Source of the DNA: Yuukianura sp. NJ FZ-2021 | Lineage: Eukaryota | Direction: 5' to 3' | NCBI GenBank assembly: GCA_046563655.1 | Contig: CM102286.1 | Coordinates: forward strand, 9,238,001-9,302,000 | Length of the DNA: 64,000 nt | Shown: positions 1 through 64,000 of the stretch, one piece after another | How the letters are laid out: every line of letters begins with the position of its first letter | How positions within the stretch are numbered: the first letter of the stretch is position 1 | Translations under genes and position numbers: made by a program | Notes under the pieces: generated by a model | Seen by the model: the letters and a program-made list of their open reading frames with translations, nothing else | Databases searched by the model: none | What the model was told of the DNA's origin: nothing

Positions 1-527
1 TGCGACGAATCGTGCTCATAATCGTAAATTTTTTTCCCAAGCGCAAGCCTTCTATTTAATTTCTTTCTTTTTTTGGAGTTTTTACGGTCATTTGGAGTAT
101 AGGATCTTTTTTTCTTTAATGTAATAATTGTATGATAAAGCCTGTGCATTTTCCCACTTTTTTGTCACAATTCTCATGGAAATATTGATGTAAATTATAT
201 GGACGAAAAAACTATATAACTATTCTTTATGCAACTGTGGCCAGAGATTGTGGTTCGGTAACCCAACAACCTTTGTAACCTTCGCAACCTTCATGTAATC
301 TTCGGGAAAAACCAAAAACAAAAGTTGCTTTGGAAAAATTATTTTGGTTGTTAAAAGATCCAGATTCATATGAGTTTGCGAATTAATTAATTATTTTTTG
401 AGAAGTTTTCATGGCAAACTGGTTTCAAGATAAGATCTTTAGTTGTGAAAGAAAACAAGGAAGGAGGAAGGCTTTGAAAGCTTACTGCGACTACATAGTA
501 GAGAGTACTACTTGCGAAAATGTGGAC

Positions 528-550
528 TAATATATATATATGAGACAGTT
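528..550 (+). promoter_or_regulatory. Candidate TATA-type core promoter for the terpene synthase-like gene
   Basis: (TA)n run ~70 bp upstream of the ATG at 607. ATTAAA signals follow the stop at ~1912 and ~1922. Confidence 0.3.
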
Positions 551-606
551 TCAATTCTGTTTACCAATTACAGTTTTATTCTCGCTCTATCCACATAATT
601 CCAAAA

Positions 607-1885
607 ATGGTTTCAATTGAAAATGGATCGTATCGTCTAACAAGTATTACACAATGCCCACCCGGAAAATTAAAATTAGTTTTTGATTTAGGGATTGTTG
701 ATCATCCCGTTTTTGCAAAAGCTTCTCAACTTTACGGAGAAGTTCCACTTTTTCAACGAAAAGAGTAAGTTCTAAGATGAAAATAAATATTTAAAAACCT
801 TATTCCAGGGTTAACCTTTTTTAACATTAAGTTGTTATGTAATCTTCAGAGAGATTACATTGTCAAACTACTTCGAAATGACACAGGAAGAACAAACTAA
901 AATTCTAGATGATGCTATCAAGCGTCTCCGCTACATTCTTGATAACTTGGACGAAGAAGAACTGAACAAATACATACAGGCTAACATCCTGGCTGCTTGC
1001 TCGTGTTTTCCAATTATCGACGTTCGTACTATCCGATTTGAACTTGCTCTATTATGCATCATTGCTGGTAGTATGGGTGATGATTTGGAAGACGATTTCA
1101 AGTTTTTGTTGGAGGATGTTGGCGAGACCAATCGATTGCTCATTGACAAAGTAGATTTGGATTGGAAAGCATTCAAAGCAAGCCAATATACTCTAGATAA
1201 CCGTGTCAAGGGCTTCACTGGTGTAATTCGTGCGAACGAAAGTGAAAAAAATCAGCGCATCTTTGCCGAAATTATGGCAAAGATGAAGGAAGAGTTTCCA
1301 GAGGGATATCCAGATGACGTCAAACATTGCATTCCGCAAGCCATAGGTATTCTTCAGTGTCAGACGTTGCGCTACAGGACGGATGACCCAATGCCTCTCT
1401 CAGAAGACATGCAGAAGATTCTTCGCGGCTACGATGCAGGGTTTGGTCCATGCGCAGAATTTGCAATAATATTTCTCAGGCTATCAATCCCAAAGAAGAT
1501 TAGGAAAAGCCTTTTGTTTAACCTTTTGACGACCGCTGTAATGGACTTCGCTGGGCTCCTCAATGATGTACTCGGGGTCTTGAAAGACGTCAAAGAAGAA
1601 GCTTTAGGAGAGAACTACATACTGCGTTGCGTTACACGAGAAGGAACTCCGCTACAACAGGCATTTAATGATGCATTTAAGCGACTTCGAAACTTGATAT
1701 CTGACATCGAAATCCTAATGTACCGTTTGTTGGAAGCCTTTCCGGAAGAAAAGGGCCTGCGTGCATACATTCAAGCGTGTAAGGATGTTTGTGACGGTCA
1801 AACAATAAGTTACGTCGTTGGTGCACAAAGTACCAAGCGCTACGGCGGCACTTTAAAAATTGTGCCAATGGAGACCGTCGGGTGA
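607..1885 (+). CDS. Class I (microbial-type) terpene synthase/cyclase-like protein, 2 exons (607-764, 850-1885), ~397 aa
   Basis: ATG at 607 opens a frame to a GTAAGT donor at 765. The TTCAG acceptor ends at 849, and the phase-2 splice joins in frame (GA+A=Glu) to the 860..1885 ORF. The protein has an Asp-rich motif (GDDLEDD), an R-x-x-D-A-G helix-G-kink-like motif (LRGYDAGFGP), an NSE/DTE-like motif (NDVLGVLKDVKEE) and a C-terminal RY (STKRY), in the order expected for class I terpene cyclases. Confidence 0.85.
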
Positions 1886-2283
1886 ACGATTTGTCGGTGG
1901 TTATGGAATTTATTAAACAGCATTAAATAGTAATATTGTAAAAACCATTACTAAAACTTCTAGATTTTTGGTGAAAACCTTGGCGGGTATGTTGAATATT
2001 AAATTGACTTAAAAATTTGCCCTTTTTTTTCTCCATTTCAGGTTTTATTTTTGGGGACCTGATTTTAAAGATTTACATCACACATTTTCTGCGACATCTC
2101 AAATGTGGTTCACCATTCGCTTGGAATCATAAAATTGTCTTAACAAGCAAAGTGGCGAAGAGATTATTTAGGGTAAAAAAAAGTTTTTTGAAATAAAGCT
2201 GGAAACGATTTAAAACATATCCAGGTCTACAAGTGAAAGTGGCGATTGCTTCTGGCTTACTGAATGAGTCTCAAAAAGCGTGA

Positions 2284-2305
2284 ATAATAATAATAATAAT
2301 AATAA
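2284..2305. repeat. (AAT)n microsatellite
   Basis: aataataataataataataataa run. Confidence 0.8.
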
Positions 2306-2898
2306 AAAATATGGGATGAGTGAATCTAGAAGAAACAAACTGTGATTCATCTTACCTTCGTTTTTGCAAATGTTAGTAAGTAAAATAGTAGGATCTTAAC
2401 AGTAACACCCACCCCTGGTTTTGATTAATCGACGGAAAGAATAATGGAGAAAGCGATAACTGTATCACATAATTTATAACCTACCCCATTTGTGAACTTT
2501 TTGAGAAAATAAACTGTCCCCTAAGTTATTTATGTGTTGCAAAATTGCTAATTTGCAAAAGAAGAGGTAGGAGGTTGGAAACACAAGAGCACAAAATCCA
2601 AATTGATTAATTTAAGAAATGTGGAGAATAGAAAACGAGTTTAAAAAAGTAAAACGTCGTGTGCATTACATATTTGGGAAAGTGCAAAAGGAATTTTATT
2701 ATTGAAGTAAGCCGCACGCTACCGCTTTGTGTGACGATTCAAACAACAATTTAGAAACCCAAATGGAAAATTGTTAGCTTGATATCCAGCGCAATAAGTA
2801 ATTGATTAGCCGAATGCGTATATGTAAAGCTTTTGTTTTCCAATGTTTATATAAACACACATTTTTATAATATATTTTAGTTAAACTAATTTGCTTAC

Positions 2899-5800
2899 CT
2901 TTCTGTTGGCGTATCTGAAATTGTTTGAGAGGATTCTTCGCTGCCTACAGAGTTGCATTGGTTGGTTCGATTTTGGTGAGCCGCTTCCCACTCCTCTCTA
3001 ACGGCAGTTTGCACTCTCTTCTGAAGCTCCCGCACTCTTTGTCGTTCATCCTCCAGCATCTGAACGCCTGAAACGCAAGATGGCGCTTGGTTAGCTCTTA
3101 AATCTGGTTTACAAATTTTTACTTTTGAAAGAAAGTATAGTCGAATGAAAGTACAGTTACCTTGTTCATTCAACAAAAACTCTCTGTACTTTTCAATTTC
3201 ACGCAACGTTTCACTAGCTTTAGCCCCAAAAACCCCAAGCTTTGGATCAATGGGAGAATTGGATTTGATCATTTCAATTGTGATCGCATCATCCGTTGCT
3301 ACAGACAAGAGAGTAAGAGCTTTCAACTTTTCCTCCAAGTCACAGTTCTTACCCTGGAAAGCAAACCAAAAAACGTGTTACATGAAAGCGACAGAAAAAA
3401 AGATCCAGTTTTCAATTCTTCGGGACCTACCATCTCATCTGAATCTGAATTTGAACTGAAAAACGAAATATCCGGAATGGTCAATGTGTCCGCTTTGACT
3501 GACTGTTGGCAATAAAAGTCATCAAATGCATAACTCAACTTCGAAATCAAAATTAATTGCATATGACAACATTTTATTTAGACAAACTTACTTCTTGAAG
3601 GTCGGCTACAAGCGACTGACGTTGGCTTTCCAATTTATGAATTTCTTTTACCGATGACGCTAGTGATGCTCTGTTTTGATTTCGAAGTTGTTCTAGCTCG
3701 ATTTGCTTTATCGAAAGTTTTCGTTTTGTTTCTGTAAATAATTTAGTAAGGTCGTCACGCTGAGCTTCTTTGCTTGCGGTTTCTTCCATTTGTTGAAACT
3801 CTGCATCCTCATAAACCTTTGAAATGAAAAAATTTGAGAGAAGTTTGACATAAGTTAGCAAAAAACTGAGAAAATCAAAAATCTTCGCTTACCTTTCTTT
3901 CAACTTCTACAAGTTCGTGTTGATATTTCAGTTTCTCAAGCAGTATAGTCTCCTCATCCGTTGTTCCACAAAAGTCTTCATGCATTTTCTCCAGTCGCTG
4001 CAAATTTCGCTCGCATGCTGACAGCTTCCGTTTCATCGCTGAAAGTTCTTGAGCGCTTGCTACCTTCCACAACCGAATTCCGCCGTCAATTTGACATAGA
4101 CAATTTCGAATTTCTTCTAATTGGGCTCTGCTCGTCTGAAGCTGAGTGTCCATTGCCTGTTCTTCACCAAGGAGAAGTGCTTTCTCCATTTCCATCTGAA
4201 AGTCAAACAAAATTTTACTGCGTTACAAGCTTCATAATTTACAGCTTTTGATTAAACCTTGACTTAATTGAAATTCTGAAGAAGATGGAAATCGAAGTTA
4301 CGGTTTTTGAAAAGTATTGCCACAAACCTCTCTCAGGGCTTCCATTTCTTGTTGTTCCAGATCTCTAATCTGGCTTTTGAGGCGGGAGATTGGATCTTCT
4401 TCAATTTTGCATGGACCAGCAGTCGACTCCTACAAAGACAAGAACCACAGAATTGCAGAATTAATTATCATGGATTTGCATCCACAAATAAGGAGCAAAG
4501 TGTGTGTTTGTAAGGACTCTCTTCCAAGATCCTGTTGGATTTGGCAACTTTTCTGGGTTTTCCAGGAAAGTTTTCAAAATTCAACAAGGAGTCTGTCAGT
4601 TTTGCCTAAAAGTTCCTTAAACTTTTGAAACTTTTGATTTGAAAGGTCTCACAGGCTGAACTTGCGCTACTTCTGCAAATTGAATGACATCAACTGTTGG
4701 AACCGTCTCGACAACTTGACATGCCTCTTGAATCACTGGAATTGGTGAAGAGGCTGTGGCAGAAACCGAAGTACTGGACTTTACATCCCATCTTGAAGGA
4801 GACTCACTTCCATTTTGAGACTCTGAGTGTATTTCTACTTTGGTAGCAACTGTTTTCACAATGGAACTATTTGGATTTAGTGGTACTTTGAGGCGACTCG
4901 TAAGTTCTGTATTGGATTTTGGACTGGAACTGGCCGAAGAGACGCGCGGAATGTAGTCGTCCATGTTATACTCTTCAACAGATCCAAAGGAAACGGAAAG
5001 TTTGGATTTTGGCGGGGGATTATCTGGAGAAGGTTTTGAAATTTTGACAAGGTTTCCATTTTGGGGTTGGTTGAGAGCTAAAACGGTTGGTCTTGGGCCA
5101 TCGACGACATCGGACGATGGAGCAGGTGACTGTGAACTTGTAATGCATGCGGCGTGCTTCTCAAGGTCATTCACACAAACATTTTCATAAGCATAATTGC
5201 CTTGGTTCAAACGAAGCATTCCCAGATCAAAACTGTTTCCGTTTTGCACAGTCCTTACTTTTGGTTGACTTGTTTCTGATAAACTGTGGTGTGTTGTGGG
5301 CATCATCGGATTTTGAAAGAACTGGACACGCGCTTCTGCGTTTCTAGACAAATTAAAAATTACATTAGAAAGTTAAATATTTGTTATGATTTACGTGCCA
5401 AGAATTAAACTTTAACTTTTGTAATGTCTCATAATTCATTTGACCCAACTCCAGCTTATTTACGCTCCCAGTTTTTGTGTATTCATTCCCAGTTTTCATG
5501 ACACTTGATGGGAAATCCTGATTTATGACCATACAAGCTTCTTCACACGGTTTAGACAAAAATGCGCGACTTTGCAAAACACAACGACACTCAATCATTT
5601 TACGTAATTACAAGAACGTGTGGGTTTGTCTAAAGCATAGTAAATACGACTTACAAGCCCACTGCACGCCGTCGTGTTTTGACAATAGCAGGAAATTTTT
5701 ATTAAGAATTCACGTTGTGGAGATTGGGCGTGGTGAAAGTTGCCGTGTGATGTGAGGCATATTAAATAAGGCACACGGTGTGTTGCTACTTTAATTTCAC

Positions 5801-8800
5801 CCTTGTTCTATCTTATCTGTTGACACAATCAATATTCGCAACACTTACTTGCTTCCTACCCACCTATTAACACGTAAATCCTTCCACAAGAAATTAATTT
5901 GATGTCATTCGAATCCTATTCTCCGCCTTCCTTGTTAACTTTCCATTATCAATTATTACAAACTCAGCATATGCCAATGCAGCCCTAGGATTTCATCGTA
6001 TGGTAAACAAAAAAACCGAACACTTTTGAGAAAAAAAATATTTCGAAAAAATATTTGACAAAAAAAATCTTCGGATAAAATCACTGTTAAGAGCGAACTT
6101 TTTTTCACTTGAATTTCACATTAGAATTAAGTTTTTTGCTAAATACTTTTGGGCAAATACTGTTCAAGAAACTAATTTTTGAACAATGTACTTTTTACAA
6201 ACATTTTGCGCGAACTCTGCGGAAGGAATTTTTCGGACCAAATGCAAATACACTACATTGTTGCGTCCATCTTTGTTATTGAGTTTCGACCATGTTCCTC
6301 ACACGGTTTATTTCTGCTCCAAAGTTTACCGCTTACTTGTAGAAAGTAAATCAATATCCATTTGTGTAAAAAAAAAACTTTTGATCTAAAGTTTTTGGCT
6401 TCTTTTTTACAGAAAACTACGAGAAACGTGGTAAATTCAATACTTTCTCCACGAGACGAAGGGGGGAAAGTTACGGCGTAGTCTAAACTTTGATGTAGGT
6501 GACAAACTTGACGGTTTGGAAAACCGTAGATCTTGATTCTAGGATGTTGTTGAGTGAAACGCCACTTCAACTTAACCGCCAAAACGCTTCACATGCCCAA
6601 AACTGCGACGTAACCTACACTTTCCCGCTCTTTTATGGAAAACCAATTATAAACGTGACCACATTAATTTCGAAAACTTTAATCGAAAAAATGTCTGAAG
6701 TTGGAATATTTCTTTGATCTGCTAATGTTCTCCTAGTAGAACTTTACTTTGAACAAGTTCACACAAACTCCTTGCTGTTTCTGGAATAGCAACTATGGTT
6801 TTTGATACCTTTTGAAGTCTGAGGCGAGTGACCCGGTTTGTTCTTGTAAAACAAGGGTTCTTGACTCTGACTCTTCGAGGGCATTGGTTCCAGAACCAAC
6901 GGGGGTCTTGGCGTTGGCATCCATTGATTTGTGTGGCTCTTCGTTTGCCATTGCCTGGATTCGGTGACCATTTGAGTGTTTTTCCTGAATCTCACGAGCA
7001 ATTTGATGTTCATACTCTTCACAGATTGCCAGAACTTCGTCAAGAGCCGAAGTCTCGATGTGGGACGGGAGTCTCTTCCATGAAAAATGTCTTTCTTCCG
7101 GAGTCGACTGGAAAAGCAATTTGATCAAACGGATTACATTAGCAGCCTTCTGTTTTCAGTGACAACTGAGCGGCAATAAATAAAAAGAAAGCCTTGTTCC
7201 AACGCCTGTGCGGGGCAAATCTTTCTACGGAATTTAAAAAAACTAAAGGGGCTTTTGACTTCTGGGTGATGCGCGTGTCCATATCAAATGTGAAGGAATA
7301 TGAATTTTATCGGGACATTTTCTAGCAAGATCGGATGGACAACTGGAAACTTTACTTCTGTGGTTCATGCTTGCCCTAAATTGAAAATGTCACAAAACTT
7401 AAATTTTTGGAAACATGACAGCATGTAGGATGGCACCCTAACATGTAATTTTGTTCAAAAATTCTGTCATGTCACTTCTTCAACATGCATTCGACGCACT
7501 ACAAAATAAACCCTGCTTTGCATGTTAATTTGTACAACGGCCGCTCCTTATAAAGAAAAACCCATGGAATGTATTCCATGTATTCCCCGGAACGTTACAA
7601 ATCCTCCGACTGTTTAAGGTTTTGCTTTCTTAAATTTTAGTTTTCGCGCTTTAAAATTTGAAATACGAATTATTTTAAATTATGTTAATTTTGTTAAAGA
7701 TTATGTTCATTACCTTTTGTATGTCTGAGAACTCTTCGTAAGAGGTAAAGTTAGGCGAGTCTTTGAGGTCTCTCGTGGGATTCTTGAGACACGTTGGCCT
7801 GCTGTAGTTTCCATAAGAAACGATGGAACTCCCATCTGAAGAGTGACTGGAATAGACCGAATCTGGACTCGGAGATGACTGGATTGAGAAACTATTTGAA
7901 CTTGGACTAGATTGATTGGCCGCTAAGAACGGTTTGGCACTTTGCTTAGAATCGTCAGTTGTGTTGGACCTAATAAGCGGTATGACTTCGTAGGGTGAGG
8001 ATACGTATGACATGGAATGCGTTCGGCGATATCCAAGTGCCGGAACGGCTTTCGACTGCAAAATGTAGTTTGCATTGGAGTCGTTAAATGAGCGACTTTC
8101 ATCACCAAAATATCGAAATTCCGAATTCGTTCCGAACCGAGAGAAATACGGACTGGGTCTTCGGCACTTTTTTTCTACACGCGGACTGCTCATGCTCTTT
8201 GGGATTCCGTTTGAACTTGGCGGGAGGTTGGGTAGAGGGCGTCCTTGATGCGGCAGCACAGGGAATCTACCATTTTTGGGTTCAAATTCCGTTGTACCGT
8301 CGTTGATATTTGGCTGGGGTTGGGTAGTTAAGAATTCGAAAAGCGCCAATTTGTTTTCAAAATTGTCACTTTCCAGTCCATCTCTGTACTTTCCTGGAGT
8401 GAGGGTTCTGGACACGGGTCCATTGTCACTGTGTCCATTGTCGTAGTAGTCTGTATCAAAAGAATCTTGTCTAAACAGTAGATTCCTTCTTTGGGTACCA
8501 TTGTTATTTGACAGGCACTCACTAGCACTACTGTAAGCACTAGTACTCGTGGGCGACGAAACTGATTTGTCCATTGTGGAACTTGAAGTCTTATTTACAT
8601 CGCCCGCTGAGTTCAAATTGGAAGTCGTTCCTGTCAATCATACCCATAATGAAAAGATTTTTAGAAAGTGAAGATAGTTATGGAGTCCATAAAAATCATA
8701 TCTCCAAGACGCGCATAAGACGCTAAAAGCTGAGAGATGCCGTCAAGTCATAGTGACAGGAATGTTATTAGCGCCTTTTCATTGTTACCCTGCCTCTTTC

Positions 8801-11800
8801 CCATCAAAATCCTTTTTAATGCTTCAACGATGCCTATTCTATTCCATTGTCTTCCGACGACCCTTGCCAAGGAACACCACGATTCAAAAAGTTAGATTGA
8901 GGGTGCCTTTTTCCAGAACTAAAACCATTAAACACAGAAAGATTTCCCTAAAGTAAAGTAATTTTAGAAAGGAAATGTTCAAGTGCTAACTCACTTTATG
9001 GAATACTGTTAAAATAAAGACCAAACTATAGTGTTTGAGGCCTCAGAAAACACTGGACAAAGGCGGCAAACTCAAAACGAAAAGTTATAAAAACTGTACT
9101 GAGAAATTGGAAACTGTCGATGCCTGACTTTCCATTAAGTTTTTTATCACTTCGGTGTTTGCAAGTCCTAGAGTAGTTTGAATCTTTCATTGAATTTGTA
9201 CTTAACACCTCTTGTCTGTCTCCTAGATAAAGTGCGTAGAAACGACTGATTAGAACATGGACGAATACAAAGTGCAGAACTGAAAGCGTAAGTTTGTCTA
9301 ATCTGAAATTGGCAAGTTTAGAAGTACTTTGGGCTGGAAATGGAAAAAAGAGATTTGTCGTCTTCCAAGGCAGCAGGAAGTGATCAATGTTTGTTTTGGC
9401 ACATAAATATACCTTTTTGTTTGACTACGACAGCGTATGGACACTCTGTCAGCGGATTTAGACGATTTGTAGCTGGGAAACAGGTGACTTCAAGGGGCCT
9501 CTGACTCTGATCTGGTGCTAAATAAGGTTTTGGTGGTGGTGCTCCTTCAATAGGATTTCGGAAGTGTAGCAAATTCGAATCGCCAAGTCGAATAACGTTT
9601 CCTGAAAATAAAAGAAATGAGCATCATTTCTCAATCTAGATTTTTTTAAACCAAAGAACTTATGAAAATGAAACAAAAACAAGAGGTTTCGAGTTTTGCT
9701 CTAAACAACATTAATTTGGATTTAGCGTTTAAGTTTTTTTTACAATATATGTTTTGAACATATCTTTAAAACAAAAATTTGAAAGGTAGTTAGCGCAGAA
9801 GTGACAAGGGATGCTGAGAAGACGATTGATAGCTTCAAAAATTGAAGACAAAAGCATTTCCACGCACCTAAACCCACTCAATTCTTAATTTATTGTGGTC
9901 AGGAACTCTATAAATGCTTCGTGCAGCTCCCTATGAAGCTACCCAACACACACTTCCTGACCTTAGCGTCCGCAGGGATACCGGAGTTGTGCGCTTTAGG
10001 CCCCGTAGGAGCCTTTAGGTTGAAGACGTGACCTGCGATGTAATTAAACCTAACCCAAACTCTCCGCTCCAAGACCACATCCTGGGGTTGATGAAATTGG
10101 TTCTCACTCTCAGATCCGGCGCTGATTCTCATTAGACTCGGGAAGAAGGAGGCACCTTCTAGCATGTAAGTGCTTGTCTTTTTTAAACAAAAACTTTTCT
10201 TTTAAACAAAAAAACACAGGGGATTTACTTAAACTTTAAAAAAAACTTTGGTGTTTGAATTAATTCCGCTTTGGCATTGCGGTTCGAAAATGAGTTTCGC
10301 TTTGAACTTCCTTCTGGCACGATCTCCCAAACTCCGTACATTTTTAGATCCGTTTTTTCTCCAGGAAAAGTGAAATTTTGGAGGCGAAATTTTCTCCAAC
10401 GTCGTGGGAAGCGCCGCTGTTGAGAAAATGTGTTGAAGAGATCATTATGCATTCTGAGGCTGACAAGAAAAGTACACAGGGAGGTATTAGAAGAAAGATG
10501 GACGTCGTTTTGAATCCTCCTTTGTGTTCTTTTTATGGACGATCCGACGTACCGAGGTGCTTAATTTTGAACATTTAGAAAGTGGAGGGTCCTACACTTT
10601 AGGATTTCAACTGCTTGAGGTCGTAAATAAATTTAAGTCAGAGAGTAATCTATGTGACTGTGGCTTTTTATCAAATCTCTGCATCTGAAACAATTTTGGA
10701 GCTCATTTGTTCTTCGTTTTCATTAAAAGTGTTGTTTTTTCAAGGAACAACTCGGGAGAAAAAGTACAGAACTGAAATGTTGACATTCGGAGAAAATGTA
10801 TTTCAACAACCAGTTTTTAGAACAGCGGAAAGGTCAGTTCAGACCCTCACTTTATCATTCGAACTTGAGGATCATCCCTCGCAGCGATTTCAAATAAATT
10901 CAACTGTCAATTTCTACGAAAAAGAGGAACAATTGGAGTCTCCACACCTTAAGAGAGTGTCAGGCCGTTTTTGAACACTTTTTCGAAAAGGAAATGACAA
11001 GACTTGTTTCTTAGACAACTTTGAAAGTGAACAAATTCCACAAGTCGTGGGGTGCATTATCCTTTTGTGAAAAATGTAAGTTACATTATGTAACCCAACA
11101 AAAAGTTATACCGTGTTTGAGCTGTGTGGGGCCGGAGACTCGAACGCCGTCAACCGTCGTAAGGTCACTGATGGGGTGGAGAGTGACCTCGTCTTGTCTG
11201 TTGAGCCTTTCAATGAAACAGTGTTGTGGAGCTATGCCTGAGCCCTCCAGAACAATTTCAGGAGACTTGACACAACCTTTCCCAGTTCCCAGCATGGTCA
11301 CTCCTGCAAGAAAACGGAAAAATCAACATTAGTGTCGTGCATCTAAAGCGTCCAATCTGTCGAGAATTTTTCACTTTTTGAAACCTTTAACATTATCTCT
11401 GTCAGCGTGAAAGTTAACAATTTGAAGTTCAGATTACACCATGGAGCAACGCATAATAAAAAACTAAAGATTCCTTTGAGTCTCAAATTCACACGCTCTG
11501 ATAATTCTTTGTTTAATTTTTGAATCAGTTTCAAATTTCGCTTGCGTATGCAGCGCATCAATCAAAAAGGAATGAAAAATTATTTAAGCTGAATCAAATG
11601 ATGAGGTGGCTTAAAGCTAGATCCTCCTGAACTGACTGGGTTTTCTTTAGCATATTGAAAAATTAAGATTCTGATTCATTTTAGCGGAAGACAGAAATGC
11701 TTAGGTGTTCATGCGTTGGCAAAAGCATATTTAAAAATAGGAAAAAGCCAAGAAATGTTTAGATTACTTTCTCACTTTCACGAACAGTGCGTATACAGTT

Positions 11801-14800
11801 ACCGCTAATGCAGACAAAGAATACGTAAATAAACTGTCACTAGGCAGTAGCTGCATGGAAATCCATAAAACTACAAAGCCATTTCTCAGTTCAGCGTCAT
11901 TTGATCTGCTTTTCCAAAACCATGAGCGGTTTTTTTAATTCTTACTTTACGAACCCATGTAATCTCTAATGCGAACTGTGGTTCAAGAAAGAACTTAACT
12001 TTTTAACCCAAACTTGATTAGGTTAAACTTGATTTTCTTGAATCATGAGTGCGCATACGGTTTAAAAACCCATGTCGTTCAACGGGAATTTGTTGCTGTT
12101 AATCATGTACTTGGATAACCTTTCCTACTGGAATTACATTATACGTGTTACATCTTTGTAAAAATTTAAGTCAATTAACCTATACAAGAAAATCCTGTAA
12201 ATCTCCAAATCAGAGCTAAAATTCAAAAAAAGCAAAACAAACAAAACTAAAACTAATCAGGATGAGGCCTTACAAAACAAACTTTTTCAAACAACATTAT
12301 GTAGTCAAAAACGGAAGCACGGTTTGATAAACTTTTAAGCAAAAACAAAATCTTCAAATCATATCTCACAACATGATGTTTGAAAATATTACTTAACATA
12401 TTATCAGACTAACTTTCGGTTTAGTTTTTAAAGAATTTAAAAAACAATTTATGGTTCAAATTTCATAGCACAAAATTTGAAACTTGTTGTCACCGTTGAT
12501 AAATATTGACGTTGTAAGCACTGGGGTCGATGACAACTGGTAAGATGACATGAGAAATGATGAAGCTTATAAAAAACAAGCTTTTGACTGTAAAGCCGTT
12601 TCAACTTACGTTGTTACGTGTCTCCAATATTCCAACTACCACTTTGCACACTTCATCACTTAACACAAATTTAAGATTTAATTCGATTAAGTGGCTCTAG
12701 TGTCCAAACCTGTTGAACCCTCTAGCCAAAAGAGCAGTTTAGCCTTTCAGCAGCCACAATAATCCTGATGAATCACTGTGCTTTCACAAATTGATGATGA
12801 TCCCATTCGTGTCAAAATTTTAACAAACGCTAACTAGTTCCCGTGTCCTTGGCTTCACTTGGTGTTTATTACCAAACTTAATTACTGTTGAGGTCGACGA
12901 GTACAATAAGTTGAAATTTGGAAAATACGATCAACTTTGGCACTAAACCTACAGTAACACGCCTCTTGTGCAAATCAAATCCAAGACTTGTAACCTTATG
13001 TTGTCGTAAAGCCAGAAGCACAATCACACTAACTCTTTTTGCTTTTTTAACTCGAAATGCTCCTTCAGCCTCTGTTTTTGTTATGGAATAAAATTGAAGA
13101 CGACAATCAGTGTTGGGAAATCAAGTGGCCAAAGAGCAAAGGGCTTGAGGCCAAAGCTGTATAAAATAAGACATGTTATTGCCTTCGCACAATTACAGTT
13201 TAGTGTCTGATTTAACTTGATTTGCGTTCAGTTGTCTATTCTAAGTCGCTCAAACGCCTCTGACGACGTGTCCTCTTACTTAACTCGTCTGCATTATATT
13301 AGCCAGTTCATCCACTTTAATTGTCATGGAGGTTAAAGTCATGAGGAGGCAAAGGCGCACGAACTAGTTTTTGTAATATATTTGTCTTCTTCAACGTTAG
13401 GCCAAAGTCATACTGCTAGAGTGAACTAAACAATAATGATAAAGCCTCATTGTCTTTAATTTCAAATTGAACAAATAATCATAGACAACCGCTAATAACA
13501 CGTCCTGACGCTTTCCAACTTAACCCTACTTGAAACACTGCAATACTGGCGCAAATTTTTTCTAAACAGCACTGAGCTTGTACAAACACACTTAAACCGT
13601 AATTATACTCTAATGGAATGAGCCTCTCCCTCCTTAAGCAAAGGCTTTTCATTTTTCAAGGATTTTATTGACAAAAAATAATTCATATTAGAAAAAAATT
13701 GAAGTATGCACAAAAGAGTGAAGTTCGTGCCCAGTTCATAACGTTAATTCATGTGAAAATTCAGGTTAGAATATTTTTTTTTTACTAAATTGGTTGTTAT
13801 AATTTCTTTGGTATTCATGTTCAAAATGATAAATTGGTGGATAATGTTAAGGTTGTGAAGGTTATGGGGTCTGTGAGGTCAGGTTTGTGGAAACAAAAAG
13901 CTGTCTTAACACTGAAAATCTAGGAAAAGTTGGACACGCGTTTACTGTCGCTGACCAAAGGCAACCCGAGGATAAGGAAGCTTTGTGAAAAATGAAGAAG
14001 AAAAATTTTTTTATGTTGTAGTTAGTAGTAGTTTTTGAGGGATTTCTGTTCCCAAATCCCAAGTGTCATTTTTTGGTAAAACAGCAGTTTCGCAAAAAGT
14101 TTTAATTTGACGCGACTCACAATTGGTTTTAAAAATTGGAAAGACAAGCTTTAAACGAAAGCAAAAAAAAAGTGAAATTCTAAAAACTTGGCAAACTGAA
14201 AACAAAGAGAAAACTTACATATTTATGAAATTCGCTTTCTCTTGTAGTGTTTCCATAATTTATTGCAAAAATCCTTAGAAATCCAGGTGGTTTTGAAAGT
14301 TTTAAGTTCACAAGCTCACTTCATACGCTTTGTAAAACAAAAGCGTGTTTTTGAACACTTAGGTTCCCAGAGGAGAATTTAAACCTACACGGAAACTTCG
14401 CGGTGTGCTCATAAAAGATTTCACAGGTCGAGGAATAGTAGAATGGGATTTCAGTTTTTGAAAAATTAATAAATCCCTGTTCGAATTAAATCAAATGTTC
14501 TACAATTTCTTTAAAAGGAAAAACTTCAGTAGGTGAAGGAAGGGTTGTAATTTTAGGCGTCTAACACTGTCTGTGAGTAGTTCAAAACTAAAAAAAAATT
14601 AGGGGTTGACTTTAGGGTCTGAGCAATCCTGTGTAGAGTTGATCTGTCTTCTATATTTAAACTTTTACCTCTGTTTTTTCCTGTTCATTTTAAAACTGCA
14701 CTTGCTCTAGCTTTACAACCGGAACGGATCTTCCGTTCTGAACTTTTTAAAGCTTTCCCCCCAGCATTCTCAGGATTTCGTGAAGCGTGTTAGGCTTAAG

Positions 14801-17249
14801 AAGTGTGTTCAAACACAAACGAGCTAGCGTATTATACACACAGCACTGTGTCACTTTCGTGCAATTAGCCTCAAAATAATTGTGTTCAGATGTGTAAAAT
14901 ACCTCAAATGTATTAACTTACAGGACTTCCCTTGTGGGATTGCACCGGAGGTTTGCAGAAGATTTTTGTTTGTTACGACTCATGTTACCGCTTCATTTCG
15001 AAATTCCTTTTTTTTTTAATTTTTTGTAACCTTCACTTTCTCCTTCAACTTGATATCTGAAATAAGTTCTAAGTTAGAACTTCTAACATTAAATCCAAAT
15101 TTAGATTTCCTGAAATTGTTTTGTATGCAAACTTCTTCTTTTGGTAAAGTAAAACCAATTTTTGTTTGTATTGTATTGTATCATGTCCAACCTCTTTCGA
15201 GGTTACCCACCCTACGGGCCCGTAGCCCATGGCAGGCTCCCGTTACCGGGAAGACCCCCTCCGAGCCCTGTCCCTCCAGTGTTCGATGAGTCTTTACGCT
15301 ACTTCTACTAACTGGAGTCGTCCAGATTTCGTTGAGTCTTTACTCTGCTTCTACTAACTGGACGATGGACAGGGGCGAGTGTCCTGCATTCGCACTACGC
15401 CTAGTGGAAAACCTTTTGGTCTCTGAGTACCACAGGGAAAAACACACTAGGAGACACTCGCATATGCCGGTGCTAGGCTGAAAAACCTAGCTCAAGGAAA
15501 GACAAGGCCATGGTGGTCACCCATCCAAGCTCCTCGCCCTAGCACACTTGCTTAACTCAAATGACCAATATAGAATATAGTCACTGAGCTATCCAGGCCG
15601 GACTTGAATACTTTCTGAAATTCTGAGTTGTTGCATCACAGCGTAAACTTGAACGTAAACTAAAAGTGAATCTTGAGCAAGTTCTTCAAAACAAATGCAT
15701 CCCAACGAAGAAAACGAAAGGTCAAAGGTCACGCTGAAAATTAACATGTTAGAATGCATGCAGACCGCACCCTGCGCCTCGTTCACCTTACACCTAACAC
15801 TCCCTGCGATAATTGAGCAATGATGAATTGACAAAAATTACTTATTGATATTCCGGTTCAACTCGTATTGTTAAGTACAAGCAACAGAATACAGAAAATT
15901 GATTTCTTTCAAAATGATGCATCAAAATTTTGTTTCCAATGATTTAAAAAATGTATTCCTCGCCCTGAAAAACCACCGAGGTCAGAAGTTGAATGTTTTG
16001 ATTTCCCGTTACGATTAGTTTATCTCTCTCAAGTACCACTTTGTATAGTATGCACTTGGAAATCACTCAATTGCCTCCGTAATTATTGTGCTTATTGGGG
16101 GAGGCTTTTTTCCGTACTTTTGAACGGAAATTAAGGGGTTTCGAACTCTGTTTTTCTTGTTCAAAAAAAGTAGAAGTGCTCACATCCATACAAAACCGAA
16201 ATTCCAGATTTCATGGTGGTCTTAACACTCTCCACTTCTGCTTCCACTAGTAGAGCTCCATCCATTGTATTTTTTACCGCCAAGTACTTGAACTGAGCAG
16301 TCCAAGGGGAATAATTCAATGACTCCATTCAGAAACCCAAAAGGCTAAACACAGAGTCAGAGTCCATAAATACAAAAGGCCGGTGCGGTGTAAACGTTAG
16401 AATGCTCAATTTGCTTATCCTAAAGAACTTAACGCAGCTTCATAATTGTCTTCAAAATGCTTTCCACGAAGTCCTAGATACCGAAAGTACAAGCAAAAGT
16501 GTTTAAACATATGCAATACTTGGAAAAGTGTTAACTTATTGTGTGAAGATGCGATAGTAAAATACGAGAAAACGCAGAAATAAGTTTTCCCATTTCAGGA
16601 AACTAACAACGTGTAACACGTCTCAGAACCATAATTTATGGATTGCATTTCTCTTACACGCAATGCAACTTTGTACTTTTAAAACACAATATTTCACACG
16701 ACTACACGATCGTAGCGTAGAAACATTGCTCTTTTCGTGTTTAGAAATCTGCGCCTACGCAGGTCGTTCTAATTGTCAAGTTCCACCATCATCGTGCCAA
16801 ATCCTATTAAAGTAAACAGCTCATCAAAATGTAAATCTGACGAAGGTGAGAACATTCTCAATTGCTCGTTAGGTGTGAGAACAACATCATAATTGGTTAA
16901 TACAAAAACAACAAAAAATGAATTATGAACTTTTTTTGCCCATTTTATGAAGCTTTTTTTTCGTAATTTAGTACAAACCTGATTGGACGTGATATTCCAT
17001 CTGTGTGCTAGTTCCAGGTGACAAGTTAATTAAAGTAGGCTCAGAACCATTATTGTTTTGAGCATAGTTAGAACGAAACCAGGAACTTGTGGGCGTGGCA
17101 TTGTTCGTTAGATTGGAAAAGTGAAGCGAATAATCTGACATTTGATGGTCTTGATTAAATTTGCAGGAAGGCGTTTCCGCACCTTCTGTTTTGAGTAGGT
17201 GCTGCTGTAGAGTAGGTGTTGATGAGCAAGAAGGTGTTAAGGACGGCAT
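2899..17249 (-). CDS. PHLDB: Pleckstrin homology-like domain family B (PHLDB/LL5-like) protein, partial (3' exons not in window). Exons: 17249-16979, 11303-11112, 9601-9413, 8630-7714, 7107-6809, 5343-4653, 4429-4328, 4195-3893, 3816-3592, 3502-3431, 3353-3161, 3067-2899
   Basis: All listed exons have GT-AG boundaries with mutually consistent phases. The spliced N-terminus gives an FHA domain (PTLINLSPG...SGVTMLG...IVLEGSGIAPQHCFIE...QLKHGNVIRLGDSNLLHFRNP). Family-like motifs follow: LDEVLAICEEY, EMEKALLLGE, YEDAEFQQME and coiled coils. The exon ending at 2899 finishes in a donor with no stop. The 3502-3431 exon is the least certain. Confidence 0.82.
15165..15600 (-). mobile_element. SINE with tRNA-like head and 5S rRNA-derived internal promoter (SINE3-like), in a PHLDB intron
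   Basis: The minus strand begins GGCCTGGATAGCTCAGTG (tRNA 5'/A-box-like), then GAGTTAAGCAAG...CTTGGATGGGTGACC (5S box A and box C-like). It has a GC-rich body, an internal ~45-bp duplication and an (ATACA)n tail. Confidence 0.7.
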
Positions 17250-18874
17250 GCTTCAAAGGCTGAACTTTACTTGATCTCAATTGTGACGAGGGATGAAATT
17301 CAGCAGATTTTGATGCTAAATCTGCTCTAGACAGATTCAGGAAGTGACCTCATTTTGCCCTCTCTGTTTAACTTTAATTTTGCTTACAACAACATTGGGC
17401 AAGTACTGGAGTATTGTTGATGGAAAAGTTGTTTTTTTGCTGAATCACTTTAATTCAGTCTGCGTCTCCTCCAGTCCACTTGAACTCGTCAGTGTTCCTT
17501 GTAATGTTTATTTTGATCGTCTTGAAAAGGTTTGCAAAATTTTTGGGTTTTGGAGTGCTGTGTTCCTGAGTCATGCAGAAATTAACTGTAAAAACATACA
17601 AGTGACACATTAGTGGCAGCAGAAACCTGGCAGACATTGAATGAACCACAACAACAAATTATTGCAAAAATACACTCTGTCATTACCATAACTAAATTCG
17701 CGCTTTCTCTGCTTATATGCTCTACTCATCTATTCGCATGAATGTTATTGGGGCTTTAGGCAATACGAGTTCGCAAGCTCCTGTTTTACGTCGAAATTAC
17801 ACAGGCATGCATGATTGTTCGGATGGGTTTGACAGGTAACAAGACAATAATTAACAACATGCCATTCACAACTTTTAATTTCTACTAAACCAAATATTTT
17901 ACCAGGGAAAATATGGGCTGAAATTTGACAATATGACAACGTTGAATAGTGTGTTAAAAACCATAGGACTTATGTTTCATTTTATTGTTTTGAAATTTCA
18001 AAATATTGATAGTGCCTTGACAGACTGGGTCCAAAAGGTTACCATAATTTTCTGGTCATTTTGATTTTGAAAAAAAATTATGTTCGAAAAACATTAGGTC
18101 TTATGTGTTTTGTGATTTCTTTCAGCCTAATCTAAAGTGTAACCTTAATGACTCCCTTCAACTAAATTGAAAGGCCCTCCAGAACCATGATTCATTGAAA
18201 TTGGGCCTAGAGATGCGGGAGTAAGTGGCAGCAGAGGATCCCTTCCGAGTGTCTAAAATTAACACCATCCATGTCTAAGGGAATTTTCCATTACAGACCC
18301 GAAGAAGGAAGTGATGACGGAGAGTGTAAATCAAAGTTAATTGTACAGTGTCATCTTTGTAATTACTTATTACAAGAGATAGGAACAGCATCAGAACGGG
18401 TCATAACCTTAGCAGACCAATACTTAAACTTATATACACTCCACTTCAATTTTCACACGTTCGGAGTCTAAAGTTTCACACTTCACGATGTTCTAATGTG
18501 GATGAGATCCACTTAATTTCGGTTGAGAAAAAATTGGATTCCATTTTAGTAATAGGGGGACTGGATTATTTGTCGGCCTGATTCTGAAGAACATGAGAAG
18601 CTCCTAATGAAAATTGGTCTCTGGACCATTTTTAAGTGCCACTGACAATGACAATGGAAGATGAAAGGTCATATGGAGGTCGCGGTCTTTCGGAGAAGAA
18701 ATTTGAACGTTAGGGTGAAACCTAATATACTTTGAGACCGAGACTACGATGACAGCGAAAGATGCAGTTCAAGGGCTTCGTTTGTGGCGGTTGAAATCTC
18801 CTTCGTGACAATGGAAACTTTCATTTCCTCAGAACTTTTCTTTTGTAGTGACTACCTAATTTCTACGAAGTAAT

Positions 18875-19128
18875 CAAGGTAAATAGAATACTACAGGTAG
18901 TGCGAACAGAGAATTTGTTAGGTTGCCACGGCATTTTTGTATGACGTCACTCGTTGAAAAATACCGTAATCGCCAGCTTATTATCCGAGGCGCGTATCTA
19001 AACATCAAACAAGATATGGGTTTCTATGGGATACCATCATTATTCCCCGAATTCCGGTATTTTTCAACGAGTGACGTCACAAACAAAAGCTGGCGTTGGT
19101 TGCTAAGGAGGCTGAACGCAGGGGGCTG
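18875..19128 (+). mobile_element. ~254-bp non-autonomous DNA element (copy A) with 9-bp TSD and internal 25-bp inverted repeats
   Basis: Flanked by the direct repeat CGAAGTAAT. Ends are CAAGG...GGCTG. A perfect inverted repeat TGACGTCACTCGTTGAAAAATACCG lies at 18942-18966 / 19055-19079. Homologous to 31604-31861. Confidence 0.8.
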
Positions 19129-19861
19129 CGAAGTAATGAAAAGCCTAGCCTAACTTCAACCACTTTAATTTGATTTTCATCCAATAACATTCTGGTTATT
19201 TTTTTTCGTTTTCTAAGAATTCTTCACTTCGAGTAAGGACATTTTTGGCACTTGATCCTCAAAATTCTTGGCCGTAAGACAAAATTTTCTTTTCAATGAT
19301 CTTGATCTTGTGTAAGATTATACTTTTGATTAATTTCAAAAATAGAAAATAGTACCGTTTTCTGCATTCAAAAACCGGGCTACTTGGTTTATACTTTATA
19401 CCACAAAAATGGTTAGAAATAAGGTCAGAGTTTTTTTTCCGTGATTTATTTTATGTCGACTTGCTGACTGATTATTCCAATGAAGACAATCCTGAACATA
19501 CTGAAAGGTCAGTTTCTATAAAAATAGAGGAAAATTCAATTTCAGGAGTTGTGCGTAACGATTAGTTACTCCAAAAAGAATGCCTACAAAGAAAATCAAA
19601 AGTTGGTGGCTAAAACAAGGCGTCCTTGGCTTAGCATTTCAAAGGAGAAGGATAGATTGTTTGACATATGTGCCAGGTCACGGCGGTGGATTAAATTGAA
19701 AATGTCATATTTGGAAGATGTCTTTTTTCCGTAGGATTATGAATATCACTTGAGGAGAAGACTTAAGGGCTTCCCCTCATTTCCAGACAATCCCTCTCCG
19801 TGCTTCTTCCACCAAATAATCCCATTATTAAATAGCGAAAGCTATTTAATAATCTGATTCA

Positions 19862-19862
<1 letters not shown>

Positions 19863-19916
<54 letters not shown>

Positions 19917-19917
19917 C
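19863..19917. repeat. (GTCT)n microsatellite inside the DINE-1-like element
   Basis: Directly visible tetranucleotide run. Confidence 0.9.
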
Positions 19918-20261
19918 CCAAATTATTATCTCAGAAACTACTGGACCAATTTCAACCGGGTTTTCGCCAGTCACCATGTCATGACCCGCACCTGTTCACT
20001 ATTGAATATCATCCGGATCCGTGACCTTTTACTGGGTCAAAGGTCAAGGTCATTGACCTTTTGAATATAAAACCGGAAAAATGACCCTAACAAAAGTTGT
20101 TGCTCTCATTGAGGGGAACAACTTTGATATATGAACCATGGGTCTCTGACCCCTCCAAGGGGGTCAAAACCGGGATCAAAGGTCAACATATTAACATACA
20201 GTGTAAATGGGCAAGGCAAGCCTGCTACCTTGCCCATTCACATATAAGGCAGTTATCCTAG

Positions 20262-21370
20262 GTGGGGGAAGAAAGCGGAAAGGGGGCGGAAAAGTGGGGC
20301 AACCCCCCCACTCCCTCCGGGGGGGGGGGCGGAAAGTGGGGGGAACTTTTCCCCAGTTCCCCCGGGGGGCGGAAAGGTGGGGGGAATCCCCCCACTCCCC
20401 CGGGGGGGGGGGCGGAAAAATGGGGGCAACCCCCCCACTCCCCCCGGGGGGGGGGGCGGAAAAGTGGGGGGAACTTTTTCCCAGTTCCCCCGGGGGGGGG
20501 GGCGGAAAGGTGGGGGGAATCTCCCCACTCCCCCGGGGGGGGGGCGGAAAAGTGGGGGGAACCCACCCCCACTCCCCTGGGGGGGGGGGAAGTGGGGGGA
20601 ACCCCCACTCCCCCAGGGGGGGGGCGGGAAAGTGGGGGGAACCTCCCCCACTCCCCCGGGGGGCGGGAAAGTGGAGGAAACGGTGGGAAATGTGGGGAAA
20701 ACTGTGGGGAATGTGGGGGAAACGGTGAGAAATGTGGGGAATGTGTGGAAAACGGCGGGAAACATGGGGAAAATGGTGGGAAATGTTTGGAAAACTGTGG
20801 GGAATGTAGGGGAAACGGTGGGAAATGTGGGGGAAACTGTGGGGAATGCGGGGGAAACGGTGAGAAATGTGGGGAATGTGTGGAAAACGGCGGGAAACAC
20901 GGGGAAAATGGTGGGAAATGTTTGGAAAACTGTGGAAAATGTGGGGGAAACGGTGGGAAATGTGGGGAAAACTGTGGGGAATGTGAAGGAAACGGTGAGA
21001 AATGTGGGGAATGTGTGGAAAACGGCGGGAAACATGGGGAAAATGGTGGGAAATGTTTGGAAAACTGTGGAAAATGTGGGGGAAACGGTGGGAAATGTGG
21101 GGAAAACTGTGGGGAATGTGGGGGAAACGGTGAGAAATGTGGGGAATGTGTGGAAAACGGCGGGAAACATGGGGAAAATGGTAGGAAATGTTGGGAAAAC
21201 TGTGGAAAATGTGGGTAAAACGGTGTTGAATGTGGGAAAAACTGTGGGGAAGGTGGGGGAAACGGTGGGGAATGTGGGGAAAACGGTGGGAAATGTGGGG
21301 AAAACGGTGGGGGATATGGGGGAAAGGGTGAGCCCCCACAGGTGAACCACATTTTCCACCCGGGGAAAAA
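20262..21370. repeat. G-rich minisatellite: G/C hairpin-type units (~20280-20670), then GGGAAA(T/C)GT-type units with a longer period (~20670-21330)
   Basis: Visible tandem units. Long repetitive ORFs occur in all six frames because the repeat lacks stop codons. Confidence 0.9.
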
Positions 21371-24027
21371 CCATCTGTTGGCTTGAGCTATTTCGTTATG
21401 CGCGGTTTACAACCGGTTTATTCTTTCCTCCTGCTTTCCCGGGAGATCATGGGCGGTTTCTCCGTCATTCATTAGATTAAGCACCAGTGTCATTACCTAT
21501 TTACCAAACTAAGGTCATGCCACCCCTTGTTCACTCTAACAAAAACCACTGGAATCAACGTCACAACTCAAACTTCAGGACTTAAATCACTGGTAGGTTA
21601 GGTTGCCCTAACGTAAGCACAGCAATGCAGAGGGGAGGTCTCCAGCATTTGACAATCCAGAGCATCACGGTTGGAACCGAAAAAGGTTTCTACCCGCAAT
21701 TCAACGGTCTCATCATTAATGCACCGCGACGCCGTCCCGGCTTTTTTTGGAACAGGATCAACGAAAGCTTCAGATGCAGTTGCAGTTGCATTTGCATTCT
21801 ACTTCAAAAGAGATTCCACTACAGCCAAGTTTCATATAAGGGCTTGTAAGCTGTGTATCATGTGGAGGCGCAGATGGAAGTTAAGGGAAAAGGGAGGATT
21901 CTGTAGGCCTCTAATGTTCATGGACATTCAAAAGTACACCTCAAGAGCATCTGTGTCAAAATCCGGGTAAATCCAGCCTAGTCTGACCCCCACTTCCCAG
22001 AATTCGGTCCAGTCTCTTCAGTTAAGAGGAAATTGAGGGAATGATGTGACATTGATAGAGAAATCAGACTCGGTTCGCCCAGAATCTTGATAAATGATGC
22101 TCATGTGTCAAAAGTGAATAAATAAAGTTTTTTTTTTTTTTGCCAAGGCATTGTTATCGCCTCATCACCCCCTAAGTTGTACTTTTGAGAGTGTCTTGGC
22201 ACACTACAAAGGAATGCGCGTGAATCATGCGTAAATCTTTAGTCACACTCAAATCGTAGTTTTTCACACACACTTTGACAAGAGTAATCGATTTAACTGT
22301 TTTTTTGAAAAAAAAAAAACACACTCTAATTGTATTTTTTAAGAAAACTAGAAAAAAGCAGAAATCACGTTTACCTCTACTCCACTTTTAGAGAGTCGAA
22401 ATTAGACACTGATCTGCTTTTGAACAAAGTGTGACAATGTTGATGAACTCGAATGCTTTTTCAATTTGGCGGGAACATCAGTTTGAGAAATGCCGCGAAG
22501 ACAGTCTATACCGCGAAGACAGTTTTAGAGTAAACGGCGACAGTGATGAATTCTTTCTGCGCAAGGATTTACTAACTTTAGCAAACGAAAACACAGTTTA
22601 AGTGCAGAAGTGAAGACAACTGAAAACCGCACAGACGATGTTCAATCATTTGTCACTGAACCACACTGCACTTCAATGTAATAAGAACACACTTTGGGTA
22701 TCGGTTACACACAACAGTACAAATGCTGAAAGGTGCTCATCCATTGTCATTGAAATTCTTCGAAAATCTTTCAATTTGCACCAAGACAATAGCCTTGACT
22801 CCGTCGTGTCGGTTTAATAGCCACTATGACCTTAGCACAATGGAGTTCCATTTTGGGCATAAAATTTGAAACTGAAAAACAACATTTTCGTTCTACGCAC
22901 ACTTGTGACTTTTTGCATCAACAAAACAATTGTGCACTACACGGAAAAAAAAATTCGTAGAATCGTTTTGCAATAAACCAAAACTGCACAAAACTTTTCG
23001 TATCGCACGACGCTTTTTATGTGTTAAAAACTTGACGTTTTTTGTCCAAAATTATCAATTTTGGATAATGAATGAGTGAAACTTGGTAGTTAATTATTGG
23101 GTTGTTAAAGAAGCATTAATAACCGCCACTTAAATTTGGAGGGAGTAACTAAACGAGCCTAAGCGTCTTTGGCACGAAGATGAAGTTCGATTATAAAGTA
23201 TGTGAAATAGGAAAACGTGAGTATTGTTTCACTAACAGCTTTTCCCTGTTTCTTATGGGTGTACACTTTGGAAGATCGTTTGACTTACTGCAAGCATCAA
23301 GTACAATAGGAACCGTCTTTAGGACCTGCAAAGCCAAAAAGATCCATGAATTCAATTTTGAAGTTTCCCTCCCAAACAGAATACGGGTGTTAAGGCTTGC
23401 TGCACTTTCCAGGACCCCTTATTTCTTTGTTCAAGTGTGTAAGGACATGGACCCTTTGGAACATACAGGGGACTTCAGTTGTAAAAATCCCAAGTAGTTG
23501 TAACATTGTTGACCTACGCGGCCTTGAGTCCTCAAGTTTGTATAAATTCTTGTTCAAATTGAAATTGCATCGATTATTATTAGGTGACTAACCTAAACCG
23601 ATGCCGAGGTTGGCCAAAACAATTTCCAAAAATTGTAAGCGTTCATTTATAGTTATCGGAGATTTTGATTTTGTAATTAGTTACGATTTATGTTTTTGGA
23701 ACAAAGCATGTTTTTCACATTTGCAAAGTCAACGACATTTGTACTTATCTCTGGCTGATGCAAAATGTTCTCCAAAATTGCTCATTTTTTCATTCAAATG
23801 ACCTTGTGTTAAAACATTGAAAGGTTAACGTTTAGAAGCGTCACATCCGCTGGTTTGATAGCAATTCATACGTTTTGTAATCTCTGATCGCATACTGCTG
23901 ATGACTGATCAGTCGCTACGCAACGGGGCAGCTGAAACGTCTCAACGGCTGCTGAGTTGTAGTCGCTGTCGAAACGGCTTTAGAGAGTTATTGAAGGGAC
24001 GCGTGCCACAAGGATCTTATTGATGTT

Positions 24028-24535
24028 TGTGAGCGCTCGCCACGGGCGAGACTCACAAGCATCCGTCTCCAGTGTCACTCCATTTATGGACAGGCCTTGA
24101 GAGCTGTATGGCTGATGCAACTATGGGTGTATATAAGTAGCGATCCAGATACGGTCTGGGACACTGTAGTAGGGCACTCTTTAGTAACACTCTGTAGTAG
24201 GAGTCAGAGACTCTGTAGTTAGGAGAATACCCAGTAGGAGTAAGAGTAGGACTCACTATGTGAGACTAGCACTAAGTACTAGTTTAGGGAGTAACTGTGA
24301 GAGCATGAGTAGCCTAGGTCAGTAGGATAAGTAGGAAGCAGTAGAGAAGTGACCTCAATAAACCATTCACCGGAGTTGGTCTGAGTATGGTCATCGGCCT
24401 TTATTGCCTCATGTACGGAAGGTCATATCTTAGAGGGAACCAGTGCACCCGCCGTCATACAGTCGAGATTGGCTCCACTGAGTCATCAGTGTGCTTCTGG
24501 AGGTATGACGACTCATCCATACCGCAGAGGTCACA
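24028..24535 (+). repeat. 5' LTR
   Basis: TGTGAGCG...GGTCACA. Contains TATATAA (~24129) and AATAAA (~24357). I see 3 substitutions relative to the 3' LTR. Confidence 0.93.
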
Positions 24536-24538
24536 TAA

Positions 24539-24557
24539 TGTTCCTTCGACCCGGATT
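24539..24557 (+). other. Primer-binding site, tRNA-Tyr-like
   Basis: TGTTCCTTCGACCCGGATT just after the LTR, 2 mismatches from TGGTCCTTCGAGCCGGATT (complement of the eukaryotic tRNA-Tyr 3' end). Confidence 0.65.
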
Positions 24558-25112
24558 TCAAATTTTTTTTCTCTCAACAATAACCTTACACAACTCCATC
24601 CGGCAACAAAAATTCGCGAACGCAACGGAGTAATCAGGTATGATTTTATCGAGTACAACTAAGGAAAATGTCTACAGGTCTAATCATTTTTAGCCATGAA
24701 AGCTTAACAAATTCTTTAGTAAATCCTAAGTCAGAAAGACCAACCCAATATTAAATCAATGACAATTAAAGTCAAAATTTTCGTTGCCAATAGAATTACC
24801 CAATAACTAACTAAAGAGTAAGCCCAAGAAATTTTCAATTTTCAATTTTGGACGCAAGAGCAACCTAAAATTTATTAATGCAAAAAAACGAAAATTTTTT
24901 TCTCTCAAAAGTAATTCATTGGTGCTATTGGATTGGTCTTATACAAGTAATTCACCCTTCCTTTAACAATTCCATGGACGGACTTTATTCCAGAAAATAA
25001 CTTTTTTGATACATTTCTATCGAACTCGGTCTACCGGAAAAACCCCAATGCTCCAACAGGTTCTTGGCTAACGAATTTAAAATAGAAAACTCCATTTAAG
25101 TTCTGAAGCGCT

Positions 25113-25560
25113 CGAAAGGCCCATGCCAATAACACACAAGAGCCAAAATTCCATTTACTTGTAATGCGCGCGAAAGGCCCATGCACTTAACACATGAAAA
25201 CCAAAATTCCATTTACTTGTAATGCGCGCGAAAGGCCCATGCACTTAACATGTACAAGCAAAAGCACAAATTTGGAAACAATAACGCCTATTACCCAGCG
25301 TTTAAATCATCACCAGACCTGTCAAAAATACTGCGCTTCCCATGCCTGTAATATTAACAAAATCAATATTTCGAGTCTTTTTGTTACTAAATATTTATTT
25401 ATTTGACCGCGCCCGTAACGTTAAGTTAGGAAATATTTCGACATTTTCACTAAAAATTACCGTTTAGTACAATGCGGTGTAAAGTCCCATGCACTTAACA
25501 TACAAACTAAAAATTACCGTTTACTAAAATGCGGAGTAAAGTCCCATGCAGTTCACACAT
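25113..25560 (+). repeat. Short tandem repeats (~54-56 bp units) in the LTR element leader
   Basis: ccaaaattccatttacttgtaatgcgcgcgaaaggcccatgcacttaaca is repeated, with related units at ~25450-25560. Confidence 0.75.
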
Positions 25561-25937
25561 GAAGCAAAACTCTCATTAATCGGTTCTTTTTAATTTACGG
25601 TGTACTATTCTTTTTAACTTCGTTGTGCTAATTCTTAAAGTTATTTATTAATTATCCGGATATATATTTATTTGTATTTCGGGTCCAAAAACATCCAAAG
25701 CAAAGAACAAACCCGCGGCTTTATTCGGAATCCGTTAATTGAAAAATTATGGTATAACACAAATTTTCCAAACAGAATTCGAAAACCACTTTACAAAGTG
25801 ACTTTGGTTATTAAATTTTACTTTACTCGGTAACCGTATTATAATTGTGTCCAACTCTGAAAATCATAGAAACCGGCTTGTGCTAAACGTCTGTGAATGA
25901 AAAAAAAAGACTAAGCTAAACTAACGTGTCAAACTCG

Positions 25938-26340
25938 TATTCGCTTAGAATCCCCATTCACTTTGTACACACCATGCAAATCCTATTCGCTTAGAACCTC
26001 CATGCACTTAGTACACGCCATGCACATCCTATTCGCTTAGAACCTCCATGCACTTAGTACACGCCATGCACATCCTATTCGCTTAGAACCTCCATGCACT
26101 TAGTACACGACATGAAGATTCTATGTGCTTAGAATCCCTATTCACTTTCTACAGGAGATGCAGATCCTATGCGCTTAGAATCCCCATTCACTTTGTACAG
26201 GACATGCAGATTATATGCGCTCGGAACACCAATTCACTTTCTAAACAGCATGCAAATCATATGCGCTCGGATCTTCCATTCACTTTCTACACAACATACA
26301 AACTCATATTTGCTTAGACCTGGCATTCACTTCCACTACA
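25938..26340 (+). repeat. ~46-bp tandem repeat (about 8-9 diverging copies) in the LTR element leader
   Basis: Unit ctattcgcttagaacctccatgcacttagtacacgccatgcacatc and variants. Confidence 0.8.
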
Positions 26341-27338
26341 ACAAACAATACTTCCACCATTCCCCTGCGCTTAGCCCCTTGGCTAACCAATGTAGGTTTT
26401 GGCTGGAACACAACTGGTTAGAACAATACCGAAAATCGAGAAGTTATGATGGAATCCTAAGAAATCGTGTGTTAGGAAAATATACTTGGTATATTTAAAA
26501 GTAATGGTTGGAAAGTATATTCTGTCGTTAGGATAAGCGCCTTGGATTTTCATCTCACCATCACTGTTGTCAAATTTCAACCTAAATGTTCTGTTAGGTT
26601 AATAACATACGGAGTCTTTTCGAACTTCATGTTTTTTGTCTGATTTTAGCCAGAAATACACCGATGCCAAATACCTAAAAAAAAAAAAACTTAGATTCAT
26701 GTATAGCCCATGCGAGTTCAAAATAGGCAGCTTCAGTTCTGTGGCAGAATGTCCTATCTAATTGTAAAATACCCGTGCCATAATTTTTTATGTCAAAGGT
26801 CAACCGCTACTACGTTTACCACCATTCCTATTGGCATCATTTTCAACAGGGCTGAATTCCTAGCTATTTATAAAGCAAGCCAAACATAGAGACATGCCCG
26901 TTTATGGCTAAGCTAAATAATTTAGAGGCAAAAGTTTTATTACAAAACCTTTTAATATAAACTAAAAAGACAAGACAAGACAAGAAAGCCAGCTCAAATT
27001 TAGCTCGCGTTGGACTCGTTCCAACTCCCGGGGTCTTAGTTTGGCCGTAAGCCAGTTTTTCCAAAGTAACAAGAAATGCGAATGAACTGTGCCCTGAGCC
27101 CAACAAAAAGCTAAAAATACCATCACTTTGTTGTAAGTATTTAAACGACTCCACAAGTCCGTATGGGTATTATTTAGAAATTCGGTTAGGCGGGAGGAAG
27201 ACCAACACACAAAATTCTGCAGTAGTTGTATTGTATCCTGTCAACACCATTTAACGTCTTGTACACGTTAGCATAAGTGGTAAGCACTACCAAACAAAGC
27301 GTTACACAGTAATAGATTTGGAAATTACACATATAACA

Positions 27339-28121
27339 ATGAGTTCATCAAATACACCACAACGGGAAGCCGACCCCGCCCAACGCTCATCAAAGACTTT
27401 TATTTTTCAATCAAATACTCCGAAGCCTCCATCGATCCCGCTTCCTAAATTCAGTGGCAAACCAAGAGAGGATGTTCGCAAGTTCTTAACCAGATTCGAG
27501 CTTGCAGCTTTAGGTAACTCAATCAACAGAGGTAATTGGGCTATGTATCTGAGCAATTGTTTAGAAGAAACTGCGGAGAACTGGTATCATGGGTACCTCC
27601 AGTCGCAATTAAACTTGAAACCCAGCGGCGTCCAAATAACGTATGAATGCTTGCGCGATGAGTTGTTGAAAAGCTTCGGAATCAAAGATTCGATAGCAGC
27701 TGAGGAAAAAGTCAATAATCGGAAACAATTGCTTAACGAAACCATAGAGGCATACGCTTTTGACCTACTTTCTTTACTTCAACAATTGGATCCAGCAATG
27801 GATGAAAAACGCAAACTCAGGTGCTTGATAAAAAATTTGCGACCAAACAATTTGACTCAAATGGCACTAATGCAACCAAAAACGATAAAGGATTTTCTAG
27901 ACCTAGCAAAAAATATCCAAGAAGCTAATTCAATGATTTCGGTGCAGCGCGAGATAAATGTAGTAGAACAAGCTCTTGAAGCTGCAATTCAAAATAACGA
28001 AGCAGTCCGTAATCTTTCAAATCAAGTTAACACACTTATGGCTAACTACTATAACCCACCAGATCCTACACCCCTGATGGAGGAAGGAGAAAATGAATCG
28101 TATTGGGATGACGAATATTAG
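27339..28121 (+). CDS. Retrotransposon Gag/capsid-like protein (Ty3/Gypsy, Arc-like), ~260 aa
   Basis: Motifs LPKFSGKPREDVRKFLTRFE, LEETAENWY, LRDELLKSFG and RKQLLNETIEAY (MHR-like). No CCHC knuckle. Acidic C-terminal tail. AATAAA signals follow shortly after the stop. Confidence 0.82.
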   Translation: MSSSNTPQREADPAQRSSKTFIFQSNTPKPPSIPLPKFSGKPREDVRKFLTRFELAALGNSINRGNWAMYLSNCLEETAENWYHGYLQSQLNLKPSGVQITYECLRDELLKSFGIKDSIAAEEKVNNRKQLLNETIEAYAFDLLSLLQQLDPAMDEKRKLRCLIKNLRPNNLTQMALMQPKTIKDFLDLAKNIQEANSMISVQREINVVEQALEAAIQNNEAVRNLSNQVNTLMANYYNPPDPTPLMEEGENESYWDDEY

Positions 28122-30166
28122 CAAAAAAAATGTGGCGGAATAAAAAAATAAAGTATTGCCTAATTCGCTATAGCCTAACTAACCTAACGAACTAAACACG
28201 TCGTATTGGTTGCTAATACATGGATCTAATTTGGAAAATATTGACGCACAAAAACAACACTCCTACTTACCAGATTAACGAAAACTATCTAACCAAAAAT
28301 CACTATACTAATAATAAAACCTTATCAAAGTAAAAATAGTTACATGGTCGACTTAAACCAATGAAGGAAGCCAATAACCATTGTTAAATCATAACAGCTG
28401 TAGCATGGGATTTCTAACAACTAAGAAATATTTCTTGATACAAAAATTAAATTTACAGTAAAGTTCACAACAGTTGAAAATGTACCACTGAAAAGACTCG
28501 ATTAAGGTTGAAGCCTACTCTACGGGTTAGTTACACTCATATAGAGTTTAAGCGTTATGTTATGTTTGCATTATGTTACAGCTGACAGTTCACATACGTA
28601 TTAAGCCTTTGATCACATCATAGTTAAGAATATGTTGAGTTTACACTACGACACAGTTGTCAGTTCATATACCTATTAAGCCTTTGATCAAAGCAGAGTT
28701 AAGAATAAGTGCATAAAGCCTTTGGTCGAAGACAGAACGTTTTACAAGCCTCTTCTCAGAGCACAATTTATTTAAATCCCGGCCGGGAGCGCTAGAACCT
28801 TAACCGAGTCTCAGTTGTATAAGGCTTAAGATCAAACTAAGTCGATTATCAAACCAGTAGTAAAGAAACAACACACAAATATTCCGAACTTTAAAAATTT
28901 TGGTGTTTTGTTAGCTCTAAGTGTATTCAAGAAACATAACCTAACAGATCAAACACCCGCCGCTGCAATATTGCTTAAAACCAACTCAAGCTATGTATGT
29001 TATTAATGGCTTTAATCAACCGTGTTTACTTATTCAAAATTCAAAAAGCTATGTTTCTTCTTTCAAATAATTTCACAAATTATGCAAAATTTCAATCTCT
29101 ATGTAAAAATTTGTGTAAACTAAAAACAAATCCAAAACAAATTCAGGTATTGCAATGCTTAGAACTGCCATTATATATTAGTAAATCCTGTTAATATTCT
29201 GAGCACTCCTTCACGATTGTTACTTTTAAAATAGGAAAAAATATGGCCAGTGTTAAGTTTCTTGATAGTGAAATTTGTAAATTTTCCGAAAACTATTTGC
29301 GTAATTAACTTTCTCACCTGTGAATTGAATCAGTTAAGCTACATTCATACACATAAGACTCAAGAGTACAACAATTGAATAAGCCAGAACAAGCAGCTTC
29401 TCCAATTGAACACTCCACCAAGCACTACTACTTCACAACGCCACTGTATTTCCCTGGAATGACGCAAATTTCAACCGCAAAATCAAAATACCCCAATCCG
29501 ACAATTCGATCCCTAGATCGACAAGAACTAGATTTCTTTTGACTAAAGCCAACAACAAATCCGGCGACACCCAGTTTGTATAATCCTCTATTCTATCACT
29601 AAAAGGTCTCCGGTATAAATACACATCGCAAACGTTTAATTAAATTAGGCTTAGCCAGCTAAGGAACGATGAAGCAAGAGAGTACTTCTCAACAAGATCT
29701 AAACATCACGAAAGCTGCAAGCTATAACACCATCCAACCTCGAATCAGTGGACGAAAATTATTCTCCCTCCACCTGGGTAACAATGTCAAACGTCAACAC
29801 AACAATCAAGTGGAACCTGTAACTTAGAATTAGAAACGAATTGAACATCGCTCATTCAATAAGGAAAAGTCTTTACGAGTACAAAATGTATTAGAAATCG
29901 AACTATCTAACTACGTATCTATAACGTATCTAATACAAAATATTGGTAAACTAAAAATGCCTTCGCGGAAATCTGTACTTAATCTACAAAGCTGTTAAAA
30001 CCAAAAAATTCTGAATGTACTTAGCGTTGCCACAAAATATTGGTAAACACAACAAAAATTAGTTCGTTAATATTTGTTAGAACTATGTCCTCCAGAAAAA
30101 GCTTAAGCAAATATTTGTATAGAAACTAGCAGTTTAAAAATTCAAATCGACAGGACCGGGGAGGCA

Positions 30167-30674
30167 TGTGAGCGCTCGCCACGGGCGAGACTCACAAGCA
30201 CCCGTCTCCAGTGTCACCCCATTTATGGACAGGCCTTGAGAGCTGTATGGCTGATGCAACTATGGGTGTATATAAGTAGCGATCCAGATACGGTCTGGGA
30301 CACTGTAGTAGGGCACTCTTTAGTAACACTCTGTAGTAGGAGTCAGAGACTCTGTAGTTAGGAGAATACCCAGTAGGAGTAAGAGTAGGACACACTATGT
30401 GAGACTAGCACTAAGTACTAGTTTAGGGAGTAACTGTGAGAGCATGAGTAGCCTAGGTCAGTAGGATAAGTAGGAAGCAGTAGAGAAGTGACCTCAATAA
30501 ACCATTCACCGGAGTTGGTCTGAGTATGGTCATCGGCCTTTATTGCCTCATGTACGGAAGGTCATATCTTAGAGGGAACCAGTGCACCCGCCGTCATACA
30601 GTCGAGATTGGCTCCACTGAGTCATCAGTGTGCTTCTGGAGGTATGACGACTCATCCATACCGCAGAGGTCACA
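30167..30674 (+). repeat. 3' LTR, preceded by polypurine tract (~30151-30166)
   Basis: Near-identical to 24028-24535. CAGGACCGGGGAGGCA lies immediately upstream and the TSD ATGTT follows. Confidence 0.93.
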
Positions 30675-31603
30675 ATGTTTATCAAGGCGCGTTCAGCTGG
30701 TTTTCAAAAACCTAACTAATAATGATAGACACATTCAGAGGGAAAATTTGAAAAGCAAAGGCGTCCACATGGCTCCCAGCCTTGGGACCGTCAGTTTCAA
30801 TAGTATAACCCGCATCTCTACTTCCGCACATCTTCAACATAGGGACTTTGTACGTCCGGTTCATTTCCAACTTCCCTTTTAAGACTTCCCTCTGATGAGC
30901 TTCCGTGTATACTTTCTAAAACAGTTCAAAGTTTAAGCAAAGGTTTGTTTTTGTCTGTTGGTTAGTGTTTCTGCTGCGTCCTTACTGACTCTGTGTTGGT
31001 CCTTGTGTCAAGGGATGTAAAACATGTGTACATAAAAGTAACGCCTTCCCTTTGTTATTCTTTCCCTCTCTCGTTTCATGTCATCTTCAGGTTCCATTGT
31101 TCCTTAATGAACAAAACTAATGAAAAATCTGGGAATTCCTTCATCTGTAAGGCAGAACTAACGTTTAACCGGCAAAGTCGTAAACAGTGCAGTCAAACCT
31201 TGGCATTTCTAAATCTTATTTTGAACTTGCATTTCATGACAATGGACTTATTGACTCCCGACCTCATCCTTTGTAATTCTTTTGTTCCATTGAAAACCAA
31301 CCCACCAGACGAGCAGTTTGTAACGGGTTTTCAAGTTTTTACTCAAGCACTTATTTCGTAAACAAATTCTTCACGGTTTTCCATATTCGGTGATGGAGAT
31401 TTATAAACTGTTGGACGTAATAATTTTAAATGTTTGTAATTCTCTTGTGCCAAATTTTGAATTTTCACATTTTCAGTTGACAGTTTTTCATCGGTTGCTA
31501 GAATCTGTGCAACATTTACCAATTTTAAAATAGTGGAGAAGTTTTCTTAATCTTTGTTTGGATTTAATTACAAATTAATATACGGAAAAAACTGGTTTTG
31601 AAC

Positions 31604-31861
31604 CAGCCCCCTGCAATCAGCACCATTAGCAACCAACGCAATTTTTTGTTTGTGACGTCACCAGCTGAAAAAATACCGTAATCGTGATATTTTAACCCGC
31701 TGGCATCTATGTAAACAAAATGCGGTTTGCGGGTTTCTATAGGACACCATCATTAATACGCAGAATTCCGGTATTTTTCAGCGGGTGACGTCATTTTTTT
31801 TCCACATGGCAACCAAACAAACTTTCTATCCGCACTACCTAGTAGTATTCTATTTACCTTG
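31604..31861 (-). mobile_element. ~258-bp non-autonomous DNA element (copy B), same family as 18875-19128
   Basis: 9-bp TSD GTTTTGAAC on both sides. The arms are reverse-complement homologues of the copy A arms. An internal TGACGTCA-anchored inverted repeat is present. Confidence 0.8.
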
Positions 31862-32561
31862 GTTTTGAACACTTCAAGTTTTGAGAGTGGTAAACCGATG
31901 AGGTGAAATTTGCCCGTAGATTTTATGTGATGACATTTCTAACATATGAGCCTAACCATTATGTAAATGGTGAAAATATGGTTATATAAACTCATGATTT
32001 CGAGAAAGCACAAAGCATGGTGGTGGTATTGCGAGTACTATTTCGCTGTTGGACAAGTGGTGGTCATGGCTTCCTGTGGACAGTACTATGCTCAACGTCT
32101 TTTCAGTGGTGATAAACTTGGTACTCGCCATCACCTTCATCGTTTAATCCACCTTCAACAAGCAAATGAAAAATACAAAAGAAATAATATTGTGCGGTTT
32201 GTGAGAACAAATCAGTTTAAAAAGCTTTAACTTTATAAGCATCAGGCTAATCCTTTAGTTATTTCCTCAGATGAATGAGAAGAAGAAGACTTAGCCGATG
32301 CCAAGGTTTGGGTTTTACGCGTCAGCAGTCACACTTTAACACACTTTTGATTTGATAATTCAATGTTTAGAAATAAGAAGTGGTTGTAATCGGGATGTAT
32401 CGTAGTGGGCATATTAAGTTCCCGAGTTATGAAAAGCGCGCCGCGGAAACTTTTTCGAGCAAAAAGAAACAGTCTATGCCGGTTATCTTAAAACTCGAAA
32501 CGGTTCTCCTAGAAGTTGGGAGCTTGAAGTTTAATGAAAACTTATAGAAATACGATTAATT

Positions 32562-33699
32562 AGACACTTAGGACAACTCTGCGTAAGTTTACGTTGAATA
32601 TAAAGATATTCAAACTCCTCCCCTTTTCTCTAATAGATAAACATAAACATAACCAGGGGCCGATTTGAGTTTATAAAAGCAAAAGATAAACACTGCACAT
32701 GCATATGTTTAACTCTTCTTGTTTTTCTAAAGTTTAAATTACCATTAATCAAAATGCTTAATTATATTAATTACCATTAATAATTAATCAAAATAACAAC
32801 AAATTAACAAAAATCAAAAGTGATCAGTCATCCTCATCACTGATGATTTTTCACTGATCACTGTAAGTTTTTTAGTGACCACTAAAAACTTTTAGCGATG
32901 ACTCTTCAGTGTTAACAGAAAATTTTCAGTGACTACAAATTATTCAGTAACCACTAAGATTGTCAATGGTCAGTGATGATTATTCAGTGACCAAAATGTT
33001 TTCAGTGAAAACTGACGAAAGCAAATTTTCAGTGATTACTGATGATTTCTCAGCATCCACAAACAACCTTCTAGCAAAAACTGGTCGTTTTTCAGTGACT
33101 ACCAAAACTGATGATTTTTCAGTGACTACCAAAACTAATCATTTTTCAGTGACTACCAAAACTGATCATTTTTCAGTGACTACCAAAACTGATCATTTTT
33201 CAGTGACTACCAAAACTGATCATTTTTCAGTGACTACCAAAACTGATCATTTTTAAGTGGCTACAAAAACTTTTCAGTGAACACTGGTCATTTTTCAGTA
33301 CCCTAGAACAACTTTTAATTGACCACTGGTGATTTTTCAGTGACCGCCAACAACTTTTCAGTGAGCACTGCTGATTTTCCAGTGATGATTCATGATTTTT
33401 CAGTGATCACTAAGGATTTTGCAGTGATGACTCATGATTTTTCAGTGACCAATACAAACGTTTCGTTCATCACTGATGATTTTTCAGTAACCACCAAAAA
33501 GTTTAAACTCATTTCCAATTTTCCTTAGAACAAGTAACCCTGATTCTGTAGCATGAGACACGAATGAAATCTTAAACTTATACTTACACCAGTGCTGTCC
33601 TAACTGAAGGGTCCAGTTTATGTTTATAATTATGTTTATGTTTAAAAAAGATAACCATAAACTTAAACATAAAGTTACGCAGAGTTGTCCTAAGTGTCT
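32562..33699. mobile_element. Inner TIR element (MITE/foldback-like) with internal minisatellite
   Basis: TIR AGACACTTAGGACAACTCTGCGTAA at both ends, with imperfect inverted similarity extending inward (~100 bp). A 3-bp ATT lies on both flanks. Confidence 0.75.
32820..33500. repeat. Minisatellite built on TTTTCAGTGA; homogeneous 27-bp unit at ~33090-33255
   Basis: ttttcagtgactaccaaaactgatcat repeated, with degenerate ~21-bp units on both sides. Confidence 0.85.
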
Positions 33700-36600
33700 A
33701 TTAACTCACATTAACTAAAAGTTAATAAAGACAGGATCGAGTTTTTTGAAACCAGCAAGATCACACCCGCCAAAAGATGTGTTTGAGTTGGCGCCCACTG
33801 GTTTGACTTTCGCGCGAGGAGTTTCAAGGGCGTCTCACTTTTCCTAACAAGTACTCGGGAACTTAATATGCCCACTACATACATAAGTAGTGCAAGATGA
33901 ATTAGGCAATTGAACTGAAAGGGCAAGATTGTCGAACGTTCTACTATCATTGTGGATCGCATTCACATGGTTGTAAACATCCCATGTTATCAGGAACATA
34001 ACCAGGCGATGATGACCTTTAGGCCACTCGGGCACTGTATTCAATAAACTTCGGCGTGCAGTTTTCGGGGATATTTCGTGAGTGATTGGTACACTACTCA
34101 AACTTCTCACAGACGCTGCTACTTATTGCTGTAGACAGCTCTAAAAAATAGTACCCTTTTGTCCAGTAATCAGAGGCTTTCTGGAAGAAGTTTCAGAAAT
34201 ATTGGAATTTCTGCTTCAATCTAGTCATCCGATTTAAGATTTAAAATTCGACAAAAATATGTCACATAAACGCTTGCACAGGTTCAAAGAAAAAGAAAAT
34301 ATGAAATTCGTAAACACCAGTTTCACTTTGAGTGAAAGAAAACGTCGTCTGGGTTTTACACAGTTTTTTTTTTGGAAACTTAAGTTAACTACTCTTAAGG
34401 ACCCATATCCCCTAGCAACGGGGGGTCTCGTTTCAGCTCAAATTAGTTAACTTCCAGGCCCTATAAGTCCTCACGGGAATGACTTAGAAATTTCTACAAT
34501 AACTCTAAAAATTTGTTGATACACGTGGAAGAATTATCAGGGACCAGAATTTGATATTTTGCTGCTAATCGATGCTAAAAAGACGATACAAAGTCCAATT
34601 TTGTCTAAGTATTGTATGACACCAAAATTTGGGAAATTGGTCCCTGATCATTGTGCGCCATGGTCTTCCGGATTTTTAGACACCTTAAACGCATTTTTAG
34701 GTTTTATAATAAGACACTTATAAGAAAAAATAGATGTAATTCTGACATTATTTAGCAACTCGCAAATGTCGGCACTGAAATCAACCGTCTCCATGGGCAC
34801 AAGATTGTTGTTGAGTCCTAGATTGTTTGAATTGCTATCCTACGAAAAAATTTGGTTTGTGAACTATTGGAAACAGTGCCGACTTTTGCAAGTTTGAGCA
34901 GTGATTTTGCTTTGTTACTAATGACAATGGCTGACGCCAAATCGTAAACAAACGCTGGCTCCCATCCCCCCTTAAATAAATGAATCCGCATTCCCGTTCT
35001 GGAACCTGTTTTGACAGAAAATTTAAAAGTGTAGCGTCCTCGCACCTCTACTCCAAAGAAATATGGCCGCAGCCACGCCCTCAGACTCCAAATAAACTCT
35101 GAGTCTGCAGACTCATCGACTAACCAATCAATCAGTGAACTCGCTGAATCACAAAAAAACCACATCTGCGGTCAAATATATAAAATATATTTACTAAGCA
35201 GAATAATAATCAGTACACAACAATAATCAATCATCACTAAATAATGATCTGTACTCCCTTCTCCTCTCACTCTAAATCCCAAAACCAGACTAAACTGAAT
35301 CTTTATACTTTATACAAATCCTAACTTGCTCTCCACCTTGCCTCTCTTCAAATCTCCCGCGAGCCAACTCATCATCTCATCTAACCCCTATCCTAACACT
35401 CCACTAAGCCTATGGAAGAGCAGGCGTCTCAAGAGCAGGGATTCTGACAGGCGAATTGTGTATGATACAATTCGCCTGATAAAATCCGCACTGCTAAATT
35501 TTCTATATACAATTTCTATGTAACATTTTCGTTGCCCTTTAAGAGAATTCGAGTGTCACGCTGAGTAGGTAGTTCGATTACCACTAAATACTAAAAAGTA
35601 TTTTGTGGCTTATGTATTGAAAAATGGCGCAGTGTTATAATATGAGAGTGAATGTATTCCTTGTATTTTTAAACAATTTTTTTATTAGGCCTCCGCCTCA
35701 CATTTGGGGTCCAACGATTATATTGCCAATTATAATTTCTATTCTTAGCACAAATACTAAAAATAGTGTCGGGTTGTACGCCAACACTCGCTATTAATCC
35801 CTGAGTACCAGCGGATCTGACGACAGTACTTGACAATCTCCTGGAGAAAGCGGTGAGCGTAGGAGCAGTTTCAATTAAACAAGTTAGTATATTTGCAATT
35901 CTAATTCATTTTATTCAATTTATTATTTATTTATTATTTATTTTTATCATCTATCATTTTACTATTAAACTGGGAAACCGACTCTAACTGAGTCGTTTGC
36001 ATCATTTCAGCGCAGTTTTTGCTTCGGCATTTACCTGTTGTAGCAGTTTGGTTCCGTGGCAACTCATTCGACGCAATAGGCGGCTACCTGCAAAAGTTAT
36101 TATCAATGAAAGTGGATATCCGCTTTTTTAGCATTTCGTCCAGGAAATATGCACTGGATAAATAGATAAATCCGGATTAAATCCAGTTTCCGATAGTTTA
36201 AATTGAGCTTCGTCCGGAAGAAACCAAAAAACCCGGATATATCCACCACTTTCGATGGTAGTGGAAGAAATATTCTATTCATCCATCAACACTGGTTATT
36301 ATAGTTTGTCTCTTTTTAGAAGGCACTTTTCACATCTGAAAACAATTCCAGTCGCCGTTAACATAGAAATTTTTAATTTTTTGAAATTTTGTGTACAAAC
36401 TAATTGGAGAAGGTATTTTTGAAAAACCGAGTTTTTCCATAAGCGTCGCAATGGAAAAGAAAAAATGGCCATTTAATGAAAATGACAAAAAGGGACAAAC
36501 TATAAATTTCAAAGCAACAGATATTGCAGAAAACGCCATTGTAGCTGTTTCTTTGTTTAATTTTTTAACTAATAAGTAATCAATCCGTAAAGATTGTAAA

Positions 36601-37066
36601 ACTTAGAGTTTATTGAAAAGACAAAATTTTAATAAATTAACTAATCAATAAGCTAACCAAAGCTATTACATAACGCCTCTTAAGCACTTAAACACTTAAA
36701 AAGCGGGTGTTCTATGATGTTGAAAACTTTAAAAAAAAAGTTTAAAAACAAGAATAATTTTTTAAGGTTCATTTTTCCAAGAACGCAAGAAAGGTACCCT
36801 GAAGATAATCTCTTATGGGTGGAAGTTTATTTAAAACTGCTACTTGATTGATAAACGCCAGAACGTGCCAAAAAACATTTTTTTGAAAGTTGAAACGAGT
36901 TCTAACAATGCAGATAACCAAACCCTGATACCGAAAATTTTTTGTTCATTTGCAGAGAGTAATTTCGTTCTCTTCAAGTTAATTTCTTTTGCAGATAATG
37001 TTCCGTTTATTTGGAAATTTTCAATTAACTATATGTTTTTTATATGTGAATTAGAAGTTGGCAGCA

Positions 37067-37558
37067 ATGGAAGGGGTTCGTGACATGTCTATTCCTTATA
37101 CTGAAGACGAAATTCAGAAAGTTTTGGCAAAATTACGAACTTTCAGAACTTATGACCCCGTGACGGACTCCATCGGAACAGACGACACTGTCAACTCTGG
37201 TTTGGCTCTAGGAATTGGAAACACGGATGAGCAAAATCGTGCTTACGCAAGCTACTTTGACAGGAATCACGCGGGACGCTGTAATCTGACTGACTACGAA
37301 CGACTTATGCGTTCACTCCATACAGTTGCCCTTCAAGCTGGATGGTACGCCGACATGTGCGACCTTAATAAAGATGGCGCGATCAGTAGAAATGAATTTG
37401 AGCAAATATACGAACTTATGTCTGTTCAATGGCCAGCCATTGCAGGAAAAAGCTACGATGACTTCGCTCAAGAAGCAGACACAAATCGCGACGGAATTGT
37501 CCAAATTTCCGAAATGCAAGCCTGGATCGAGAAAATGGCGGCTGAAGGAAAGCGTTGA
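37067..37558 (+). CDS. Small EF-hand calcium-binding protein (~163 aa), single coding exon
   Basis: Two canonical EF-hand loops (DLNKDGAISRNE, DTNRDGIVQISE) and a degenerate one (DRNHAGRCNLTD). An AG acceptor just upstream of the ATG suggests an upstream exon. Confidence 0.8.
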   Translation: MEGVRDMSIPYTEDEIQKVLAKLRTFRTYDPVTDSIGTDDTVNSGLALGIGNTDEQNRAYASYFDRNHAGRCNLTDYERLMRSLHTVALQAGWYADMCDLNKDGAISRNEFEQIYELMSVQWPAIAGKSYDDFAQEADTNRDGIVQISEMQAWIEKMAAEGKR

Positions 37559-37644
37559 CATATTAACATCCAAGAAAATATATTGTAGCAAGATTATTCT
37601 TCAGTTACTTAAATGCTTTTTGCAGTAACAGTTTGAAAATAACA

Positions 37645-38079
37645 TCAAAGTGCGTAGCTATGTCTTACACTGTAATCGTCACTGAAAATGTTCGGTTTTA
37701 GTTTAAAGTTTGAACACAATAAATTCGACACATCGCCACCTTTCGTCGAAGTAAACTTGGGCGCCCCGACTAAACCCACCCACCCTTTCACATATTCGCG
37801 CCGCTGCTGTAGTTGGACCCCACGCATTGTAACCCATCGCATGGATATATTTGTAGGCTTCGACACTTCAAGCAATGAGGGTATTCAACGCAAAGTTAAC
37901 CAAAAATTATTTTTGTCAAAACTATTCTTAATTATACTGGCCTGAATGAGTACAATTATGATGCCGTGTGCGGCTTTGTAGTAGTCGTGTGTAGGCTTTG
38001 AGAAAAAATTGTAGTTTGTATCAAAAACACGTATAGAAAAGGCTACTTTACTCACCATATCAGAACAGGAAATGACCAT
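37645..38079 (-). pseudogene. Degenerate Rab-like small GTPase fragment
   Basis: DYYKAAHGIIIV...SFD...W resembles Rab YYRGAHGIIVVYD...SF...W. A GTGAGT..AAG intron (~60 nt) precedes it. There is an in-frame stop at ~37885, and no intact P-loop or NKxD motif is visible. Confidence 0.4.
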
Positions 38080-38113
38080 TATTAAATATTACCGCACTGG
38101 AGCAACTCTTTCC

Positions 38114-38500
38114 GGGTCAAAGGTCAAGGTCGTCGACCTTTTCAATATAAAACTGGGAAAATGACCCTGACAAAAGTTTTTCCTCTCATTGAGGGGAACA
38201 ACTTTGGTATGTGACCCATGTGTTACTGACCCTTCCGAAGGGGTGAAAACCCGGATCAAAAGTCAGCATATCTATATACAGTGTGCATGGCCAAGGTAAG
38301 CACTCTACCATGCCCAGTCACATATAAGACAAGCATCCTAGGGAGAGGGAAGTGGGGGAACCAACCCACCCCACTCCTCCGGGGAAGGAGAATTGGGGGA
38401 AACGCACCCCAACTGCTCCGGTGGGAAGGGGGGTAGAGTGAGGAAACCCACCGTTACTCCTATGGGGGGAGGAGTGGGAACGAAGCGAAGTGACACAATG
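38114..38500 (+). mobile_element. Partial, diverged copy of the DINE-1-like element at 19824-21422
   Basis: GGGTCAAAGGTCAAGGTC...CTCTCATTGAGGGGAACAACTTTG...ACATATAAG...CCTAGG is collinear with ~20034-20262. The G-rich part is short and not expanded. Confidence 0.75.
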
Positions 38501-38504
38501 GGTT

Positions 38505-40040
38505 TATATGTATGTTTTTCAGAGGGATCTCTAAGTGCATTTTACACAGAGAGGATCACGGCGATGAGGCGCACTATCGAGCCTATTTCGCACTCTCCAT
38601 AACACCAATTTAATTTCAGGGATTTACTCTCCCAGATCTAACCTTCGCTCTATTTAATTTTCGGAGGAATTCCGTTAGTTCAGAGAGAGAAGTGTTTTGA
38701 AGATCTTCCTTTCTCAAGAGGTATACCCCAAATGCCTTTAGCCTTGGGTTCATGTGTGCCTCACACTCCATCAGGAGGTGATCGCGAGTCTCTTCCTTAT
38801 ATCCACAGTGTGGACATAATGGCGACTCTGCGATACCCATCCTGTCGAGGTGTTTGGCATATTGTCCATGTCCTGTAATCAATTCTGTAAGAGATTTAAG
38901 ATCTTCTCTATTTAGTTTTAAGCAGTGCTTAGCATTTTGAGTACATATTTTTGTGATTACTTTTTAGAGTCTTCACATCCCTGTTGTGATCGCCATCTTT
39001 TTTCATGACAGGTTCTGGAATAGTCACTGATTGCTGTTACTATTGTACTGTAAGGAATTGGTAATATTGGTTCTGGCCCAATAAATTTTGTGTAAGAAGC
39101 CGCCTTCGCTAAACTGTCCACTATTTCATTTCCTACATACCCCTTATGTGCTGGTATCCAGTTAACATTTAGCGGGCATATTGTGCTGATTTTGTTAAGT
39201 GTTATGTGAGATTCATAGATAAGGATTGTACTCTCATCATTTTTTCCCATTAGGCTTTTAACAACTCCTTGGTTGTCGATATAAATTTCAACAAGTTTTA
39301 TGTTCTTATATTCTGGTTTATCTGCAGACAAGGTCTTTTCAACCCAATCAGCAGCCGAAAGTAGAGTGTACGCCTCTGCTTGAAAGACGCTTGTGTATTG
39401 TCCAAGGGGATATATTTCACTTGGTAGTATTTTGTTACCATTGAGTACTACGTATGCAGCACCGGAAGAATTTATTTTAGATCCATTAGTGAAGACGTGG
39501 AAGACCGTAGCGCTACGCTCCAGCTCCCCTTCCTCTTCCCAATGTTTCCGTTTCTTTATTAGTATATTGTAACTTATGGGAGGAGTGGGTAGGGGATATA
39601 GTGGGAGATTATTTCTCCATTCCTCACATTGTTTTATATGGGTGTTCCTTCTCAGAAGCCCCATTGATTTCCATGGGAGCCAGTTCTTATGGTCAATTAG
39701 CCTTAGCATTGTTTTAACGCACAATGTCATGATGTGAAGGTGGATTTGGCGTATGTCTATAATACACTCCATGCTGGCAGTTGGCGTGGATCGCATTGCC
39801 CCTGTTATGTTGAGCAATGCCAGCCTTTGCGCCTTTTGCAGCATGGTTAGTGTGTTTTGTTTAGTTACTGCGGTTGCCCAGCAGACGCACGCATGTGTGA
39901 TCCTCGGGCGGACAATAGCAGTATAAATCCAGTAACATATTTTAGGATTGAGTCCCCACGTTGTGGATATAGCTCGTTTACACTGATGCAGAGTGATTAT
40001 TCCTGCAAGTGCTTTGGTTTTACAATGTTCAGTCCACGTT
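38505..40040 (-). mobile_element. 5'-truncated non-LTR retrotransposon (LOA/Lian-like, I group): RT C-terminus, RNase H, CCHC finger, 3' UTR; decayed
   Basis: RT C-terminal region WGLNPKICYWIYTAIVRPRI...QRLALLNITGAMRSTPT. RNase H motifs FTNGSK, EAY, IYIDNQ and WIPAHKGYVGNEIVDSLAK. After a frameshift near 38957 come ITGHG and CPHC...DHLLMEC. The first catalytic Asp appears as Asn. Confidence 0.88.
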
Positions 40041-40600
40041 TCAGGCAAGACGAACGTTGACCTGTTGACCTTAAGGTGCGATGCTTTAATTGCATCGGGT
40101 GCTTTGGACAGCAGTTCGCTGATCCTAAGATTCCATCTTTTGATGGAAGGTGAAGCACTAGAATGGTGGCGATGGTCACAAACGAAAATTATCAGGGATT
40201 TGACCCCTGCAAATTCCAATTCTAAGTGGCAGGACTTGAAAATTGCGATCAGGTCATTCTATGACCCCGAACAGGTCAAATCGGACGCAAAGAGAAAACT
40301 AAAAACTATTTTTCTACAAACTTGCGACTCTCATTATGAGTATGTCGCCAAGAAACTGGCATGCCTGTCGGTCATTGATTCAGACATGTCTGAAGAAAAA
40401 CAAGTTGAAAAATTAATCAAAGGTCTCCCATATTTTGTAAAAAACATGATGACCCTGATTGGCCCCTAAACTCCTGCCGAGTTTTTACAAAAACTTAGGA
40501 AGTTAGGAAAGCCTAACTTCAACAATGACAAAAAAGTCAAAATTCGCTGGTCAAATTCAAATCACCTGCAGATAATACAAATCCAAATAAGCAAAAAGAG
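40035..40600 (+). pseudogene. Gypsy-like gag fragment with premature stop
   Basis: SGKTNVD...LMEGEALEWW...WQDLKIAIRSFY...LIKGLP. A stop at 40467-40469 is followed by an in-frame continuation TPAEFL. Confidence 0.7.
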
Positions 40601-40668
40601 TCTTCTACTCTTACCTCTGCAACAGAAACTGGCAGAAAGTTTGAACAAAAGAAACGAAAGGTCTGTAC

Positions 40669-41432
40669 AGGAGGAATGGCCAGGAACAAAATTTCTGTGC
40701 ATTCAAATGAGGTTTGAAAAATTCAAATAATATTCTCAGGCACCTAACACCTCCCTGTCGCAACCCTAATTTTTCATGTTTTATCAATTTGCACCAAACG
40801 CCTTCCGGCGGCAATAAATTTGCGTGTATTTGAGGCAAAGTACTTGCAAAACGCTTACATTTTCTTGCCGAGCGGGACGCATTCTACACTTAATAAGGTT
40901 GTTTTGAGGATTTCCAAATGAAGCTATTGCCACCAAAATACTGAAGTCGTTCTTAAGGGAAGAATGGCCAGGAACGAAATTTCTGTGCATTTAAATGAGG
41001 TTTGAAAAATTCAAATAATATTCTCAGTCACATAACTCCTCCCTGTCGCAAGCCTTAATTTTCATGTTTTATCAATTTGCACCAAACGCCGTCCGCCGCG
41101 CTAAGTTTACGCGTATTTGAGGCAAAGTACTTGCAAAACACTTAAATTTTTCTGTCCGAGCGGGACGCATTCTACACTTAATAAGGTTGTTCTGAGGATT
41201 TCCAAATGAAGCTATTGCCACCAAAATACTGAAGTCGTTCTTAAGGAAGGAATGGCCAGGAACGTATTTTCTGTGCATTTAAATGAGGTTTGAAAAATTC
41301 AAATAATATTCTCAGTCACATAACTCCTCCCTGTCGCAAGCCTTAATTTTCATGTTTTGTCAATGTGCACCAAACGCCTTCCGGCGGCAATAAATTTACG
41401 TGTATTTGAGGCAAAGTACTTGCAAAACGCTT
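40669..41432 (-). repeat. ~2.6 monomers of the 288-bp satellite in inverted orientation
   Basis: Reverse complement of the downstream array monomer (minus-strand ORFs at 40784 and 41072 mirror the plus-strand repeat ORFs). Confidence 0.93.
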
Positions 41433-41463
41433 TCGGAAATTTTGTTGGTAATTCTGCACGCGG

Positions 41464-44400
41464 AAATTTATTGCCGCCGGAAGGCGTTTGGTGCAAATTG
41501 ATAAAACATGAAAATTAAGGCTTGCGACAGGGAGGAGTTATGTGACTGAGAATATTATTTGAATTTTTCAAACCTCATTTAAATGCACAGAAATTTCGTT
41601 CCTGGCCATTCTTCCCTTAAGAACGACTTCAGTATTTTGGTGGCAATAGCTTCATTTGGAAATCCTCAAAACAACCTTATTAAGTGTAGAATGCGTCCCG
41701 CTCGGCCAGAAAATGTAAGCGTTTTGCAAGTACTTTGCCTCAAATACACGTAAATTTATTGCCGCCGGAAGGCGTTTGGTGCACATTGACAAAACATGAA
41801 AATTAAGGCTTGCGACAGGGAGGAGTTATGTGACTGAGAATATTATTTGAATTTTTCAAACCTCATTTAAATGCACAGAAATTTCGTTCCTGGCCATTCT
41901 TCCCTTAAGAACGACTTCAGTATTTTGGTGGCAATAGCTTCATTTGGAAATCCTCAGAACAACCTTATTAAGTGTAGAATGCGTCCCGCTCGGACAGAAA
42001 AATTTAAGTGTTTTGCAAGTACTTTGCCTCAAATACGCGTAAACTTAGCGCGGCGGACGGCGTTTGGTGCAAATTGATAAAACATGAAAATTAAGGCTTG
42101 CGACAGGGAGGAGTTATGTGACTGAGAATATTATTTGAATTTTTCAAACCTCATTTAAATGCACAGAAATTTCGTTCCTGGCCATTCTTCCCTTAAGAAC
42201 GACTCAGTATTTTGGTGGCAATAGCTTCATTTGGAAATCCTCAAAACAACTTTATTAAGTGTAGAATGCGTCCCGCTCGGCCAGAAAATGTAAGCGTTTT
42301 GCAAGTACTTTGCCTCAAATACACGTATATTTATTGCCGCCGGAAGGCGTTTGGTGCACATTGACAAAACATGAAAATTAAGGCTTGCGACAGGGAGGAG
42401 TTATGTGACTGAGAATATTATTTGAATTTTTCAAACCTCATTTAAATGCACAGAAATTTCGTTCCTGGCCATTCTTCCCTTAAGAACGACTTCAGTATTT
42501 TGGTGGCAATAGCTTCATTTGGAAATCCTCAAAACAACCTTATTAAGTGTAGAATGCGTCCCGCTCGGCCAGAAAATGTAAGCGTTTTGCAAGTACTTTG
42601 CCTCAAATACACGTAAATTTATTGCCGCCGGAAGGCGTTTGGTGCACATTGACAAAACATGAAAATTAAGGCTTGCGACAGGGAGGAGTTATGTGACTGA
42701 GAATATTATTTGAATTTTTCAAACCTCATTTAAATGCACAGAAATTTCGTTCCTGGCCATTCTTCCCTTAAGAACGACTTCAGTATTTTGGTGGCAATAG
42801 CTTCATTTGGAAATCCTCAAAACAACTTTATTAAGTGTAGAATGCGTCCCGCTCGGCCAGAAAATGTAAGCGTTTTGCAAGTACTTTGCCTCAAGTACAC
42901 GTAAATTTATTGCCGCCGGAAGGCGTTTGGTGCACATTGACAAAACATGAAAATTTAGGCTTGCGACAGGGAGAAGTTTTGTGACTGAGAATATTATTTG
43001 AATTTTTCAAACCACATTTAAATGCACAGAAAATACGTTCCTGGCCATTCCTTCCTTAAGAACGACTTCAGTATTTTGGTGGCAATAGCTTCATTTGGAA
43101 ATCCTCAGAACAACCTTATTAAGTGTAGATTGCGTCCCGCTCGGACAGAAAAATTTAAGTGTTTTGCAAGTACTTTGCCTCAAATACGCGTAAACTTTGC
43201 GCGGCGGACGGCGTTTGGTGCAAATTGATAAAACATGAAAATTAAGGCTTGCGACAGGGAGGAGTTATGTGACTGAGAATATTATTTGAATTTTTCAAAC
43301 CTCATTTAAATGCACAGAAATTTCGTTCCTGGCCATTCTTCCCTTAAGAACGACTTCAGTATTTTGGTGGCAATAGCTTCATTTGGAAATCCTCAAAACA
43401 ACTTTATTAAGTGTAGAATGCGTCCCGCTCGGCCAGAAAATGTAAGCGTTTTGCAAGTACTTTGCCTCAAATACACGTATATTTATTGCCGCCGGAAGGC
43501 GTTTGGTGCACATTGACAAAACATGAAAATTTAGGCTTGCGACAGGGAGAAGTTATGTGACTGAGAATATTATTTGAATTTTTCAAACCACATTTAAATG
43601 CACAGAAAATACGTTCCTGGCCATTCCTTCCTTAAGAACGACTTCAGTATTTTGGTGGCAATAGCTTCATTTGGAAATCCTCAGAACAACCTTATTAAGT
43701 GTAGAATGCGTTACGCTCGGACAGAAAAATTTAAGTGTTTTGCAAGTACTTTGCCTCAAATACGCGTAAACTTTGCGCGGCGGACGGCGTTTGGTGCAAA
43801 TTGATAAAACATGAAAATTAAGGCTTGCGACAGGGAGGAGTTATGTGATTGAGAATATTATTTGAATTTTTCAAACCTCATTTAAATGCACAGAAATTTC
43901 GTTCCTGGCCATTCTTCCCTTAAGAACGACTTCAGTATTTTGGTGGCAATAGCTTCATTTGGAAATCCTCAAAACAACCTTATTAAGTGTAGAATGCGTC
44001 CCGCTCGGCCAGAAAATGTAAGCGTTTTGCAAGTACTTTGCCTCAAATACACGTAAATTTATTGCCGCCGGAAGGCGTTTGGTGCACATTGACAAAACAT
44101 GAAAATTAAGGCTTGCGACAGGGAGGAGTTATGTGACTGAGAATATTATTTGAATCTTTCAAACCTCATTTAAATGCACAGAAATTTCGTTCCTGGCCAT
44201 TCTTCCCTTAAGAACGACTTCAGTATTTTGGTGGCAATAGCTTCATTTGTAAATCCTCAAAACAACCTTATTAAGTGTAGAATGCGTCCCGCTCGGACAG
44301 AAAAATGTAAGCGTTTTGCAAGTACTTTGCCTCAAATACGCGTAAACTTAGCGCGGCGGACGGCGTTTGGTGCAAATTGATAAAACATGAAAATTAAGGC

Positions 44401-47400
44401 TTGCGACAGGGAGGAGTTATGTGACTGAGAATATTATTTGAATTTTTCAAACCTCATTTAAATGCACAGAAATTTCGCTCCTGGCCATTCTTCCCTTAAG
44501 AACGACTCAGTATTTTGGTGGCAATAGCTTCATTTGGAAATCCTCAAAACAACCTTATTAAGTGTAGAATGCGTCCCGCTCGGCCAGAAAATGTAAGCGT
44601 TTTGCAAGTACTTTGCCTCAAATACACGTAAATTTATTGCCGCCGGAAGGCGTTTGGTGCACATTGACAAAACATGAAAATTAAGGCTTGCGACAGGGAG
44701 GAGTTATGTGACTGAGAATATTATTTGAATTTTTCAAACCTCATTTAAATGCACAGAAATTTCGTTCCTGGCCATTCTTCCCTTAAGAACGACTTCAGTA
44801 TTTTGGTGGCAATAGCTTCATTTGGAAATCCTCAGAACAACCTTATTACGTGTAGAATGCGTCCCGCTCGGACAGAAAAATTTAAGTGTTTTGCAAGTAC
44901 TTTGCCTCAAATACGCGTAAACTTAGCGCGGCGGACGGCGTTTGGTGCAAATTGATAAAACATGAAAATTAAGGCTTGCGACAGGGAGGAGTTATGTGAC
45001 TGAGAATATTATTTGAATTTTTCAAACCTCATTTAAATGCACAGAAATTTCGTTCCTGGCCATTCTTCCCTTAAGAACGACTCAGTATTTTGGTGGCAAT
45101 AGCTTCATTTGGAAATCCTCAAAACAACCTTATTAAGTGTAGAATGCGTCCCGCTCGGCCAGAAAATGTAAGCGTTTTGCAAGTACTTTGCCTCAAATAC
45201 ACGTAAATTTATTGCCGCCGGAAGGCGTTTGGTGCACATTGACAAAACATGAAAATTAAGGCTTGCGACAGGGAGGAGTTATGTGACTGAGAATATTATT
45301 TGAATTTTTCAAACCTCATTTAAATGCACAGAAATTTCGTTCCTGGCCATTCTTCCCTTAAGAACGACTTCAGTATTTTGGTGGCAACAGCTTCATTTGG
45401 AAATCCTCAAAACAACCTTATTAAGTGTAGAATGCGTCCCGCTCGGCCAGAAAATGTAAGCGTTTTGCAAGTACTTTGCCTCAAATACACGTAAATTTAT
45501 TGCCGCCGGAAGGCGTTTGGTGCACATTGACAAAACATGAAAATTAAGGCTTGCGACAGGGAGGAGTTATGTGACTGAGAATATTATTTGAATTTTTCAA
45601 ACCTCATTTAAATGCACAGAAATTTCGTTCCTGGCCATTCTTCCCTTAAGAACGACTTCAGTATTTTGGTGGCAATAGCTTCATTTGGAAATCCTCAGAA
45701 CAACCTTATTAAGTGTAGAATGCGTCCCGCTCGCACAGAAAAATTTAAGTGTTTTGCAAGTACTTTGCCTCAAATACGCGTAAACTTTGCGCGGCGGACG
45801 GCGTTTGGTGCAAATTGATAAAACATGAAAATTAAGGCTTGCGACAGGGAGGAGTTATGTGACTGAGAATATTATTTGAATTTTTCAAACCTCATTTAAA
45901 TGCACAGAAATTTCGTTCCTGGCCATTCTTCCCTTAAGAACGACTCAGTATTTTGGTGGCAATAGCTTCATTTGGAAATCCTCAAAACAACCTTATTAAG
46001 TGTAGAATGCGTCCCGCTCGGCCAGAAAATGTAAGCGTTTTGCAAGTACTTTGCCTCAAATACACGTAAATTTATTGCCGCCGGAAGGCGTTTGGTGCAC
46101 ATTGACAAAACATGAAAATTAAGGCTTGCGACAGGGAGGAGTTATGTGACTGAGAATATTATTTGAATTTTTCAAACCTCATTTAAATGCACAGAAATTT
46201 CGTTCCTGGCCATTCTTCCCTTAAGAACGACTTCAGTATTTTGGTGGCAATAGCTTCATTTGGAAATCCTCAGAACAACCTTATTAAGTGTAGAATGCGT
46301 CCCGCTCGGACAGAAAAATTTAAGTGTTTTGCAAGTACTTTGCCTCAAATACGCGTAAACTTTGCGCGGCGGACGGCGTTTGGTGCAAATTGATAAAACA
46401 TGAAAATTAAGGCTTGCGACAGGGAGGAGTTATGTGACTGAGAATATTATTTGAATTTTTCAAACCTCATTTAAATGCACAGAAATTTCGTTCCTGGCCA
46501 TTCTTCCCTTAAGAACGACTCAGTATTTTGGTGGCAATAGCTTCATTTGGAAATCCTCAAAACAACCTTATTAAGTGTAGAATGCGTCCCGCTCGGCCAG
46601 AAAATGTAAGCGTTTTGCAAGTACTTTGCCTCAAATACACGTAAATTTATTGCCGCCGGAAGGCGTTTGGTGCACATTGACAAAACATGAAAATTAAGGC
46701 TTGCGACAGGGAGGAGTTATGTGACTGAGAATATTATTTGAATTTTTCAAACCTCATTTAAATGCACAGAAATTTCGTTCCTGGCCATTCTTCCCTTAAG
46801 AACGACTTCAGTATTTTGGTGGAAATTGCTTCATTTGGAAATCCTCAGAACAACCTTATTAAGTGTAGAATGCGTCCCGCTCGGACAGAAAAATTTAAGT
46901 GTTTTGCAAGTACTTTGCCTCAAATACGCGTAAACTTAGCGCGGCGGACGGCGTTTGGTGCAAATTGATAAAACATGAAAATTAAGGCTTGCGACAGGGA
47001 GGAGTTATGTGACTGAGAATATTATTTGAATTTTTCAAACCTCATTTAAATGCACAGAAATTTCGTTCCTGGCCATTCTTCCCTTAAGAACGACTTCAGT
47101 ATTTTGGTGGCAATAGCTTCATTTGGAAATCCTCAAAACAACCTTATTAAGTGTAGAATGCGTCCCGCTCGGCCAGAAAATGTAAGCGTTTTGCAAGTAC
47201 TTTGCCTCAAATACACGTAAATTTATTGCCGCCGGAAGGCGTTTGGTGCACATTGACAAAACATGAAAATTAAGGCTTGCGACAGGGAGGAGTTATGTGA
47301 CTGAGAATATTATTTGAATTTTTCAAACCTAATTCAAATGCACAGAAATTTCGTTCCTGGCCATTCTTCCCTTAAGAACGACTTCAGTATTTTGGTGGCA

Positions 47401-50400
47401 ATAGCTTCATTTGGAAATCCTCAGAACAACCTTATTAAGTGTAGAATGCGTCCCGCTCGGACAGAAAAATTTAAGTGTTTTGCAAGTACTTTGCCTCAAA
47501 TACGCGTAAACTTAGCGCGGCGGACGGCGTTTGGTGCAAATTGATAAAACATGAAAATTAAGGCTTGCGACAGGGAGGAGTTATGTGACTGAGAATATTA
47601 TTTGAATTTTTCAAACCTCATTTAAATGCACAGAAATTTCGTTCCTGGCCATTCTTCCCTTAAGAACGACTCAGTATTTTGGTGGCAATAGCTTCATTTG
47701 GAAATCCTCAAAACAACCTTATTAAGTGTAGAATGCGTCCCGCTCGGCCAGAAAATGTAAGCGTTTTGCAAGTACTTTGCCTCAAATACACGTAAATTTA
47801 TTGCCGCCGGAAGGCGTTTGGTGCACATTGACAAAACATGAAAATTAAGGCTTGCGACAGGGAGGAGTTATGTGACTGAGAATATTATTTGAATTTTTCA
47901 AACCTCATTTAAATGCACAGAAATTTCGTTCCTGGCCATTCTTCCCTTAAGAACGACTTCAGTATTTTGGTGGCAATAGCTTCATTTGGAAATCCTCAAA
48001 ACAACTTTATTAAGTGTAGAATGCGTCCCGCTCGGCCAGAAAATGTAAGCGTTTTGCAAGTACTTTGCCTCAAATACACGTAAATTTATTGCCGCCGGAA
48101 GGCGTTTGGTGCACATTGACAAAACATGAAAATTAAGGCTTGCGACAGGGAGGAGTTATGTGACTGAGAATATTATTTGAATTTTTCAAACCTCATTTAA
48201 ATGCACAGAAATTTCGTTCCTGGCCATTCTTCCCTTAAGAACGACTCAGTATTTTGGTGGCAATAGCTTCATTTGGAAATCCTCAAAACAACCTTATTAA
48301 GTGTAGAATGCGTCCCGCTCGGCCAGAAAATGTAAGCGTTTTGCAAGTACTTTGCCTCAAATACACGTAAATTTATTGCCGCCGGAAGGCGTTTGGTGCA
48401 CATTGACAAAACATGAAAATTAAGGCTTGCGACAGGGAGGAGTTATGTGACTGAGAATATTATTTGAATTTTTCAAACCTCATTTAAATGCACAGAAATT
48501 TCGTTCCTGGCCATTCTTCCCTTAAGAACGACTTCAGTATTTTGGTGGCAATAGCTTCATTTGGAAATCCTCAAAACAACTTTATTAAGTGTAGAATGCG
48601 TCCCGCTCGGCCAGAAAATGTAAGCGTTTTGCAAGTACTTTGCCTCAAATACACGTAAATTTATTGCCGCCGGAAGGCGTTTGGTGCACATTGACAAAAC
48701 ATGAAAATTAAGGCTTGCGACAGGGAGGAGTTATGTGACTGAGAATATTATTTGAATTTTTCAAACCTCATTTAAATGCACAGAAATTTCGTTCCTGGCC
48801 ATTCTTCCCTTAAGAACGACTCAGTATTTTGGTGGCAATAGCTTCATTTGGAAATCCTCAAAACAACCTTATTAAGTGTAGAATGCGTCCCGCTCGGCCA
48901 GAAAATGTAAGCGTTTTGCAAGTACTTTGCCTCAAATACACGTAAATTTATTGCCGCCGGAAGGCGTTTGGTGCACATTGACAAAACATGAAAATTAAGG
49001 CTTGCGACAGGGAGGAGTTATGTGACTGAGAATATTATTTGAATTTTTCAAACCTCATTTAAATGCACAGAAATTTCGTTCCTGGCCATTCTTCCCCTTA
49101 AGAACGACTCAGTATTTTGGTGGCAATAGCTTCATTTGGAAATCCTCAAAACAACCTTATTAAGTGTAGAATGCGTCCCGCTCGGCCAGAAAATGTAAGC
49201 GTTTTGCAAGTACTTTGCCTCAAATACACGTAAATTTATTGCCGCCGGAAGGCGTTTGGTGCAAATTGATAAAACATGAAAATTAAGGCTTGCGACAGGG
49301 AGGAGTTATGTGACTGAGAATATTATTTGAATTTTTCAAACCTCATTTAAATGCACAGAAATTTCGTTCCTGGCCATTCTTCCCTTAAGAACGACTTCAG
49401 TATTTTGGTGGCAATAGCTTCATTTGGAAATCCTCAAAACAACCTTATTAAGTGTAGAATGCGTCCCGCTCGGCCAGAAAATGTAAGCGTTTTGCAAGTA
49501 CTTTGCCTCAAATACACGTAAATTTATTGCCGCCGGAAGGCGTTTGGTGCACATTGACAAAACATGAAAATTAAGGCTTGCGACAGGGAGGAGTTATGTG
49601 ACTGAGAATATTATTTGAATTTTTCAAACCTCATTTAAATGCACAGAAATTTCGTTCCTGGCCATTCTTCCCTTAAGAACGACTTCAGTATTTTGGTGGC
49701 AATAGCTTCATTTGGAAATCCTCAAAACAACTTTATTAAGTGTAGAATGCGTCCCGCTCGGCCAGAAAATGTAAGCGTTTTGCAAGTACTTTGCCTCAAA
49801 TACACGTAAATTTATTGCCGCCGGAAGGCGTTTGGTGCACATTGACAAAACATGAAAATTTAGGCTTGCGACAGGGAGAAGTTATGTGACTGAGAATATT
49901 ATCTGAATTTTTGAAACCACATTTAAATGCACAGAAAATACGTTCCTGGCCATTCCTTCCTTAAGAACGACTTCAGTATTTTGGTGGCAATAGCTTCATT
50001 TGGAAATCCTCAAAACAACCTTATTAAGTGTAGAATGCGTCCCGCTCGGCCAGAAAATGTAAGCGTTTTGCAAGTACTTTGCCTCAAATACACGTAAATT
50101 TATTGCCGCCGGAAGGCGTTTGGTGCACATTGACAAAACATGAAAATTAAGGCTTGCGACAGGGAGGAGTTATGTGACTGAGAATATTATTTGAATTTTT
50201 CAAACCTCATTTAAATGCACAGAAATTTCGTTCCTGGCCATTCTTCCCTTAAGAACGACTTCAGTATTTTGGTGGCAATAGCTTCATTTGGGAAATCCTC
50301 AAAACAACTTTATTAAGTGTAGAATGCGTCCCGCTCGGCCAGAAAATGTAAGCGTTTTGCAAGTACTTTGCCTCAAATACACGTAAATTTATTGCCGCCG

Positions 50401-53400
50401 GAAGGCGTTTGGTGCACATTGACAAAACATGAAAATTTAGGCTTGCGACAGGGAGAAGTTATGTGACTGAGAATATTATCTGAATTTTTGAAACCACATT
50501 TAAATGCACAGAAAATACGTTCCTGGCCATTCCTTCCTTAAGAACGACTTCAGTATTTTGGTGGCAATAGCTTCATTTGGAAATCCTCAGAACAACCTTA
50601 TTAAGTGTAGAATGCGTCCCGCTCGGACAGAAAAATTTAAGTGTTTTGCAAGTACTTTGCCTCAAATACGCGTAAACTTAGCGCGGCGGACGGCGTTTGG
50701 TGCAAATTGATAAAACATGAAAATTAAGGCTTGCGACAGGGAGGAGTTATGTGACTGAGAATATTATTTGAATTTTTCAAACCTCATTTAAATGCACAGA
50801 AATTTCGTTCCTGGCCATTCTTCCCTTAAGAACGACTTCAGTATTTTGGTGGCAATAGCTTCATTTGGAAATCCTCAAAACAACCTTATTAAGTGTAGAA
50901 TGCGTCCCGCTCGGCCAGAAAATGTAAGCGTTTTGCAAGTACTTTGCCTCAAATACACGTAAATTTATTGCCGCCGGAAGGCGTTTGGTGCACATTGACA
51001 AAACATGAAAATTAAGGCTTGCGACAGGGAGGAGTTATGGGACTGAGAATATTATTTGAATCTTTCAAACCTCATTTAAATGCACAGAAATTTCGTTCCT
51101 GGCCATTCTTCCCTTAAGAACGACTTCAGTATTTTGGTGGCAATAGCTTCATTTGTAAATCCTCAAAACAACCTTATTAAGTGTAGAATGCGTCCCGCTC
51201 GGACAGAAAAATGTAAGCGTTTTGCAAGTACTTTGCCTCAAATACGCGTAAACTTAGCGCGGCGGACGGCGTTTGGTGCAAATTGATAAAACATGAAAAT
51301 TAAGGCTTGCGACAGGGAGGAGTTATGTGACTGAGAATATTATTTGAATTTTTCAAACCTCATTTAAATGCACAGAAATTTCGTTCCTGGCCATTCTTCC
51401 CTTAAGAACGACTCAGTATTTTGGTGGCAATAGCTTCATTTGGAAATCCTCAAAACAACCTTATTAAGTGTAGAATGCGTCCCGCTCCGCCAGAAAAATG
51501 TAAGCGTTTTGCAAGTACTTTGCCTCAAATACACGTAAATTTATTGCCGCCGGAAGGCGTTTGGTGCACATTGACAAAACATGAAAATTAAGGCTTGCGA
51601 CAGGGAGGAGTTATGTGACTGAGAATATTATTTGAATTTTTCAAACCTCATTTAAATGCACAGAAATTTCGTTCCTGGCCATTCTTCCCTTAAGAACGAC
51701 TTCAGTATTTTGGTGGCAATAGCTTCATTTGGAAATCCTCAGAACAACCTTATTAAGTGTAGAATGCGTCCCGCTCGGACAGAAAAATTTAAGTGTTTTG
51801 CAAGTACTTTGCCTCAAATACGCGTAAACTTAGCGCGGCGGACGGCGTTTGGTGCAAATTGATAAAACATAAAAATTAAGGCTTGCGACAGGGAGGAGTT
51901 ATGTGACTGAGAATATTATTTGAATTTTTCAAACCTCATTTAAATGCACAGAAATTTCGTTCCTGGCCATTCTTCCCTTAAGAACGACTTCAGTATTTTG
52001 GTGGCAATAGCTTCATTTGGAAATCCTCAAAACAACCTTATTAAGTGTAGAATGCGTCCCGCTCGGCCAGAAAATGTAAGCGTTTTGCAAGTACTTTGCC
52101 TCAAATACACGTAAATTTATTGCCGCCGGAAGGCGTTTGGTGCACATTGACAAAACATGAAAATTAAGGCTTGCGACAGGGAGGAGTTATGTGACTGAGA
52201 ATATTATTTGAATTTTTCAAACCTCATTTAAATGCACAGAAATTTCGTTCCTGGCCATTCTTCCCTTAAGAACGACTTCAGTATTTTGGTGGCAATAGCT
52301 TCATTTGGAAATCCTCAAAACAACTTTATTAAGTGTAGAATGCGTCCCGCTCCGCCAGAAAGTGTGAGCGTGTTGCAAGTACTTTGCCTCAAATACGCGT
52401 AAACTTACTGCGGCCGGAAGGCGTTTGGTGCATATTAATAAAACATGAAAATCTAGGCATGCGACAGAAAGGTGTTATGTGCCTGAGAATATTATTTGAA
52501 TTTTTCAAACCTCATTTAAATGCACAGAAATTTCGTTCCTGGCCATTCTTCCCTTAAGAACGACTTCAGTATTTTGGTGGCAATAGCTTCATTTGGAAAT
52601 CCTCAAAACAACCTTATTAAGTGTAGAATGCGTCCCGCTCGGCCAGAAAATGTAAGCGTTTTGCAAGTACTTTGCCTCAAATACACGTAAATTTATTGCC
52701 GCCGGAAGGCGTTTGGTGCACATTGACAAAACATGAAAATTAAGGCTTGCGACAGGGAGGAGTTATGGGACTGAGAATATTATTTGAATCTTTCAAACCT
52801 CATTTAAATGCACAGAAATTTCGTTCCTGGCCATTCTTCCCTTAAGAACGACTTCAGTATTTTGGTGGCAATAGCTTCATTTGTAAATCCTCAAAACAAC
52901 CTTATTAAGTGTAGAATGCGTCCCGCTCGGACAGAAAAATGTAAGCGTTTTGCAAGTACTTTTGCCTCAAATACGCGTAAACTTAGCGCGGCGGACGGCG
53001 TTTGGTGCAAATTGATAAAACATGAAAATTAAGGCTTGCGACAGGAGGAGTTATGTGACTGAGAATATTATTTGAATTTTTCAAACCTCATTTAAATGCA
53101 CAGAAATTTCGTTCCTGGCCATTCTTCCCTTAAGAACGACTCAGTATTTTGGTGGCAATAGCTTCATTTGGAAATCCTCAAAACAACCTTATTAAGTGTA
53201 GAATGCGTCCCGCTCCGCCAGAAAATGTAAGCGTTTTGCAAGTACTTTGCCTCAAATACACGTAAATTTATTGCCGCCGGAAGGCGTTTGGTGCACATTG
53301 ACAAAACATGAAAATTAAGGCTTGCGACAGGGAGGAGTTATGTGACTGAGAATATTATTTGAATTTTTCAAACCTCATTTAAATGCACAGAAATTTCGTT

Positions 53401-56400
53401 CCTGGCCATTCTTCCCTTAAGAACGACTTCAGTATTTTGGTGGCAATAGCTTCATTTGGAAATCCTCAGAACAACCTTATTAAGTGTAGAATGCGTCCCG
53501 CTCGGACAGAAAAATTTAAGTGTTTTGCAAGTACTTTGCCTCAAATACGCGTAAACTTAGCGCGGCGGACGGCGTTTGGTGCAAATTGATAAAACATAAA
53601 AATTAAGGCTTGCGACAGGGAGGAGTTATGTGACTGAGAATATTATTTGAATTTTTCAAACCTCATTTAAATGCACAGAAATTTCGTTCCTGGCCATTCC
53701 TTCCTTAAGAACGACTTCAGTATTTTGGTGGCAATAGCTTCATTTGGAAATCCTCAAAACAACCTTATTAAGTGTAGAATGCGTCCCGCTCGGCCAGAAA
53801 ATGTAAGCGTTTTGCAAGTACTTTGCCTCAAATACACGTAAATTTATTGCCGCCGGAAGGCGTTTGGTGCACATTGACAAAACATGAAAATTAAGGCTTG
53901 CGACAGGGAGGAGTTATGTGACTGAGAATATTATTTGAATTTTTCAAACCTCATTTAAATGCACAGAAATTTCGTTCCTGGCCATTCTTCCCTTAAGAAC
54001 GACTTCAGTATTTTGGTGGCAATAGCTTCATTTGGAAATCCTCAAAACAACTTTATTAAGTGTAGAATGCGTCCCGCTCCGCCAGAAAATGTAAGCGTTT
54101 TGCAAGTACTTTGCCTCAAATACACGTAAATTTATTGCCGCCGGAAGGCGTTTGGTGCACATTGACAAAACATGAAAATTAAGACTTGCGACAGGGAGGA
54201 GTTATGTGACTGAGAATATTATTTGAATTTTTCAAACCTCATTTAAATGCACAGAAATTTCGTTCCTGGCCATTCTTCCCTTAAGAACGACTCAGTATTT
54301 TGGTGGCAATAGCTTCATTTGGAAATCCTCAAAACAACCTTATTAAGTGTAGAATGCGTCCCGCTCGGCCAGAAAATGTAAGCGTTTTGCAAGTACTTTG
54401 CCTCAAATACACGTAAATTTATTGCCGCCGGAAGGCGTTTGGTGCACATTGACAAAACATGAAAATTAAGGCTTGCGACAGGGAGGAGTTATGTGACTGA
54501 GAATATTATTTGAATTTTTCAAACCTCATTTAAATGCACAGAAATTTCGTTCCTGGCCATTCTTCCCTTAAGAACGACTTCAGTATTTTGGTGGCAATAG
54601 CTTCATTTGGAAATCCTCAAAACAACTTTATTAAGTGTAGAATGCGTCCCGCTCCGCCAGAAAATGTAAGCGTTTTGCAAGTACTTTGCCTCAAATACAC
54701 GTAAATTTATTGCCGCCGGAAGGCGTTTGGTGCACATTGACAAAACATGAAAATTAAGGCTTGCGACAGGGAGGAGTTATGTGACTGAGAATATTATTTG
54801 AATTTTTCAAACCTCATTTAAATGCACAGAAATTTCGTTCCTGGCCATTCTTCCCTTAAGAACGACTCAGTATTTTGGTGGCAATAGCTTCATTTGGAAA
54901 TCCTCAAAACAACCTTATTAAGTGTAGAATGCGTCCCGCTCGGCCAGAAAATGTAAGCGTTTTGCAAGTACTTTGCCTCAAATACACGTAAATTTATTGC
55001 CGCCGGAAGGCGTTTGGTGCACATTGACAAAACATGAAAATTAAGGCTTGCGACAGGGAGGAGTTATGTGACTGAGAATATTATTTGAATTTTTCAAACC
55101 TCATTTAAATGCACAGAAATTTCGTTCCTGGCCATTCTTCCCTTAAGAACGACTTCAGTATTTTGGTGGCAATAGCTTCATTTGGAAATCCTCAGAACAA
55201 CCTTATTAAGTGTAGAATGCGTCCCGCTCGGACAGAAAAATTTAAGTGTTTTGCAAGTACTTTGCCTCAAATACGCGTAAACTTAGCGCGGCGGACGGCG
55301 TTTGGTGCAAATTGATAAAACATGAAAATTAAGGCTTGCGACAGGGAGGAGTTATGTGACTGAGAATATTATTTGAATTTTTCAAACCTCATTTAAATGC
55401 ACAGAAATTTCGTTCCTGGCCATTCTTCCCTTAAGAACGACTTCAGTATTTTTGGTGGCAATAGCTTCATTTGGAAATCCTCAAAACAACCTTATTAAGT
55501 GTAGAATGCGTCCCGCTCGGCCAGAAAATGTAAGCGTTTTGCAAGTACTTTGCCTCAAATACACGTAAATTTATTGCCGCCGGAAGGCGTTTGGTGCACA
55601 TTGACAAAACATGAAAATTAAGGCTTGCGACAGGGAGGAGTTATGTGACTGAGAATATTATTTGAATTTTTCAAACCTCATTTAAATGCACAGAAATTTC
55701 GTTCCTGGCCATTCTTCCCTTAAGAACGACTTCAGTATTTTTGGTGGCAATAGCTTCATTTGGAAATCCTCAAAACAACTTTATTAAGTGTAGAATGCGT
55801 CCCGCTCGGCCAGAAAATGTAAGCGTTTTGCAAGTACTTTGCCTCAAATACACGTAAATTTATTGCCGCCGGAAGGCGTTTGGTGCACATTGACAAAACA
55901 TGAAAATTTAGGCTTGCGACAAGGAGAAGTTATGTGACTGAGAATATTATCTGAATTTTTGAAACCACATTTAAATGCACAGAAAATACGTTCCTGGCCA
56001 TTCCTTCCTTAAGAACGACTTCAGTATTTTGGTGGCAATAGCTTCATTTGGAAATCCTCAGAACAACCTTATTAAGTGTAGAATGCGTCCCGCTCGGACA
56101 GAAAAATTTAAGTGTTTTGCAAGTACTTTGCCTCAAATACGCGTAAACTTAGCGCGGCGGACGGCGTTTGGTGCAAATTGATAAAACATGAAAATTAAGG
56201 CTTGCGACAGGGAGGAGTTATGTGACTGAGAATATTATTTGAATTTTTCAAACCTCACTTAAATGCACAGAAATTTCGTTCCTGGCCATTCTTCCCTTAA
56301 GAACGACTTCAGTATTTTGGTGGCAATAGCTTCATTTGGAAATCCTCAAAACAACCTTATTAAGTGTAGAATGCGTCCCGCTCGGCCAGAAAATGTAAGC

Positions 56401-59400
56401 GTTTTGCAAGTACTTTGCCTCAAATACACGTAAATTTATTGCCGCCGGAAGGCGTTTGGTGCACATTGACAAAACATGAAAATTAAGGCTTGCGACAGGG
56501 AGGAGTTATGGGACTGAGAATATTATTTGAATCTTTCAAACCTCATTTAAATGCACAGAAATTTCGTTCCTGGCCATTCTTCCCTTAAGAACGACTTCAG
56601 TATTTTGGTGGCAATAGCTTCATTTGTAAATCCTCAAAACAACCTTATTAAGTGTAGAATGCGTCCCGCTCGGACAGAAAAATGTAAGCGTTTTGCAAGT
56701 ACTTTGCCTCAAATACGCGTAAACTTAGCGCGGCGGACGGCGTTTGGTGCAAATTGATAAAACATGAAAATTAAGGCTTGCGACAGGGAGGAGTTATGTG
56801 ACTGAGAATATTATTTGAATTTTTCAAACCTCACTTAAATGCACAGAAATTTCGTTCCTGGCCATTCTTCCCTTAAGAACGACTTCAGTATTTTGGTGGC
56901 AATAGCTTCATTTGGAAATCCTCAAAACAACCTTATTAAGTGTAGAATGCGTCCCGCTCGGCCAGAAAATGTAAGCGTTTTGCCGTACTTTGCCTCAAAT
57001 ACACGTAAATTTATTGCCGCCGGAAGGCGTTTGGTGCACATTGACAAAACATGAAAATTAAGGCTTGCGACAGGGAGGAGTTATGGGACTGAGAATATTA
57101 TTTGAATCTTTCAAACCTCATTTAAATGCACAGAAATTTCGTTCCTGGCCATTCTTCCCTTAAGAACGACTTCAGTATTTTGGTGGCAATAGCTTCATTT
57201 GTAAATCCTCAAAACAACCTTATTAAGTGTAGAATGCGTCCCGCTCGGACAGAAAAATGTAAGCGTTTTGCAAGTACTTTGCCTCAAATACGCGTAAACT
57301 TAGCGCGGCGGACGGCGTTTGGTGCAAATTGATAAAACATGAAAATTAAGGCTTGCGACAGGGAGGAGTTATGTGACTGAGAATATTATTTGAATTTTTC
57401 AAACCTCATTTAAATGCACAGAAATTTCGCTCCTGGCCATTCTTCCCTTAAGAACGACTCAGTATTTTGGTGGCAATAGCTTCATTTGGAAATCCTCAGA
57501 ACAACCTTATTAAGTGTAGAATGCGTCCCGCTCGGACAGAAAAATTTAAGTGTTTTGCAAGTACTTTGCCTCAAATACGCGTAAACTTAGCGCGGCGGAC
57601 GGCGTTTGGTGCAAATTGATAAAACATAAAAATTAAGGCTTGCGACAGGGAGGAGTTATGTGACTGAGAATATTATTTGAATTTTTCAAACCTCATTTAA
57701 ATGCAAAGAAATTTCGTTCCTGGCCATTCTTCCCTTAAGAACGACTTCAGTATTTTGGTGGCAATAGCTTCATTTGGAAATCCTCAAAACAACCTTATTA
57801 AGTGTAGAATGCGTCCCGCTCGGCCAGAAAATGTAAGCGTTTTGCAAGTACTTTGCCTCAAATACACGTAAATTTATTGCCGCCGGAAGGCGTTTGGTGC
57901 ACATTGACAAAACATGAAAATTAAGGCTTGCGACAGGGAGGAGTTATGTGACTGAGAATATTATTTGAATTTTTCAAACCTCATTTAAATGCACAGAAAT
58001 TTCGTTCCTGGCCATTCTTCCCTTAAGAACGACTTCAGTATTTTGGTGGCAATAGCTTCATTTGGAAATCCTCAAAACAACTTTATTAAGTGTAGAATGC
58101 GTCCCGCTCCGCCAGAAAATGTAAGCGTTTTGCAAGTACTTTGCCTCAAATACACGTAAATTTATTGCCGCCGGAAGGCGTTTGGTGCACATTGACAAAA
58201 CATGAAAATTAAGGCTTGCGACAGGGAGGAGTTATGTGACTGAGAATATTATTTGAATTTTTCAAACCTCATTTAAATGCACAGAAATTTCGCTCCTGGC
58301 CATTCTTCCCTTAAGAACGACTCAGTATTTTGGTGGCAATAGCTTCATTTGGAAATCCTCAGAACAACCTTATTAAGTGTAGAATGCGTCCCGCTCGGAC
58401 AGAAAAATTTAAGTGTTTTGCAAGTACTTTGCCTCAAATACGCGTAAACTTAGCGCGGCGGACGGCGTTTGGTGCAAATTGATAAAACATAAAAATTAAG
58501 GCTTGCGACAGGGAGGAGTTATGTGACTGAGAATATTATTTGAATTTTTCAAACCTCATTTAAATGCACAGAAATTTCGTTCCTGGCCATTCTTCCCTTA
58601 AGAACGACTTCAGTATTTTGGTGGCAATAGCTTCATTTGGAAATCCTCAAAACAACTTTATTAAGTGTAGAATGCGTCCCGCTCGGCCAGAAAATGTAAG
58701 CGTTTTGCAAGTACTTTGCCTCAAATACACGTAAATTTATTGCCGCCGGAAGGCGTTTGGTGCACATTGACAAAACATGAAAATTTAGGCTTGCGACAAG
58801 GAGAAGTTATGTGACTGAGAATATTATCTGAATTTTTGAAACCACATTTAAATGCACAGAAAATACGTTCCTGGCCATTCCTTCCTTAAGAACGACTTCA
58901 GTATTTTGGTGGCAATAGCTTCATTTGGAAATCCTCAGAACAACCTTATTAAGTGTAGAATGCGTCCCGCTCGGACAGAAAAATTTAAGTGTTTTGCAAG
59001 TACTTTGCCTCAAATACGCGTAAACTTAGCGCGGCGGACGGCGTTTGGTGCAAATTGATAAAACATGAAAATTAAGGCTTGCGACAGGGAGGAGTTATGT
59101 GACTGAGAATATTATTTGAATTTTTCAAACCTCACTTAAATGCACAGAAATTTCGTTCCTGGCCATTCTTCCCTTAAGAACGACTTCAGTATTTTGGTGG
59201 CAATAGCTTCATTTGGAAATCCTCAAAACAACCTTATTAAGTGTAGAATGCGTCCCGCTCGGCCAGAAAATGTAAGCGTTTTGCAAGTACTTTGCCTCAA
59301 ATACACGTAAATTTATTGCCGCCGGAAGGCGTTTGGTGCACATTGACAAAACATGAAAATTAAGGCTTGCGACAGGGAGGAGTTATGGGACTGAGAATAT

Positions 59401-62400
59401 TATTTGAATCTTTCAAACCTCATTTAAATGCACAGAAATTTCGTTCCTGGCCATTCTTCCCTTAAGAACGACTTCAGTATTTTGGTGGCAATAGCTTCAT
59501 TTGTAAATCCTCAAAACAACCTTATTAAGTGTAGAATGCGTCCCGCTCGGACAGAAAAATGTAAGCGTTTTGCAAGTACTTTGCCTCAAATACGCGTAAA
59601 CTTAGCGCGGCGGACGGCGTTTGGTGCAAATTGATAAAACATGAAAATTAAGGCTTGCGACAGGGAGGAGTTATGTGACTGAGAATATTATTTGAATTTT
59701 TCAAACCTCATTTAAATGCACAGAAATTTCGTTCCTGGCCATTCTTCCCTTAAGAACGACTCAGTATTTTGGTGGCAATAGCTTCATTTGGAAATCCTCA
59801 AAACAACCTTATTAAGTGTAGAATGCGTCCCGCTCCGCCAGAAAAATGTAAGCGTTTTGCAAGTACTTTGCCTCAAATACACGTAAATTTATTGCCGCCG
59901 GAAGGCGTTTGGTGCACATTGACAAAACATGAAAATTAAGGCTTGCGACAGGGAGGAGTTATGGGACTGAGAATATTATTTGAATCTTTCAAACCTCATT
60001 TAAATGCACAGAAATTTCGTTCCTGGCCATTCTTCCCTTAAGAACGACTTCAGTATTTTGGTGGCAATAGCTTCATTTGTAAATCCTCAAAACAACCTTA
60101 TTAAGTGTAGAATGCGTCCCGCTCGGACAGAAAAATGTAAGCGTTTTGCAAGTACTTTGCCTCAAATACGCGTAAACTTAGCGCGGCGGACGGCGTTTGG
60201 TGCAAATTGATAAAACATGAAAATTAAGGCTTGCGACAGGGAGGAGTTATGTGACTGAGAATATTATTTGAATTTTTCAAACCTCATTTAAATGCACAGA
60301 AATTTCGTTCCTGGCCATTCTTCCCTTAAGAACGACTCAGTATTTTGGTGGCAATAGCTTCATTTGGAAATCCTCAAAACAACCTTATTAAGTGTAGAAT
60401 GCGTCCCGCTCCGCCAGAAAATGTAAGCGTTTTGCAAGTACTTTGCCTCAAATACACGTAAATTTATTGCCGCCGGAAGGCGTTTGGTGCACATTGACAA
60501 AACATGAAAATTAAGGCTTGCGACAGGGAGGAGTTATGTGACTGAGAATATTATTTGAATTTTTCAAACCTCATTTAAATGCACAGAAATTTCGTTCCTG
60601 GCCATTCTTCCCTTAAGAACGACTTCAGTATTTTGGTGGCAATAGCTTCATTTGGAAATCCTCAGAACAACCTTATTAAGTGTAGAATGCGTCCCGCTCG
60701 GACAGAAAAATTTAAGTGTTTTGCAAGTACTTTGCCTCAAATACGCGTAAACTTAGCGCGGCGGACGGCGTTTGGTGCAAATTGATAAAACATAAAAATT
60801 AAGGCTTGCGACAGGGAGGAGTTATGTGACTGAGAATATTATTTGAATTTTTCAAACCTCATTTAAATGCACAGAAATTTCGTTCCTGGCCATTCTTCCC
60901 TTAAGAACGACTTCAGTATTTTGGTGGCAATAGCTTCATTTGGAAATCCTCAAAACAACTTTATTAAGTGTAGAATGCGTCCCGCTCCGCCAGAAAATGT
61001 AAGCGTTTTGCAAGTACTTTGCCTCAAATACACGTAAATTTATTGCCGCCGGAAGGCGTTTGGTGCACATTGACAAAACATGAAAATTAAGGCTTGCGAC
61101 AGGGAGGAGTTATGTGACTGAGAATATTATTTGAATTTTTCAAACCTCATTTAAATGCACAGAAATTTCGTTCCTGGCCATTCTTCCCTTAAGAACGACT
61201 TCAGTATTTTGGTGGCAATAGCTTCATTTGGAAATCCTCAAAACAACTTTATTAAGTGTAGAATGCGTCCCGCTCGGCCAGAAAATGTAAGCGTTTTGCA
61301 AGTACTTTGCCTCAAATACACGTAAATTTATTGCCGCCGGAAGGCGTTTGGTGCACATTGACAAAACATGAAAATTAAGGCTTGCGACAGGGAGGAGTTA
61401 TGTGACTGAGAATATTATTTGAATTTTTCAAACCTCATTTAAATGCACAGAAATTTCGTTCCTGGCCATTCTTCCCTTAAGAACGACTTCAGTATTTTGG
61501 TGGCAATAGCTTCATTTGGAAATCCTCAGAACAACCTTATTAAGTGTAGAATGCGTCCCGCTCGGACAGAAAAATTTAAGTGTTTTGCAAGTACTTTGCC
61601 TCAAATACGCGTAAACTTAGCGCGGCGGACGGCGTTTGGTGCAAATTGATAAAACATGAAAATTAAGGCTTGCGACAGGGAGGAGTTATGTGACTGAGAA
61701 TATTATTTGAATTTTTCAAACCTCATTTAAATGCACAGAAATTTCGTTCCTGGCCATTCTTCCCTTAAGAACGACTTCAGTATTTTGGTGGCAATAGCTT
61801 CATTTGGAAATCCTCAAAACAACCTTATTAAGTGTAGAATGCGTCCCGCTCGGCCAGAAAATGTAAGCGTTTTGCAAGTACTTTGCCTCAAATACACGTA
61901 AATTTATTGCCGCCGGAAGGCGTTTGGTGCACATTCACAAAACATGAAAATTAAGGCTTGCGACAGGGAGGAGTTATGTGACTGAGAATATTATTTGAAT
62001 TTTTCAAACCTCATTTAAATGCACAGAAATTTCGTTCCTGGCCATTCTTCCCTTAAGAACGACTTCAGTATTTTGGTGGCAATAGCTTCATTTGGAAATC
62101 CTCAAAACAACTTTATTAAGTGTAGAATGCGTCCCGCTCGGCCAGAAAATGTAAGCGTTTTGCAAGTACTTTGCCTCAAATACACGTAAATTTATTGCCG
62201 CCGGAAGGCGTTTGGTGCATTGACAAAACATGAAAATTTAGGCTTGCGACAAGGAGAAGTTATGTGACTGAGAATATTATCTGAATTTTTGAAACCACAT
62301 TTAAATGCACAGAAAATACGTTCCTGGCCATTCCTTCCTTAAGAACGACTTCAGTATTTTGGTGGCAATAGCTTCATTTGGAAATCCTCAGAACAACCTT

Positions 62401-64000
62401 ATTAAGTGTAGAATGCGTCCCGCTCGGACAGAAAAATTTAAGTGTTTTGCAAGTACTTTGCCTCAAATACGCGTAAACTTAGCGCGGCGGACGGCGTTTG
62501 GTGCAAATTGATAAAACATGAAAATTAAGGCTTGCGACAGGGAGGAGTTATGTGACTGAGAATATTATTTGAATTTTTCAAACCTCACTTAAATGCACAG
62601 AAATTTCGTTCCTGGCCATTCTTCCCTTAAGAACGACTTCAGTATTTTGGTGGCAATAGCTTCATTTGGAAATCCTCAAAACAACCTTATTAAGTGTAGA
62701 ATGCGTCCCGCTCGGCCAGAAAATGTAAGCGTTTTGCAAGTACTTTGCCTCAAATACACGTAAATTTATTGCCGCCGGAAGGCGTTTGGTGCACATTGAC
62801 AAAACATGAAAATTAAGGCTTGCGACAGGGAGGAGTTATGGGACTGAGAATATTATTTGAATCTTTCAAACCTCATTTAAATGCACAGAAATTTCGTTCC
62901 TGGCCATTCTTCCCTTAAGAACGACTTCAGTATTTTGGTGGCAATAGCTTCATTTGTAAATCCTCAAAACAACCTTATTAAGTGTAGAATGCGTCCCGCT
63001 CGGACAGAAAAATGTAAGCGTTTTGCAAGTACTTGCCTCAAATACGCGTAAACTTAGCGCGGCGGACGGCGTTTGGTGCAAATTGATAAAACATGAAAAT
63101 TAAGGCTTGCGACAGGGAGGAGTTATGTGACTGAGAATATTATTTGAATTTTTCAAACCTCATTTAAATGCACAGAAATTTCGTTCCTGGCCATTCTTCC
63201 CTTAAGAACGACTCAGTATTTTGGTGGCAATAGCTTCATTTGGAAATCCTCAAAACAACCTTATTAAGTGTAGAATGCGTCCCGCTCCGCCAGAAAATGT
63301 AAGCGTTTTGCAAGTACTTTGCCTCAAATACACGTAAATTTATTGCCGCCGGAAGGCGTTTGGTGCACATTGACAAAACATGAAAATTAAGGCTTGCGAC
63401 AGGGAGGAGTTATGTGACTGAGAATATTATTTGAATTTTTCAAACCTCATTTAAATGCACAGAAATTTCGTTCCTGGCCATTCTTCCCTTAAGAACGACT
63501 TCAGTATTTTGGTGGCAATAGCTTCATTTGGAAATCCTCAGAACAACCTTATTAAGTGTAGAATGCGTCCCGCTCGGACAGAAAAATTTAAGTGTTTTGC
63601 AAGTACTTTGCCTCAAATACGCGTAAACTTAGCGCGGCGGACGGCGTTTGGTGCAAATTGATAAAACATAAAAATTAAGGCTTGCGACAGGGAGGAGTTA
63701 TGTGACTGAGAATATTATTTGAATTTTTCAAACCTCATTTAAATGCACAGAAATTTCGTTCCTGGCCATTCTTCCCTTAAGAACGACTTCAGTATTTTGG
63801 TGGCAATAGCTTCATTTGGAAATCCTCAAAACAACCTTATTAAGTGTAGAATGCGTCCCGCTCGGCCAGAAAATGTAAGCGTTTTGCAAGTACTTTGCCT
63901 CAAATACACGTAAATTTATTGCCGCCGGAAGGCGTTTGGTGCACATTGACAAAACATGAAAATTAAGGCTTGCGACAGGGAGGAGTTATGTGACTGAGAA
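41464..64000 (+). repeat. Satellite DNA array, 287-289-bp monomer, ~78 copies, running off the window end
   Basis: Highly homogeneous head-to-tail repeats. ORF starts recur at multiples of ~288 bp. Two main monomer subtypes are present. Confidence 0.97.

Follow-up and report, generated by a model that had tools for sequence, protein, structure and literature searches.

A class I terpene synthase (TPS) gene lies antisense within an intron of a PHLDB gene in the 64 000-nt window analysed here (the whole stretch, C4:9238001-9302000; negative numbers are window coordinates extended leftwards), and it was very probably copied there at the DNA level from this genome's own expanded TPS family, into a host intron that was already old and long. 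We propose that a two-exon, microbial-type TPS moved from the springtail's own family into the opposite strand of the PHLDB intron and would be tolerated there since its splice sites point away from the transcript of the host. The nested gene would most likely be driven by its own promoter, its product would cyclise a prenyl diphosphate (probably FPP or GGPP) with Mg2+ bound by the DDxxD and NSE-like motifs, and PHLDB would splice across the TPS to end in a PH domain 22 kb further on.

The TPS gene occupies 607-1885 on the plus strand and encodes 397 amino acids in two exons, starting from an ATG at 607. Exon 1 (607-764; 52 codons plus 2 nt), for which homologous first exons are present at the paralogue loci, is separated by an 85-nt GT-AG intron of phase 2 (765-849) from exon 2, which runs to the stop (850-1885) and carries both the Pfam domain and the catalytic motifs. 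Exon 2 scores 31.3 bits against Terpene_syn_C_2 (PF19086; curated cut-off 23.7), placing it with the class I microbial-type domains. All four catalytic motif positions are occupied, with the DDxxD motif present as DDLED at D130-D134, the pyrophosphate-sensor Arg as R245, the RY pair as R383-Y384 (these last two assigned by position), and an NSE-like motif as ND291xxGxxKD299. The canonical NSE triad is NDxxSxxxE, making the window version, NDxxGxxKD, non-canonical (G for S, D for E); as this G and D are invariant in 11/11 paralogues, the motif is a conserved variant and not a product of decay. On these sequence features the window TPS is predicted to be an active class I cyclase, and by analogy with the described springtail (Sinella) enzymes its substrate is probably a prenyl diphosphate, either FPP or GGPP.

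The host gene is encoded on the minus strand, and its exon upstream of the host intron (2899-3067) ends at 2899 (exon sequence ACAGAAAG, followed by GTAAGC) in a phase-2 donor with no stop, just as the initial annotation described. Exons at 3161-3353 and 4328-4429 and the coiled-coil exons at 3592-3816 and 3893-4195 were each placed by tblastn with orthologues and by a ten-exon model of which 4328-4429 is the first exon, while a small exon (3431-3502) keeps its frame and GT-AG borders in all three copies of the gene present on this contig (discussed below). An FHA-domain exon (11112-11303; PF00498, 30.4 bits) lies near the 5' end of the gene; the ten-exon model covers the 3' part, from 4429 leftwards.

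The initial annotation had found no PH-domain exon between 2898 and 1 and supposed that the gene continues beyond the window start. Both points held: neither the PH profile search nor tblastn with PHLDB orthologues gave a match within 1-2898, and four further GT-AG exons, the PH domain included, lead to a stop at -22023. These are the exon downstream of the host intron (-1244 to -1367, ~1.2 kb beyond the left end of the window and running from phase 2 to phase 0), two exons at -18885 to -19010 and -20793 to -21062, and the last exon, with the stop, at -21835 to -22023, all on the minus strand. With the Orchesella and Folsomia orthologues as queries, tblastn recovered the PHLDB exons in order, at 2901 and above and then from -18885, -20796 and -21835. 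The PH exons are located 21-22 kb left of the window with a PH match of 26.8 bits, above the cut-off; of 61 candidates in the genome-wide PH profile search, 28 were matches, including a minus-strand one at C4:9216938-9217078. No N occurs in the 60 kb left of the window. The best named relatives of the PH exon are from Orchesella dallaii (77%) and Folsomia candida (72%), followed by insect (at most 69%) and crustacean PHLDB proteins, its named matches being PHLDB1/2; as it is closest to two springtails, ahead of the insects, the nested TPS is most likely encoded in a springtail nuclear genome.

A strict scan missed the exon at -1244, but when the splice scan was relaxed it yielded 38 candidates of phase 2, 10 of them kept in all three copies, and one of these ten, -1244 to -1367, matched the orthologue linker, ending in the same residues as the linker of springtails. 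This exon is short and low in complexity, with 16/41 residues identical to the Folsomia linker (E 0.003, pairwise) and only 5/7 to that of Orchesella (E 0.055). Since the exons at 2899 and -1244 are in one frame with GT-AG borders, the TPS lies inside a PHLDB intron of 4142 nt (2898 to -1243), of which 1-2898 falls within the window and the end lies 1243 nt left of the window start. The resulting ten-exon model (4429 to -22023) is GT-AG throughout, reads through 590 codons without interruption in each of the three copies and has a dN/dS of about 0.1, with dS of 0.06-0.08 among the copies. PHLDB exons thus flank the TPS on the opposite strand, in one frame, in 3/3 copies, which bears out the nested antisense arrangement first suggested from the window itself; splicing of PHLDB across the TPS, and expression of the TPS, are predicted from these gene models.

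The block that holds the two genes occurs three times on C4, colinear at a mean identity of about 95%, with copy A inverted. TPS copies near 8.33 Mb (A) and 9.015 Mb (B) each adjoin a PH match, and in the window copy (W) the block extends over ~150 kb and includes an Ig-domain gene, a trypsin gene, PHLDB and an EF-hand gene. All three copies retain an intact PHLDB 3' model, whereas W alone has an intact TPS, copy A having a +1 frameshift at CDS nt 329 and copy B a -1 frameshift at nt 608. An open frame at -355 to -117, considered as a further TPS exon, was discarded because copy B carries a frameshift in it. Pairwise dN/dS of the TPS among the copies is 0.23-0.47, with dS of 0.15-0.19 against the lower values for PHLDB, and the window lineage, with 15 nonsynonymous and 12 synonymous changes (p about 0.01 versus neutral), is under purifying selection. 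Divergence also peaks locally over the TPS region: in window 1-3000 each of the three 1-kb bins contains 100-129 variable sites per kb, where the block median is 45, and they rank 1st, 3rd and 5th among 83.

We think it reasonably probable that the three PHLDB and TPS blocks represent a single locus whose haplotypes were left uncollapsed and placed next to each other in the scaffold, in which case there would be only one nested TPS gene, its two frameshifted versions being alleles of the intact one or the result of consensus errors. A 100-N gap separates B from W at C4:9091390, the only gap in the 812 kb read (8.47-8.80 Mb, part of the A-B interval, excluded), and gaps between duplicates on the same scaffold are listed as a sign of false duplication in the accessible portion of PMC9516828. 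Each copy has satellite arrays at its ends, the adjacent Ig and trypsin genes have exons of 97-100% identity, and divergence is star-like, the copies having 1331, 1349 and 1286 changes of their own across 83 one-kb bins; however, for alleles a divergence of ~5%, together with many kb-size indels, is high, and three versions require pooled animals or polyploidy. The genealogy is strongly mosaic (chi2 976 on 164 df, with sites treated as independent), which favours haplotypes, although gene conversion between paralogues also yields a mosaic. With somewhat less than even confidence, we alternatively consider a real and recent segmental triplication of a satellite-flanked gene island, in which PHLDB has been kept and the TPS is decaying in two copies. 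Independent frameshifts in A and B, many copy-specific insertions and relaxation of the TPS in lineage A (omega about 0.6 versus 0.37 and 0.20, Fisher p 0.03) point in this direction, whereas the scaffold gap and the mosaic speak against it, and copy B retains a TPS omega of about 0.2. All three frameshifts, moreover, are 1-nt run-length changes of the kind typical of consensus error, and because one of them is a 1-nt change in an Ig exon of copy B that is otherwise 99% identical, those in the TPS may be partly errors.

A more specific version of the allelic explanation treats the TPS-bearing intron as a balanced polymorphism, in which a chemical-defence enzyme would be maintained as one intact version and two nulls; we regard this as improbable, though the divergence peak together with the intact/null contrast at the TPS constitutes a residual lead. 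If true, terpene chemotypes of a soil arthropod could be genotyped directly at this locus, within a conserved host gene. The window TPS is the one intact version and hence the version for assay, and duplicated haplotypes may inflate the number of TPS genes counted in this assembly.

That the TPS is not nested at all, with PHLDB stopping between 1886 and 2898 and the PH exons belonging to another gene or being joined to it by misassembly, is very unlikely. An alternative short PHLDB isoform is possible, the models being derived from genomic sequence, but the colinear, in-frame exons match the full-length Orchesella and Folsomia proteins, and of the phase-2 candidate exons kept in all three copies a single one, of 12 nt, falls within 1886-2898. 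The initial annotation had named a misassembly between 1885 and 2899 as a possible refutation; this is countered by the lack of any N from 2899 to -22023 and by an identical layout in three independently diverged copies.

The same intron could also be followed in relatives, a comparison proposed in the initial annotation. A metagenome scan with the upstream PHLDB exon identified four loci (L077-L080), all four with the same phase-2 donor, two of which span the host intron to the next exon (about 4.3 kb in L078 and about 3.5 kb in L080). Both of these introns lack a TPS, as tblastn with 10 paralogue frames gave a best E of 0.37 over 17 residues and a TPS HMM had no match at E <=1. The contigs of L077 and L079, the latter the closest relative (78%), stop 383 and 828 nt past the exon and are uninformative on the TPS. 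The presence of the same intron, several kb in length, in L078 and L080 indicates that the PHLDB intron is old and was already long. These two are distant from the window (61 and 56% PHLDB identity over three exons, respectively, with L078 grouping with Folsomia at a bootstrap of 85), and loss of the TPS in them may be an alternative to later insertion. The PHLDB intron should be usable as a presence/absence marker across springtails and, as a synteny anchor, would date a secondary move within the genome, but not the original horizontal transfer.

The likely source of the nested copy is a large family. The genome contains 37 TPS matches among 47 candidates scored, corresponding to at least ~30 loci on 6 contigs of a 98.7-Mb assembly (22 contigs in total), and with that many members a few nested ones are expected. 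The window TPS belongs to a clade (support 98/97) with a pair of paralogues on C3 and a trio on C7 (L004, L005, L006, L008 and L009), to which its best identity is 52% (L004). All five, which lie outside the block, share the position and phase of its intron. Because the copy bears an intron, we infer DNA-level duplication and not retroposition, and because that intron is common to the five closest paralogues, the TPS appears to have been copied from the ~30-locus family. Neither window 1-2900 nor the 1.4 kb adjoining it on the left yielded transposon ends or target-site repeats. The suggestion that more paralogues may lie just outside the window was not borne out, with none in the 60 kb to the left; the nearest, 222 kb and 907 kb away, belong to the other copies of the entire block and may be alleles. 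Microbial contamination had been thought unlikely from the outset, and a spliceosomal intron in the TPS, together with the location of the TPS, the same in 3/3 blocks, now adds to that view. It is extremely unlikely that the gene is a contaminant or that the PHLDB intron was the landing site of a fresh microbial transfer, for although the TPS fold is microbial-type and paralogue L004 has TPS clusters of fungi and actinobacteria as its Atlas look-alikes (PF19086; 0.95), the family is spread over 6 contigs, shares its intron outside PHLDB and has the window TPS nested within its tree. Copying from within the genome would make this a clean case of a microbial-type enzyme family spreading in an animal genome by DNA-level copying into introns.

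Terpene synthases are well represented in springtails. According to the accessible portion of PMC13638087, 21 of 26 springtail genomes carry TPS genes, 277 in total, which form their own clade and of which 55% have introns; it lists DDxxD, the pyrophosphate-sensor Arg and RY as TPS motifs and describes enzymes ScTC1-5; the words 'nested', 'synteny' and 'tandem' are absent from its main text as far as accessible. Microbial-type FcTPS/AfTPS and assayed springtail enzymes are described in the available part of PMC11665903, where contamination in Sciaridae is excluded on the grounds that the genes have introns and are linked to an adjacent gene. As far as these parts of the two sources extend, the window TPS resembles the collembolan TPSs in its springtail host, PF19086 domain, DDxxD, Arg sensor, RY, introns and large species-level expansion, and differs from them in its NSE triad, and it is likely a candidate member of the published springtail clade. 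A profile search with the family recovered 162 proteins at E <=0.001, and none of the 20 looked up, out of 150 listed, had an informative name; the best unnamed relative is 38% identical to window TPS exon 2 (local blastp), having been reached via paralogues, such that a closer named relative may exist. Paralogue-based searches returned no named springtail TPS among the matches to the window-TPS subfamily, word-based homologue searches gave 0 matches for paralogue L004 and one for the family alignment A2, and no solved structure matched the A2 profile.

The host gene resembles the PHLDB/LL5 family, pleckstrin homology-like domain family B, in its N-terminal FHA domain, coiled coils and RPLTRYLP segment ahead of the C-terminal PH domain, but differs in being present three times in the assembly and in having introns that hold the TPS and, in two copies, an EF-hand gene. 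Our literature search, which covered few subscription papers, found no prior report of a springtail TPS in a PHLDB intron; with springtail TPS families and antisense nesting both published, we consider the arrangement real but fairly ordinary. Nested structures involve 9.5% of genes in Drosophila, and the antisense orientation of 71% of the nested ones is attributed to selection against mis-splicing (PMC3814207, accessible portion); the typical origin of nesting is the entry of a short, young duplicate into a long intron (PMC5174743, accessible portion). Unlike the Drosophila nested genes, the window gene is of an ultimately microbial-type family. As in those cases, so far as the same portions describe them, it is a short antisense duplicate that has kept its own intron in a long intron of a conserved host, and it evolves faster than that host (dN/dS 0.23-0.47 versus about 0.1).

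The gene island that carries PHLDB and its intronic terpene synthase (TPS) gene is present three times on contig C4 of assembly GCA_046563655.1 (G000), at ~8.30-8.44, ~8.87-9.05 and ~9.13-9.28 Mb, with an identity of ~95%. Each copy is enclosed by satellite arrays, of 128 bp units on one side and 223 or 288/336 bp units on the other, and a 100-N gap lies among the copies at 9091390. The three are probably uncollapsed haplotypes. Window 1-3000 forms a local peak of divergence among them, with 100-129 variable sites per kb compared with a median of 45 (83 bins). In the second block (copy B), an Ig-domain exon (C4:8948058-8948454) bears a 1-nt frameshift, possibly a consensus error, and is otherwise 99% identical.

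The next PHLDB intron (17.5 kb) holds a duplicated EF-hand gene, likewise antisense to its host, at L022:8876-9526 (-10924 to -10271 in window coordinates extended leftwards); its counterpart lies at window 37055-37558. The 6.4-kb stretch containing the intronic duplicate is found in the window's copy and copy B and is missing from the first block (copy A). This is a second nesting, younger than that of the TPS gene.

Elsewhere in the assembly, a TPS trio (L005:40-1086 and L006; contig C7, ~1.077-1.100 Mb) adjoins frames matching Pfam UDPGT and EryCIII-like C, a possible terpene-tailoring cluster with UDP-glycosyltransferase-like members. Two divergent paralogues on contig C2 have altered motifs: in L013 (C2:1721673), DDxxD is missing its first Asp and the NSE triad its Asn, and in L019 (C2:1625233) the NSE-like segment is altered.

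A tandem array of 29 copies of a 195-bp unit that reads as a long open frame (C4:9203745-9209408) is absent from the corresponding place in copies A and B. Within the window, positions 20282-21330, 27255-28121 and 38957-40469 hold G-rich minisatellites along with retroelement remains: two gag fragments of Ty3-like type and a fragment bearing RNase H. A satellite of ~80 copies of a 288-bp unit occupies 40670-64000.
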